From contig CATNEN010000038.1 in the NCBI GenBank assembly GCA_950097015.1, forward strand, positions 28,148,001 to 28,212,000: DNA of 64,000 bases, given 5' to 3'. The position numbers and the translations under genes are program-made. Numbering within the stretch: position 1 is the stretch's first letter; the number at the start of each line of letters is the position of its first letter. Under the pieces are notes generated by a model that did no database searches, was not told the DNA's origin, and saw nothing but the letters and a program-made list of their open reading frames with translations. Below are positions 1 to 64,000 of this stretch, in pieces. This DNA comes from Macrostomum hystrix (Eukaryota; Animalia; Platyhelminthes).

Positions 1-51
1 TGTATATTGGCAATTCTATAAAATATTTAAACAGCCTGTTCAAACATCTAT

Positions 52-543
52 AAATCTGTGCTAATCTGTGCAAGTGTGTGTAGGGGTGTGCAAATCTGTG
101 CAAAAGTGTGTAGAGGTGTTCAAATCTGTGCAAATGGTGTGCAAATCTCTGCAAAAGTGTGTAGAGGTGTGCAAATCTGTGCAAAAGTGTGCAAATCTGT
201 AAAAATGTGTGCAAAGGTGTGCAAAGGTGTGTAGAGGTGTGCAAATCTGTGCAAAGGTGTGTAGAGGTGTGCAAATCTGTGCAAAGGTGTGTAGAGGTGT
301 GCAAATCTCTGCAAAAGTGTGTAGAGGTGTGCAAATCTGTGCAAAAGTGTGCAAATCTGTAAAAATGTGTGCAAAGGTGTGCAAAGGTGTGTAGAGGTGT
401 GCAAATCTGTGCAAAGGTGTGTAGAGGTGTGCAAATCTGTGCAAAAGTGTGCACACGTGTGCAAATCTGTGCAAGGTGGCAGAGGTGTGCAAATCTGTAA
501 AAATGTGTGCAAATCTGTAAAAATGCGTGCACATCTGTGCAAA
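52..543. repeat. Minisatellite of 10-bp subunits (GCAAATCTGT/GCAAAGGTGT/GTAGAGGTGT)
   Basis: Visible tandem periodicity. Confidence 0.95.
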
Positions 544-826
544 GGACCCATTGTATTAACAATATATGACAGTATATTATGACCAACCAATGACTAACTA
601 CCCGAACTAAAAATGCTTTAACTTACACAAATTATAGGCTTTGTGCTACGTGGTATGTCCTAATACAGTATATTTGAATGTATAGTTCTAAGCCAGCAGC
701 ATATTGTATCGAATTGTTAATTTAGCGCGATTGCTCCGACTATAAATATAGCTACATGTTTGACGTCACGTTAGCAAAGCATGCTTTCCACATGATATAT
801 ATATACGCGCTGTATAATTTTCACAG

Positions 827-2552
827 AAGGCAATTTCGGCTCGATAACCTGGTGCAATTTGAAGCTGCACAGTTTCCAGGCGCGATGGCTGGATCCAGTT
901 ATTAAGCCGAGAACTGCTGAGCAAGGTGAGATGCCTACCTGATACTCAATTGAGTATTCAAGTTCAACATTCATAGTAGATTTGAAATGGATAGAATATA
1001 GAGGGTGGACTGTACAATGAGGTAGGTAATGGTTAGGGTGAACAGGTAGCATTGAATAGATTGTAGGTAAGGTAGACAGGTAGCATTGAGTAGATAGTAG
1101 GTAAGGTAGACAGGTAGCATTGAGTAGATAGTAGGTAAGGTAGACAGGTAGCATTAAGTAGATAGTAGGTAAGGTAGACAATAGGGTGGAGTAGATAGTA
1201 GCTAGGGTAGACGGGTTCGATTAAGTAGAATAGTTGGTAGGGTAGACAGTTTAGATAAGGTTGAAGATTGTAGGTAGGGTAGACAGTAGTATTGAAAGCA
1301 TTATAGGTAGGGTAGACAGTAGGATTGAAAGCATTATAGGTAGGGTAGACAGTAGGATTGAAAGCATTATAGGTAGGGTAGACAGTAGGATTGAAAGCAT
1401 TATAGGTAGGGTAGACAGTAGGATTGAAAGCATTATAGGTAGGGTAGACAGTAGGATTGAAAGCATTGTAGGTAGGGTAGATTGTAGGATTGAGTGCATT
1501 GTTGGTAGTGTCAGACTGGAGTTACTAGAGCTACCGTAAGAAGATAAAGGTAGAATATGAATTAACCTTGCATGATAAAAACTTCATCACTGTGATTCGC
1601 ACTCGCACAGAACTAACCGAAGTTCGCATTCGCAAAGTCAGCAAGCTCATTCGCGATTCCGGCCGACGAGTCTCCGTCACTTCGCCTCGGCGCCGATCTT
1701 CAACTGCGGCTTCTTCAGCGTCGGCAGCTGCGGCAGTCGCGGCCGCCGCGTCAGCCCTTGGCATTGACGACATCCTGCCTGAGCGATATCGCCTGATCCA
1801 GTGGACATCAACCAGGAAGATTACACCGCCAGCTGATCAGGCTCCCGCAGAGCAGCAGCAAGATCAGGACAACTCGTCAGTACTATTACAGGTTCCAGTT
1901 TCCATGGCAACTAAAACTCAACGCCAGCAGCAGCAGCAGTCGGAGCTGCAGCGGGCCAGTGGTGGCAGCCGTCGCGGCTCCGTCGTGTCGCTGCTCTTTG
2001 GTCGGATGCCGCCGTTCTTTCGACGGGCCGATTCGCTGGGCGAAGTCCGCGAAGGTGCACACAGACAACAACAGCAGCAGCAGCAGCAGCAGGTAAGAAT
2101 TGCCCATTCGGCCGACTCCTGAGCACTCATCCGATAAGTCACGACCTGATGGCCCTTATTACCGCAAACTACAGGATTCCTCGCCAGTGAAGAAGAAATA
2201 TTCAGATGGTGTGGATGCGCCAAGCGATAGCCAAGGTTCGAACCTCATCCTGGCGGCTAGCAAGAATCGCAGGCGTACAGTGGCCCCTGAAGTGCTAGCC
2301 AACCAGATTGAACAGTTTCGCCAGCGTCGGGACACCATCCGGTCAGATCCGGATGATTTGAGAGCGACGGCCGCAGCTGACGCGGCTTCTTCCGTGCTGT
2401 CCGTGGAGCCTTCGCCGCCTCTGGCAGCTCCGGACGTTCATTTTCACGCCGTTGACGGCGAGCTGCAAGAATTTTATCAGAGCACTTTGTCCAGCTCGAA
2501 TTTGCCTTTTAGTAGGTTCGATCCGCGATTGAGACTGCCTCATCGGAGGCTC

Positions 2553-2589
<37 letters not shown>

Positions 2590-5500
2590 GTCCTGAAATC
2601 CGGCGTGGCAGCTGCCTGTTGAGATGTGCTCCAGATTTCTTAGAAAGCACAGACGCAGCCGCGTATGTGCCAGTGTCCGACAATCCCAATCCCGACGGCG
2701 ACGAAGAGGAAGAATACGAAGATGTCGACTATGAGGACGATGATGGCGAAGGCGAGGAAGAGGACGACGACGGATTCAACGAGTTGATGGACTCGGAGGC
2801 CATCAGCAGCGGCAGGCGACCTCTCTATAGGGTGGCCTCAAGCCAGCCGTTTAACTTCGTGGCTGGTACAACGACCGAGGATTCAAATAGCGAACTGCAG
2901 CTGGACAGTGAAGACGTTAGCGAGGATGTCAGGTGCATCGAGCTTCATCAAGTTCTTTTTACTTTTTGTTCATAAATTTTGGGGCTACGATATGCCTAAC
3001 TGAAGTAAGGCCAGAACAAAAAGCAGGAAAGTGTTTTACTTCGTGCCAATTTTGGCTAAGAATCAAACCCCAGACCACGCGGTTATAAAGTCTGAAGCTG
3101 TAACCATTGACTTTAAAATCAAATTTTATGCAAATAATTTAGTATATTAGACTAGATAAAAAGCCCCCTGTTTCATAATCAAGCATTTGTATATTAGATG
3201 CTTTATACATTTGCTTTATGCAAATAAGATCTCATCAGGGGTTGCCCTTATGACATCGAACCCCTGAAGGCCAATCTGTATTGCTTCAGCTCACTTATCT
3301 GTTGAATGGGTACCAGAATTTGCTGGAGTAATTTAAGGTGGGTGTGGTGCCCGCCAGTCCATTGGCTTTACAGCCGAACACAGCCTTCAGATGCGCCGCG
3401 CAATACTCGTAGCTGCGGCTGTGCTGTCGACTGCACATCTGGCCCGATTGGGGCAGGTGTAATCAGTTTATCAGTTTTTATGACTTTTTTACCCTTAGTT
3501 AGGCCACTAAATGTATAAAAACTATAATAATATACTTTCACTTCTACTATAAGTAGCTAAACTAGCTTTAACTCAACATCCGCAGGCTTCCTCGCCGCAG
3601 GCAGCGCCGCGATCCTCGCTCTCGCCAGCTGCGCTCCAACACCTCCAGCAACATCGGCGCCTTCAAGCCGGCCGCCCGGCCCGAACAGCTTCGACTCATC
3701 GACTTGTCAGCTAATTGCATTCCAAATATCGACTCGTTGTCATTGATAGAAGCCGACATTGACCTTCAAGTGTCCCTAGCCTTTCTAAGTCGCCTATCGT
3801 TGGCTAATAACAAGCTGACTCACCTTCCACAGGGTGTTTTCCCGTTCCTAAGCAATCTGGCTCACGTGGAGCTCAATGGCAATCGTCTAACGGAATTCCC
3901 GTACGAACTCGTGACCTCCTGTCGTTTAGAATATCTGGACATTTCCGATAACGACATTGTGGAATTGCGCGAAGAGCGCCTACAATGGGTTGGCGCAGTT
4001 TTCACTCTGCGCGAATTGCTGGCCTCGCGCAACAAGCTGCACTCAGTGCCGATGCATTTCCTAGAAAACCTGTATGGTTTAGAGCGGCTTATGCTCAACG
4101 GCAATCGTATCGGTGAGCTGGAGGCCGCGCCGCTGCAGTTGAAACGGCTGCGCTGCCTCAGCCTCGCCAATAACTACATCCGGGCCGTGCCAGACGAGTT
4201 CCTGAGCTGCCTAGCCAATCTTGAGGAGTTTGATGCCTCCTGCAATGAGCTGGGTGAGTCTGGGAAAGATTCCTGTATAACAAGGGGGATTCCTGTCTAA
4301 CATACAGAAATCTTGTCTAACAGACGAGATTTCTGTCTAACAAAGGGGATTCCTGTCTAACAGGGGGGATTCCTGTCTAACTGAGAGGATTCCCGTCTAA
4401 CAGAAGGGAATCCTGTCCAACAGAGGGGAATACTGTCAACATAGGGATTCCTGTCTAACTGAGACGATTCCTGTCTAACAGAAGGGAATCCTGTCCAACA
4501 GAGGGGAATACTGTCAACATAGGGATTCCTGTCTAACTGAGACGATTCCTGTCTAACAGAAGGGAATCCTGTCCAACAGAGGGGAATACTGTCAACATAG
4601 GGATTCCTGTCTAACTGAGACGATTCCCGTCTAACAGAAGGGAATCCTGTCCAACAGAGGGGAATCCTGTCTGATAGAGGGGATTCCTGTCCAAAAGAGG
4701 GGATTCCTATCTAACAGAAGGGATTCCTGTCTAACAAAGGGGATTCCTGTCTAACAGGGGGATCCCTGTCTAACTGAGAGTATTCCCGTCTAACAGAAGG
4801 GATTCCTGTCAACATAGGGGTTCCTGTCTAACAAAGGGGATTCCTGTCTAACAGGGGATTCCTGCCTAACTGAGAGGATTCCCGTCTAACAGAAGGGATT
4901 CCTGTCTAACAGAGAGGATTTCAGATATTTTTCTGAAAGGCAATTTATATTTATAAATTAATATGCATCAGGTCTGTATATTTGAATAAGTCCTATTAAC
5001 CAACTTCAAATCTCAATGATTCAGAGGTTCTACCCTCGCCGGAGATTTCTCGCAAGCTCTACCATCTGAGCACAGTTAGACTGAGCAACAATCAGCTGGG
5101 CGCTAAGGATGCGCTGTCTGTGCCTGCATTTGTACTGGAGCTCAGCACGTTAGTACACTGATGAAATATCTAATTTTTTAGATTTAGTTCGTTCTTATAC
5201 TACTGAAAAATTGCAATTTAGTAGTATGATGCATAATACTTTTGCATAAAACATGAGCTTGTAACCTGAAAATATACTCGTACTTACTCGTAGTAGACAG
5301 GTATATCTGCTGAGAAGTAGACAGGTATATCTGCTGAGAAGTAGACAGGTATATGTGCTGAGAAGTAGACAGGTATATGTGCTGAGAAGTAGATAGGTAT
5401 ATGTGCTGAGAAGTAGATAGGTATGTGCTGAGAAGTAGATAGGTGTGTGTGCTGAGAAGTAGACAGGTATATCTGCTGAGAAGTAGACAGGTATATGTGC

Positions 5501-8500
5501 TGAGAAGTAGACAGGTATATGTGCTGAGAAGTAGATAGGTTTATGTGCTGAGGAGTGGACAGGTATATCTGCTTAGAAGTAGACAGGTATATCTGCTGAG
5601 AAGTAGACAGGTATATGTGCTGAGAAGTAGACAGGTATATGTGCTGAGAAGTAGACAGGTATATGTGCTGAGAAGTAGACAGGTAAATGTGCTGAGAAGT
5701 AGACAGGTATATCTGCTTAGAAGTAGACAGGTATATGTGCTGGGAAGTAGATAGGTATATGTGCTGAGAAGTAGACAGGTATATGTGCTGAGAAGTAGAT
5801 AGGTATGTGTGCTAAGAAGTAGACAGGTATATGTGCTGAGAAGTAGACAGGTAAATGTGCTGAGAAGTAGACAGGTATATGTGCTGAGAAGTAGATAGGT
5901 ATGTGTGCTAAGAAGTAGACAGGTATATGTGCTGAGAAGTAGACAGGTATATGTGCTGAGAAGTAGACAGTTATATGTGCTGAGAAGTAGATAGGTATAT
6001 GTGCTGAGAAGTAGACAGGTATATGTGCTGGGAAGTAGACAGTTATATGTGCTGAGAAGTAGATAGGTATATGTGCTGAGAAGTAGACAGGTATATGTGC
6101 TGAGAAGTAGACAGGTATATGTGCTGAGAAGTAGACAGGTATATGTGCTGAGAAGTAGACAGTTATATGTGCTGAGAAGTAGACAGGTAAATGTGCTGAG
6201 AAGTAGACAGGTATGTGTGCTGAGAAGTAGACAGGTAAATGTGCTGATGCTAAGAAGTAGATCTGCTGAGAGAAGTAGTCAGGTTGCTTCATAATCTGCT
6301 GCTAGATCTGCTGAGAGAAGTAGTCAGGTTGCTTCATAAGCATAAGCATTAAATAAAAAACCACCCACAGTCTAAAAAGCGTCGACCTCAGCTACAACAG
6401 CATCGACAAATTTCCTTCGCCAAGGAACTGGTCCTCGTCCGTGCTGCGCGAAATTGACTTGTCGCACAATAAGATTGACACAATCAATCTTAAAGGTGGC
6501 GACCGTTGGTCTAAGACTCTGGAGCGATTTAGCCTAGCCTACAATGATCTCAAATCGGTGAGTTTCTTGGAAGCTTGTCTCACCTGTAATTTTTTTACGA
6601 TAATTGCACTTATCAAATCCTTATCAAATCCAGTCAATCCTTATAAAATCCAGTCAATCCTTATAAAGTCCTGTCAATCCTTATCAAATCCAGTCAATCC
6701 TTATCAAATCCAGTCAATCCTTATCAACTTGTTATCAAATCCTGTTAATCCTTATCAAATCCAGTCAATCGTTATCAAATCCAGTCAATCCTTATCAAAT
6801 CCAGTCAATCCTTATCAAATCCTGTCAATCCTTATCAACTTGTTATCAAATCCTGTTAATCCTTATCAAATCGAGTCAATCGTTATGAAATCCAGTCAAT
6901 CCTTACGAGCGTATCAAATCCAGTCAATCCTTATCAAATCCAGTCAATCCTTATCAAATCCAGTCAATCCTTATGAAATCCAGTCAATCCTTATCAAATC
7001 CTGTCAATCCTTATCAAATCCAGTCAATCCTTATCAAATCCTGTCAATCCTTATCAAATCCTGTCAATTGTTATAAAATTCAAATTCGAATTTCAAAGTT
7101 TCAAACAAAATTTTCCCTAAATCTTTAGCTGCACAAAGACATCGGCCTGCTTGAGTCACTGGCCTCCCTAGACGTGAGTCACAATCCGAACCTCACCAGC
7201 TTGCCAGACGAAGTTGGCAACCTGTCCAAACTGTGGGAGATGCCGCTAGACGGCTTGAAACTATCCCTAGATCCGTCATTAATTCGCGGTCGAACCAAAG
7301 ACCTAGTTGGCTATTTTCATCAGAAACTGAACAAATCTGTCAGCCATTATCGCATGAAGCTGATGCTAGTCGGATTCGGCGGGCGAGGCAAGACCAGCCT
7401 GCTCAGGGCGCTGATGAAGCAGAAGCAGCCGGAGCGCGGCTCGCCGCCGACAGTGGGAATCGCCGTCACTCCTTGGGCGTGAGTACAAAAGATAGGGGAT
7501 GTAGTTGCGTGGGCGGGTGAAGAATGCGTGAGCTGGTAAAGAGTGCGTGGGCTGGTAAAGAGTTCGTGGGCGGGTTCAGAGTGCGTGGGCGGGTACAGAG
7601 TGCGGGGGCGGGTGTAGAGTGCGTGGGCGGGGAAGAGTGCGTGGGCGGGTACAGAGTGCGTGGGCGGGTACAGAGTGCGTGGGCGGGGAAGAGTGCGTGG
7701 GCGGGTACAGAGTGCGTGGGCGGGTGTAGATTGCGTAGGCGGGTGTAGAGTGCGTGGGCGGGTGTAGAGGGCGTGGGTGTAGAGCGTGGGCAGGAGTAGA
7801 ATGCGCGGGCTCTTATAAATAGTGGATAGAGCGTGGGCGGACGTATGAGTGCGTGGGTGGTAAGAAGGCAATTATTCTAGATCCATAAATTCTAAAGGTC
7901 TTCCCAAATAACACCAAATTCAGTTTATTCAACTGTCTACTCAAACCAACACGATTGCATCTTTTCAAATCCAATCCCTCAGATTCCGCTGCTATCATCG
8001 CAAGCAGAAGTGGGTCACCTACCGTCTAAGCTGTTGGGATTTTGCCGGTCAGGAAGAATTCTACGCCACTCACCAGTGCTTTCTGTCGCAACGGGCTCTG
8101 TACCTGCTCATCTACAGCCTTCAGGTAAGTAATACTGGGATCTACGATCTGGGATCTACGATCTGGGATCTACGATCTGGGATCTACGATCTGGGATCTA
8201 CGATCTGGGATCTACGATCTGGGATCTACGATCTGGGATCTACGATCTGGGATCTACGATCTGGGATCTACGATCTGGGATCTACGATCTGGGATCTACG
8301 ATCTGGGATCTACGATCTAGGATCTACGATCTGGGATCTACGATCTGGGATCTACGATCTGAGATCTACGATCTGGGATCTACGATCTGGGATCTACGAT
8401 CTGGGATCTACCTAATCAAAAAAATCCCTCAGGCCTGTTCAACAACTGAAGGCTGCGATGCTGAGCTTCGCCGCCTGAAGCCCTGGCTCGTGAACATCAA

Positions 8501-11500
8501 GGCGCAGGCGCCGTGCTGTCCTGTAATCTGCGTCGGCACTCACGTCGACACTCTGCCAGCATCCAAGGGAGCAGCCGCCGGATTGGCCGCGGCAAATTGC
8601 TCAGATCGCGACAGCATCGTGGCCAATATGCGGTCGAGAATCGAGGCGATGGTCAGACATCCAGGCTTTCCAGAGATTGCCGACTACGTCGAAGTCAATG
8701 CTACTAGGGACAATGCCAGCACTGAAAAGTTGAGAACCGCCATCCAATCGGCGTTGGAAGCGTTCAAGGTCAAAGGGCATCACGTGATGGGCCAGATGGT
8801 GCCCGAGAGCTACGTTAAACTGGAGCTGCTCGTGATGGAACGGGCTCGTAATCCGGGCCAGGTGAGTTCCTGGAGGAAGTGATATTAGAGAGTGAGACAG
8901 TGAGATTAGAGAGTAAGACAGTGAGATTAGACAGTGAGACAGCGAGATTAGACAGTGAGGCAGTGAGATTAGACAGTGAGACAGCGAGATTAGAGATTAA
9001 GTCAGTTAGATTAGGGAGTGAGACAGTGGGATTAGAGAGTGCGACAGTGGGATCAGAGAGTGAGACAGTGAGATTAGAGAGTGAGACAGTGAGATTAAAA
9101 AGTGAGACAGTGAGATTAAAGAGTGAGACAGTGAGATTAGAGAGTAAGACAGTGAGATTAGGGAGTGAGACAGTGAGATTAAAAAGTGAGACAGTGAGAT
9201 TAAAGAGTGAGACAGTGAGATTAGAGAGTAAGACAGTGAGATTAGGGAGTGAGACAGTGAGTTTTGAGATTGAGACAGTGAGATTAGAGATTGAGACAGT
9301 GAGATTAGAGATTGAGACAGTGAGATTAGACAGTGATTTTACCTACTTCCAGGACCTGCCCGTGCTGCAGTGGTACCAGCTACGCAAGATGGCCACCGAC
9401 GCCGGCCTCAATATGAACGACGAGAAGCTCAGCCAGGCGGTCAGGTTTCTGCACGAGAGCGGCGTCCTGCTGCACTTCGATGACTCTACCTACAGACTGA
9501 ACAACCTGTACTTTATCGATCCCCAGTGGCTTTGCCGCATGATGGCCCAGATTGTCACCGTCAAGGAGATCAACGGTTTCATTCGGTCTGGCGTTATGCG
9601 CCAGTCCGATCTAGGATTGTTGTTTACCGGTAAGCTATGAGCCTATGAGCAATGAGCAATGAGCTCTATGAGCAATGAGCTCTATGAGCAATGAGCTCTA
9701 TGAGCAATGAGCCCTATCAGCAATGTGCCCTATGAAAAATGAGCCTTATGAGCGATAAGCCCTATGAGCAATGATCCCTATGACCAATGATTCCTATGAC
9801 CAATGATCCCTATGACCAATGATCTCTATGACCAATGATCTCTATGACCAATGATCCCTATGACCAATGATCCCTATGACCAATGAACTCGATGGTCAAT
9901 AAGTGTGCAAAAATGAAATATTTTTCTATCATATGTTTACAATGAGCCGCTGACTGTTTCTCGTATTCCGCGACAGGCAAGCGAATCACTGAGGAGGAGC
10001 GACAGTTCATATTTCCCGTTAGCCAGATTCCCCAGTATCTGCGCATTCTGGAGAAATTCGAAATCATCCTACCGCAGAAGAATGACGAACTGCTCATACC
10101 TTGCCGACTGCCGGACTTTGGGCCGCGCGATCTCGCCGAGTTGAGCGCTGTGAAACGCCACAGCAGTGAGTCACTTGGCAGTGCTCAATGAAAAGAAAAG
10201 AAAAAGAGGCTTAGGGAAAGATAAGCAAAGCAGTCACGGAGATAGGGGAGAAACAGACAGTGAGAGAGAGTGGAGAAACAGACAGTGGGTGATAGGGGAG
10301 AAACAGACAGTGGGAGAGAGGAGAGAAACAGACAGTGGGAGAGAGGGGAGAAACAGACATTGGGAGAGAGGAGAGAAACAGACAGTGGGAGAGAGGAGAG
10401 AAACAGACAGTGGGAGAGAGGAGAGAAACAGACGCGGAGAGAGGGGAGAAACAGACAAGAAAATGTGGGATAAAAGAGACAGGCAGGGATTATTTTCAAA
10501 TCCCAACCGATCCCATCCACTGAAACTCCATGCGACAGACCTGGTCACCCGGCTGTACGAGATGCCGTTCATCCCAATCGGTTTCTGGTCTCGCCTAGTC
10601 GCTCGCCTCTACAACATCATCGACCAGATCTACCCGTCTCCCATCAGCCAGTCTGACGGGTCGGCTGGCAGCTCAGCCGCACCCTGCGCTCCAACCACTC
10701 TGGAGATGGGCAAGCGAGCTATGTTTGCCTATTGGCAGGCCACGACTGGGGGCGGAGCCGCCGCCGCCGCCGACGCAGGCGTAGCCTACGCCGAAGTATT
10801 CTTTCTGCTGCAGACCTACGAGGAGGAGACGCCGGAGAGTGGCGAAGGACTGCAGCTGCAGGTGAGGCTTTGTTGTCTATGGCCTTGACCGGCGAATTGA
10901 AGTTTCAGAGTGACGGAATGACTGATAGAGAGTGACAGCGTGGCTGATATTGAGTGCCCGTATGACTGAATTACCATGACTGATAGAGAGTGACCGAGTG
11001 GCTGATATAGAGTGACCGTATGACTGAATGACCATGACTGATAGAGAGTGACCGATTGGCTAATATAGAGTGACCGTATGACTGAATTACCATGACTGAT
11101 AGAGAGTGACCGAGTGGCTAATATAGAGTGACCGTATGACTGAATTACCATGACTGATAGAGAGTGACCGAGTGGCTAATATAGAGTGACCGTATGACTG
11201 AATTACCATGACTGATAGAGAGTGACCGAGTGGCTGATATAGAGTGACCGTATGACTGAATGACCATGACTGATAGAGAGTGACCGAGTGGCTAATATAG
11301 AGTGACCGTATGACTGAATTACCATGACTGATAGAGAGTGACCGAGTGGCTAATATAGAGTGACCGTATGACTGAATTACCATGACTGATAGAGAGTGAC
11401 CGAGTGGCTAATATAGAGTGACCGTATGACTGAATTACCATGACTGATAGAGAGTGACCGAGTGGCTAATATAGAGTGACCGTATGACTGAATGACCATG

Positions 11501-14500
11501 ACTGATAGAGAGTGACCGAGTGGCTGATATAGAGTCACCGTATGACTGAATGACCATGACTGATAGAGAGTGACCGAGTGGCTGACATAGAGTGACCGTA
11601 TGCTGAATGACCAATGAGTGAATGACTAATGACTCAATGACCAATTACTCAATGACCAATGACTCAATGGCCAATGACCAATTACTGATTGACCAATGAC
11701 TCAATGGCCAATGACTCAAAGAACCAATGACTGATATGAGTAAATGAGTGCCTACTAACTCCGGTTCCGCAGGTACCCCTGAGCCCCAACGGAGCCTACC
11801 TGCTAGCCCAGGTGGCGGACAACATAGACGTGGTGATCGAAGAGTGGTACCCGGGTCTGACGGATCGCACAGTGACTGGCGAGTGCATCCTGCAGAAGAG
11901 TATCCCCTGCCTGTCCTGCTGCGGCCAGCTCAATGTAATTAGCAACAATGCTCACTCAATAGCCGCTTCACCTGCTTAGCCATTTTTCCGATTGCAACAT
12001 TAATGAAACGATCAATTAAAGCTATCGGCTGATTTTATTTGATTTTTATTGCCGCCACCCATTTACTGATCTGCTTTAACGCGCTTCGCTTTGACACAAA
12101 ATGAGTTTGACATTGATTTGACACCGGTCACACACAGATGCCATGACCCATCGATCCCTTGACTTTAAAAATCCCATGACGCAAACATCCCATGACCCAT
12201 AGATCCCATGACCCAAAGACCCCATAATCCAAAGATCCAATGGCCCAATGATCCCATGACCCATAGATCCCATGACTATAAAGATCCCATGACTATAAAG
12301 ATCCCATGACTATAAAGATCCCATGACTATAAAGATCCCATGACTATAAAGATCCCATGACTATAAAGATCCCATGACTATAAAGATCCCATGACTATAA
12401 AGATCCCATGACTATAAAGATCCCATGACTATAAAGATCCCATGACTATAAAGATCCCATGACTATAAAGATCCCATGACTATAAAGATCCCATGACTAT
12501 AAAGATCCCATGACTATAAAGATCCCATGAGCCAAAGATCCCATGAGCCAAAGATCCCATGTCTATAAAGATCCATCACATTCAGATCCCATGACCCAAG
12601 GATCCCATGACTCAAAGATCCCTTGATTCAGTGATCCCGAGACACATTTATACCCAGATTAAAATATTTTCAAGCTTGTAAAAATCGTGCTTTGTTTTAA
12701 CTGATTTGCTTAGCAACAACTGCTTGCTAGTTGCCATGCCATTTCATCGCCATAATAATTTTATTAGGGATATTTGGTTGCCTATTCTGTTCACTATAAG
12801 CCTTCACATTTCTATTTATTATAAGATACTATTAGACAAACTTGCAACGATTGGTTCCGTTTTTTAGTTGATAAAATTGTTTTACAATAAATGCTAATTT
12901 AAGTTGCTTTGAAGCCTTGATTTTTAACGCTAATATCTGCTGATAAAGCTTTGCTTTGCTTGCATTTTTAAAGGTTTAAATTAACTTTCTGATTTATGCG
13001 GTCGCTTATCACTGTTCCTGCTTGACAACTTCCTGACAGATTGAATTGGGAGAGTAGAGATTGGATTGAAAGAGTAGAGATTGGATTGAAAGAGTAGAGA
13101 TTGGATTGAAAGAGTAGAGATTGGATTGGGAGAGTAGAGATTGGATTGGGAGAGTAGAGATTGGATTGGGAGAGTAGAGATTGGATTGGGAGAGTAGAGA
13201 TTGGATTGGGAGAGTAGAGATTGGATTAGGAGAGTAGAGATTGGATTGGGAGAGTAGAGATTAGATTGGGAGAGTAGAAATTTGAGTAAAATTTGGATTA
13301 AGAGAGCAGAGATTGGATTGGCAGAGTAGAGATTAGATTGAGAGAGTAGAGATTAGATTGAGAGAGTAGAGATTGAAATGAGAAAGTAGATTTTGGATTG
13401 GGAGAGTAGAGATTGGATTGGGAGAGTAGAGATTGGATTGGGAGAGTAGAGATTGGATTGGGAGAGTAGAGATTGGATTGGGAGAGTAGAGATTGGATTG
13501 GGAGAGTAGAGATTGGATTGGGAGAGTAGAGATTGGATTGGGAGAGTAGAGATTGGATTGGGAGAGTAGAGATTGGATTGGGAGAGTAGAGATTGGATTG
13601 GGAGAGTAGAGATTGGATTGGGAGAGTAGAGATTGGATTGGGAGAGTAGAGATTGGATTGGGAGAGTAGAGATTGGATTGGGAGAGTAGAGATTGGATTG
13701 GGAGAGTAGAGATTGGATTGGGAGAGTAGAGATTGGATTGGGAGAGTAGAGATTGGATTGGGAGAGTAGAGATTGGATTGGGAGAGTAGAGATTGGATTG
13801 GGAGAGTAGAGATTGGATTGGGAGAGTAGAGATTGGATTGGGAGAGTAGAGATTGGATTGGGAGAGTAGAGATTGGATTGGGAGAGTAGAGATTGGATTG
13901 GGAGAGTAGAGATTGGATTGGGAGAGTAGAGATTGGATTGGGAGAGTAGAGATTGGATTGGGAGAGTAGAGATTGGATTGGGAGAGTAGAGATTGGATCG
14001 GGAGAGTAGAGATTGGATTGGGAGAGTAGAGATTGGATTGGGAGAGTAGAGATTGGATTGGGAGAGTAGAGATTGGATTGGGAGAGTAGAGATTGGATTG
14101 GGAGAGTAGAGATTAGATTGGGAGAGTAGAGATTGGATTGGGAGAGTAGAGATTGGATTGGGAGAGATTAGATTGAGAGAGTATAGATTAGATTGGGAGA
14201 GTATAGATTGGATTGGGAGAGTAGAGATTGGATTGGGAGAGTAGAGATTGGATTGGGAGAGTAGAGATTGGATTGGGAGAGTAGAGATTGGATTGGGAGA
14301 GTAGAGATTGGATTGGGAGAGTAGAGATTGGATTGGGAGAGTAGAGATTGGATTGGGAGAGTAGAGATTGGATTGGGAGAGTAGAGATTGGATTGGGAGA
14401 GTAGAGATTGGATTGGGAGAGTAGAGATTGGATTGGGAGAGTAGAGATTGGATTGGGAGAGATTAGATTGAGAGAGTATAGATTAGATTGGGAGAGTATA

Positions 14501-17500
14501 GATTGGATTGGGAGAGTAGAGATTGGATTGGGAGAGTAGAGATTGGATTGGGAGAGTAGAGATTGGATTGGGAGAGTAGAGATTGGATTGGGAGAGTAGA
14601 GATTAGATTGGGAGAGTAGAGATTGGATTGAGAGAGTAGAGATTAGATTGGGAGAGTATAGATTGGATTGGGAGAGTAGAGATTGGATTGGGGGAGTAGA
14701 AATTTAAGTAAAATTTGGATTAAAAGAGCAGAGATTGGATTGACAGAGTAGAGATGAGATAGAGTAGAGATTAGATTGGGAGAGTAGAGATTGGATTGGG
14801 AGAGTATAGATTAGATTGGGAGAGTAGAGATTGGATTGGGAGAGTATAGATTGGATTGGGAGAGTAGAGATTAGATTGAGTAGAGATTGGATTGAGAGAG
14901 TAGAGATTGGATTGGGAGAATAGAGATTGGATTAGGAGAGTAGAGATTGGATTAGGAGAGTAGAGATTGGATTAGGAGTGTAGAGATTGGATTAGGAGAG
15001 TAGAGATTAGATTGAGTAGAGATTGGATTGAGAGAGTAGAGATTGGATTGGGAGAGTAGAGATTGGATTGAGAAAGTAGAGATTGGATTGAGAAAGTAGA
15101 TATTGAATTGAGAAAGTAGATTTTGGATTGAGAGAGTAGAGATTGGATTGAGAAAGTAGATTTTGGATTGAGAGAGTAGATATTGGATTGAGAGAGTAGA
15201 TATTGGATTGAGAAAGTAGATTTTGGATTGAGAAAGTAGATATTGAATTGAGAAAGTAGATTTTGGATTGAGAGAGTAGAGATTGGATTGAGAAAGTAGA
15301 TATTGAATTGAGAAAGTAGATATTGGATTGAGAAAGTAGATTTTGGATTGAGAGAGTAGAGATTGGATTGAGAAAGTAGATATTGAATTGAGAAAGTAGA
15401 TTTTGGATTGAGAAAGTAGATATTGAATTGCGAAAGTAGATTTTAGATTGAGAAACTAGATTTTGGATTGAGAAACTAGATTTTTGATTGAGAGAGTAGA
15501 GATTAGATTGAGAGAGTAGAGATTGGATTGAGAGAGTAGAGATTTGATTGAGAGATAGATTAGATAGATTAGATTAGATAGAGATTGGGTTGAGAGAGTA
15601 CAGATTGCACAGAGATTAGAGATTTCAATAGAAATCGGATTGGGAGAGTAGAGATGGATTGAGAGGTTAGAGGTGGAGAGGAGAGTACAGTAGAAGCAAT
15701 GGTACTGCAGTTTTAATCTTGCCGAAAAGCCTGGATCTTCGCTAAGTCAAAGAGACAAAGCTCTCCAGTCTTGATGCAGAAGCGGAGCCAACGGCTTTTT
15801 TCACAGATCCGTTCCCTCAAGTCTCAACAGTTGCAACAGAGGCGACCACGTCAGCTGTCGCAGCCGTTGCCGCCGCCGCCGCAGCCGACAGACCAGGTGC
15901 ACATCTTCAACTTTGACGACATTGTCAACGAGGCAGGCATCGCGGAGATGATCCGCTGCCCGCGGTACGCCGACAACGGCCACCCGGAGCTGGTGCCGTT
16001 GCGACATCTGGCTCCGGATGTCACTCTGAGCGACCTGCCGATGCGGCTGCAGCTGGACAGCAATCGACTGGAGTTGGTTCAAACCCAGGATCACCTGCTG
16101 GGACAGGTGGGTGCTGATGAATCGAGGTGATTGGGTGGTAGATAAAAATTGTGAAAGCACCTGATGATAAAGTATACAAATTATCACGAGTTAATTATAA
16201 GCTGCATATCAAAAATCTTATTTAGACTGACCCAAAGCTCCTATGTTATTCCTATCTAATCTCATGTTTCTCATATTCTCATTAGTCGTCAGTATAGCGA
16301 AGAACCTTTAAAGAGTGGTTAGCGACACATCAAAATGACCGTTATAAGTACGAGCGTATTGATAAACGGCACTTCAAAGACAAAAAAGATGAACTAGCGC
16401 AGTATCAAGCAACCCCTTCCCACTAGAAAATGATTGGTGGCACAACAAAATGACCCCAAGAGTGGCGGTACATCAAAGAACAAAGCCGAGAAAGTTATTT
16501 GCAGCACACATCAAAGAACCACCCTAGAGAGAATGGTTGTCGGCACGTTGAAGAACGAACGTAAGAAAGTGATTGGCGGCACATAAAAGGACCTACGAGT
16601 GGCGGCACATCAAATAACGTCCCTAGAAAATTATTGGCGCAACATCAAAGGACCTACGAGTGGCGGCATCAAGCATCAAATAACCCCCAATAAAGTGAGT
16701 GGCGGCAAAGAACCTCACTAGAAAATGATTGGCGGCACATCAAAAGATCTACGAGTGGCGGCACATCAAAGAACCCTCAAAAGAGTGAGTGGCGGCATAT
16801 CAAATAACCTTCAAAAGAGTGAGTGGCGGCACATCAAATAACCTTCAAAAGAGTGAGTGGCGGCACATCAAATAACCTTCAAAAGAGTGAGTGGCGGCAC
16901 ATCAAATAACCTTCAAAAGAGTGAATGGCGGCACATCAAAGAACCTCCATAAAAATTATTGGCGCCATATCAAAAGACATACGAATGGCGGCACATCAAA
17001 GAACCTCCATAGAAAATGATTGGCGCCATATCAAAAGACATACGAATGGCGGCACATCAAAGAACCTCCATAGAAAATGATTGGCGCCATATCAAAAGAC
17101 ATACGAATGGCGGCATATCAAATAACCCCCAATAGAGTGAGTGGCGGCACATTAAAGGACCCTCTAAAGAGTTAGTGACGGCACATCAAAGAAACCCTTC
17201 CCGAGAAAGTAAATAGCGGCACATCAAAAGCATCCGCTACTGAATTTTCAGGGCTCTTTCGGCTCCGTCTACCGGGCCGAATACAACGGCGGGTCCTGCG
17301 CCGTGAAGATCTTCAGCTTGGCCACCGGAGACACTCCCACATACCGTCTGTTGCGTCAGGAGAGCGGAATACTTTGCCAGCTAGATCATCCGGCTCTCTT
17401 ACGGATGCTAGCAGTTGGCCGACGGCCCTACCAGCTCGTCCTGGAGCTGGCCCCAATGGGCGCGCTCCATCAGTTGCTGCAGCAAAAGCGAATACGTGAC

Positions 17501-20500
17501 AGGGGCCTGCAGCACCGCCTGATGCATCAAGTGACAGATGGTCTGGCATTTCTGCACCGACGCTCCATCATCTATAGGGATTTGAAGCTGGACAATGTGC
17601 TGGTGTTCAGTCTGTCAACTGAGCGGACAGTGGTACGTTTTGCTAGAAAATGTAGGAGCTGAAATAAACAAAAATATTTCCCTAACTGTATCTACGATAA
17701 CCTATTCGATCTTTAGGTGAACGTTAAGCTCTCCGATTACGGAATCTCTCGATTCGCCACGCCCTACGGCTTCGCCCAGCCGGAGGGCACGCCCGGCTAT
17801 CGCGCGCCCGAAGTTATCAACGGCGAGGTCTACGGACTCTCCGCCGACGTCTACTCGTTGGGCATTGTGCTCTACGGCATCGTAACTAATGGCAGGCATC
17901 CGTTTGAGAACTCTTGCTTTCGAGACGAGTTCGATGAGGCGACGCTAAAGGTTTAAAAAACCGTCCTTCTCTTAACCAACTTGCTGTACATTAGACACAA
18001 ACCTCACTCCCTACCTCTGCTCCTGATGTACATAAGACAGCAACCTCACTCCCTACCTCTGCTCCTGATGTACATTAGACACAAACCTCACTCCCTACCT
18101 CTGCTCCTGATGTACATAAGACACCAACCTAACTCCCTAATACCTCATTTTTATAAACTATTTCAGGCTACCAGCATAGATCCGCTGTTTAAAAAAGGCT
18201 GCCCTGATTGGCCCCAGCTAGAGCTGGTTATCAACCGCTGTCTAATCAGACGCGAGCCAAACAAACGCCCAGCGGCCAGCGAAGTTCTGGCCACCCTATG
18301 CCGGCCGGAGTTCGCCTGCCTGCGCGCCTGGGTCAAGGTCAGTAGCCGGCACGGTGTCGACTGCATGGCTGTTCGCAGTCCCGGACTTGGCCGGCAGAAA
18401 ATTGGCAGCGTCAGTGGCGGTGACGTAGCCGGCGTGGACATTGTGTGCGCCTGCAGTGGTGTTGACACCATTGAGATGGTTCACACTAAACTATATGCTG
18501 AGTCTGTATCTGTAAGTTCTACTGGAGTAACTAAATATTTATGAGTGTTTTAGTCTAAATTAGGTGCCTTTCTTTTTTTTCAGGTAAATCTAAAACAACA
18601 AATACGATCACCCACAACCCCACAAAGTCCAGCCGCCGACATCACTCTGTGAGCCAATAGCCCCATCAGAGCCTTCGCCCCGCCCGCATATCACACCCAC
18701 CCCCACCAGAGCCCCTTGCCCCACGCGCGAATCACACCCACCACCCCACCAAAGCCCTTGTCCCGCCCGCATATCACACCCAGCACCCCACCAAAGCCCG
18801 TGCCCCGCCCGCATATCATACCCACCACCCCACCAAAACCCTTGCCCCGCCTGCATATCACACCCACCACCCCACCAAAACCCATGCCCCGCCTGCATAT
18901 CACATCCACCACCCCACCAAAACCCTTGCCCCGCCTGCATATCACACCCACCAACCCACCAGAGCCCTTGTCCCGCCCGAATACACACACTACCCCCAGC
19001 TCACACAGCTGTAGCCTTGTCAATACATACAGTCAACAGTCGAAATCCGCAAGTCGAATTCCTATTTACCCATTATTTTTCATAGAGCCTCACTATCCGA
19101 GGCCGTCGCGCCTTATCTATGGCCTTAATTGGCAGTATGGCCATAGTAGGCACTGTGTGGGGCCAAGTTCATCTGTACGACTTTTCGCAGAATAAAATTC
19201 GTTTAGCTATCGACGACCACATGCCGGACGCTGTTGTCAGCATCTCGGAGTTTAGGTTGGTTTCTTCATCGTTAATTTTAACATCTGAAGGCGAGTTGTA
19301 TATCTTTTTTTCTAAATCATCACCTTTCAGTCCAAACGAGAAGGATCGTCTAATTTTGCTCGGACTAGCCAATGGTCGCATAGCGGTATTGCACAAGCAC
19401 CGACTGCTCAAGGTGAGATTCTTAATAAACAATGCGAACTGTATTAGAAATGTATTTTACAGTAGAAAAGCCGTTTTGACGCAGTTCAAGGAAGCCACGC
19501 CGATCGCGTACATATCTCCGGACAATGAACGAGCACCGATTCATCGCCTATTGCCAACTAAAAATAATAAACTTCTAGTTGCTAAGGGCTCGCGCCTGTT
19601 CAGCTTGAGTTTGAAACGCAGTCCAAATGAGCAAGCGGAAAGCCGGCCAGTCGCAACGGAAGAATCTGGTTCCGAGTCACTCGCTGGCAACTGGGAATGG
19701 GAGCTGCTCAAGCAGTTTGGCAACGGGTTAGTGAATTAATATTACTTCGATTTCGTTCGAAGATTAGAATAAAATATAGTTTGTATGCAAATCATGGGTT
19801 GTAACAGACCAAAAAATGAATATCCACACCATAGAAACTGCTTAGCAACTGCATAGCAACCGGATTGCAACTTTTATAATTATGCCTCGATGATAGAGGG
19901 TCCGATGATAAAGTGGGAGAAGAAAAAGCGCATAGTAACTGCATAGCAACTGCATAGCAACTACATTAGAAAGTATCATCTAAAATAATTCAGAGCGGAA
20001 ATGAACACTACTAAATTTGTACTATACTTCAGCCGCAGCGGCGCCAGCATCTATTGCTTGGCCTGCACTCGCAAATCGATTTTTCTTACTCTTCGCAATG
20101 AGAGCCGCGTCTACGTCCTAGACAAGTATGGCAACGATCAGCGCCAACCAATCAGCGCTCAGCAGTTAATCTCCCAGCGCATCGGTGAGCCAATCGGTGA
20201 AGTCGAAGCCAGAGTCACGGCGTTATGCGCGCTAAACTCTAGACGATTTGCGTTGGGCACTGGCGGTGGCTACTTTCTGGTTGCGGAGTCTTTTAACTCT
20301 GGAGCGACGAATAGCTTCGCTGTACGACTACAAAATCGTCCAATAAGGGCTGTGAAGCATGTGAAATTTCCAGCAGGTTTGTGCCAAATCTACCTTTGAT
20401 CTCTCTCCCTGTGTCGCCTTCTGATTGATCCGCCTCCCACCCCTAGCCTTATTTTCTTACCTCCTGTCGCGCGACCCACCCACCCACCCGAAATCGACGT

Positions 20501-21274
20501 ACATTATCATAGAGGGGATAGAGTAGAATTCCCTCGTAAGGTTGATTGGTTGCTATTTATAGCAAAGCTTCTGGGAAATCCCTCTTTAACTGGTTACACG
20601 AGGTTAATTTTGCTATTTGCATTCCTAACTGAGTAGTTCCCATCGGAGCGCGGCACACGCTGCAGAATAGGCGTCGAATCGGAGCCGCATTTGACGTCCA
20701 GTCGGTTCTGTCGCAGAGCGGCGGACCGGTCGTCGGTAATGCCGTTGGCGGCGGAGTCGGTGGCGGCGGCGGGGTCGGCTCGAGACCGATCCGAAAGTGT
20801 AGCACCGACATGCGCACGAAAATCAACGAGCTTTATGGTAAGCCGGCTGTGATCTCGATCTGAGTTTTTGCCTTTGTGGGTCTCTCTTCGTGATAGAGTG
20901 ACAGAGAGGCTAGAGTGACAGAGTAGGACAGAGTGACAAAGACGGGGAGAACTTGAAACCAACCCTGAACTCTTGCAGATGCCAACGATGACTCGGACAC
21001 CGCCAGAAGTTGCATCATCGTGTCCGGCTCTAGCCTGGAATCGCCAGACGAATCGGCGACAACATCCGACGATCTGCCAAAAACCGCTTACAAAACCGCT
21101 AATGACGATGGCGCCGACGAAGCCTCACTTGGCGATGACGAAGATCGTCAGCCAAGGGAGAGTGGCTTCTTGGCAGTATTTCAAGACGATCTGCTTGAAC
21201 AGAGCGCGATGCTTAGAGATTATCTGCGTCGACGAGATGAGCTGATCCCTGCTGCCTCGGCGGCTTTGGTATAG
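827..21274 (+). CDS. LRRK2: Leucine-rich repeat kinase, ROCO family (LRR-ROC-COR-kinase-WD40), LRRK1/LRRK2-like; 5' end lies upstream of the window
   Basis: Phase-consistent GT-AG exons: 827-925, 1611-2092, 2175-2932, 3586-4253, 5025-5148, 6371-6557, 7129-7478, 7983-8124, 8433-8861, 9353-9629, 9977-10165, 10539-10861, 11773-11934, 15807-16106, 17252-17632, 17717-17950, 18167-18511, 19086-19255, 19331-19412, 19485-19726, 20033-20376, 20637-20837, 20979-21274. LRRs (LxxLxLxxN). ROC motifs MKLMLVGFGGRGKTSLL, WDFAGQEEFY, VGTHVD. COR: AVRFLHESGVLLHF, IEEWYPGL. Kinase: GQGSFGSVY, AVK, YRDLKLDN, DYG, GTPGYRAPE. LRRK-type C-terminal helix. Orthology to LRRK2 versus LRRK1 is not resolved. Confidence 0.93.
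1020..1500. repeat. Intronic minisatellite, 33-35-bp unit (GTAGGGTAGACAGTAGGATTGAAAGCATTATAG)
   Basis: Tandem copies in LRRK intron 926-1610. Confidence 0.9.
4270..4920. repeat. Intronic minisatellite, ~20-bp unit (GGGATTCCTGTCTAACAGA)
   Basis: Tandem copies with a higher-order trimer. Confidence 0.95.
5291..6260. repeat. Intronic minisatellite, 24-bp unit (GTGCTGAGAAGTAGACAGGTATAT)
   Basis: About 40 tandem copies. Confidence 0.97.
6611..7070. repeat. Intronic minisatellite, 20-bp unit (ATCCAGTCAATCCTTATCAA)
   Basis: Tandem copies. Confidence 0.95.
7505..7860. repeat. G-rich intronic minisatellite, ~21-bp unit (AGAGTGCGTGGGCGGGTAC)
   Basis: Tandem copies. Confidence 0.9.
8135..8411. repeat. 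Near-perfect 14-bp intronic array (CTGGGATCTACGAT)
   Basis: About 20 copies filling intron 8125-8432. Confidence 0.97.
8885..9337. repeat. Intronic minisatellite, 21-bp unit (GTGAGACAGTGAGATTAGAGA)
   Basis: Tandem copies. Confidence 0.95.
9635..9887. repeat. Intronic minisatellite, 17-bp unit (CTATGAGCAATGAGCT grading to CTATGACCAATGATCC)
   Basis: Tandem copies with a gradient of variants. Confidence 0.9.
10238..10457. repeat. Intronic purine-rich minisatellite (GGGAGAGAGGAGAGAAACAGACAGT)
   Basis: Tandem copies. Confidence 0.9.
10907..11735. repeat. Intronic minisatellite, 58-bp unit, followed by short AATGACC/AATGACTC repeats
   Basis: About 12 tandem copies. Confidence 0.95.
12137..12630. 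repeat. Intronic minisatellite, 17-bp unit (GATCCCATGACTATAAA)
   Basis: Tandem copies with a perfect core. Confidence 0.95.
13038..15660. repeat. 2.6-kb intronic minisatellite, 20-bp unit (GGAGAGTAGAGATTGGATTG)
   Basis: About 130 tandem copies. Confidence 0.98.
16400..17230. repeat. Intronic dimeric minisatellite (TGGCGGCACATCAAA core, 26/34-bp units)
   Basis: Alternating related units. Confidence 0.85.
17985..18140. repeat. Intronic 42-bp tandem repeat
   Basis: About 3.5 copies of TGTACATTAGACACAAACCTCACTCCCTACCTCTGCTCCTGA. Confidence 0.9.
18675..18990. repeat. C-rich intronic 45-bp tandem repeat
   Basis: About 7 copies. Confidence 0.9.
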
Positions 21275-24200
21275 CAACAACACACCAGAGACATCATCCC
21301 TCTTTAAAAATAAGTTTTTTTACTAAGTATTGACTTTCGTTTTTATTCAGCTACAAACTATAACTCCAATACAATCATGAAAATATAATTATCACAAACA
21401 ATCTACCGAGGCTCATAATTTGGCCATCCGAAAGATATACAACACCTGCTGAGGTAGATTATTTGACTGTGAAAAACTTTGGCTTGTGCGAAGCCGTAAC
21501 TGTGGGAATATTTTCATGTTTATATTTTTTTCCTATATTAGCGCCTATGCATTGAATCGCAGTTTTTTATGTTTGTCTATTTTTTACTTGACTTCAACGC
21601 TTTCATTTTTTATATAATACTTTTCCCTTGCTTATCACGTTGTTATTGCTAAATTAAAAGCAAGCAAGCATATAGAACAAATTATATTGCACGAAATTTA
21701 CAGAAGTTTTTTATACAATAATATTTTTTCTTCCGTCTTGCTTGACTTGTTATAGAATCAGCCACTTTCAAATGTCTGTTTGTCTGTAAACCATCGGACA
21801 GGTTATGTGTTAGGAGACATTGAGTGCCTTATGATTCAATTCTACTGCATGCAATTTAAGCAATGGTTTTACAAGCAGCCAGCACCACGGAAAATTTCAA
21901 GTTTAAAACGAGGCTATTTCAGTTTTCGCGTTTCTAACTAACAAATAGTTTCCTTAGTTAGCAACCTCTTTGTGGGTGATTTACTTAGAAGAAAGAAAAT
22001 TTATAAAACTCAAAACATTTTCAAACAGAAATCTTTGTGCTACAGACCTTCTTTAAAATAGCTTTTATTTATTTCGCATGTCGTCCAAAGTAAAGCAGAC
22101 AATTACAAAATCAATAAGTAGCTGATTTTTACGCATTATTTGAAAATTCCGCGTAGTCCAGCATATGTTGTCCATGGTCGACCTACCATGCCGTATTGTT
22201 TTATGAACTAATTAACCACTTTTTATAACAGTAGACGGAGTCCCATATGACAATACAACATGGACAATATACTTCAAGCGTTTTAGCCCTAGGCCTAGTG
22301 ATGCTTTGGCTATGCTAAAGAAAGACTACCTTGGCTTAGCTACGCCCACGCATTTAGACTAAGCTTAGATTTATTTAACTAAAGTGATTCAGTAGGCTAT
22401 TAGCATTTTGATACATAGCTTTCTTATTAGGTCTGGTAGCCTGTATTACTAGTAGGTCTACTGCTAAGTTATATTATTAGGGGCCTATAGTAATTATATT
22501 AATTATATTATATTAATTATATTAATAATTACGCTGCCTGAACATAAAACACAGTCTGTATAGGCTCTAGCTTTATTTAGGCCAATACTACAGCAAAGTC
22601 AAATGTTTAACATTAAGTCTAATTAATAAAATTATATGGCTAGTTTTTTTTTATTTTTTTTCATTTTTTTTCTTGGGTTGGCCATTGGCTTACAATATTC
22701 TCTAATAGGCCTAAGGTCTAATTCTCCTATCTATCATGCATTTCAGTACTATGCAGTGCATTTTTATACCAATCACAGTCAGTGCTTTTTGTTTTTGGTA
22801 CAGCTCTTAGGGTAAGGACTGCTTTTTGGTACTGTACCATGTGGTTAGGCTAATAAATGCAAAAATTGTTATTTTATGTAAATTTGCTAGGATGGTATAC
22901 ATTTTTGAATGTATAGTTTCAAATTTGATAGCAGTTATCAGGCAATTTTAAATAAAAAATTAAATTTTAATGCATTTACATAATCAATAGATAACCATGC
23001 TATGCCAGCAATAAGTTTGTCCTCACCAAGAGGGTCTTCAATGCAACATTGAACATTTCAAAGTGTTGCACTGTACTGCACTGTACTGGTACTGCTAGCT
23101 TCAAAGCCAACATTTTTATATAGCTCTACTGCTATATAAACCTGCAGTAGAGCTACTAGCTGCGTAGCTTCAAACACCTGATGAGTCGAGCTTTGTTTGA
23201 GCTATTGTGCATTGACATTAAGGTCTGATAATAACTTTAGTCAGTTTAGTGGCCACAACTCTTGGAAAACTTGGTTATAACTTAGTTTTATAAATATGAA
23301 GTATAACAAAAGAAAGCTAAATATTGAATTAGTAACTAATTGCTTTAGAGACCAAAAAGCTGTCCCAACCCTAAGAACTGACAAGCTGTACTGAAAAGCA
23401 CTGACTGGTACCAAAATGCATCCAAAATCTTTATAATAGGGTCTCTAGCAATTAGGCTAAGCCTAATGCCCCAAGGCCTATTGTGTTTTTTATAGATAGT
23501 ATTTACTATTGTGCTTGTAATAGTAGCTAGCTGGTTTTTGCATTTCTAGTCATGTAACAAAAACTTTTAAGAAAATTGAAATTTTAGACTGGGAATAGAC
23601 TAATGAAAAAAATATGGACACCAATTTAGGCTTACTACTTTTATGCCCATTACAATTATGCATTAGGTCACTATACCAGCCCAAATAATAGTTATGACAG
23701 TTGCTTAGCTATCAAATGTGTAACAGCCAACAAGTGCAGAATTGTGGTAGCAATTTTTTTAAAATACCATCTTGACTCTTATCATTCAGTAGCAATAGTA
23801 GCAATTGATCCATTTCTATATATTATTTGTCATGCAAATCCTAGTACACATGATTTTCCAAAGCTTATATAATACTTTTTGCTTTTTATTAAGCTAGTCA
23901 TGTCTTTCTTTGCTAGGCCTTACTTGGCAACTAATTTGACCCATATCTGACTATTTACAAGTTCCTTAAGGTACTGGACAATTAAAATTAAAAATTTACT
24001 TAATTTATTTAAAGCCCTTAGGTGTTTGTGGTAATGTTAAGTACTTCTGATATAGGCCCAGAAGTTATAATGCATTATAGGACAATATTTTAGTATTTAA
24101 TTAGTTACACACTTCCTTATTATAGTTATCTTCTTCTAATATCTTATAAAAAGTTGGTTAACTTCTTACTAATTTTTTATGCTGTCTTGTGTAGGTTAAT

Positions 24201-24316
24201 CCTTTTTGTTTTCTAAATCTTTGGAAAGTGTTTACATTCTTACCCTCCAGCCACAGAGCAAGAAAAAGCTAAAGCTAGTCCCATATTTCAACTATCAAAT
24301 ACTATATAGCTTATTA

Positions 24317-25717
24317 ATGGAGACTCGTCGGAAGGCAACGTCGCCGCAGCGCCGTCGCGATAATAGCCGGTCGCGCAGTAGAATCTCGCGACCCTCTCTG
24401 CCAGCCTCAGCATCGTTGGCCAATTCTGCTACTTCGTCGCCATCTGGCGGCCCTAGGCGCGGCTTCTTCCAACCCGGCCGGAGCAGCCTGACCGGCTCGA
24501 GACCGCCAGGTTCCGCCGAGAGACCGCCGTTGCGTCGCCTGCCCCGGTACTATGACGCCGAAATTGAACTGCGACAGGTGCGACTGATTATATTTGATTG
24601 AATCCATTTCATATATAAATATGGATTGCGGCTTGTCTTAGTTTTTTTATCAGAGTTACAACTCTGTTCAGAGAGCCGTATGTTCAGCTGTTCAGTCCAT
24701 AGACTAGGGGGGCCGCTACACCAACCCTTAATTACCCCAGCCAATGAAGCGTTAGGTATATTGAGGTACACTGCCTGGCAATTAGAAATTCAGGGCAAAT
24801 GTACACACCTGTGTGAGCGTGTGCCTGTGAAGGGTATCTGTGTAATAATGCAGAATTGCCTTCTCGCTGGCTGCGGGTCCAGTGTCACCAAATGATGTGT
24901 CATTGCCTACAGCAATCCAGCTATCATTATTCTTAGTTTTTAGCTATTTTTTCTAAGATATATTGTAGTATCCTTACTCTTACCTTATATAACACAATCT
25001 TTTTTTGTTACGAGCTGTTCAACTGTCACCCAACATCATGTGCAGGTGAAGGAGCGCATGCCGATGTACTCGGACTGGGCCAAGCAGGACGAGCTGTTCG
25101 AGACCACCAGGCGCGACAAGCAGCGCTACGAGGCCAAGCAGGCGCAGAAGCGGCAGTCGCAGAGCCTCAACGGCAGCCTGGGAGCCAATCTGAACGCTTC
25201 GTTGAACTCGAACGCCTCCGACAGCAGCTGCTTCGAGTTAGAGGACGACGAGGCGGTGCTGCTACGCAGGCAGCGCGACATCGACAAGTCGAAGAACCTG
25301 ACGGCCTACGCCAACTACGCCAAGGCGGTGCCGAAGCCGCTTCGGGAGAAGGGCGACCCGCGAACGCCCAACAAGTTTGTCCGCATGTCCCGCAGGGCCT
25401 GGGACGGCTGCGTCAAGCAGTGGAAGCTGCAGCTGCACCGCTGGGACGATGCGGCCAGCAGCAGCGGCGGCGTCTCGCCGCGGTCATCGCCATCATCGAC
25501 GCCGTTGACGAAGTCGCCGCCAGGACTCGCCGAGGTCGAAGACGGCGACTCGCGCACTCTGACAGCCGCGCCTGCCGCCACCTCCAGCGTCCAGCCCGAT
25601 GCTCTGCACAGCGGCCTCACCAGCGACGTCCAAGGCCTTGCGGTCGGCTGTCCCAGACTGTGCCGCAAGCGGTCCTCGGCCCTCACCGACTCCCCTTCCA
25701 AGAAGCTGAAGCACTGA
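24317..25717 (+). CDS. SLBP: Histone RNA stem-loop binding protein (about 310 aa)
   Basis: Exons 24317-24577 and 25046-25717 (phase 0). RNA-binding domain LRRQRDIDKSKNLTAYANY...DPRTPNKFVRMSRRAWDGCVKQWKLQLHRWD matches the SLBP RBD pattern (TPNK, SRRxWD, WKxxLHxWD). Upstream SDWAKQDE resembles the DWxxxxEE translation-activation motif. Confidence 0.9.
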
Positions 25718-26882
25718 CCGCCTTCAGTGCCGGGGTACTATTCGCCCAATTCATTAGCGGCATCACATGTGCGTCGCTAATCATATTAAAAAAATTCTCA
25801 CAATATACAAATTTTAAAAAGCTGAACAAAAAATACAAACTTATTTTTCACATCGTTCTATTATTTTTTCACCAAATTTCACTTGCTCATTTCAAGCTCA
25901 CTTTTGTTATTTTCTTCTTTCGTCACTTGCGCGTTTCCACTTCTCTCCCTAAATGGTGCTCTAATTTGCTATTTTTTGTTTCCTAACTTACAATGAGTCC
26001 TTCAGCGTCCTTCATCATATTTTCTAAATCTCCGCGGTTTACTTTGTATTTATTCAACAATTATGCTTTTTAGCAAAAATAAATGCATCTGTTCGCATAT
26101 TGCTACTGTTGGACTCTCCCTTATGTAAGTAGCATTTAACGTGTATTTATTTAGTCGCAACGCCAGCTTGCAATTTTAGCGTCGTCGGTAACTTTCAGCT
26201 ATTTTTCATAAGCAATTTTTCTCTACAACTTATTTTCTTTATTGGGTATTAAGTAGCTCAAATTGTTATTATATTATTAATTATTAATAATCAAATAATT
26301 ACACTGTAAATTTTCATAAATAATTAACACGGTTAAAAACTATATTACAGTTTGTTATAATTTGCACATAAATAAAAAATCTGTTTTTGTGTATATTGTT
26401 ATTTATTTTGTCTAAACTGGTTAATAAATAGTTTTTAAAGTGTGTTACAAAAGTTCATAAAATGTAGACAATGTAGAGAAACTAAATATAATCTAGCCTT
26501 ATTAGAGAGGCATTCTAACGAATGACAGTCAATAGCTTGCTTTAATTTGTCTCGAGTCTGGTTAGGAAAAGTTTACAGCACAAAAAGTAGGAAAATTATG
26601 CAAATGAAAAAGAAATAAAACTACATTCATTTAGTTCTAGTGCATCTCAACAGTGTTTTACTTGTCCGACAAGACAACACAAATCTACTTCAGGCAGATA
26701 ACCTTAAGGTGCAATATAATTTTTATCTGGATAAAATATAACATTTTGTTCGAATTGTTCTACTATCAGTAGAGTAATTAGTTTTTGTGTTATTACTGAT
26801 CTCTTCCGATCGCGCTACTAATAACAATTAGCCTGCCCAACACTGTCGAAGACCGAAATCCAGGTCGATTTCTGTAACTTCT

Positions 26883-29800
26883 TTAATGTCCCGCCGTGGT
26901 CCATTTCCCAATGAGTTCCTTATCGCGCTGGCTAAGCAGCTCAGGCTTGTAGACAAACGGCACTTTAATTATCTCCGTGAAACCCTCGGCTATCGTTGGC
27001 TCGGCGTACTTACTAGCGTACATACGATAGGCCACTAGTGGAACGCGACGAATTTTTGACTTTGTCTGGCTCTGAGGAAACATGTTCAGGTGGTCGGCCA
27101 GGGCTCGCTCTGTTGTGAGCAGCAGGCAGCGGACTGGTACCTGCCGGAGTAGAGGATTAGGGATATGTATTTCGGTCATTGCGGGGGACGCAAGGTTCAT
27201 AGTAATCGCAAATAGAATCTAATTAGGTGATTAGGGATGATATCAGGTGGGTAGGGATGAGGTCAGGCGAGTAGGGATGAGATCAGGTGAGTAGGAATGA
27301 GGTCAGGCGAGTAGGGATCAGATCAGGTGAGTAGGGATTAGATCAGGTGAGTAGGGTTGAGATCAGGTGAGTAGGGTTGAGATCAGGTGAGTAGGGATGA
27401 GATCAGGTGAGTAGAAATGAGATCAGGCGAGTAGGGATCAGATCAGGTGAGTAGGGATTAGATCAGGTGAGTAGGGTTGAGATCAGGTGAGTAGGGTTGA
27501 GAATAGGTGAGTAGGGATCAGATCAGGTGAGTAGGGATCAGATCAGGTGAGTAGGGATAGATCAGGTGTGCAGAAAAAAGACTCACTTTAAGCCGTTTAG
27601 CCAACTCAAGAAACTGAGCCCTCTCCTGCTTCGACGGATTCGTGTTGTCCACAATGACCGACTGTCCCTCCTTCAGAGCTTTCTCGGCCGCTTTCAAGCA
27701 CGCCTGCGGCGTTTTCAACGTGTCCCTATTGGCCCTGACGTAGCCCCGCTCGCCGACAAACAGCCGCTCGGCTAGCGTCGACTTGCCGCAGGCCGGCGGG
27801 CCAACTGTAAGCAGCAATTCCGGCTGCTTGTCCGTGAGTAAATTCTGCAAAAATTTCCGGTGTTATAAGGCACCGTTTTAAATTTCCGATACGACGCTCG
27901 AAATACAGAAGAAAAATAGTTGAACGAGTTGTTAAATTTTATTTTAATATTTTCTCGGAATATATTTTGCTGTTGAGTTCCTTTTTGTTATTTAGTTTTT
28001 ATCGTGCTTCTCTTACCGACATTAGGTTTTACCTTTTACTTTTTGCGTAATAAATAAAACCGAAATTATTTCAAATAGGGTAATTTTGTTTCATAATTTG
28101 CCAGAGTTCGATTCATTTAGTCATTTGGAACGCATAAATTATAAATATCAAATTATTGCCTGATTTAATCAATAGTTCTTGTCTATAATTTGTTAAGAAA
28201 TCCTGTTCATCGTGATTTTAATATGCTCTCTTTTATTTGAAAAGCTTAAAAGCAAAATTTTCTAATCCTAATATTTTTGTGTTTGAAACTAAATTTGCAC
28301 GAACATATAGTAAAGAACTTGAATGGACAGTTCAGGAAAACTTGATTGAGTTTAGTATTTTAAATTTAACACCGGAAAATGAATTCAGTTTAACAAACCT
28401 CCGGCAATCGATTCTTAGCTGCCGACTCCAGCATAATATGAGGTGTAGGCGCACCCCAGTCAAACTTGGCCACCGGCTCGTCAAGGAAAAACTCCTCAGG
28501 TGTGTGAAACGGCAGGCCAATGTTGGCTGCAAACATTCTGTCCGAGCAGGAGAAGTCCTTCTTGTGCGAGCCCTCGGCTGGACGACCGGCCGCGTCGCCG
28601 ACGAAGAAGCTCGAAGACTTGTCGAACTGACAGATTTTGAATGAGTGTGCAGTTTTATATCAGCTACTGTCTGACAGTTTTATATCAGCTACTGTCTGAC
28701 AGTTTTATATCAGCTACTGTCTGACAGTTTTATATCAGCTACTGTCTGACAGTTTTATATTAGCTACTGTCTGACAGTTTTATATCAGCTACTGTCTGAC
28801 AGTTTTATATCAGCTACTGTCTGACAGTTTTATATCAGCTACTGTCTGACAGTTTTATATCAGCTACTGTCTGACAGTTTTATATTAGCTACTGTCTGAC
28901 AGTTTTATATCAGCTACTGTCTGACAGTTTTATATCAGCTACTGTCTGACAGTTTTATATCAGCTACTGTCTGACAGTTTTATATCAGCTACTGTCTGAC
29001 AGTTTTATATCAGCTACTGTCTGACAGTTTTATATCAGCTACTGTCTGACAGTTTTATATCAGCTACTGTCTGACTGTTTTATATCAGCTACTGTCTGAC
29101 TGTTTTATATCAGCTACTGTCTGACAGTTTTATATCGGCTACTGTCTGACAGTTTTATATCAGCTACTGTCTGACAGTTTTATATCAGCTACTGTCTGAC
29201 AGTTTTATATCAGCTACTGTCTGACACACTAAACAGCTTTAAAGCATCAGTTTTCACTGACCTCAACTCCGCCGTTGCAGTCTCTAACGTAAAACTCCCA
29301 AGCGCCAATATCTGGCTTGCGGTAGTGGCTTACTGAGCTAACTAGAATGACCTGTTTAGATTGAAAAAGTGCTTAAACGATAAATGTTGTTGGACTAATA
29401 GGAAATGAATATGAAAAGCTAAGCACTTACATCTACAGGCACTCCTAACTCGTTAATAACCAATTCGCATTTCTTCATTATCTCAGCAGGCATTGTAGTG
29501 CCCTTCTCAAATCCCGACTGATTAGAAATGAACAACAATTTGTAACCGTCCGAGTGCAGCTGGTGCAGCTTTACTGGCACCGAATCGTACAGCCAGCACC
29601 AGTCGGATGCTCCTTTGGGCCATTTGCCGCCAGATTTCGGTTTAATAACACACCAATCAATGTCAAATGCGGCTAGTTTATTAACTGGTTTAGCATCTGA
29701 TTCAGACAGAACGTACATGTGCGGCACATCCGCTTTAGCAAGGCCGCCAGCTTGAGTCCATTCTAGGTTGCCAGGCAACGCTTTGGCGGCGCTTTTAGAA

Positions 29801-29901
29801 GCAGACGCTGCAGCCGCCGCCGCTGTTCGTGCACTTTTCGGCCGAGTCGGCTGACCCGACCTGGCCGACTCTGGTGCAGCCGCTGCCTTTCGTTTGACCA
29901 T
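26883..29901 (-). CDS. PNKP: Bifunctional polynucleotide phosphatase/kinase (about 434 aa, no FHA domain)
   Basis: Exons 29901-29431, 29351-29262, 28626-28399, 27844-27587, 27140-26883, all phase 0. HAD phosphatase motifs [53 protein letters not shown]. Kinase P-loop [31 protein letters not shown]. Confidence 0.93.
27225..27568. repeat. PNKP intron minisatellite, 20-bp unit (GATCAGGTGAGTAGGGATGA)
   Basis: Tandem copies. Confidence 0.95.
28650..29225. repeat. PNKP intron minisatellite, 25-bp unit (CAGCTACTGTCTGACAGTTTTATAT)
   Basis: About 23 near-perfect copies. Confidence 0.97.
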
Positions 29902-31811
29902 GGCGAGCGGGCTAGTCTTAAGTCTGAAAAAGTACGAAAGAGTTTATCAAATTTCTTTTTCAAATAGGCAAAAACGTTCATTTATTTTCAAAGTTGCATT
30001 CGATCCACACTACTATTAGTAGAACTATGCACAAATTACATAAATTTGATTTTAAGCTGGACCCTAAAATGCATTTTTAAGCAGTAAATGAATAATTAAA
30101 ATAATCTCAAAGACTTGGTTTATGACATCTCATTGCATTGGATAATTATGCAAGAACAATAATTATAAAAGTGTTAATTTATTGCTGCTCATAAGACAAT
30201 TTCAAATGCTAGACAAATGAGAAATTAATTAAAAGCAGGGTAAAATGTAGTAGACTAGTAGCTAAAATAAAAAATGCATAGAAATGGTGATGCAAATGTT
30301 TCAACAGTCTTTCCGAGTTTGGCTCTTCCTATACTCTATATTAAAAGTAGCTAATGCTCTCAGTATGTATGTCACTGTAATTAATTATTCATATAATAAA
30401 TAGTATGTCTCAGTATCATATTGTGCCTCGAAAATAACTAATTCTAGATTACATTACTTCACAATTAGATTGCAGCAACAAATTTTCTTCATTAGGTTTA
30501 TTAATGTATTGCATTACATTAAAACAAAATATGAATGAAAAGTCGAATTAGAACTAGGTTTTGGCTGACTTAGACAATCGGTCCAGTCCAGTGGCAGGGG
30601 TTTATGATCACTCAGACTCAAAACAGATCATTTAAGAGTCTTAAGTGTGTGAAATACCTGCAACTCAGCCCCTAATAGTAGACCTATCCTATGGCCACAA
30701 TGGCTCACTTAGCTTAACTGCTAAGCTACTGAATTGCCTACTAGCACAAGCTACCCTTACAAGTTACTAGTTATGTGGATGGCTAGTTAAACATGACCCC
30801 AGGACAAAAAACCTAGCTATGCTACCAAATGCTTAATCATAAAACGCTAATATCAACAAAAAGCTTACTTTAGATATCATAAGTTAGATAGGTAAGATAG
30901 CTAATAACCGTTATTGTAATATGCATTTGAAATTGTATGTATCAAGAATTATATTTTTGTATACAGTTTAACACTGTCAGAAACAAATAAATACCAAAAG
31001 AGGTATATTATATAAAAATTCACGAAAGTCATAAACGAATAACGCTAAAATATATAAAACGCGCACATTAAAAAAACAATAGACGAGAAAAGTTAATTTG
31101 CCGCCAACGTTTTGAGTTCATAGATGCTCGTTATAATAATATTTTTGACAGTGAATAAAACTTGAAGCTCGTAAGAGCTTTATTTAATTTTTCGGACAAC
31201 GACGATCAATTTTCAATAGACTGTTATAAATGAATCAAAAGAAATTTAATTCGATACACGCTTGGTAGATGCCGTGACTTAACTTTCTCCTATTATCCCT
31301 AAAAACAAGCGCCTCGCCCCGCACGTAACTCGCAAATAGCTTTACTTATCTTACAGATTTTATGTTTGAGTGCACTCATTTTCCTGTTCTTTTACATGAC
31401 TTTAAACGCATTTGCTGGAGAGAAAAGTGCATTAATTATGTGCTGTAAAAATATAAATAGTGCTAATAGCAATAAATTGTGACAATGTAAATAAACTGCA
31501 ATGAGGTCATATATATACATCCACAGATATCTAGAATACTATATGTACTTGCATACATATTTTTGCGTTAAATTAGTCACAAATTTTCAAAGAAATTCAT
31601 TAACGAGCAGATATTTAATTATGGCAGTGTTAAATTTTCCGATAGAGCAGAGCTTCTGCATAAGTTTAGTTCCTAAAATCCCTCAGCTAAATGTATTTAA
31701 GTTTTTGGCATCACCCTCACAGTACCTCAATTAATATTTAGTTCATTGAACTGAAAAGTGAGAAAAATACTTAAAATGCGATAAAAGTTAGGGAAATGCA
31801 AATGTGCTTAT

Positions 31812-33634
31812 CAAGGACCACTGTAGTATTGGGTGTCCAAAAAGTAGTGATACTTTTGCTCGTATAGCCTTACTGCATGCTTGAAAATCAGCAAGTTTGG
31901 TGTTGTTGGAAAGCGAAAAATATCAGCCTTAATTTGACTAAAAAATCATCCTCATATGTTGTTTTTAAAAAAAGTTATCACTGTCTATTTGAGCAAGGGT
32001 TGCTCATAGACTTACAAAAATACTGTATGGTTGACTTTGTTGAGTTTTTATCTGCCTCAAAGATTCATGAAGCTTTAGAGCTTAACAAATCAATAAATGT
32101 AAACCAATAAATACTGGGGTAGCATTTTACGAGCGTACGAGGGTTGCTTTTTTGTCTGTGGTAAATTGTGGCTAAGTCTTCTTCGCACTGCCTGCTTGCT
32201 TCTGCCTGCCTGCCTGCTTCTGCACTGCCAGCTCATTTTTCTTTCACAAGTGCTTGCTTTTTCAAGACCAGATTCTGTTCAACTGACAGTTATGGACGTG
32301 CGCTCAAAGGAAGGACAGCGACACGCAATTCACCCACTATGGAGTATTGGGAAAAGTGGACAGGAGATTTACCATCATCTGTGCAGCATTCACGGAGCCG
32401 AAGCAGTAAGTCGCATGACGGTGTACAGATGGGTCGAGCAATTTGAGTCAGGAAGAACAAATTTGGCTGACTTGCCAAGGCCAGGAAGGCCATCTGCACC
32501 AAGCTCAAAGGCTTTGGCTGACCGGATTCTTGATCTGCTGGAAGAAGACTGCAGAATGACAATTCGTGAGATTGCTGACAGACTCGACACGCCACGATCA
32601 ACGGTTCATCTCTGCCTGACCAATATGAACTTCGTTAAGCTGAGCGCCCGCTGGGTCCCAAAGCTCCTCACTGCTGATATGCGACTGCAGCGCCAGCAGA
32701 CATGCCAAGGGAACCTGAATCTGGTAAGTCAACGCGGTGGCTGGAATCAGTTCCGCCAGTTGATTGTTACTGGCGACGAGACGTGGGTTCCACATTTTGA
32801 CCCGCCGACAAAGCAAGAGTCTAAAGTGTGGACACTTAAGGGTTCCGACGCACCACTCAAGGCTCGCCGTGAAACTCACTGTAAGAAAATCATGCTGTCA
32901 GTTTTCTTTGACTGTAATGGCCCAATCACCATTGACTTCCTGGAGCCGAATACGATGATCAACGCAGACCGTTATTCGTCTCTCCTTGCAAGCCTGAAGG
33001 CAGACATCCAAAATAAGCGGCGCTCGGGAGTCAAGCCAGTCATCCTGCATCATGACAACGCCCGGCCGCACACTGCCCACCAAACAATGGAGGCCATCAA
33101 AAAGCTAAAGTTTGACCTTCTGCCTCATCCGCCATATTCGCCAGATCTCGCGCCTGCGGATTTTGCCCTTTTCCCTCAATTGAAGCGCCACCTGAGGGGC
33201 CGTGTCCATGTCAGCCGTGATCACCTGGAACAGGAAGTCCGCAGAGTACTTTTGCACGTGATTCCGCGACAGATCTACGCAGATGCGATTGATCACTTGT
33301 TTCGTCGCTGGGAGAAGTGCGTGCAATCGGGGGGTAATTATGTCGAGAAAGCTTCCCTCCCTGATGATGATGAGTCATACTAACTGTCGAAACTTCTTGA
33401 CCTGTTACACCATTCATAAATTCATTGTAACTCTATGGCTGACCATGTTGTGTGTTTCTATTCATAACTTTGTTATAGGTTGTGTTTTTGTTAAATGTTT
33501 GCAGTCAAATTAAAGCTGATATTTTTCGCTTTCCAACAACACCAAACTTGCTGATTTTCAAGCATGCAGTAAGGCTGTACGAGCAAAAGTATCACTACTT
33601 TTTGGACACCCCTCGTATAATACAGTGGTCCTTG
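31812..33634 (+). mobile_element. Composite DNA transposon: mariner with ~110-bp inverted repeats, enclosed by 14-bp outer TIRs and an 8-bp TSD
   Basis: Inner IR 31831-31939 versus 33503-33615 (right tip CCCCTCG-TA is a typical mariner end). Outer IR CAAGGACCACTGTA 31812-31825 / TACAGTGGTCCTTG 33621-33634. Direct repeat GTGCTTAT at 31804-31811 and 33635-33642. Confidence 0.9.
32292..33383 (+). CDS. mariner-family transposase, D,D34D (363 aa), intact ORF
   Basis: Two HTH regions, WVPKLL linker, TGDETW, HHDNARPH and YSPDLAPADF, with exactly 34 residues between the 2nd and 3rd Asp. First ATG at 32292. Confidence 0.95.
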   Translation: MDVRSKEGQRHAIHPLWSIGKSGQEIYHHLCSIHGAEAVSRMTVYRWVEQFESGRTNLADLPRPGRPSAPSSKALADRILDLLEEDCRMTIREIADRLDTPRSTVHLCLTNMNFVKLSARWVPKLLTADMRLQRQQTCQGNLNLVSQRGGWNQFRQLIVTGDETWVPHFDPPTKQESKVWTLKGSDAPLKARRETHCKKIMLSVFFDCNGPITIDFLEPNTMINADRYSSLLASLKADIQNKRRSGVKPVILHHDNARPHTAHQTMEAIKKLKFDLLPHPPYSPDLAPADFALFPQLKRHLRGRVHVSRDHLEQEVRRVLLHVIPRQIYADAIDHLFRRWEKCVQSGGNYVEKASLPDDDESY

Positions 33635-34054
33635 GTGCTTATATCTGCGATATAGCTCATTTTCTAACGAAGCAATTTGTTAGCTACAATTTGAAATAAT
33701 GTATAGGATGTTTTTGCTACTCTGCTAAATGTATTAATTTGCTAAATGATGTGAAATATTAAAAAATCGCCTACCTGCAATAATTATAATTATAATTAAA
33801 TAGCACGATCAGTTAATGAACCGCAACGAAACCACAATTAAAACAAATATCAATAAAAGAAATAAACAGGACGAAGCCAATAAAGAAACAGATTCTGATA
33901 GGATGGAAATAATCAGTGTTTTATTTTTTAATATCGAATTAATTAGTCTGACTACAGGCGGGGTGCTAATTTAATGCTGATCAACTGAGCTTGTTTAATT
34001 GAGTATAGAATATAACAAATTGCTGTCTTAATTATGAAATAAAGCTCAGTGGGT

Positions 34055-34720
34055 TCAATTCAGAATGCCAACTTTGCCGCCGTCGCTGTATTCAATCACC
34101 TGGCTCAGCAGCTTCGTCGGCCAATCGGTCGCGTTGTTCGCATCGTCCAACTGTTCCGCACTGAGTGCTGATTGGCTCTGACGGAACAGATGTACGTCAC
34201 CCAGCACCTCTCTGATCTGCACCACCGAGTCCTGTCCGCCGATGACTTGGCGAATGTCAAACACGTTGATGACTTTGTAGAATTGCGGTGATCCCCAAAA
34301 AGGAGCCGATTCAGTAGCTGCCGTTGATGACAGTCGGAGCTCTTCACAATTCGGTTGATTGTAGCTAGACAATAGTGTTCTTTGCTGTTCAAGATGATCG
34401 ATTTCCACAATGATGGCAAACACTTTTTCTGGCGGCTTCGGCGGGCGACGCGGCAGCCGAATCGTGCAACGGTAGCCACCGTCAGCGTAGATTGTCTCGA
34501 TGAAACTGTCCGCCTGCCAGATGTGACAGACGGACAATTTTAGTTCTAGTCCATCATATTCTTGATCTTTAGGCACCAGACGGCCGTCCTCTTTGGTGTC
34601 AAGGACAAACTGGAACCAGGCGACATTGTCGTCGTCAGTTCGCCTTTTCACAATGGCCGGACGCGCGAAGCCTTGACAATCTTCGGACAATTTTGCTAGA
34701 AAGTTCAATTCATTACTCAT
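34055..34720 (-). CDS. Hypothetical intronless protein (about 221 aa from MSNELNFL)
   Basis: Non-repetitive, GC-richer open frame in AT-rich surroundings, with globular-looking composition. No family recognised. Confidence 0.55.
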   Translation of the reverse strand: MSNELNFLAKLSEDCQGFARPAIVKRRTDDDNVAWFQFVLDTKEDGRLVPKDQEYDGLELKLSVCHIWQADSFIETIYADGGYRCTIRLPRRPPKPPEKVFAIIVEIDHLEQQRTLLSSYNQPNCEELRLSSTAATESAPFWGSPQFYKVINVFDIRQVIGGQDSVVQIREVLGDVHLFRQSQSALSAEQLDDANNATDWPTKLLSQVIEYSDGGKVGILN

Positions 34721-35721
34721 GACAATTGCCAGCTTTTGCATTCAGTAACTTTCAATCGATTTTAGGAATCGAAATCGCCGTCGGCTCCTCCATCCTGATG
34801 GCGCCGGACGGAGGCGATGGAAAAAAATTCGGCAGCGACGATGCGGGTTGTGTGTTCTGTGTTCAGCCGACATTGGAAAGTGAAGTAAGTTTAAGAGATT
34901 TGTTTTTTCGTTTTGTCAGATTCGCACAAAGCACGACCACCGGCACCGCCACCGCCGGGCCTGCTCAGCCGAGGATCACCTCTGGGATTTCTGGCTGTTT
35001 ACCCTGCGGGTGTTGCGAGATGGATTGGAAAAAATCGCTTAATTTTCTATGCACTCTACTGATTGTTGGGCATTTAGAAGTAGCGTGATAAGAATATGAA
35101 AATAAAAAAAGTGTGTCTAGGCTAAAAGAAAATTGCTAAAATGAGATTTCCTGGAAATGTTCTGCAAATAAGATTTTGCACATAAGTGTACAGTTTGTGC
35201 ACTTCAACAGCGTACAGAATGACGAAACTGGCTATACTGGCTATAGAGTCTTAGTAAACATTTCTTGGAAATTAGGCGCACTTTTCGCAATTCATTTTCC
35301 TGGAAATTTTCAGACGACCTAAAGCTCGCAGATAGTAAAACAGTTTCTTAGAAATTATTTTAGTTTTCGATAATGCTATGAGTATTTTAACACAGTTAAA
35401 GCAGTTAAAACAGCGTCTGTTAGAAATCATTATAATAAAAAGTGAAGTTTTTCTAGGGAAAATGGACTTTTTGGGTTGGAAAATTTGGGTTGACTGATTG
35501 GAAATAAGGCTAGAAATTAGAATAGTTTAAAAAGAAATATACTTACTCCTAATAGAGTAAACAATATACAGTTTAGCAAATATAGCTCGTAATTTTAATC
35601 ATCGAATATTAGCAAAGTTTAATAAAAAGGACTTACCCAGAATTGACTCCATTTTCGTTGGCAGTCAAAAAAAAGGCAGGCAAATTTCTATTGGGTTAGA
35701 AAACTGTTATTTATACTGCAA

Positions 35722-35936
35722 GGGGAGGCGGGCGGTTCTGGGGTGGGTGTCCGGAGGGTAAGACCAAACAGCGTCAGTAACCAATAGCAACTGACTACTG
35801 TACGTGCGTGCTTTGATGTTATTGAACCACATGAAGCTATGAAGTTTTCTAAGAAGTGTAGCTAAAAACAGGAAAACGTAGTGGGACTGTAATACGGTGA
35901 GTTATGATACAAAGTTGATTGTATTTCCATAGCAAC
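35722..35936. promoter_or_regulatory. Candidate promoter with GC-box and RFX X-box-like sites upstream of the orphan ORF
   Basis: GGGGAGGCGGGCGG at ~35722-35735. GTAACCAATAGCAAC at 35777-35791 fits GTNRCC(N0-3)RGYAAC. ATTTCCATAGCAAC at 35923-35936. Confidence 0.3.
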
Positions 35937-36054
35937 TGCTATTGTGGTCTTGTACTGTGCTCATCATGTGACTGCAGCTTGTATGAAAATGGTGAAAAAC
36001 TCTTGCATAGACTGTGTAGGGCCTCAGTAGAATAGACAGCGATTCTTAACAATG

Positions 36055-36320
36055 CCTAAAATTCTTATTCACTGTCTAACATTATTATTCACTGTCTAAC
36101 ATTCACATTCACTGTCTAACATTCTTATTCACTGTCTAACATTCTTATTCACTGTCTAACATTCACATTCACTGTCCAACATTCTTATCCACTGTCTAAC
36201 AGTAGAACAACATTGTCTAACATTCATATTCACTGTCCAACATTCTTATCCACTGTCTAACAGTAGAACAATATTGTCTAACATTCTTTTTAGCTGTCTA
36301 ACACTCTTATTCACTGTCCA
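36055..36320. repeat. Minisatellite, 20-bp unit (ATTCTTATTCACTGTCTAAC)
   Basis: Tandem copies. Confidence 0.9.
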
Positions 36321-37260
36321 CTATCGAACACTAGAACAAGTTATTAGAACTTTTCAGCGTGACTTTATCGGTTGAATTCTAAGGAAAAAAATCGGAATTC
36401 AAAGAAAGTTGTATTTATACTCGTAATGGCGGTTAGCAACTAAATGTTTGCCATTCGGCAGCTTGTAAACACAGTTTGCCCCATATTATTTCGTTAACAT
36501 TTTATATTTTGACTTATTTAGTTTTTTAATTCAGTTAGAAACAAAATTACGGTTTAAAACAGTTGTTTCAGTTGGAACTTGACTGGTGAGCTAAGTAAAT
36601 AGTTGGTTTTGTTTCTTTTTAAATTTCCGTACATTTAAGTAATTAACAAAAGAACAATAAAAAAACAGAAAGAAAAGTCACGTGACATACTTTGTTATAA
36701 AGATTTTCTTTTGCAACTGAAATTTAGATATTGGTGAATTTTTTTTCAACAAACAGAGAAAAATTCCAGACTTCATCAACGATACTAAACAATTTATTAA
36801 CATAAAATTGTAGTTCTTATTACTTTTTAGTTCTACTACTTACTACACTACTATAAGTAGACATCTGGGCTAAACATGAAATATTTTGTTATTTTCCGAA
36901 ATCACTTTTAAAGTCTTATAAACGTTTATTCATTGCAGTCGTTAATTGTCTAAAATTAATTCCAATACACAGAATGTTCCCCATACGAAAAAGAAATAAA
37001 ATACGAGTAATAACAAAAACCTTAATAAATTAACTTTTAGTTGAGGCGCAATCCCTGTTGGTCAGTTTTTATAATTTACGAAATCGCGGAATTTTTTTCT
37101 CGAATTTTCAGATCATCGACAACTTTAGAAATTTAGATAAAATCGACCAACTAGGAAATCGAATAAAATAAAATGTATTACCCGCTACATTTAGTTTCAA
37201 ATTAAAGAATCAGGTTTCATATGGCAGAGAATGTGGATTAGGCTTCAGAAATGATCGACA

Positions 37261-40200
37261 TCAGATGGCGCCGCTACCCTCGTCGCCGTCTTCATCCCGA
37301 CGGTGCTGCTGTTGACGCTTCTTACTAAGCGCGGCCTGAACTTCGGCCGATTTCGAGTCCACACCGGGCAAGCCTTGCAGGACGCTCTCGAGGAATTCCG
37401 GATCTTCCAGGGCTTCGTCGTCCAGATCGTCGGCAGCCGGCTGCGGCTGATTGGTCGCGGCCGAATTAGACTGCGGCACCTGTTTGTCCTCGGCCGGGTC
37501 GACTTTGATCTTCTTACTGGGCGGATCCAAGCGGCCTTCGCTGGACGGCTGGGCGGGACCGGCGGTTGAACCGGATGGAGTTTCGGGTCCGCCCACGCCT
37601 CCAACGCCGAGGTCCGTCTGCAGGGACATCCGCAGAGCCATGGCGATCTGCTGCTCCTCCGTCATGTTCTCCAGCATGTCGATATCAGTGTCCATGGACA
37701 CACCTGCGATGCGGGATGATTGATGCTTAAGGATTTGATTGACTTAATAGATTGATCTATTGATTGACTCATTAGATTGATCAATTGATTGACTCATTAG
37801 ATTGATCTATTGATTGACTCATTAGATTGATCTATTGATTGACTCATTAGATTGATCTATTGATTGACTCATTAGATTGATCTATTGATTGACTCATTAG
37901 ATTGATCTATTGATTGACTCATTAGATTGATCAATTGATTGACTCATTAGATTGATCTATTGATTGACTCATTAGATTGATCTATTGATTGACTCATTAG
38001 ATTGATCTATTGATTGACTCATTAGATTGATCTATTGATTGACTCATTAGATTGATCTATTGATTGACTCATTAGATTGATCTATTGATTGACTCATTAG
38101 ATTGATCTATTGATTGACTCATTAGATTGATCTATTGATTGACTCATTAGATTGATCTATTGATTGACTCATTAGATTGATCTATTGATTGACTCATTAG
38201 ATTTATCTATTGATTGACTCATTAGATTTATCTATTGATTGACTCATTAGATTTATCTATTGATTGAGTCGTCACTCCCAATCTACTCACCAGTATCGGC
38301 GCCGCCCATAACTCTAGCCAGCATGGCCTCTTCGGCAGTGCGCGGCCCGTCCGAAGAGGCTCCTCCGCCCGCAGCGACAACTCCGCCAGCCAGACTGCCG
38401 CCGTCCTGGTTGGCATTCTGCTGCTCCTGCCTGGCCCGCTGCTCCTCCATGGAGACGCGCAGAGCCAGGGCCAGCTCCGGGTCGTCCTGGGCGTCGACCC
38501 CGAAGTCGTAGCCGCCGCCGTAGCCGGGCGGCAGCGAGCCGGCGCCGTCTTCGCCGACGATGATTGGACTCACCTGGGAGGCAGTGGGATTCCAGTGCTT
38601 TCATGATCTGGGAGTTTTTATTGACAATTTGGGAATGCTTTAATGTATTCACTACTTCAAAAGGGATTTAGGTATTTCAAAAAGTTGAGGTGATCGTTAA
38701 AATACGAAATAAGGGATATTCCGATGAAGGGATTTATTAAAAAAGCGAACTTGGGACATTGTGTTCATAGCAATTCAATAGAATTTTAAACAAAGTTTTT
38801 CACGAAATTTTAATGCGAGGGAAATTATTAGAAAATTAGGAGATTTAGGGCTTTTGATGATAATAATAATAACTGCAGGAGGGCTGCGGGCACATTATCA
38901 TGCTGAAACTAGACCCGCAGCCATCGAGGAGGCGATTCCGCCCATTTCGCTGACTCCTGAGCACACACTCCTGAGAACCCTTTAGAGTTTTGAATAAGTG
39001 AATGATAGATTTAAAAAAAATCTCACCATGAGACTATCGTGCAGCATAGATCCGGCAGTGACAGTGACCAGGTGAGACCCGGTGCCGTCCTTGCCATTGA
39101 CGGCCTCCAGCATGGCGGTCAGCTTCGCCTGGTTGGCCTCCTCTTCGCCGAAGTTCACCACATCCAGGCTGACATTCTCCTTCTTTAGTCGCTTGCCGAG
39201 GCGGACAAGCTCCTTGATTGGGAGGGGAGCAAGTTGCTAGTGCGGGGATAATATTATACGCAACTGAATAATTCGGTTTAGGGATTTGGGAAGAATGTCT
39301 GTTCATTTTGGGGTGTTTATAAGTGTATAAAGCTCGTATTTAGTTTTAGGGATTTTGCAATTTGTTTATTCAATAATGGGATTAATGAAAAAAATAATTT
39401 CTTGATTTTTGGGAATTGTTAAAAATGCATTTTCATTTTTGGAAATGAGAAGAATGGCTATTAAATTTGGGGATTTGGGAATAATTGCTAATTAGTTTCG
39501 AGATTAATGAAGAATGGCTACTTAATTTGTGGATTAATGAAGAATGGCTACCTAATTTGGGGATCAAGGAAAAGTAGTAATAAATTTTGGGATTTGAGAA
39601 AGAATGGAAACCGAAATTTGAGTATGTGCAATTCTAGCAGGCTGTTTAAATGATTGCTTCAAGAAAAAATATTGCCACGCTTAAGATCTAAACAAAAGAA
39701 TAGAAAATTAATAACCTTCTCGTCCTCTTCAATAGGGGAGCCGACAAAGGCAACGATGCGCATTCGCTGATTGCGACTCTGCCGATGCCGCAGAGCCAGG
39801 TGAGCGATGCGAATCGAAGTGCCAAACTGGATACCACCGCGCGGCTGCACCGACTGCAGGCGGGACATCACCTTTTGGGCGTCCGGTGACAGAGTCACCA
39901 GCACCTCGGCGCCTGCCATGCAGATGAGGCCAACCTTGACAAAGATTGGCAAGAGAGGCTTTGGAGCTGTGCTTAACAAGTGATGATTCTAGTGTCTAAC
40001 AGGTGATGATTCTAGTGTCTAACAGGTAATGATTCTAGTGTCTAACAGGTAATGATTCTAGTGTCTAACAGGTGATGATTTTAGTGTCTAACAGGTGATG
40101 ATTCTAGTGTCTAACAGGTGATGATTCTAGTGTCTAACAGGTGATGATTCTAGTGTCTAACAGGTAATGATTCTAGTGTCTAACAGGTGATGATTCTAGT

Positions 40201-40952
40201 GTCTAACAGGTAATGATTCTAGTGTCTAACAGGTAATGATTCTAGTGTCTAACAGGTGATGATTTTAGTGTCTAACAGGTGATAATTCTAGTGTCTAACA
40301 GGTGATGATTTTAGTGTCTAACAGGTGATGATTCTAGTGTCTAACAGGTGATGATTCTAGTGTCTAACAGGTGATGATTATAGTGTCTAACAGGTGGTGA
40401 TTCTAGTGTCTAACAGGTGGTGATTCTAGTGTCTAACAGGTGATGATTCTAGTGTCTAACAGGTGATGATTCTAGTGTCTAACAGGTGATGATTCTAGTG
40501 TCTAACAGGTGATGATTCTAGTGTCTAACAGGTGATGATTCTAGTGTCTAACAGGTGATGATTCTAGTGTCTAACAGGTGATGATTCTAGTGTCTAACAG
40601 GTGGTGATTCTAGTGTCTAACAGGTGGTGATTCTAGTGTCTAACAGGTGATGATTCTAGTGTCTAACAGGTGATGATTCTAGTGTCTAACAGGTGATGAT
40701 TCTAGTGTCTAACAGGTGATGATTCTAGTGTCTAACAGGTGGTGATTTTAGTGTCTAACAGGCGAGGAGTTAGTACATGAATCTGATTAACACAAACAAA
40801 GAGTAATTTACCGTATTCTCAGCGTTTGACTTTTTCGAATGGCACACCAAACTGACAGCGTCCTGTTGCGCCAGGAGCCTGGTTGGCACAAAGTCGCCAT
40901 TCCTGGCATAGTCAGAATTGTCAACGCAGATTACTGTAGCTTCGAGTACCAT
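37261..40952 (-). CDS. PSMD4: 26S proteasome ubiquitin receptor Rpn10/S5a (about 423 aa)
   Basis: Exons 40952-40812, 39934-39716, 39212-39027, 38573-38291, 37703-37261. vWA domain [45 protein letters not shown]. UIMs [15 protein letters not shown] and [15 protein letters not shown]-terminal [16 protein letters not shown]. Confidence 0.96.
37735..38268. repeat. PSMD4 intron minisatellite, 25-bp unit (ATTGATCTATTGATTGACTCATTAG)
   Basis: About 21 copies. Confidence 0.97.
39975..40762. repeat. PSMD4 intron minisatellite, 23-bp unit (GTGTCTAACAGGTGATGATTCTA)
   Basis: About 34 copies. Confidence 0.97.
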
Positions 40953-41871
40953 TGTTCTGATTGGCGCGCTATTGTTAATTAACGTTTATTTATATAGCTG
41001 GAAATGGAATGTTTAATAACAATAAATGACATATTTTTCTACGAATACATGATTATTATGCTAAAAACCCTTATCGCCTACTAATAAGTAGACAATATAA
41101 GTTTTATAGACGTCAAAAACTAAGATAAGCTAGTTTTTTAGTAGGCAAAATGATATTAATAAAAACAACACAGATACTAACTTTTGTCCGAGAAGCGAGG
41201 CAATAGATATACTCGCAGTCAAATTTAATTATTACAAGAAACTATAATCAAGGCAGCGCAGAAATATATTACCAAAACGGTTGCAGGCGAAACAAAAAAT
41301 AAACTATTGCAAAGTAGCCAGAAAAACAGAAATTGTATCACTTCAATCCACTCTTTTATAAATCCTGGCTACCTTACAAAATATTTACAATAGTTAAGTA
41401 AAATGGAAGAGGTAAATGAAAAATAAAAGTAACCTAAAATAGTAACAAACATGTGATGTGTCATTAATAATTCATAATTAAATCGTTTCAGCAAGCGATT
41501 GTCGCTTTCTAGTCTAGTAAAACTAACGACAAAAATAGTTCAGGATACGCAATTCGGATATAAAAACTATATTTTTATTACTCAATGGCAAGGCTTTGGT
41601 AATAACAAACACAAATAAAAATGTGTACTGAAATACAGTAAGTTTTAGAAAACGAAAAATAATATAAGCCAGTGTTCACTGCAAACAAAAACTACTTAGA
41701 AGTAGAGGATTATATATCAGAACATGCTTAAATAACTAAAAAAGCACACATTTAAAAGGCGATTAATGATATAGTCACACGGTGAAGCATTACATTAGTA
41801 TGAAATTAATATTAAAAGTAACCGGATACTGATTTGAAAAAGTAACGGCACTTTAAAAGTGTAACAAGTAA

Positions 41872-42727
41872 TGGGTTTAAGCAGAATGTGCACACATTGA
41901 GGGCGGGGCAGAAGTTATCTTGGGTTCATTTGGAGTGTGCACATTGTGTACATCTAGGGCAGGGCAGAAGTTATCTAGGGTTCAAGCGGAGTGTGCGTAC
42001 ATTGAGGGCGGGGCTGAAGTTATCTAGGGTTTAAGCGGAGTGTGCGTACATCTAGGGCAGGGCAGAAGTTATCTAGGGTTCAAGCGGAGTGTGCGTACAT
42101 CTAGGGCAGGGCAGAAGTTATCTAGGGTTCACGCGGAGTGTGCGTACATTGAGGGCGGGGCTGAAGTTATCTAGGGTTCAAGCGGAGTGTGCGTACATCT
42201 AGGGCAGGGCAGAAGTTATCTAGGGTTCACGCGGAGTGTGTGTACACTGAGGGCAGGGCAGAAGTTATCTAGGGTTCACGCGGAGTGTGTGTACATTGAG
42301 GGCGGGGCTGAAGTTATCTAGGGTTCAAGCGGAGTGTGCGTACATCTAGGGCAGGGCAGAAGTTATCTAGGGTTCACGCGGAGTGTGCGTACATTGAGGG
42401 CAGGGCTGAAGTTATCTAGGGTTCACGCGGAGTGTGCGTACATCTAGGGCAGCGCAGAAGTTATCTAGGGTTCAAGCGGAGTGTGCGTACATTGAGGGCG
42501 GGGAAGAAGGTAGCTAGGGTTCACGCGGAGTGTGCGTACATTGAGGGCGGGGCTGAAGTTATCTAGGGTTCACGCGGAGTGTGCGTACATCTAGGGCAGC
42601 GCAGAAGTTATCTAGGGTTCAAGCGGAGTGTGCGTACATTGAGGGCGGGGAAGAAGGTAGCTAGGGTTCACGCGGAGTGTGCGTACATTGAGGGCGGGGC
42701 TGAAGTTATCTAGGGTTCACGCGGAGA
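41872..42727. repeat. Intergenic 49-bp minisatellite with variant units
   Basis: About 17 copies. Confidence 0.95.
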
Positions 42728-43484
42728 GTGCAAAAAGGATTGAGGCCAGTGAGGCTTAAAAAACTATGCGTCAAAGAAATTATGATGAAAAAACATTGTC
42801 ATGCGGTTATTAGTGCTTGAATAAATGTATAATAAAGTGGAATAGAAACATTTTATTGATCACAGGCGACAATCAGCATGCTTAATGAGCTCCGATAATA
42901 AACTAACTACAGCCAAATTTGAAATATATAATGATTCTTTGTTCAGACAACTTATATGTATCAAAAACAAATAAATATCAAGATCTAGTTCATTAATGGA
43001 AGACCAAAGTAGAGACTTTCATGTCAAAATTAAAGTTTTAACTACGAAAAATTACGCAATGATGTATGAAAAAATCATTTTGTTAGACAGACACAAAGAG
43101 CTTTAATTTTCGCAAAAAAATAATCTGCTTGTACTCGTACTGTTAGCAGCAAAAAATGAAACATATTATTAACCAATAACTATATCTCTGTGACTCACAT
43201 TTGTGTAAAAAATGCTACAATTTACAAATAGCTGACTGTACCGAGAATACCGCAAAGCACAAGGAAGCGCGACTGATCTGATAGAGTGCAAGGCGAAAAT
43301 CTGTTTTATAGCCATCATGCGATGATAATCCTTACATCGAGTGTAGTTGTATCTACTTAAAGTAGTGCAGCAGTAGCGATATTATATTTTTAGTGCGAAA
43401 TCGATGAAAAAGAGAGAAAGACAGAATGAAAAATTAGAAACATAAAAAAATACTTGCTCGTAAACTAAAAATTACAAAAACAAT

Positions 43485-44160
43485 GACACTAATCTACCCA
43501 ATAGACAGACTGGATGATAATCTACCCAGTGGACAGGACGATAATCTACCCAGTGGACAGGACGATAATCTACCCAGTGGACAGGATGATAATCTACCCA
43601 GTGGACAGGATGATAATCTACCCAGTGGACAGGATGATAATCTACCCAGTGGACAGGATGATAATCAACCCAGTGGACAGGATGATAATCTACCCATCGG
43701 ACAGGACGATAATCTACCCAGTGGACAGGACGATAATCTACCCAGTGGACAGGATGATAATCTACCCAGTGGACAGGATGATAATCTACCCAGTGGACAG
43801 GATGATAATCAACCCAGTGGACAGGATGATAATCTACCCATCGGACAGGACGATAATCTACCCAGTGGACAGGACGATAATCTACCCAGTGGACAGGATG
43901 ATAATCTACCCAGTGGGGGCAGGATGATAATCTACCCAGTGGACAGGATGATAATCTACCCAGTGGAAGGACGATAATCTACCCAGTGGACAGGATGATA
44001 ATCTACCCAGTGGACAGGATGATAATCTACCCAGTGGACAGGACGATAATCTACCCAGTGGACAGGATGATAATCTACCCAGTGGACAGGACGATAATCT
44101 ACCCAGTGGACAGGACGATAATCTACCCAGTGGACAGGATGATACTCTAGCCACTGGACG
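43485..44160. repeat. 24-bp minisatellite (CAGTGGACAGGATGATAATCTACC) abutting the NRBP stop codon
   Basis: About 27 copies. Confidence 0.97.
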
Positions 44161-47100
44161 CCACCTCAGCGCTAGCAGACATTGTCACAGGGATTAAATC
44201 ATCATGCTTAACCTGCCCGCCGTCGCTGCTACACCTAGCCAAGTCGTCGTCATCAGCATCGCCATCGATGCCGTCAACATCGGCGTTGTTATTAGCTTTG
44301 CCGCCGCTCTGACCGCCGACGCTGATTCGACTAACCGGTAGGCGAACATCGCCGGCGTTCAACATTCGTTGAATCCAGCATCGATCAGTGGACAAAGCTA
44401 GTCGAGAATCGTCGTCGTCAGTTTCAGCGACTGTCCAAGGAAACTGAGCGGCCAATTCTTCGGCAAACTCAGCGTCTGGCAAATAGTCTTCGGGAAATTC
44501 TGTACAGGGCGGCATAACCAAAGGCCGGCCAGTGGCTTTGTCGCGCAAGCAGGTGCACGGCTGACGGCCTCGATGGCGCATCTCGTAGCGTATTTCGGAT
44601 TCGCCAATACGGCCAGGCGGATAGCGCAGGCGTTGTTGCAGAAAATACGGATAGGGAATCTGGTGCTGCAGATGCAGAAACCATAACATAAAAGCGCTGA
44701 TGCCGCACTCCTTTGCAGATTGTTCTCGGCAGTGATAGCAACGCGAAATTAGATAGGGCGGCAGGTAGGACTTAGTTAAATAGTCGCTGCGATCGTGCCA
44801 GCGACATTCCCGATAACGACGGCACTGATGAGAGCAGCCCCAGTGAATGGGATTCGGTGGCACCTCGGGGCGCGGCGCCACAGCCAATATGTGACCGGCG
44901 GTGCGCGAGCCGCTAGCCAGATTGGCAATTGACGGGGCCTGTTGAGAAGTGGAAAATTCCATAGAATAAGATATGGCACAAAATCTATATATATAAAAGT
45001 GAAAACTCTGTCTGTGTGTGTGTGTGTCTGTCTGTGTGTGTGCAACCTTTTGTCTTTATAGACGCCGAAACCGCTCAACCAAATTGCACCAAACTTTGCA
45101 CATACCTAAAACCACCTACGCTGAGTGCAATAGGCTACTCAAATTCCCGAAAAATCATTTCCTTCCTGCTCAAAAGTGCAAAAAACTGCTCAAAAATCGT
45201 CAAAAAATCACTCAATTCGACATATCGTCGCCCCACTTTGTCAGATTTTCTCCAAATTTGATCCACTTACACTTTACATGTTTTCCAACAATGCTGTCAA
45301 TTTTGAACATCTCTACTCAATCCAGAGCAAAGCTGCATCATCTCAAAGTGAGTCACTTTTTGTTTTCCGAGGACAGCCACCCCAACTCCCCTCCGCCACT
45401 CTGCGGGCCAAATTTTATTACAGCCACCCCCTCCCTTCCCCGGGCGCCGAAGCCCCAGACTGTACATTGTATTTTAAGACGTGAATGTACACAGCCCAAA
45501 CCCCTAGACTGTCTACTGGCCCCCAAGCAGCACTGAGACTGAGTGCGGTGAGTGCGGTGGCGTCCCAGTGCGCAGGGCTCTCCAGCCAGCCTGGGATAGA
45601 AGAAAGAGAGAGGCTGGCGATCAACTGATGGGTGGTGTCACTCTGCTGCTGTCTGGAGACTTTAGACAGACGCTGCCTGTGATTCCGCGTGGCACTCCTG
45701 CTGATGAGATTAATGCTTGCCTAAAATCATCTCACCTGTGGCCATCGGTTGTGAAGTTGCACCTACGAACAAACATGAGAGCTACAATTCAAGGAGACGA
45801 AACAGCTCATGAGTTCTCTGCCAATCTATTGCGAATCGGCAATGGTCTGCTGGAGATTAGCACCGAGGATGGGCAGTCATCGATCGCTACAATCGGAACC
45901 ATTGTGCAGTCAGTGCAGGAGCTCAAGGCAAAAGTTTACCCGAACCTGATGGTTCGATATGCTGACGTTGACTGGCTGTCAGAGAGGGCAATTCTGTGTC
46001 CTAGAAATGATGCCGCCAACGAAATTAACTACCAACTGCTTCAGGAGTTGCCAGGTGCAGTTTTCACCTACAAGTCAATTGATACAACGTTGACTGATGA
46101 CACCGCTGTGGAGTATCCTGTTGAGTTTCTGAACTCTCTAGATCCTCCTGCAACTCCATCGCACAACTTGCAGCTGAAAGTTGGGGCACCAATTATGCTC
46201 CTCCGCAACCTGAATGCGCCAAGGCTGTGTAACGGCACCCGACTGATAGTCAGGCGGCTCTTCCCACACGTGATTGAGGCCACGATAATGACTGGATCTG
46301 GCAGAGGAGAGTCTGTGTTCGTTCCCCGGATTCCAATTATCCCCACGGACCTGCCATTTCAGTTCAAGCGACTGCAGTTCCCTGTGAGAGTGTGCTTTGC
46401 GATGACTATTAACAAGGCTCAGGGACAGTCGCTGAAGGTGGCTGGCATCAACCTGGAGACTCCTTGCTTCTCGCATGGGCAGCTTTATGTCGCCTGCTCC
46501 CGTGTTGGAACTCCAGCTGGCCTATTCATTTTCGCACCAAGGGGAAGAACGAAGAATGTGGTGTATCCCCAGGCCTTGAGGTGACTCGCAAGCAATTAAT
46601 AGAAAAGTAGTCACGAATTGACCTTGACCTGTCTAACTCTGAACTCTGAAACAGTTTAATTTTGTTTCTTTGACATTGTTATTGTTATGCCATGGCTATT
46701 TTCCTTATGTATACGCGTGCACATGCATACTGTATACAGAGGCAGATTTAGGGGGGAGGGGCGGGGGGGCAGTCGCCCCCCTCAATTTTAATCATGGAAA
46801 TAAGATGCCCCTTTTCGGCCGCTGGCGCCCCTTTTTCAGCCGCTGGCTCCCGTTTTTCAGCCGCTGGCGCCCTTTCTTGGCTCCTGGCGCCCTTTTTCGG
46901 CCGCTGGCACCCACTCTGTGATTCTCATGGCGCTCCCCTGACAGACCGCCCCAAAACAAAATTCCTGGATCTGCCACTGACTGTATAGAGGAGTGGCTAA
47001 GAGACATGTTTCTAAAGAAGTAGTCAAGAGGGGGCTGTTTGGACAAACTTTTCACATATTTTTTACTTAAAACGCCCTTAAACAAACTCTTCACTTTTCA

Positions 47101-50100
47101 TTAATGCTGTAAATAAATAAATGGTGACCTTCACTATAAAGTTAATACAGAGACGTGAATTGCTTACTGCTTTGCTTTAAATTTCTGCCCCAAAAACAAC
47201 GGGCAAAAAAAGCTAGTCTATATATATAAAAGTGAAAACTCTGTCTGTCTGTCTGTCTGTCTGTGTGCAACCTTTTGTCTTTATAGACGCCGAAACCGCT
47301 CAACCAAATCGCACCAAACTTTGCACATACCTAAAACCACCTACGCTGAGTGCAATAGGCTACTCAAATTCCCGAAAAATCATTTCCTTCCTGCTCAAAA
47401 GTGCAAAAAACTGCTCAAAAATCGTAAAAATATCACTCAATTCGACATATCGTCGCCCCACTTTGTCAGATTTTCTCCAAATTTGATCCACTTACACTTT
47501 ACATGTTTTCCAACAATGCTGTCAATTTTGAACATCTCTACTCAATCCAGAGCAAAGCTGCATCATCTCAAAGTGAGTCACTTTTTGTTTTCCGAGGACA
47601 GCCACCCCAACTCCCCTCCGCCACTCTGCGGGCCAAATTTTATTACAGCCACCCCCTCCCTTCCCCGGGCGCCGAAGCCCCAGACTGTACATTGTATTTC
47701 AAGCCGTGAATGTACACAGCCCAAACCCCTAGACTGTCTCTCCAGTCGATATTTCTCTCCAGCCAGCCTGGGATAGAAGAAAGAGAGAGGCTGGCGTACA
47801 GTGCTTTGCTAAAATATACAGAGGCTTAGCCTCTCCCACTGAAGAGAAGAGAAAGAATTTTCAACACAGGTCCCCTGTCATTCGGACTACTTCTAACTTT
47901 CAGATGCCACCTAAGAAAAGTTTTTTAAGTCGCTTGACTAAAGCAGCTCGACGAGCAACAGCAAGGCCAAACGATGCAGTAGAAGACGGCGCAACAACAG
48001 CAGTACCTAGACCAAGCACCTCAGCACAGCCACAAGCAGCTTCAAGTGAAAATGAAGCTGAGCCAGTCCAGCCTTATAACCTTCGACCTCGGACAAGAGC
48101 ACAGACATCAGGCACCAGTGGAAGCAGTGCTGGAGCTGCAATAAGTTCTACAGCCAGTCACGGCAGAGACGTAGATAGGCGACGAGAGCTTAACAGAGAG
48201 CGAACTGCCGAGGCCCGTCGCAATGAGACTGCAGTCCAGACACAGCAGCGCCAAGAACTGGACAGAGACCGGACTGCCGAGGCCCGTCGCAATGAGACTG
48301 CAGTCCAGACACAGCAGCGCCAAGAACTGGACAGAGACCGGACTGCCGAGGCCCGTCGCAATGAGACTGCAGTCCAGACACAGCAGCGCCAAGAACTGGA
48401 CAGAGACCGGACTGCCGAGGCCCGTCGCAATGAGACTGCAGTCCAGACACAGCAGCGCCAAGAACTGGACAGAGACCGGACTGCCGAGGCCCGTCGCAAT
48501 GAGACTGCAGTCCAGACACAGCAGCGCCAAGAACTGGACAGAGACCGGACTGCCGAGGCCCGTCGCAATGAAACAGCCAACCAGGCTGAAGTGCGTCGGC
48601 AGGATGATCGAGAGCGGCATAGGGAACGCGCTGAGACCTTCCAATTTGTTGGACCACCCCCGGCCCCAACAAACCCCAACGTTGACGAACCTGATCAGCC
48701 AGCTGGCCCACGTCCTTGGGCACTGAATGCGGCTCTGAGTTATGATCCCACTGTTGTCTATGGTGTCCATCCTAAACTTGCGATGGCGAGAATGTCGGTC
48801 AAATGCGCACGCTGCAATGCATTAAGATGGGCCAACGAAACTCCAGGCATGTGCTGTTCCAACGGAAAGGTCATACTTGAACCTTTGAACGAGAACCTGC
48901 CACCATGCCTTCGGCATCTGTTGCTGGGTGAGACAGAAGAATCTGAGCACTTTCTATCTAATATCCGGTGCTACAACAGCTGCTTTCAAATGACTTCTTT
49001 TGGAGCTAAAAGTATTGTCCGTGAGCCAGGGTTCATGCCTGCATTCAAAGTCCAAGGTCAGGTGTACCATGACATAGGATCATTGCTACCACTGCCTGGA
49101 GAGGAGCCAAAGTTCCTGCAGATCTACTTCATGGGAGATCATCAAGAGCAGGTTGAGCGCCGATGTAGAATCGCTCCAGGAGTGCGTGCCAACATTGTAT
49201 TTGAGTTACAGGAAGTCCTGCACGAGAAAAATAATTATGTTCGTCAATTTAAAACTGCCATCGAGAGGTTGCCACGGGACACAGAGGAGCACAGAGTAGT
49301 CATTCGTGCTGATAAACGGCCTGCAGGCCAGCATGAGAGGAGATATAACGCACCAGTTGTTAACGATGTCGCAATTCAAATTGTTGGGCAGGAATTTGAG
49401 AAGCGAGACATTGTTCTGCAGCTGCGAAGCAATCAGTTGCAAAGGATTTCTGAGCTGCACAAAGCCTATGATACATTGCAGTATCCGCTTATTTTCTGGG
49501 ACGGAGAGGATGGGTACCACATCAACATCAGGCAAATTGACATTCGCACTGGAAACACATCGGCGACAAAGAATGTGTCAGCAATGGACTTCTATGCCTT
49601 TAGGCTAATGGTCCGAGAAGGAAGCTTCAACTACATTCTTAGGTGCCGAAAGCTGTTGCTTCAGTTCGCAGTGGACATGTACGCTAAAATTGAGACTGAG
49701 CGACTGAATTTCATCCGCTTTAATCAGACGAAGCTGAGGGCCGAGGAGTACATCCATCTGCGAGACGCTGTCGCCAATGAGAGAAATCCAAATGACATCG
49801 GTCAGATGGTCATCATTCTGCCATCATCTTTCACAGGTGGCCCGCGCTACATGCATGAGCGAATACAGGATGCCATGACCTACGTGAGAATGTACGGAAG
49901 ACCGGACCTCTTCATCACCTTCACATGCAACAGTGAATGGCCGGAACTAAAAGCGGAACTCATGCCGGGCCAGCAAAGTCAGGACAGGAACGACTTGGTG
50001 GCGCGAGTGTTCCAACTAAAGCTGAAACAACTTATGGAGTACATCACAAAAGGCGCCATCTTTGGTCCCACTAGATGCGACATGTACACCATTGAGTGGC

Positions 50101-53100
50101 AAAAGCGAGGGCTGCCACACGCTCATATATTGATTTGGCTGCGAAGCCGGATCAGGCCGAATCAGCTTGACGAGGTCATCCGCGCTGAGATTCCCAATCC
50201 GGATGAGGATCCTCAGCTCTATCTTACTGTCACTAAGCAGATGATTCATGGACCCTGCGGGCGCCTCAATCCGAATTCGCCTTGCATGAAGGACAACATT
50301 TGCTCGAAAAAGTATCCCAAGGCTCTACTAAGTGAGACGGTGACAGGACAAGACGGTTATCCGCTGTATCGACGGAGATCACGTGAGGATGGCGGCTTTA
50401 CCACTCGCATTATTCTACGCAGCCATGGGAATGAAGAGATCGATCTGGACAACAGATGGGTCGTTCCCTACTGCCCGCTACTGTCCAAAGTGTTCAATGC
50501 ACACATCAACGTTGAGTACTGCAACTCTGTTAAATCAATCAAGTACATTTGCAAGTACGTGAACAAGGGTAGCGACCAAGCAGTGTTCAACATTGAGGGA
50601 CCTGGAGGCATAGTAAACGAATTTGACGAAGTCAATCGCTTCAAGAGCGGAAGGTATATCAGCTCCAACGAGGCAATGTGGCGAATCTTCGGATTCTCTA
50701 TTCATGAACGCCACCCATCTGTCATGCACCTCAGTGTGCACCTGGAAAACGGTCAGAGAGTATACTTTACGGAGGAGAACATCCAGCAGCGTGCTCAAAG
50801 GCCACAGGACACTACTCTTACTGCTTTCTTCAAGTTGTGCGCTGAAGACCCCTTTGCCAGGACTTTGCTGTACCACCAGGTGCCTGCCTATTACACATGG
50901 AACGCCTCTTCGAAAGGATGGAAGCGGCGGGTTCAAGGCGCTGCAGTTCCGGGCCATCCTGAAATACGACAGACTGATGCATTAGCCAGAGTGTACACGG
51001 TGCACCCAAACCACCGTGAATGCTACTACCTGCGTATATTGCTACACACCGTGATTGGTCCGACGTCATTTAGACACATTAGAACGGTGGAAGGCCATAC
51101 CTGCCAAACTTTTCATGAAGCATGTCAGCGACTGGGACTGCTGGAAGATGATGCTCAATGGAGAGCGACATTGGAGGAAGCGGCAACGGTGCGCTCACCA
51201 AGTCACCTGCGAGATCTCTTTGCCATCATGGTTGCCACCTGTGGTCTCTCTGATCCACTTCAGCTTTGGGAAACATTCAAAGAACCCATGGCCGAAGACA
51301 TTCTCTTCCGGGCGCGATTCGTGGCTCAGGAGCCAGAGTTGCCATTCACAGAAGCAGTGTTTAACGAGGCCCTGCTGCGCATTGAGGACAAGGTGCTGGA
51401 GTTGACCGATCGCTATCTAGATTCTTTTGGACTCCCAAAAGCAAACAGGACAGGACAACAGGACAACCTGTGCAGGGAGATGCTGCGAGAAAGAGGCTAT
51501 GACCAGGAGCAGCTGGGACAGTTCATAGAGGAGAATGAGCCCCGACTCATGCCTGAGCAGCTAGAGGCGTACCGCGAGCTATTGCGCAGAGTCAACAACA
51601 ACGTTGGTGGCATGGTTTTTCTTGATGCTCCAGGTGGCACAGGAAAAACATTTCTAATCAACCTCCTTCTGGCAAAGGTCAGGCAACGAGGCGACGTTGC
51701 CATTGCTGTAGCTTCCTCTGGAATTGCAGCCACCTTGCTGCCAGGCGGTCGCACTGCCCACTCAGCACTGAAGTTGCCGCTTGATCTGTCTCGAGCGGAG
51801 AATCCGCTGTGCAACATCAAGAAAAACACAGGCACTGCCAGAGTGCTTCAGGCTTGCAAGCTCATCGTCTGGGATGAGTGTACCATGTCCCACAAACTGG
51901 CATTTGAAGCACTCAACTTAACTTTGAAAGACCTGCGCAACAACAATCAACTGATGGGTGGTATCACTCTGCTGCTGTCTGGAGACTTTAGACAGACGCT
52001 GCCTGTGATTCCGCGTGGCACTCCTGCTGATGAGATTAATGCTTGCCTAAAATCATCTCACCTGTGGCCATCGGTTGTGAAGTTGCACCTACGAACAAAC
52101 ATGAGAGCTACAATTCAAGGAGACGAAACAGCTCATGAGTTCTCTGCCAATCTATTGCGAATCGGCAATGGTCTGCTGGAGATTAGCACCGAGGATGGGC
52201 AGTCATCGATCGCTACAATCGGAACCATTGTGCAGTCAGTGCAGAAGCTCAAGGCAAAAGTTTACCCGAACCTGATGGTTCGATATGCTGACGTTGACTG
52301 GCTGTCAGAGAGGGCAATTCTGTGTCCTAGAAATGATGCCGCCAACGAAATTAACTACCAACTGCTTCAGGAGTTGCCAGGTGCAGTTTTCACCTACAAG
52401 TCAATTGATACAACGTTGACTGATGACACCGCTGTGGAGTATCCTGTTGAGTTTCTGAACTCTCTAGATCCTCCTGGAACTCCATCGCACAACTTGCAGC
52501 TGAAAGTTGGGGCACCAATTATGCTCCTCCGCAACCTGAATGCGCCAAGGCTGTGTAACGGCACCAGACTGATAGTCAGGCGGCTCTTCCCACACGTGAT
52601 TGAGGCCACGATAATGACTGGATCTGGCAGAGGAGAGTCTGTGTTCGTTCCCCGGATTCCAATTATCCCCACGGACCTGCCATTTCAGTTCAAGCGACTG
52701 CAGTTCCCTGTGAGAGTGTGCTTTGCGATGACTATTAACAAGGCTCAGGGACAGTCGCTGAAGGTGGCTGGCATCAACCTGGAGACTCCTTGCTTCTCGC
52801 ATGGGCAGCTTTATGTCGCCTGCTCCCGTGTTGGAACTCCAGCTGGCCTATTCATTTTCGCACCAAGGGGAAGAACGAAGAATGTGGTGTATCCCCAGGC
52901 CTTGAGGTGACTCGCAAGCAATTAATAGAAAAGTAGTCACGAATTGACCTTGACCTGTCTAACTCTGAACTCTGAAACAGTTTAATTTTGTTTCTTTGAC
53001 ATTGTTATTGTTATGCCATGGCTATTTTCCTTATGTATACGCGTGTACATGCATACTGTATACAGAGGCAGATTTAGGGGGGGCGGGGGGGCAGTCGCCC

Positions 53101-56100
53101 CCTAAATTTTAATCATGGGAATAAGATGCCCCTACCATTTTTACTTAAAACGCCCTTTAACAAACTCTTCACTTTTCATTAATGCAGTAAATAAATAAAT
53201 GGTGACCTTCACTATAAAGTTAATACAGAGACGTGAATTGCTTACTGCTTTGCTTTAAATTTCTGCCCCAAAAACAACGGGCAAAAAAAGCTAGTTCCAT
53301 ATAAAAAAGATTTTTAACGATGAAATTTCTATAGAATAAGATGCAGTGGAAAATTCCATAGAAAAAGAGGCAGTGGAAAATTCCATAGAATAAGATGCAG
53401 AGGAATATTCCAAAGAATAGGACACAGTAGAAAATTCCATAGAATAAGATGCAGTGGAAAATTCCATAGAATATAATGCAGTGAAAAATTCCATAGAAAA
53501 AGAGGCAGTGGAAAATTCCATAGAAGATGCAGTGGAATATTCCAAAGAATAAGATGCAGTAAAAAATTCCATAGATTAAGTTAAGGGGGAAATTCCGTAC
53601 ACTAAGATGCAGCGGAAAATTCCACACAAAAATAAGCGGTCGAACTTAGAATAACAAATTTAAGTATTTTCGATTTAGCAGAAATATCCATTAAAACTTT
53701 AAAAGATTCTTGACAAACCTCACGATTTGAAGATGCCGAGCGTCGCTCTTCGGAGGTGGCACCGGCGTCGAGCGCCGCCGATTCGCCAGCAGTCTGCGTA
53801 GTCGACTCTAAAATTGACAAAGTTTCAGCAGCGGCGGCGCTGACGGCGGCAGCATCGGGCGGTTCGCTGTCTGCTCTAGAGCGCAGTTTAATTCGATTAG
53901 ATTGCGCAAATACATGATTGTGCGAATGCTGCTGCTGTTGCTGCATTAGCTGATGCTGCTGCGAGGTACCAATAGGATAAAAATCCTTAGGATATTTACG
54001 AAATCTGTCGCGCTCCCTAGCAGCAGCCAGGTCGAATAGGCACTCTTTTAGTTGCTGCAACTCGCGCCTGTCCGTTTCCCAGTCGATTTTAGAATCGTCT
54101 TCCGATGACTCATTGGGCTGAATGGAAAGAGTGAAAGATTGATTCGTCAAATGTTAGTCAAAAAGCAGACTAAATCTATCAAACGGATCAAAGAAACTGA
54201 TGTAACAGGTGATCAATCAGATCTAACAGGTAAAGAATAAGATCTAACAGGTGAAGAATCCTATCTAACAGGTTTAGAATCAGATCTAACAGGTAAAGAA
54301 TAAGACCTAACAGGTGAAGAATCCGATCTAACAGGTAAAGAATTAGATCTAACAGGTAAAGAATCAGATCTAACAGGTAAAGAATAAGATCTAACAGGTG
54401 AAGAATCAGATCTAACAGGTTTAGAATCAGATCTAACAGGTTTAGAATCAGATCTAACAGGTTTAGAATCAGATCTAACAGGTTTAGAATCAGATCTAAC
54501 AGGTGAAGAATCAGATCTAACAGGTGAAGAATCTGGCCAAATAGGTACAAGCCTCACCCCAGCGGTAGCGGTCGGCACGTGGCAGTTGTGATCAGTCAGG
54601 CATGGCAACAGAGCCGCAGTTGCTTCCCCGTCTTCATTATCGACTTCAGCGCCAGTTTGGTCGTGCGACTCGGCTTCGACCGGTTCCCCAATGGACGCGG
54701 AATTGTCCAGATGCTTATCGACAGGCGCGAGAGCTGCAAAAGCGGCCGCCGCGGCGGCTGTCTCTCTCAGAAGAAGCAACTTCTGATTTAGAACGTTGGG
54801 ATCGAGTTCCCAACCGCCGCTAGTGGCTACTACGCCAGCCTGTTGGGCGGCGCCGGTTGCCGTGGCATCGGCTACGGTTATGGCAGAGGCGGCATTTGTC
54901 GACGTCGGCCCGACGGCAACTGTCGAAGTGGTATCGTCGTCAGCTTTAGTACCGTCGGCTTCTGATGCCAGGCTTCGATTAATCGTCTTCTGTACCATGG
55001 CCTCGTAATCTTGGTGCGGCTCTGGCCAGCCCATTTTGCGGCAGAGCTGGCGATAGCGCTGTATGTAGCCAAATATAGTGGGATGACCGGCGTAGGCGAG
55101 GGCGAGACGGCGATGAAGCTCGTCTCGATCTTCTTGACTGCAGACGGATACCTGATTGGTGGGTTCAGGGTGTGGTATTTAGCATTTGATATTCTAGGGT
55201 TAAGGATTATCCATGTGTAAATCAATAGGATTAGGGGTGGTTAGTACACAAGATTATGGATTGTAAGTCCATAGGGTAAGGGACTGTAAGTCCACAGAAT
55301 TATGGATTGTAAATCCACAGAATTATGGATTGTAAATCCACAGGATTATGGATTGTAAATCCACAGAATTATGGATTGTAAATCCACAGAATTATGGATT
55401 GTAAATCCACAGGATTAGGGATTGTAAATCCACAGAATTATGGATTGTAAATCCACAGAATTATGGATTGTAAATCCACAGGATTAGGGATTGTAAATCC
55501 ACAGGATTAGGGATTGTAAATCCACAGGATTAGGGATTGTAAATCCACAGGATTAGGGATTTTAAGTCCACAGGATTAGGGATTGTAAATCCAAAGGATT
55601 AGGGATTGTAAATCCACAGGATTAGGGATTGTAAATCCAAAGGATTAGGGATTGTAAATCCACAGGATTAGGGATTGTAAATCCAAAGGATTAGGGATTG
55701 TAAATCCACAGGATTAGGGATTGTAAATCCAAAGGATTATGGATTGTAAATCCACAGAATTATGGATTGTAAATCCACAGAATTATGGATTGTAAATCCA
55801 CAGAATTATGGATTGTAAATCCACAGGATTAGGGATTGTAAATCCACAGGATTAGGGATTGTAAATCCACAGGATTAGGGATTGTAAATCCACAGGATTA
55901 GGGATTGTAAATCCAAAGGATTAGGAATTGTAAATCCACAGGATTAGGGATTTTAAGTCCACAGGATTAGGGATTGTAAATCCAAAGGATTAGGGATTGT
56001 AAATCCACAGGATTAGGGATTGTAAATCCAAAGGATTAGGGATTGTAAATCCACAGGATTAGGGATTGTAAATCCAAAGGATTAGGGATTGTAAATCCAC

Positions 56101-59100
56101 AGGATTAGGGATTGTAAATCCAAAGGATTAGGGATTGTAAATCCACAGGATTAGGGATTGTAAATCCAAAGGATTAGGGATTGTAAATCCAAAGGATTAG
56201 GGATTGTAAATCCACAGGATTAGGGATTGTAAGTCCAAATGATTAGGAAATGTATGTCCACAGGAGTAAGGATTAGATATTGTGACTTCCGACACTGTCG
56301 ACGTACTATTGACTGATCCTGATGCCACTGACGTCTTTTTATTCAAATAAGTCCTCAGGATTAGGGACTAAAAGTCTACAGGATTAGGGATCAAAAGTCC
56401 ACAGGATTAGGGATTGTAAATTCATTGGATTAGGGATGGTAAATCTGTGATAAGAAATAATAAATCCTCAGGATTAGGGTGAATCATTGGAGCAGAGGAT
56501 GAAAAAGAAGCAATAGATTTCATACCTCGTCAATCATGAAAGCAGTCAGGTAATCCAGATCGCTATACTCCGACTCAATAAATTGACAGTGAGCATTGCG
56601 CATAATATTCTCTTTGCTGAACCAAAGTCGAACGTGCACGTCCCAACGGCCCAGGCCAATGTAAATAATGTAGACATCTATGAATTGGGCCCTGCTGCCA
56701 ATCTGTTTAGTTGGCGGGTCATGATTCTCTTTGTCAACAACTAGAATGCTCTCTTCTTCGTCGTCATAGTCGGCGAAGAGATCCAAATGTTTCTTCTCTT
56801 GTTGTTGTTGCTGCTGTTGCTGTTGCTGCTGCTGCTGAAGGTCATCCGATATTATTGTACTTTCAGAACCACTGGCGACCGCACCTGAGTCGGTAGACTA
56901 AAATTGAATTTAAAAAATCCGTTAGCACTACTTCTACTGGTAGTAGTGAGTAATATGTCGCGTAAAAGAAACTAAAAACTTACAACAGTTGCTGCACAAG
57001 TGTCAGAAGTTAGCAATGATGCTGAGCTTGAAGGAGGTGATGCGATCATTGTCGATTGCTGCTGCGAAGGAGGCTGCTGCTGCTGCTGCTGCTGAAGCAT
57101 CAATGGTCGGTCCTTGTCGCCAGCAACTAACATTTTCTGTTGCTTATTATTATTATCGGCAGGGGTATCGGAAGCGCTGGAAGCTGCCGAAGCAGTTAAA
57201 ATGCCACCCGAGGCCATCGCGCCAGAATTGGCCGCTAAACCACTGGCCGAGGTGGAGTGAGACATTTGCCGTATGATTAGATTCGCTGTTGCGACTTCCG
57301 ACACTGTCGACGTACTGACGACGGATCCTGATGCCACCGAAGTCTTTTTATTCGACAATGATTCATTTTTAGTTGTAGCCGAAATTGTAGTTAGTGTCGA
57401 ATTCTCCGATTGATTACTTGTAGTAGTTTTTAGTACAGAAATCAAATCTGAAGCTGCATTTTGTTGCTGCTGCTGCTGCTGCTGCTTAGACTGCTGTTCA
57501 AATCCAACAGACGATGCGGATGATAGTTGTTGCATAATGTTTGACTGCTGCTGCTGCGAAGATGACAAAGAGCTAGACTGAGAGGCGGAGGACTGCTGCT
57601 GCTGCTGCTGCTGCTGTTGCTGCTGAGAAGACGTGCGAGCAATAGCGTTGCTGCTTGAATTTCCGCCACTTTGCTTTGCTCGAGCCAGACCGAAGATCGG
57701 ATAGAATCCGTACCTGGCGACGTTTATGAGCTAAATATTACCTGCTTGAATTTATGGACTGCCTCATCACCTCTGCCTCTCATCATCTCTTTCGTCTAAT
57801 ATCTCCCGTCTCATCCCTTCTTTTTCTAATATACCCTTACTTTATCCTTTCCCTGTCTCCTATCTTTCATCTTTCGTATCTCCCGTGTCTCATCCCGACC
57901 CTGTCTTATCTCTACCCTGTCTCAACCCTACCCTGTCTCATCCCGACCCTGTCTCAACCCTACCCTGTCTCATCCCTACCCTGTCTTATCTCTACCCTGT
58001 CTCATCCCGACCCTGTCTCATCCCTACCCTGTCTCATCCCTACCCTGTCTCATCCCTACCCTGTCTCATTTCGACCCTGTCTCAACCCTACCCTGTCTCA
58101 TCCCTACCCTGTCTTATCTCTACCCTGTCTCATCCCTACCCTGTCTCATCACAATCCTGTCTTATCTCTACCCTGTTTCATCCCTAATCTGTCTTATCTC
58201 TACCCTGTCTCATCCCTACCCTGTTTCATCACAATCCTGTCTCATCCCTACCCTGTCTTATCTCTACCCTGTCTCATCACAATCCTGTCTTATCTCTTTA
58301 ATAAAAAACATATCCCCAATACGTATACTATAAAATGTTTTACCCATATATAAGTCTGACCTGATATCTTCAAGAAATCGCACAGTCATAGATAGGGAAT
58401 AGGTCATCTCTTTGACGTAGCGAGTGCGTTCAATGCCATCTTTGGTCATCTTACAGATGACAGTATCATTGTCGAATTTGTCATTGAAGTGATCGACAAG
58501 TTCCTGTAGGCGACTGTTATCGCCGCGTCTTTCGGCTGGGACTGGAAAAGTGCGTTTTTGTTTTGCTTATCAGCGACTAGGGTAATGATCAATTATCAGA
58601 GGGTAATGACCAATTATCAGAGGGTAATGACCAATTATCTGAGGGTAATGACCAATTATCTGAAGGTAGTGACTAATTATCTGAGGGTAATGACCAATTA
58701 TCTGAAGGTAGTGACCAATTATCTGAGGGTAATGATCAATTATCAGAGGGTAAGAACCAATTATCTAAGGGTAATGACCAATTATCTGAAGGTAGTGACT
58801 AATTATCAGAGGCTAATGACCAATTATTTGAGAAGTAATTACTCGTTTCCGGAGGGTAACGATTCATTATAAAAGAGAAATGACCGATTAATAGAATAGG
58901 ATGGCTTGGGCTAGCGACTCATTATAATAGAAATAAAAGCAGAACTCACTGTAAGAAACCAGAGCCGTGCCAGACAGAATAACCAGAGATGGCACTTCAA
59001 CTAACGCCCTGTGCTGATAGAGTTCAGTTAGCGACAGACGCTTAGTCGGGTCGGATTCTAGACAGCCGGCGAAAAACTCGCGCATATCCGCATCAACAAC

Positions 59101-59149
59101 TCTAGCTAGCATTGCTTCTATGCGATGCTCGCGCGAATTCTGCTGCTGC

Positions 59150-59187
<38 letters not shown>

Positions 59188-62100
59188 ACTAGATTCGTTA
59201 GCGGACGATTCCTTTGCATCCCAGGCAGCAATCTCTAAAGATAATAAGCCAACCGCGTAGATATCGCTGGCTAGATTAACTTTAACGATTATTGGTGGCG
59301 GCGACTGAGGCGCCACATTATCTAAGGACTCTTCAGAGGACTTTACTATTGGCGCTTCTTCTGTCTGCTGCTGCTGCTGCTGCTGCTGGCGACACTCAGG
59401 GGCCAAATAGGCCACACTCTGCGGTACCCTCGAATAATCTGCTAAACGTTGACGGGAGGCGCCGAGGCACTGGCTAATAGCGAAACAACCAACTTTCAGT
59501 GTGCCGCTAGTGTGATAGTGGATCGATTCACTGCTGAGATTGCCGTGTACAATGCCTGCATCTGATAGGAATCTGCGGGTTTGTATTTTTTATAAGGCCG
59601 GAGATTGGCAGCAGGATTATGGATTAGGATCGAGATTGTGATTATGGATTAGGATTGAGTTTGGGATAATGGATTAGGATTGAGATTGGGATAATAGATT
59701 CGAATCGAGATTGGGATTATGGATTAGAATCGATATTGATTAAGGGTTGGATTAATAACTATCAGTTGAATGGTGTCAAAATACAGCACTGAAATTCAAC
59801 AGTTTTACTTAAAATATATTGTTTAAATAAAGATTCTTACTTGATAACAGACAACAGAATGCCCGTGTACTTCTTCCACATCAGATTGGTGATCTTGGAG
59901 TTGCTCAAGTACTGCTTTAGCGAGCCCTCTTCTGTACGCTCAGTAACAAAGACAAACTTGGACTTGCCATCTTCTAGCTGAGCAGTCCAAAAGTCGAGAA
60001 TGCGCACCATTGAAGGATGATTGATGCGCTTCAGCTTGCGAAACAGCGACTGTTCAATTATCGATTAAATATAATGGATCAAAGATTATCTGCCGCCTTT
60101 AAACAAGTCTGACTAATTCAACCATTTCTTACGTAACACAGTTTGAAGTGATTAGAAACATACGTGCCACATCAAATAAACAGTCAGTTAATTGATCTAA
60201 TGACTTCAAAGTAACCGCCATTAATTGATTTTATATTGCGACTTTAAAGGAACCACCAGTTATTTAATCTAATGTGGTCAAAGGAAACCGCCAGTTAATT
60301 GATCAAATTGCTTACTGCCTAAAAATTAATCTACAGCACTATATATCAGCATCAACTAATTTGATGAAGATCGTGGAGCTATATTAAGCCTGGTATCATC
60401 CTGCTTCAGGAACCCTGGCTTCGCAACGGTAAGTTGCCAAATATCCCTTACGGCTACTCTGATTTCTATCTGTGTGGCCCGGGAACAAACCGCCCTCGAG
60501 CGGCTATCCTCGCCGCCAACCACCTCAAGGCTTGGCTGAGGACCGACCTTTCAGATGGAGATCTCTGTGTCATCCAATCTGACTCTCCATGCACGGAGAT
60601 GCTTCATCGCCTCGATCTATATCCCGGGTGATGGAGATCCTGCTCTGGAGAGCCTGTTACGCCGGGCGCAGTACTGCGAAGCCCAGAAAGCTGAGCTGAT
60701 CGTGGGGGTGACCTCAACGCCCACCACAAGCACTGGGGCAGTAATAACACCAATGCTAGAGGAGAGGAGCTTCTCGCTCTTCTATCCAGCACGAATCTCA
60801 TGCTCTGCAACCGCGGCAGCACTCCAACTTTCAACAATGGCAGATGGAATGATGTTCTCGACGCGACCATGGCCACCCCCCGGCTATTCAATAGCATCGA
60901 GGCGTGGAGGGTCTGGCTCGATGAACCATCCTTGTCTGACCACAGCTTCGTAGCTTTCAATATTGCGGGTGTTAATCAGCGATCCCTAATCACTTGGAGA
61001 CGCAACATCCGTAACACTGACTGGACGGCCTACACAGCTATCCTAGAGTCTCACCTGCAGGAGCTCATGGAGGAAACTCCTATGATCAACTGCCAGGAAG
61101 TGGACCGCGCGGCGGAAAAGCTTACAGGCTGCATTACTGCAGCCTACGAAGCTGCCTGCCCTATCCGTGCCTACAAAGGCAAATCCTCAGCGCCGTGGTG
61201 GAACCCGGAGTTGGGGAAACTCGGACACAGGGCAAAAACCCTGCATCGCCGTGCCATGAAATCTTGTAAGCCGGAGGACATGGAAAGCTTCCGCTCGGCC
61301 TCGAGGGACTTCAAACGCGAGATCCGCAAGGCCAAGGAAAGTAAGTGGAGACAATTCTGCGATGAATTGGACAAAGACAAGCTTACCTCTAGGCTTGTCA
61401 AAGCGCTTTCTGTGGACAAGATGTCCAAGCTAGCCGTGATCAAGAATGATGATGGCTCTCTTACCAAAGAACCACAGGAAGTACTCCAACGCATGCTAGG
61501 CAGTTTCTTCCCACCGGTTCCCACAGCCAACATGGAGCCAAACTACTCGCTGGAAGGCGACATCCTGGCGACAAGCATCATCAATGAAGACCTAATTGCT
61601 CGTGCCGTTAGGACCTTCAAAACTTTCAAGTCTCCGGGACCTGATGGCATCTACCCAATCCTTCTTCGCGAGGCGGCGAAGATCCAGAAGTTCAGGAGTA
61701 TTACCTGCAACCTCATGCGGGCATCGATCCGGCTAGGGTTTGTGCCCAGCTGCTGGACAAATGCTCGGGTGGTCTTCATACCCAAGCCAGGGAAGGGAGA
61801 CCTTCATACCCAAATGGGCAGCTGGTAGCAACCCACGCCCAACACCTGGCGTCGACTCCAGTGTCTTCCAGAATGAGGTCCTTGCCTCGCTACCTGTAGT
61901 TTTTGCAACTCAGGTGACGAAACCGCTGAACATTTTGTCAGCATCTGCCCCGCCTTCATGCGGGACAGAATTACCTATCTGGGGCCACACACTTCCATCC
62001 AGGAAGCATGTAAACCCGAAAATATTAATCAGCTCATGCGCTACCTTCGGGCCACCCGCAGAGCTGAACTTCCTCTTCCAGGGAGCAACGTGGCTGCGAA

Positions 62101-63256
62101 GAGAGAGTCCGAGGGACCTCCCTGGGCGACGCCAACTCCTCGTTCGTGACGGCGCGTCGGTGGTTCAGGGACTAGCAGAATGGGCGGCATCGCCTTCCCG
62201 CTGTGTACCTCTATGGGACCGCCCTGCAGCTAAGTCAAGTAAGTCAAGATCAAATTACTCCAAAAGAACCGCCAAATATAAGTTGATCGAACGACTTCAA
62301 AAGAACCGCCACTTAATTTATCGAACGACTTCAAATGAGCCGCCACTTAATTGATCGAATGACTTCGAATGAGCCGCCACTTAATTTATCGAATGACTTC
62401 AAATGAGCCGCCACTTAATTGATCGAATGACTTCAAATGAGCCGCGACTTAATTGATCGAATGACTTCAAATGAGCCGCCACTTAATTGATCGAATGACT
62501 TCAAATGAGCCGCCACTTAATTGATCGAATGACTTCAAATGAGCCGCGACTTAATTGATCGAATGACTTCAAATGAGCCGCCACTTAATTTATCGGACGA
62601 CTTCAAAGAACCACCAGTTAATTGATCAAATGATTTTATGTAAAAATCACTAGTCAATAAAACGAATGATTTAGTCAGTTTGTCTGTAAATGTAACTTCA
62701 ATGAGGCCGCCTTTTTAATTATTTAACGAGTTCTTAATGAACCCGAAGATTTAATTTAATTGCTAAGCTCAAAGGGACCGCCTAATGCCTAGAATGAAGC
62801 CAAGAAAGTATCTATCGTGACTTGACAAATATTTCACTACTTTAGAAAATACTCATGAAAAATGTTATGAAAAAAACATAATGTATGATTTACCTCCAAC
62901 TCAGCCACCGCTTTGCCCTGCTCGCTACCAATGAGCACTTCATTCCACAATACCTCCCTTCCGACTTTGGGATCGATAGCGAAATAAGTAGAATCCACGC
63001 CAACAATTGTAACCGGGTGGCGAATATTTCGCTTTTGAAATCTTTCGCTCGGACTTTTCTCGATAATTTTTTCATTATCTTCGTCGTCGTCATCTTCAAC
63101 GTCTGGCGGCTCGGGTAGGATGACAGGGGCGGACGAGCTGGCTGCCAAGGAGCCGGCGTCGGGCATAACAGCACTCTGTGTCTGCGATGCAGCTGTTGCT
63201 AAGGTACTGCTAGTAATATTTCCATTCAGATTTTCTTCAGTGCGCGATTGTTGCAT
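44147..63256 (-). CDS. NRBP1: Nuclear receptor-binding protein (NRBP/MADM) pseudokinase with long C-terminal extension (about 1420 aa)
   Basis: Exons 63256-62894, 60049-59841, 59572-58950, 58541-58361, 57713-56984, 56897-56526, 55151-54558, 54117-53719, 44938-44147 give one open frame. Motifs IIEKSPSERFQKR, GVDSTYFAIDPKVGREVLWNEV, IVHGNL (HRD replaced), YLAPE, BC-box VPSLVILS, FLEDIRYGFYPI. Attachment of the last two exons is less certain than the kinase part. Confidence 0.85.
45620..46584 (+). pseudogene. C-terminal Pif1-helicase fragment of RepHel in the deleted Helitron
   Basis: Near-identical to 51946-52910 (GDFRQ, FAMTINKAQGQS, HGQLYVACSRV). Lacks Rep and the Walker A/B motifs. Confidence 0.85.
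46737..46979. mobile_element. hAT-type MITE inserted in the Helitron 3' region
   Basis: Ends CAGAGGCAGATTTAGG / CCTGGATCTGCCACTG (imperfect TIR). 8-bp TSD ACTGTATA at 46729-46736 and 46980-46987. Internal ~21-bp repeats (TTTTCGGCCGCTGGCGCCC). Only the left part survives in copy 2 (53063-53133). Confidence 0.85.
47217..53294 (+). mobile_element. Full-length autonomous Helitron, copy 2
   Basis: 5' TCTATATATATAAAAG directly after the CTAG of copy 1. 3' hairpin at 53264-53283 and CTAG at 53291-53294, followed by host T. No TSD. Encodes RepHel. Confidence 0.95.
47904..52910 (+). CDS. Helitron RepHel transposase (HUH/Y2 Rep + Pif1-like SF1 helicase), 1668 aa
   Basis: Zn motif CARC...CC. Rep motifs PDLFITFTCN, IEWQKRGLPHAHILIW, KYICKYVNKG. 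Helicase motifs DAPGGTGKT, IVWDECTM, GDFRQ, FAMTINKAQGQS, HGQLYVACSRV. Single uninterrupted ORF. Confidence 0.97.
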   Translation: MPPKKSFLSRLTKAARRATARPNDAVEDGATTAVPRPSTSAQPQAASSENEAEPVQPYNLRPRTRAQTSGTSGSSAGAAISSTASHGRDVDRRRELNRERTAEARRNETAVQTQQRQELDRDRTAEARRNETAVQTQQRQELDRDRTAEARRNETAVQTQQRQELDRDRTAEARRNETAVQTQQRQELDRDRTAEARRNETAVQTQQRQELDRDRTAEARRNETANQAEVRRQDDRERHRERAETFQFVGPPPAPTNPNVDEPDQPAGPRPWALNAALSYDPTVVYGVHPKLAMARMSVKCARCNALRWANETPGMCCSNGKVILEPLNENLPPCLRHLLLGETEESEHFLSNIRCYNSCFQMTSFGAKSIVREPGFMPAFKVQGQVYHDIGSLLPLPGEEPKFLQIYFMGDHQEQVERRCRIAPGVRANIVFELQEVLHEKNNYVRQFKTAIERLPRDTEEHRVVIRADKRPAGQHERRYNAPVVNDVAIQIVGQEFEKRDIVLQLRSNQLQRISELHKAYDTLQYPLIFWDGEDGYHINIRQIDIRTGNTSATKNVSAMDFYAFRLMVREGSFNYILRCRKLLLQFAVDMYAKIETERLNFIRFNQTKLRAEEYIHLRDAVANERNPNDIGQMVIILPSSFTGGPRYMHERIQDAMTYVRMYGRPDLFITFTCNSEWPELKAELMPGQQSQDRNDLVARVFQLKLKQLMEYITKGAIFGPTRCDMYTIEWQKRGLPHAHILIWLRSRIRPNQLDEVIRAEIPNPDEDPQLYLTVTKQMIHGPCGRLNPNSPCMKDNICSKKYPKALLSETVTGQDGYPLYRRRSREDGGFTTRIILRSHGNEEIDLDNRWVVPYCPLLSKVFNAHINVEYCNSVKSIKYICKYVNKGSDQAVFNIEGPGGIVNEFDEVNRFKSGRYISSNEAMWRIFGFSIHERHPSVMHLSVHLENGQRVYFTEENIQQRAQRPQDTTLTAFFKLCAEDPFARTLLYHQVPAYYTWNASSKGWKRRVQGAAVPGHPEIRQTDALARVYTVHPNHRECYYLRILLHTVIGPTSFRHIRTVEGHTCQTFHEACQRLGLLEDDAQWRATLEEAATVRSPSHLRDLFAIMVATCGLSDPLQLWETFKEPMAEDILFRARFVAQEPELPFTEAVFNEALLRIEDKVLELTDRYLDSFGLPKANRTGQQDNLCREMLRERGYDQEQLGQFIEENEPRLMPEQLEAYRELLRRVNNNVGGMVFLDAPGGTGKTFLINLLLAKVRQRGDVAIAVASSGIAATLLPGGRTAHSALKLPLDLSRAENPLCNIKKNTGTARVLQACKLIVWDECTMSHKLAFEALNLTLKDLRNNNQLMGGITLLLSGDFRQTLPVIPRGTPADEINACLKSSHLWPSVVKLHLRTNMRATIQGDETAHEFSANLLRIGNGLLEISTEDGQSSIATIGTIVQSVQKLKAKVYPNLMVRYADVDWLSERAILCPRNDAANEINYQLLQELPGAVFTYKSIDTTLTDDTAVEYPVEFLNSLDPPGTPSHNLQLKVGAPIMLLRNLNAPRLCNGTRLIVRRLFPHVIEATIMTGSGRGESVFVPRIPIIPTDLPFQFKRLQFPVRVCFAMTINKAQGQSLKVAGINLETPCFSHGQLYVACSRVGTPAGLFIFAPRGRTKNVVYPQALR
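53325..53625. repeat. 27-bp intronic minisatellite (GTGGAAAATTCCATAGAATAAGATGCA); one more unit at 44949-44972 on the other side of the Helitrons
   Basis: Tandem copies split by the insertion. Confidence 0.85.
54205..54533. repeat. 21-bp intronic minisatellite (AGATCTAACAGGTTTAGAATC)
   Basis: Tandem copies. Confidence 0.93.
55250..56480. repeat. 23-bp intronic minisatellite (GGATTAGGGATTGTAAATCCACA)
   Basis: About 45 copies. Confidence 0.96.
57850..58295. repeat. 16-bp pyrimidine-rich intronic minisatellite (CATCCCTACCCTGTCT)
   Basis: Tandem copies. Confidence 0.93.
58578..58830. repeat. 21-bp intronic minisatellite (GAGGGTAATGACCAATTATCT)
   Basis: Tandem copies. Confidence 0.93.
60310..62247 (+). 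mobile_element. Degenerate, internally deleted non-LTR retrotransposon (APE endonuclease, start of RT, CCHC finger; LOA/R1/I-like) in NRBP intron 1
   Basis: APE motifs KINLQH, LLQEPW, SDH, with frameshifts. RT N-terminal KSPGPDGIYP and VFIPKPGK. Then CSFCNSGDETAEHFVSICP near 61895. Tail (TAAGTCAAG)2. Candidate TSD GATCAAATT at 60301-60309 and 62248-62256. Confidence 0.85.
62248..62635. repeat. 34-bp intronic minisatellite (GAATGACTTCAAATGAGCCGCCACTTAATTGATC); degenerate units continue at 60185-60309
   Basis: Tandem copies on both sides of the LINE. Confidence 0.9.
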
Positions 63257-63410
63257 TCTTTAATTAATTAGAGTGCTAAGATAGCCGACAAACTTAATTT
63301 TAATTAAAGTTGATTATTACTGAAAGCGTAACAGCAATATTATGCTTCGAAGACAAAGATTAACAAAGTTATACTAAACGACGGAAGTTAATAAAAAATT
63401 GGCGCAACAA

Positions 63411-63695
63411 TAGACCCGCAGCCAGCGAGGATGCAATTCTGCCCATTTCGCTGACTCCTGAGCACACACGCACACAGATACTGTACGCAGTCACACTCAC
63501 ACAGCTGTGTACACCTGCCCTGACTTTCTCGTCAGGCAGTGTACACTCTCACTGTGCATTGGATGTTGTTAAATTGCAAGCCCCCAAGCCTTCTCTCTGC
63601 GGCTGCGCCCCAAATGAATGTGGCCTCACTGCGGAATCGAGATTATGGACCTTGGTGTGAGAGGCAAAAGCGCTAACCGCTTTGCCACTCACCCC
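63411..63695 (-). mobile_element. tRNA-headed SINE-like element; related fragments at 24770-24882 (+), 38909-38968 (-), 2101-2126 (-)
   Basis: Minus-strand A-box TGGCAAAGCGG (63687-63677) and B-box-like TCTCGATTCC (63642-63633). The body GACCCGCAGCCAGCGAGGATGCAATTCTGCCCATTTCGCTGACTCCTGAGCAC is shared with the other sites. Confidence 0.6.
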
Positions 63696-64000
63696 TTAAC
63701 AGCGGGAATTTCAATTACATAACCCAATGCTTTGTCACGTAATCAGCGATATTTAGCTGTGATAGTTGTACTTTTAAACTGCTATTTATTTTTATTGACA
63801 ACGGAAAGCCATGAAAACTTACGTCTTATTTTGCTGCTTTGAAAAACTAATTTTTTATATATTTCGTCTGACTTTGAAAAAATCGGCAAAGCGAAGCATT
63901 CCGATCTCAAAGGAGGAAAAAAGCAACCTTTGTGTTAACCGCCTAATTCGAAAAAAATTACATGTTTAATATTGTCTGTCACACCAACCAATAAACCGAC

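What the first reader, a model, noticed from the sequence alone, without database searches (positions are those of the whole stretch)
31804..33642. Intact mariner transposase enclosed in a shell with 14-bp TIRs and an 8-bp TSD
Seen: GTGCTTAT-[CAAGGACCACTGTA ... mariner ... TACAGTGGTCCTTG]-GTGCTTAT, with the mariner inverted repeats starting only 5 nt inside the outer repeats. Established: mariner transposases duplicate TA only, whereas 8-bp TSDs with CA-starting TIRs are hAT/P-type signatures. So the last insertion event for the outer ends was catalysed by a different transposase. Inference, two models: (a) a cross-superfamily composite, in which a mariner has acquired foreign ends and is mobilised in trans as cargo (its own left tip is damaged: TATTGGG versus TACGAGGGG); (b) a mariner inserted in the centre of a minimal ~34-bp hairpin MITE (CAAGGACCACTGTA-GTATAA-TACAGTGGTCCTTG).
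Basis: partly seen in the sequence, partly recalled or inferred. Interest (0 to 1): 0.82.

Follow-up and report, generated by a model that had tools for sequence, protein, structure and literature searches.

The report
Mariner inside a P-element excision scar
A young mariner jumping gene in the flatworm Macrostomum hystrix landed in the middle of the 34-base scar that an unrelated P-type jumping gene probably left when it cut itself out, so the odd "shell" is most likely two ordinary events stacked, not a hybrid transposon.

Summary
In detail: GTGCTTAT | CAAGGACCACTGTA … TACAGTGGTCCTTG | GTGCTTAT encloses an intact DD34D mariner at 31804-33642.

The shell is not a new kind of end for the mariner. 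All other copies of this mariner in the genome that I read have plain TA + CGAGGGG ends. The shell/mariner junction occurs only here.

The 14-nt tip is the terminus of a P-superfamily family with 145 exact tips in the genome. Its copies have perfect 8-bp duplications, and a 7.1-kb copy encodes a THAP domain and a P-transposase core.

Twenty tiny relics of 34-101 bp carry only the two tips. Of the 19 whose flanks I read, 14 keep a perfect 8-bp duplication. Nearly all have different junctions, often with templated filler. Terminal retention piles up at exactly 21 nt. This is the anatomy of Drosophila P-element excision junctions, which have 17-nt tails.

Most likely a P-type element inserted, then excised and left a 34-bp scar. 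A mariner then integrated at a central TA, and its left tip was later damaged (CGAG to TT). Two other copies outside any shell carry similar tip lesions.

The parts
31804..31811 (.). Left copy of the 8-bp target-site duplication GTGCTTAT made by the P-type element.
   Evidence: Other members of the family have perfect 8-bp duplications of different sequence.
31812..31828 (+). Left P-type terminal remnant, 17 nt (CAAGGACCACTGTAGTA), equal to nt 1-17 of the family terminus. Its last TA (31827-31828) is the mariner target.
   Evidence: Family terminus CAAGGACCACTGTAGTATAACAGGACGGG... in L032, L035, L051, L060, L061 and L062.
31829..33615 (+). Mariner element, 1787 bp. It has a damaged left tip (TTGGGTGTCC instead of CGAGGGGTGTCC) and an intact right tip (...GGACACCCCTCG).
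   Evidence: Nine further full or nearly full copies at 97-100% identity, each flanked by TA. The window copy differs from L002 at 6 of about 1734 inner columns.
31829..31944 (+). Left mariner inverted repeat, about 116 nt, unusually long for a mariner.
   Evidence: I1: arms 31831-31944 and 33498-33611, 96% complementary.
32292..33383 (+). Open mariner transposase gene: 363 aa, DD34D, N-terminal HTH domains.
   Evidence: ORF. (Pfam Transposase_1, HTH_48, DDE_3). (Mos1 3hos, E 3e-41, residues 5-352). Same 363-aa ORF in L003, L005 and L006.
33498..33615 (-). Right mariner inverted repeat, with the canonical tip.
33616..33617 (.). Second copy of the mariner TA target duplication.
   Evidence: reverse complement reads ...CTGTATTA|TA|CGAGGGG.
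33618..33634 (-). Right P-type terminal remnant, 17 nt (TAATACAGTGGTCCTTG). Nt 1-14 are exact. Position 15 differs from the main consensus but matches the variant seen in L031.
33635..33642 (.). Right copy of the 8-bp target-site duplication GTGCTTAT.

Best explanation
The structure comes from two unrelated cut-and-paste transposons acting one after the other at one site.

1. A P-superfamily element with terminus CAAGGACCACTGTAGTATAAC... inserted and duplicated GTGCTTAT. The family and its 8-bp rule are shown; this particular insertion is inferred.
2. Its transposase excised it with a long staggered cut. That left single-stranded terminal tails on the donor DNA, which end joining sealed into a 34-bp near-palindromic scar, CAAGGACCACTGTAGTATAATACAGTGGTCCTTG, between the two GTGCTTAT copies. 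This step is inferred from 20 analogous relics and from the Drosophila P-element precedent.
3. A currently young mariner (DD34D) integrated at the TA at scar positions 16-17 and duplicated that TA. The junctions are shown; the order is by parsimony.
4. The mariner's left tip then lost CGAG and gained TT. The most likely cause is a transposase-made break at that end repaired inaccurately. The lesion is shown; its cause is inferred.

The result is a single-copy nested insertion that neither transposase can probably move. The mariner has one bad tip. The P remnants lack everything inside nt 17-20 of termini that are more than 120 nt long in whole elements.
For: - Mariner ends: the eight other full copies aligned have TA|CGAGGGGTGTCC...GGACACCCCTCG|TA, bar a few point or tip variants, with unrelated flanks. 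BLAST matches of all the other copies stop at query 28 and about 1816, inside the shell.
- Single copy: the pattern CAAGGACCACTGTA-N(0-30)-GTGTCCAAAAAGTAGTG finds only the window's two junctions in the genome.
- Source family: the 14-mer has 145 exact genomic hits against 0 for the control. Copies of 861-885 bp, 2026 bp and 7110 bp have identical termini of more than 120 nt and perfect 8-bp duplications: gatggaac, ggtatgac, gccaatca, ctgtaagg, aaaagaac, agaagtgg.
- P-superfamily identity: the 7110-bp copy (L061) encodes a THAP domain (E 1e-6) and a 619-aa open exon. The exon matches TNP-like_RNaseH_N and TNP-like_GBD and the Drosophila P transposase structure 6p5a (E 4e-12).
- Relics: 20 relics of 34-101 bp carry exact tips. 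Flanks were read for 19 of them; 14 have perfect 8-bp duplications, all of different sequence, and the other 5 differ at 1-3 positions.
- Retention: among those 19, 21 of 38 ends match the terminus for exactly 21 nt, 12 for less and 5 for 22-23. The last group is about what a random next base gives. No relic lies between 101 and about 760 bp.
- Filler: it is built from imperfect copies of the terminus (TAC..., ...GTA, CTGTAGTTATAC repeats).
- Perfect scar elsewhere: L072 is a perfect 34-bp palindrome with duplication cctcgccc.
- Drosophila precedent: P transposase leaves 17-nt 3' tails on the donor. Sequenced junctions read duplication + up to 17 nt + templated insertion + up to 17 nt + duplication (PMC2895639; 17-nt stagger, 8-bp duplication and internal transposase-binding sites in PMC7776569).
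- Tip lesions recur without any shell: L006 has GGG replaced by T at nt 5-7, and L013 has about 12 nt inserted after nt 3-4.
Against: - No empty, scar-only or P-occupied allele of this site is in the assembly; both flanks are unique. The order of events is therefore by parsimony only.
- Excision and the 21-nt cut were not observed. They are read from relics.
- Two pairs of relics at different sites are identical or differ by one base: L067/L068 (43 bp) and L053/L077 (44 bp). This could mean rare mobility of minis rather than recurrent junctions.
- Landing in a relic is improbable a priori. There are about 20 relics, roughly 1 kb in 220 Mb, and a few tens of mariner copies. So either ascertainment by a very large scan or some target preference is needed.
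- The lost CGAG would be nt 18-21 counted from the P tip. That coincides with the inferred P cut site, so a P-transposase origin of the lesion is not excluded.
Confidence: 0.8

Rival explanations
1. Mini-MITE host. The 34-bp unit is itself a mobile miniature element, moved by the P-type transposase, that inserted here and made the 8-bp duplication. The mariner then landed in it.
For: Relics each have their own 8-bp duplication. Two pairs at different sites are identical or nearly so: L067/L068 and L053/L077.
Against: Nearly all 20 relics have different lengths and junctions, which is not how an amplifying family looks. Retention stops at 21 nt and filler is templated, as in repair junctions. 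Whole elements have termini of more than 120 nt. In Drosophila the transposase-binding sites lie inside the terminal repeats, so 14-21 nt is unlikely to be enough. The identical 43-mers are simply 21 + 1 + 21, a junction that can recur.
Confidence: 0.1
2. Cross-superfamily composite. The mariner has acquired P-type ends and is moved as cargo by the P-type transposase.
For: The perfect 8-bp duplication lies directly outside perfect 14-nt foreign tips. The mariner's own left tip is dead, which would fit a switch of ends. The lost CGAG lies at nt 18-21 from the P tip, next to the inferred P cut site.
Against: The unit is single-copy. No other mariner copy that I read has the shell, and the junction pattern is unique in the genome. 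Only 17 nt of P terminus remain per side, against more than 120 nt in whole elements. Tip lesions of the same type occur in mariner copies with no shell. The same remnant anatomy exists 20 times without any cargo.
Confidence: 0.03
3. Filler capture. After the P-type element excised, the gap was repaired by copying a mariner from elsewhere (template switching), so the mariner never transposed into this site.
For: The left junction is not a clean mariner end. It reads P nt 1-17/18, then T(T), then the mariner from nt 5, as a repair junction might. Repair junctions in this family do carry templated filler.
Against: The right junction is a textbook mariner integration: a complete tip, then TA, then the remnant. 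Observed filler is 1-59 nt and templated from the terminus itself, never 1.8 kb of foreign DNA. No donor flank beyond TA is carried. Similar tip lesions occur in L006 and L013 at ordinary TA sites.
Confidence: 0.05

Closest known systems
Drosophila P-element excision footprints: donor ends with 17-nt 3' tails joined by alternative end joining (Beall and Rio 1997 as cited in PMC7776569; junction tables in Chan, Yu and McVey 2010, PMC2895639).
   Same: Both have an 8-bp duplication kept on both sides, a bounded length of each terminus retained, microhomology joins, and templated imperfect-repeat filler between the remnants. The source element encodes THAP, an RNase H-like core and a GTP-binding insertion domain.
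   Different: Here the retention limit is 21 nt, not 17. The footprints are natural and fixed in a flatworm genome, not recovered in a fly cross. The source family has termini of more than 120 nt instead of 31 bp. One footprint has since been hit by a mariner.
Mos1-type mariner elements (Tc1/mariner superfamily, DD34D).
   Same: TA target duplication in the copies read. The 363-aa transposase aligns over its full length with Mos1. It has the DD34D spacing and paired HTH domains.
   Different: The inverted repeats are about 116-118 nt and the element is about 1.79 kb. From my own knowledge, classical mariners have roughly 30-bp repeats and are about 1.3 kb. This copy has a 4-nt lesion at one tip.
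Nested transposon insertions (one element inside another).
   Same: The inner element has its own target duplication, the outer one keeps its own, and the inner element is the younger.
   Different: The 'outer element' is only a 34-bp excision scar. The pair therefore mimics a single transposon with foreign inverted ends.
MITEs, including very short palindromic ones.
   Same: Short inverted tips flanked by a target duplication of the parent superfamily.
   Different: The relics are not copies of one sequence. They share only up to 21 nt of each terminus and have individual junctions.

Membership tests
P superfamily (source of the shell) | 8-bp target-site duplication | tested here: met
   Perfect 8-bp duplications flank six longer copies, 14 of the 19 relics with flanks read and the window shell.
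P superfamily (source of the shell) | Transposase with an N-terminal THAP domain | tested here: met
   L061 5701-5889(-) matches Pfam THAP PF05485, E 1.1e-6, 29.7 bits against a cut-off of 23.9.
P superfamily (source of the shell) | RNase H-like catalytic core interrupted by a GTP-binding insertion domain | tested here: met
   The 619-aa exon matches PF21787 (28.8 bits) and PF21788 (25.6 bits), both above their cut-offs. It also matches PDB 6p5a, P transposase, E 4e-12 over residues 146-570.
P superfamily (source of the shell) | Long staggered donor cleavage that leaves terminal nucleotides on the donor (17 nt in Drosophila) | not testable with these tools
   Inferred only. Relic retention piles up at 21 nt (21 of 38 ends, none beyond 23). 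A cleavage assay is needed.
Mariner (Tc1/mariner, DD34D) | TA target duplication | tested here: met
   25 of 36 distinct tips read TA+CGAGGGGTG exactly, and the variants are point changes or tip lesions. In the window the TA copies are at 31827-28 and 33616-17.
Mariner (Tc1/mariner, DD34D) | DD34D catalytic spacing and Mos1-like fold-length transposase | tested here: met
   34 residues lie between the D of HHDNARPH and the D of PAD. Mos1 3hos, E 3.3e-41, residues 5-352.
Mariner (Tc1/mariner, DD34D) | Both terminal tips intact, needed for autonomous movement of this copy | tested here: not met
   The left tip reads TTGGGTGTCC against the canonical CGAGGGGTGTCC. The family is mariner, but this copy is probably immobile.
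MITE (the 34-bp unit as a mobile family) | Many near-identical copies at different sites with different duplications | tested here: not met
   The 20 relics are almost all different in length and junction. Only two pairs coincide.
Composite or chimeric transposon (mariner with P ends) | More than one copy of the composite, with independent 8-bp duplications | tested here: not met
   The junction pattern is unique in 220 Mb. Other mariner copies lack the shell.

The most novel reading that the evidence does not exclude
The 17-nt P remnants are still seen by the P-type transposase. The loss of CGAG at exactly nt 18-21 from the P tip would then be the repair scar of an abortive 21-nt staggered cut. 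In that case a mariner is being acted on in trans through foreign ends, which would be an early stage of end capture across superfamilies. A weaker variant is that mariner integration is drawn to the palindromic P scars.
Probability: 0.06. Interest if true: 0.6.

Novelty: new member of a known kind. Interest (0 to 1): 0.3.

Why it matters
The locus itself is ordinary, but it is a trap for annotation. An excision scar plus a nested insertion imitates a transposon with hybrid ends, so composite claims need a copy-number check.

The useful by-product is the set of 20 natural scars of one P-superfamily family in Macrostomum hystrix. They reproduce the junction anatomy known from Drosophila experiments, but with a sharp 21-nt rather than 17-nt limit. 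That gives a concrete, testable prediction for the cleavage stagger of a non-insect P transposase. It also suggests that templated-insertion end joining operates in a flatworm germ line.

The repeat content of this genome has not been described (PMC10468722).

Tried and rejected
- Empty or alternative allele: 312 nt of left flank and 316 nt of right flank each match only themselves. Haplotigs were purged from this assembly.
- More degenerate relics: shortening the tips to 10 nt found the same 15 short relics and no more.
- hAT origin: rejected, because the autonomous copy is P-type.
- MAFFT's alternative placement of the left junction (TA at P nt 13-14, then G + TATT) needs more changes than CGAG to TT. 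I did not adopt it.
- Donor flank under the filler-capture idea: L006 shares a TAATACA word 4 nt out of register, but it differs at 22 inner positions. I treated this as chance.
- Limits: the tool lists only 100 of the 145 tip hits. Older relics with mutated tips are not counted.
- No orthologous locus from another Macrostomum species is reachable with these tools.
- Earlier scan notes by words (THAP, footprint, palindrome together) gave nothing.
Full report
**Where the window comes from**

The window's assembly has 220,453,370 bases in 42 contigs. Contig lengths of 35,345,953 and 13,505,968 appear. These equal the total length, contig number, longest contig and N50 published for Macrostomum hystrix (PMC10468722, Table 1). 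An earlier scan note had named the species, and this confirms it. The paper states that the repeat content was not analysed in detail.

**The observation**

- GTGCTTAT at 31804-31811
- CAAGGACCACTGTA at 31812-31825
- a mariner
- TACAGTGGTCCTTG at 33621-33634
- GTGCTTAT at 33635-33642

The ORF 32292-33383 (363 aa) is open. It has mariner domains, aligns with Mos1 transposase from residue 5 to 352 (E 3e-41) and has DD34D spacing. The mariner's own inverted repeats are long: 114 nt at 96% complementarity, plus the tips.

**What the mariner's real ends are**

The genome holds nine further full or nearly full copies at 97-100% identity, plus deleted copies. In every one the BLAST match stops at query 28 and about 1816, which is inside the shell.

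Reading the ends shows TA|CGAGGGGTGTCC on both sides of every copy, with unrelated flanks. Of 36 distinct tips, 25 read exactly TACGAGGGGTG. So this is a normal TA-duplicating mariner.

In the window the right end is canonical: ...GGACACCCCTCG ending at 33615, then TA at 33616-33617. The left end reads TA (31827-31828) followed by TTGGGTGTCC, so CGAG has been replaced by TT.

The window copy differs from its nearest relative (L002) at only 6 of about 1734 inner alignment columns. It keeps the same 363-aa ORF as L003, L005 and L006. The copy is therefore young, and the tip lesion is far above background divergence.

**What the shell is**

The 14-mer occurs 145 times exactly in the genome, against 0 for the reversed control. 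It is the tip of a family with terminus CAAGGACCACTGTAGTATAACAGGACGGGAAACTCAAAG...

| Copy | Length | 8-bp duplication |
|---|---|---|
| L060 | 861 bp | ctgtaagg |
| L051 | 867 bp | gccaatca |
| L032 | 871 bp | gatggaac |
| L035 | 885 bp | ggtatgac |
| L062 | 2026 bp | aaaagaac |
| L061 | 7110 bp | agaagtgg |

All six have inverted termini identical for more than 120 nt and perfect duplications.

The 7110-bp copy (L061) carries three P-type features on its minus strand:
- a THAP domain (Pfam E 1e-6)
- a 619-aa stop-free exon with the TNP-like RNase H N-terminal domain and the GTP-binding insertion domain
- similarity of that exon to the solved Drosophila P transposase 6p5a (E 4e-12)

The genome holds many further P-type transposase families (72 matches).

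**The relics**

Pairing the tips within 100 bp gives 20 relics of 34 to 101 bp. I read the flanks of 19.
- 14 have a perfect 8-bp duplication, each of a different sequence.
- The other five differ at 1-3 positions, so they are probably older.
- Their interiors are almost all different.

I measured how far each end matches the family terminus. Of the 38 ends, 21 match for exactly 21 nt, 12 for 14-20 nt and 5 for 22-23 nt. That last number is about what a random next base would add. Nothing is retained beyond that, and no relic lies between 101 bp and the roughly 760-bp elements.

The filler between the remnants (1 to 59 nt) is made of imperfect copies of the terminus itself, such as TAC..., ...GTA and CTGTAGTTATAC repeats. 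L072 is a perfect 34-bp palindrome: 19 + 19 nt overlapping at TATA.

This anatomy matches sequenced Drosophila P-element excision junctions: duplication, up to 17 nt of terminus, microhomology or templated insertion, up to 17 nt, duplication. Those junctions follow from the 17-nt 3' tails that P transposase leaves on donor DNA (PMC2895639; PMC7776569). I therefore read the relics as excision scars. I infer, but have not shown, that this flatworm transposase cuts 21 nt inside its ends.

**Reconstruction of the window locus**

Removing the mariner and one TA leaves GTGCTTAT-CAAGGACCACTGTAGTATAATACAGTGGTCCTTG-GTGCTTAT, with a 34-bp unit in the middle. That unit can be read in two ways:
- nt 1-20 of the left terminus plus nt 1-14 of the right
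- 17 + 17 nt with the position-15 variant also seen in L031

Either reading is within the 21-nt limit. All four TA dinucleotides of this unit lie at positions 13-22, so a central mariner insertion needs no special explanation once the unit is hit.

The most economical history is:
1. a P-type insertion
2. excision and end joining
3. mariner integration at TA 16-17
4. the tip lesion

**The tip lesion**

Similar complex lesions at nt 3-7 of the tip occur in two copies with no P shell. L006 has GGG replaced by T. L013 has about 12 nt inserted after nt 3-4. This points to breaks made at mariner ends and repaired inaccurately.

That fits what is known, from my own knowledge, of mariner cleavage of the non-transferred strand a few nucleotides inside the element. 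It also fits an earlier scan note that excision scars of CGAG-ended mariners abound in this genome (s1-310534, not checked here beyond the CGAG ends).

The lost CGAG would also be nt 18-21 from the P tip, beside the inferred P cut. I regard this as coincidence but cannot exclude otherwise.

Model (a) predicted more composites. A junction-specific pattern finds only this locus, so it is not supported. In addition, only 17 nt per side remain of termini that are more than 120 nt long in whole elements. In Drosophila the transposase-binding sites lie internal to the terminal repeat.

Model (b) is right in anatomy. The host unit is better called an excision scar than a MITE, because the relics are not copies of one sequence. 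Two coincident pairs (L067/L068, which are 21+1+21, and L053/L077) keep a small probability for mini-element mobility.

**What is missing**

No empty, scar-only or P-occupied allele exists in this haploid, haplotig-purged assembly. Only 100 of the 145 tip hits are listed. Relics with mutated tips are not counted.

**Earlier notes of this scan**

That agrees with the picture here but is not independent evidence.

**Verdict**

This is a real and neatly resolved structure of a known kind: a nested insertion into a P-type excision scar. The modest bonus is the 21-nt retention limit as a testable prediction for a non-insect P transposase.

Noticed in passing
window 31829-31944 and 33498-33615; also L002-L010: This mariner family has inverted repeats of about 116-118 nt and a length of about 1.79 kb. 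From my own knowledge that is much more than classical mariners. At least four copies keep the same open 363-aa gene (window, L003, L005, L006).
   Followed up: partly
L067-L079, L045, L053, L063-L066; G000:C24:5798692-5798792: Natural scars of the P-type family retain at most 21 nt of each terminus (21 of 38 ends are exactly 21). They carry templated imperfect-repeat filler, which suggests a 21-nt staggered cut and polymerase-theta-like end joining in a flatworm.
   Followed up: partly
L006 (+ end), L013/L017 (+ end), window 31829-31832: Three copies of the young mariner carry complex small indels confined to nt 1-7 of one tip. Elsewhere the window copy differs from L002 by about 0.35%. These may be marks of one-ended cleavage and repair.
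   Followed up: partly
L042, L048, L010 (G000:C1:26624572, C2:7315081, C7:3090363): The same flank ...gaagggaatcagatt precedes a P-type tip at three loci. A P-type end or scar seems to be embedded in another repeat that was copied afterwards. L042's filler also resembles that of the 101-bp relic on C24.
   Followed up: no
L072 (G000:C25:4656270-4656440): A solo right end of the P-type family (ACTACAGTGGTCCTTG) lies 43 bp upstream of the perfect 34-bp scar. Two events may have happened close together, or there was a local rearrangement.
   Followed up: no
G000, 72 places listed: Many distinct P-superfamily transposase lineages (23-63% identity to the L061 exon) are present. Several have stop-free frames of 580-950 aa, so the superfamily is diverse and perhaps active in this genome. 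The exact family has one full coding copy and one partial copy (C1:8986491-8987697).
   Followed up: no
L008 (G000:C34:4311072-4312826): A mariner copy sits inside a 12-bp tandem repeat (tagaatcgcagc)n.
   Followed up: no
window 2276-2289 (-): CAGGGGCCACTGTA matches the P-type tip with 2 mismatches. This may be chance or the tip of a related family.
   Followed up: no
window 27518-29901 (-) and 34055-34741 (-): The insertion lies between two minus-strand ORF sets. One (29419-29901, 27518-27850) looks like a polynucleotide kinase/phosphatase-type gene by eye. The site is about 1.9 kb upstream of its first ORF.
   Followed up: no
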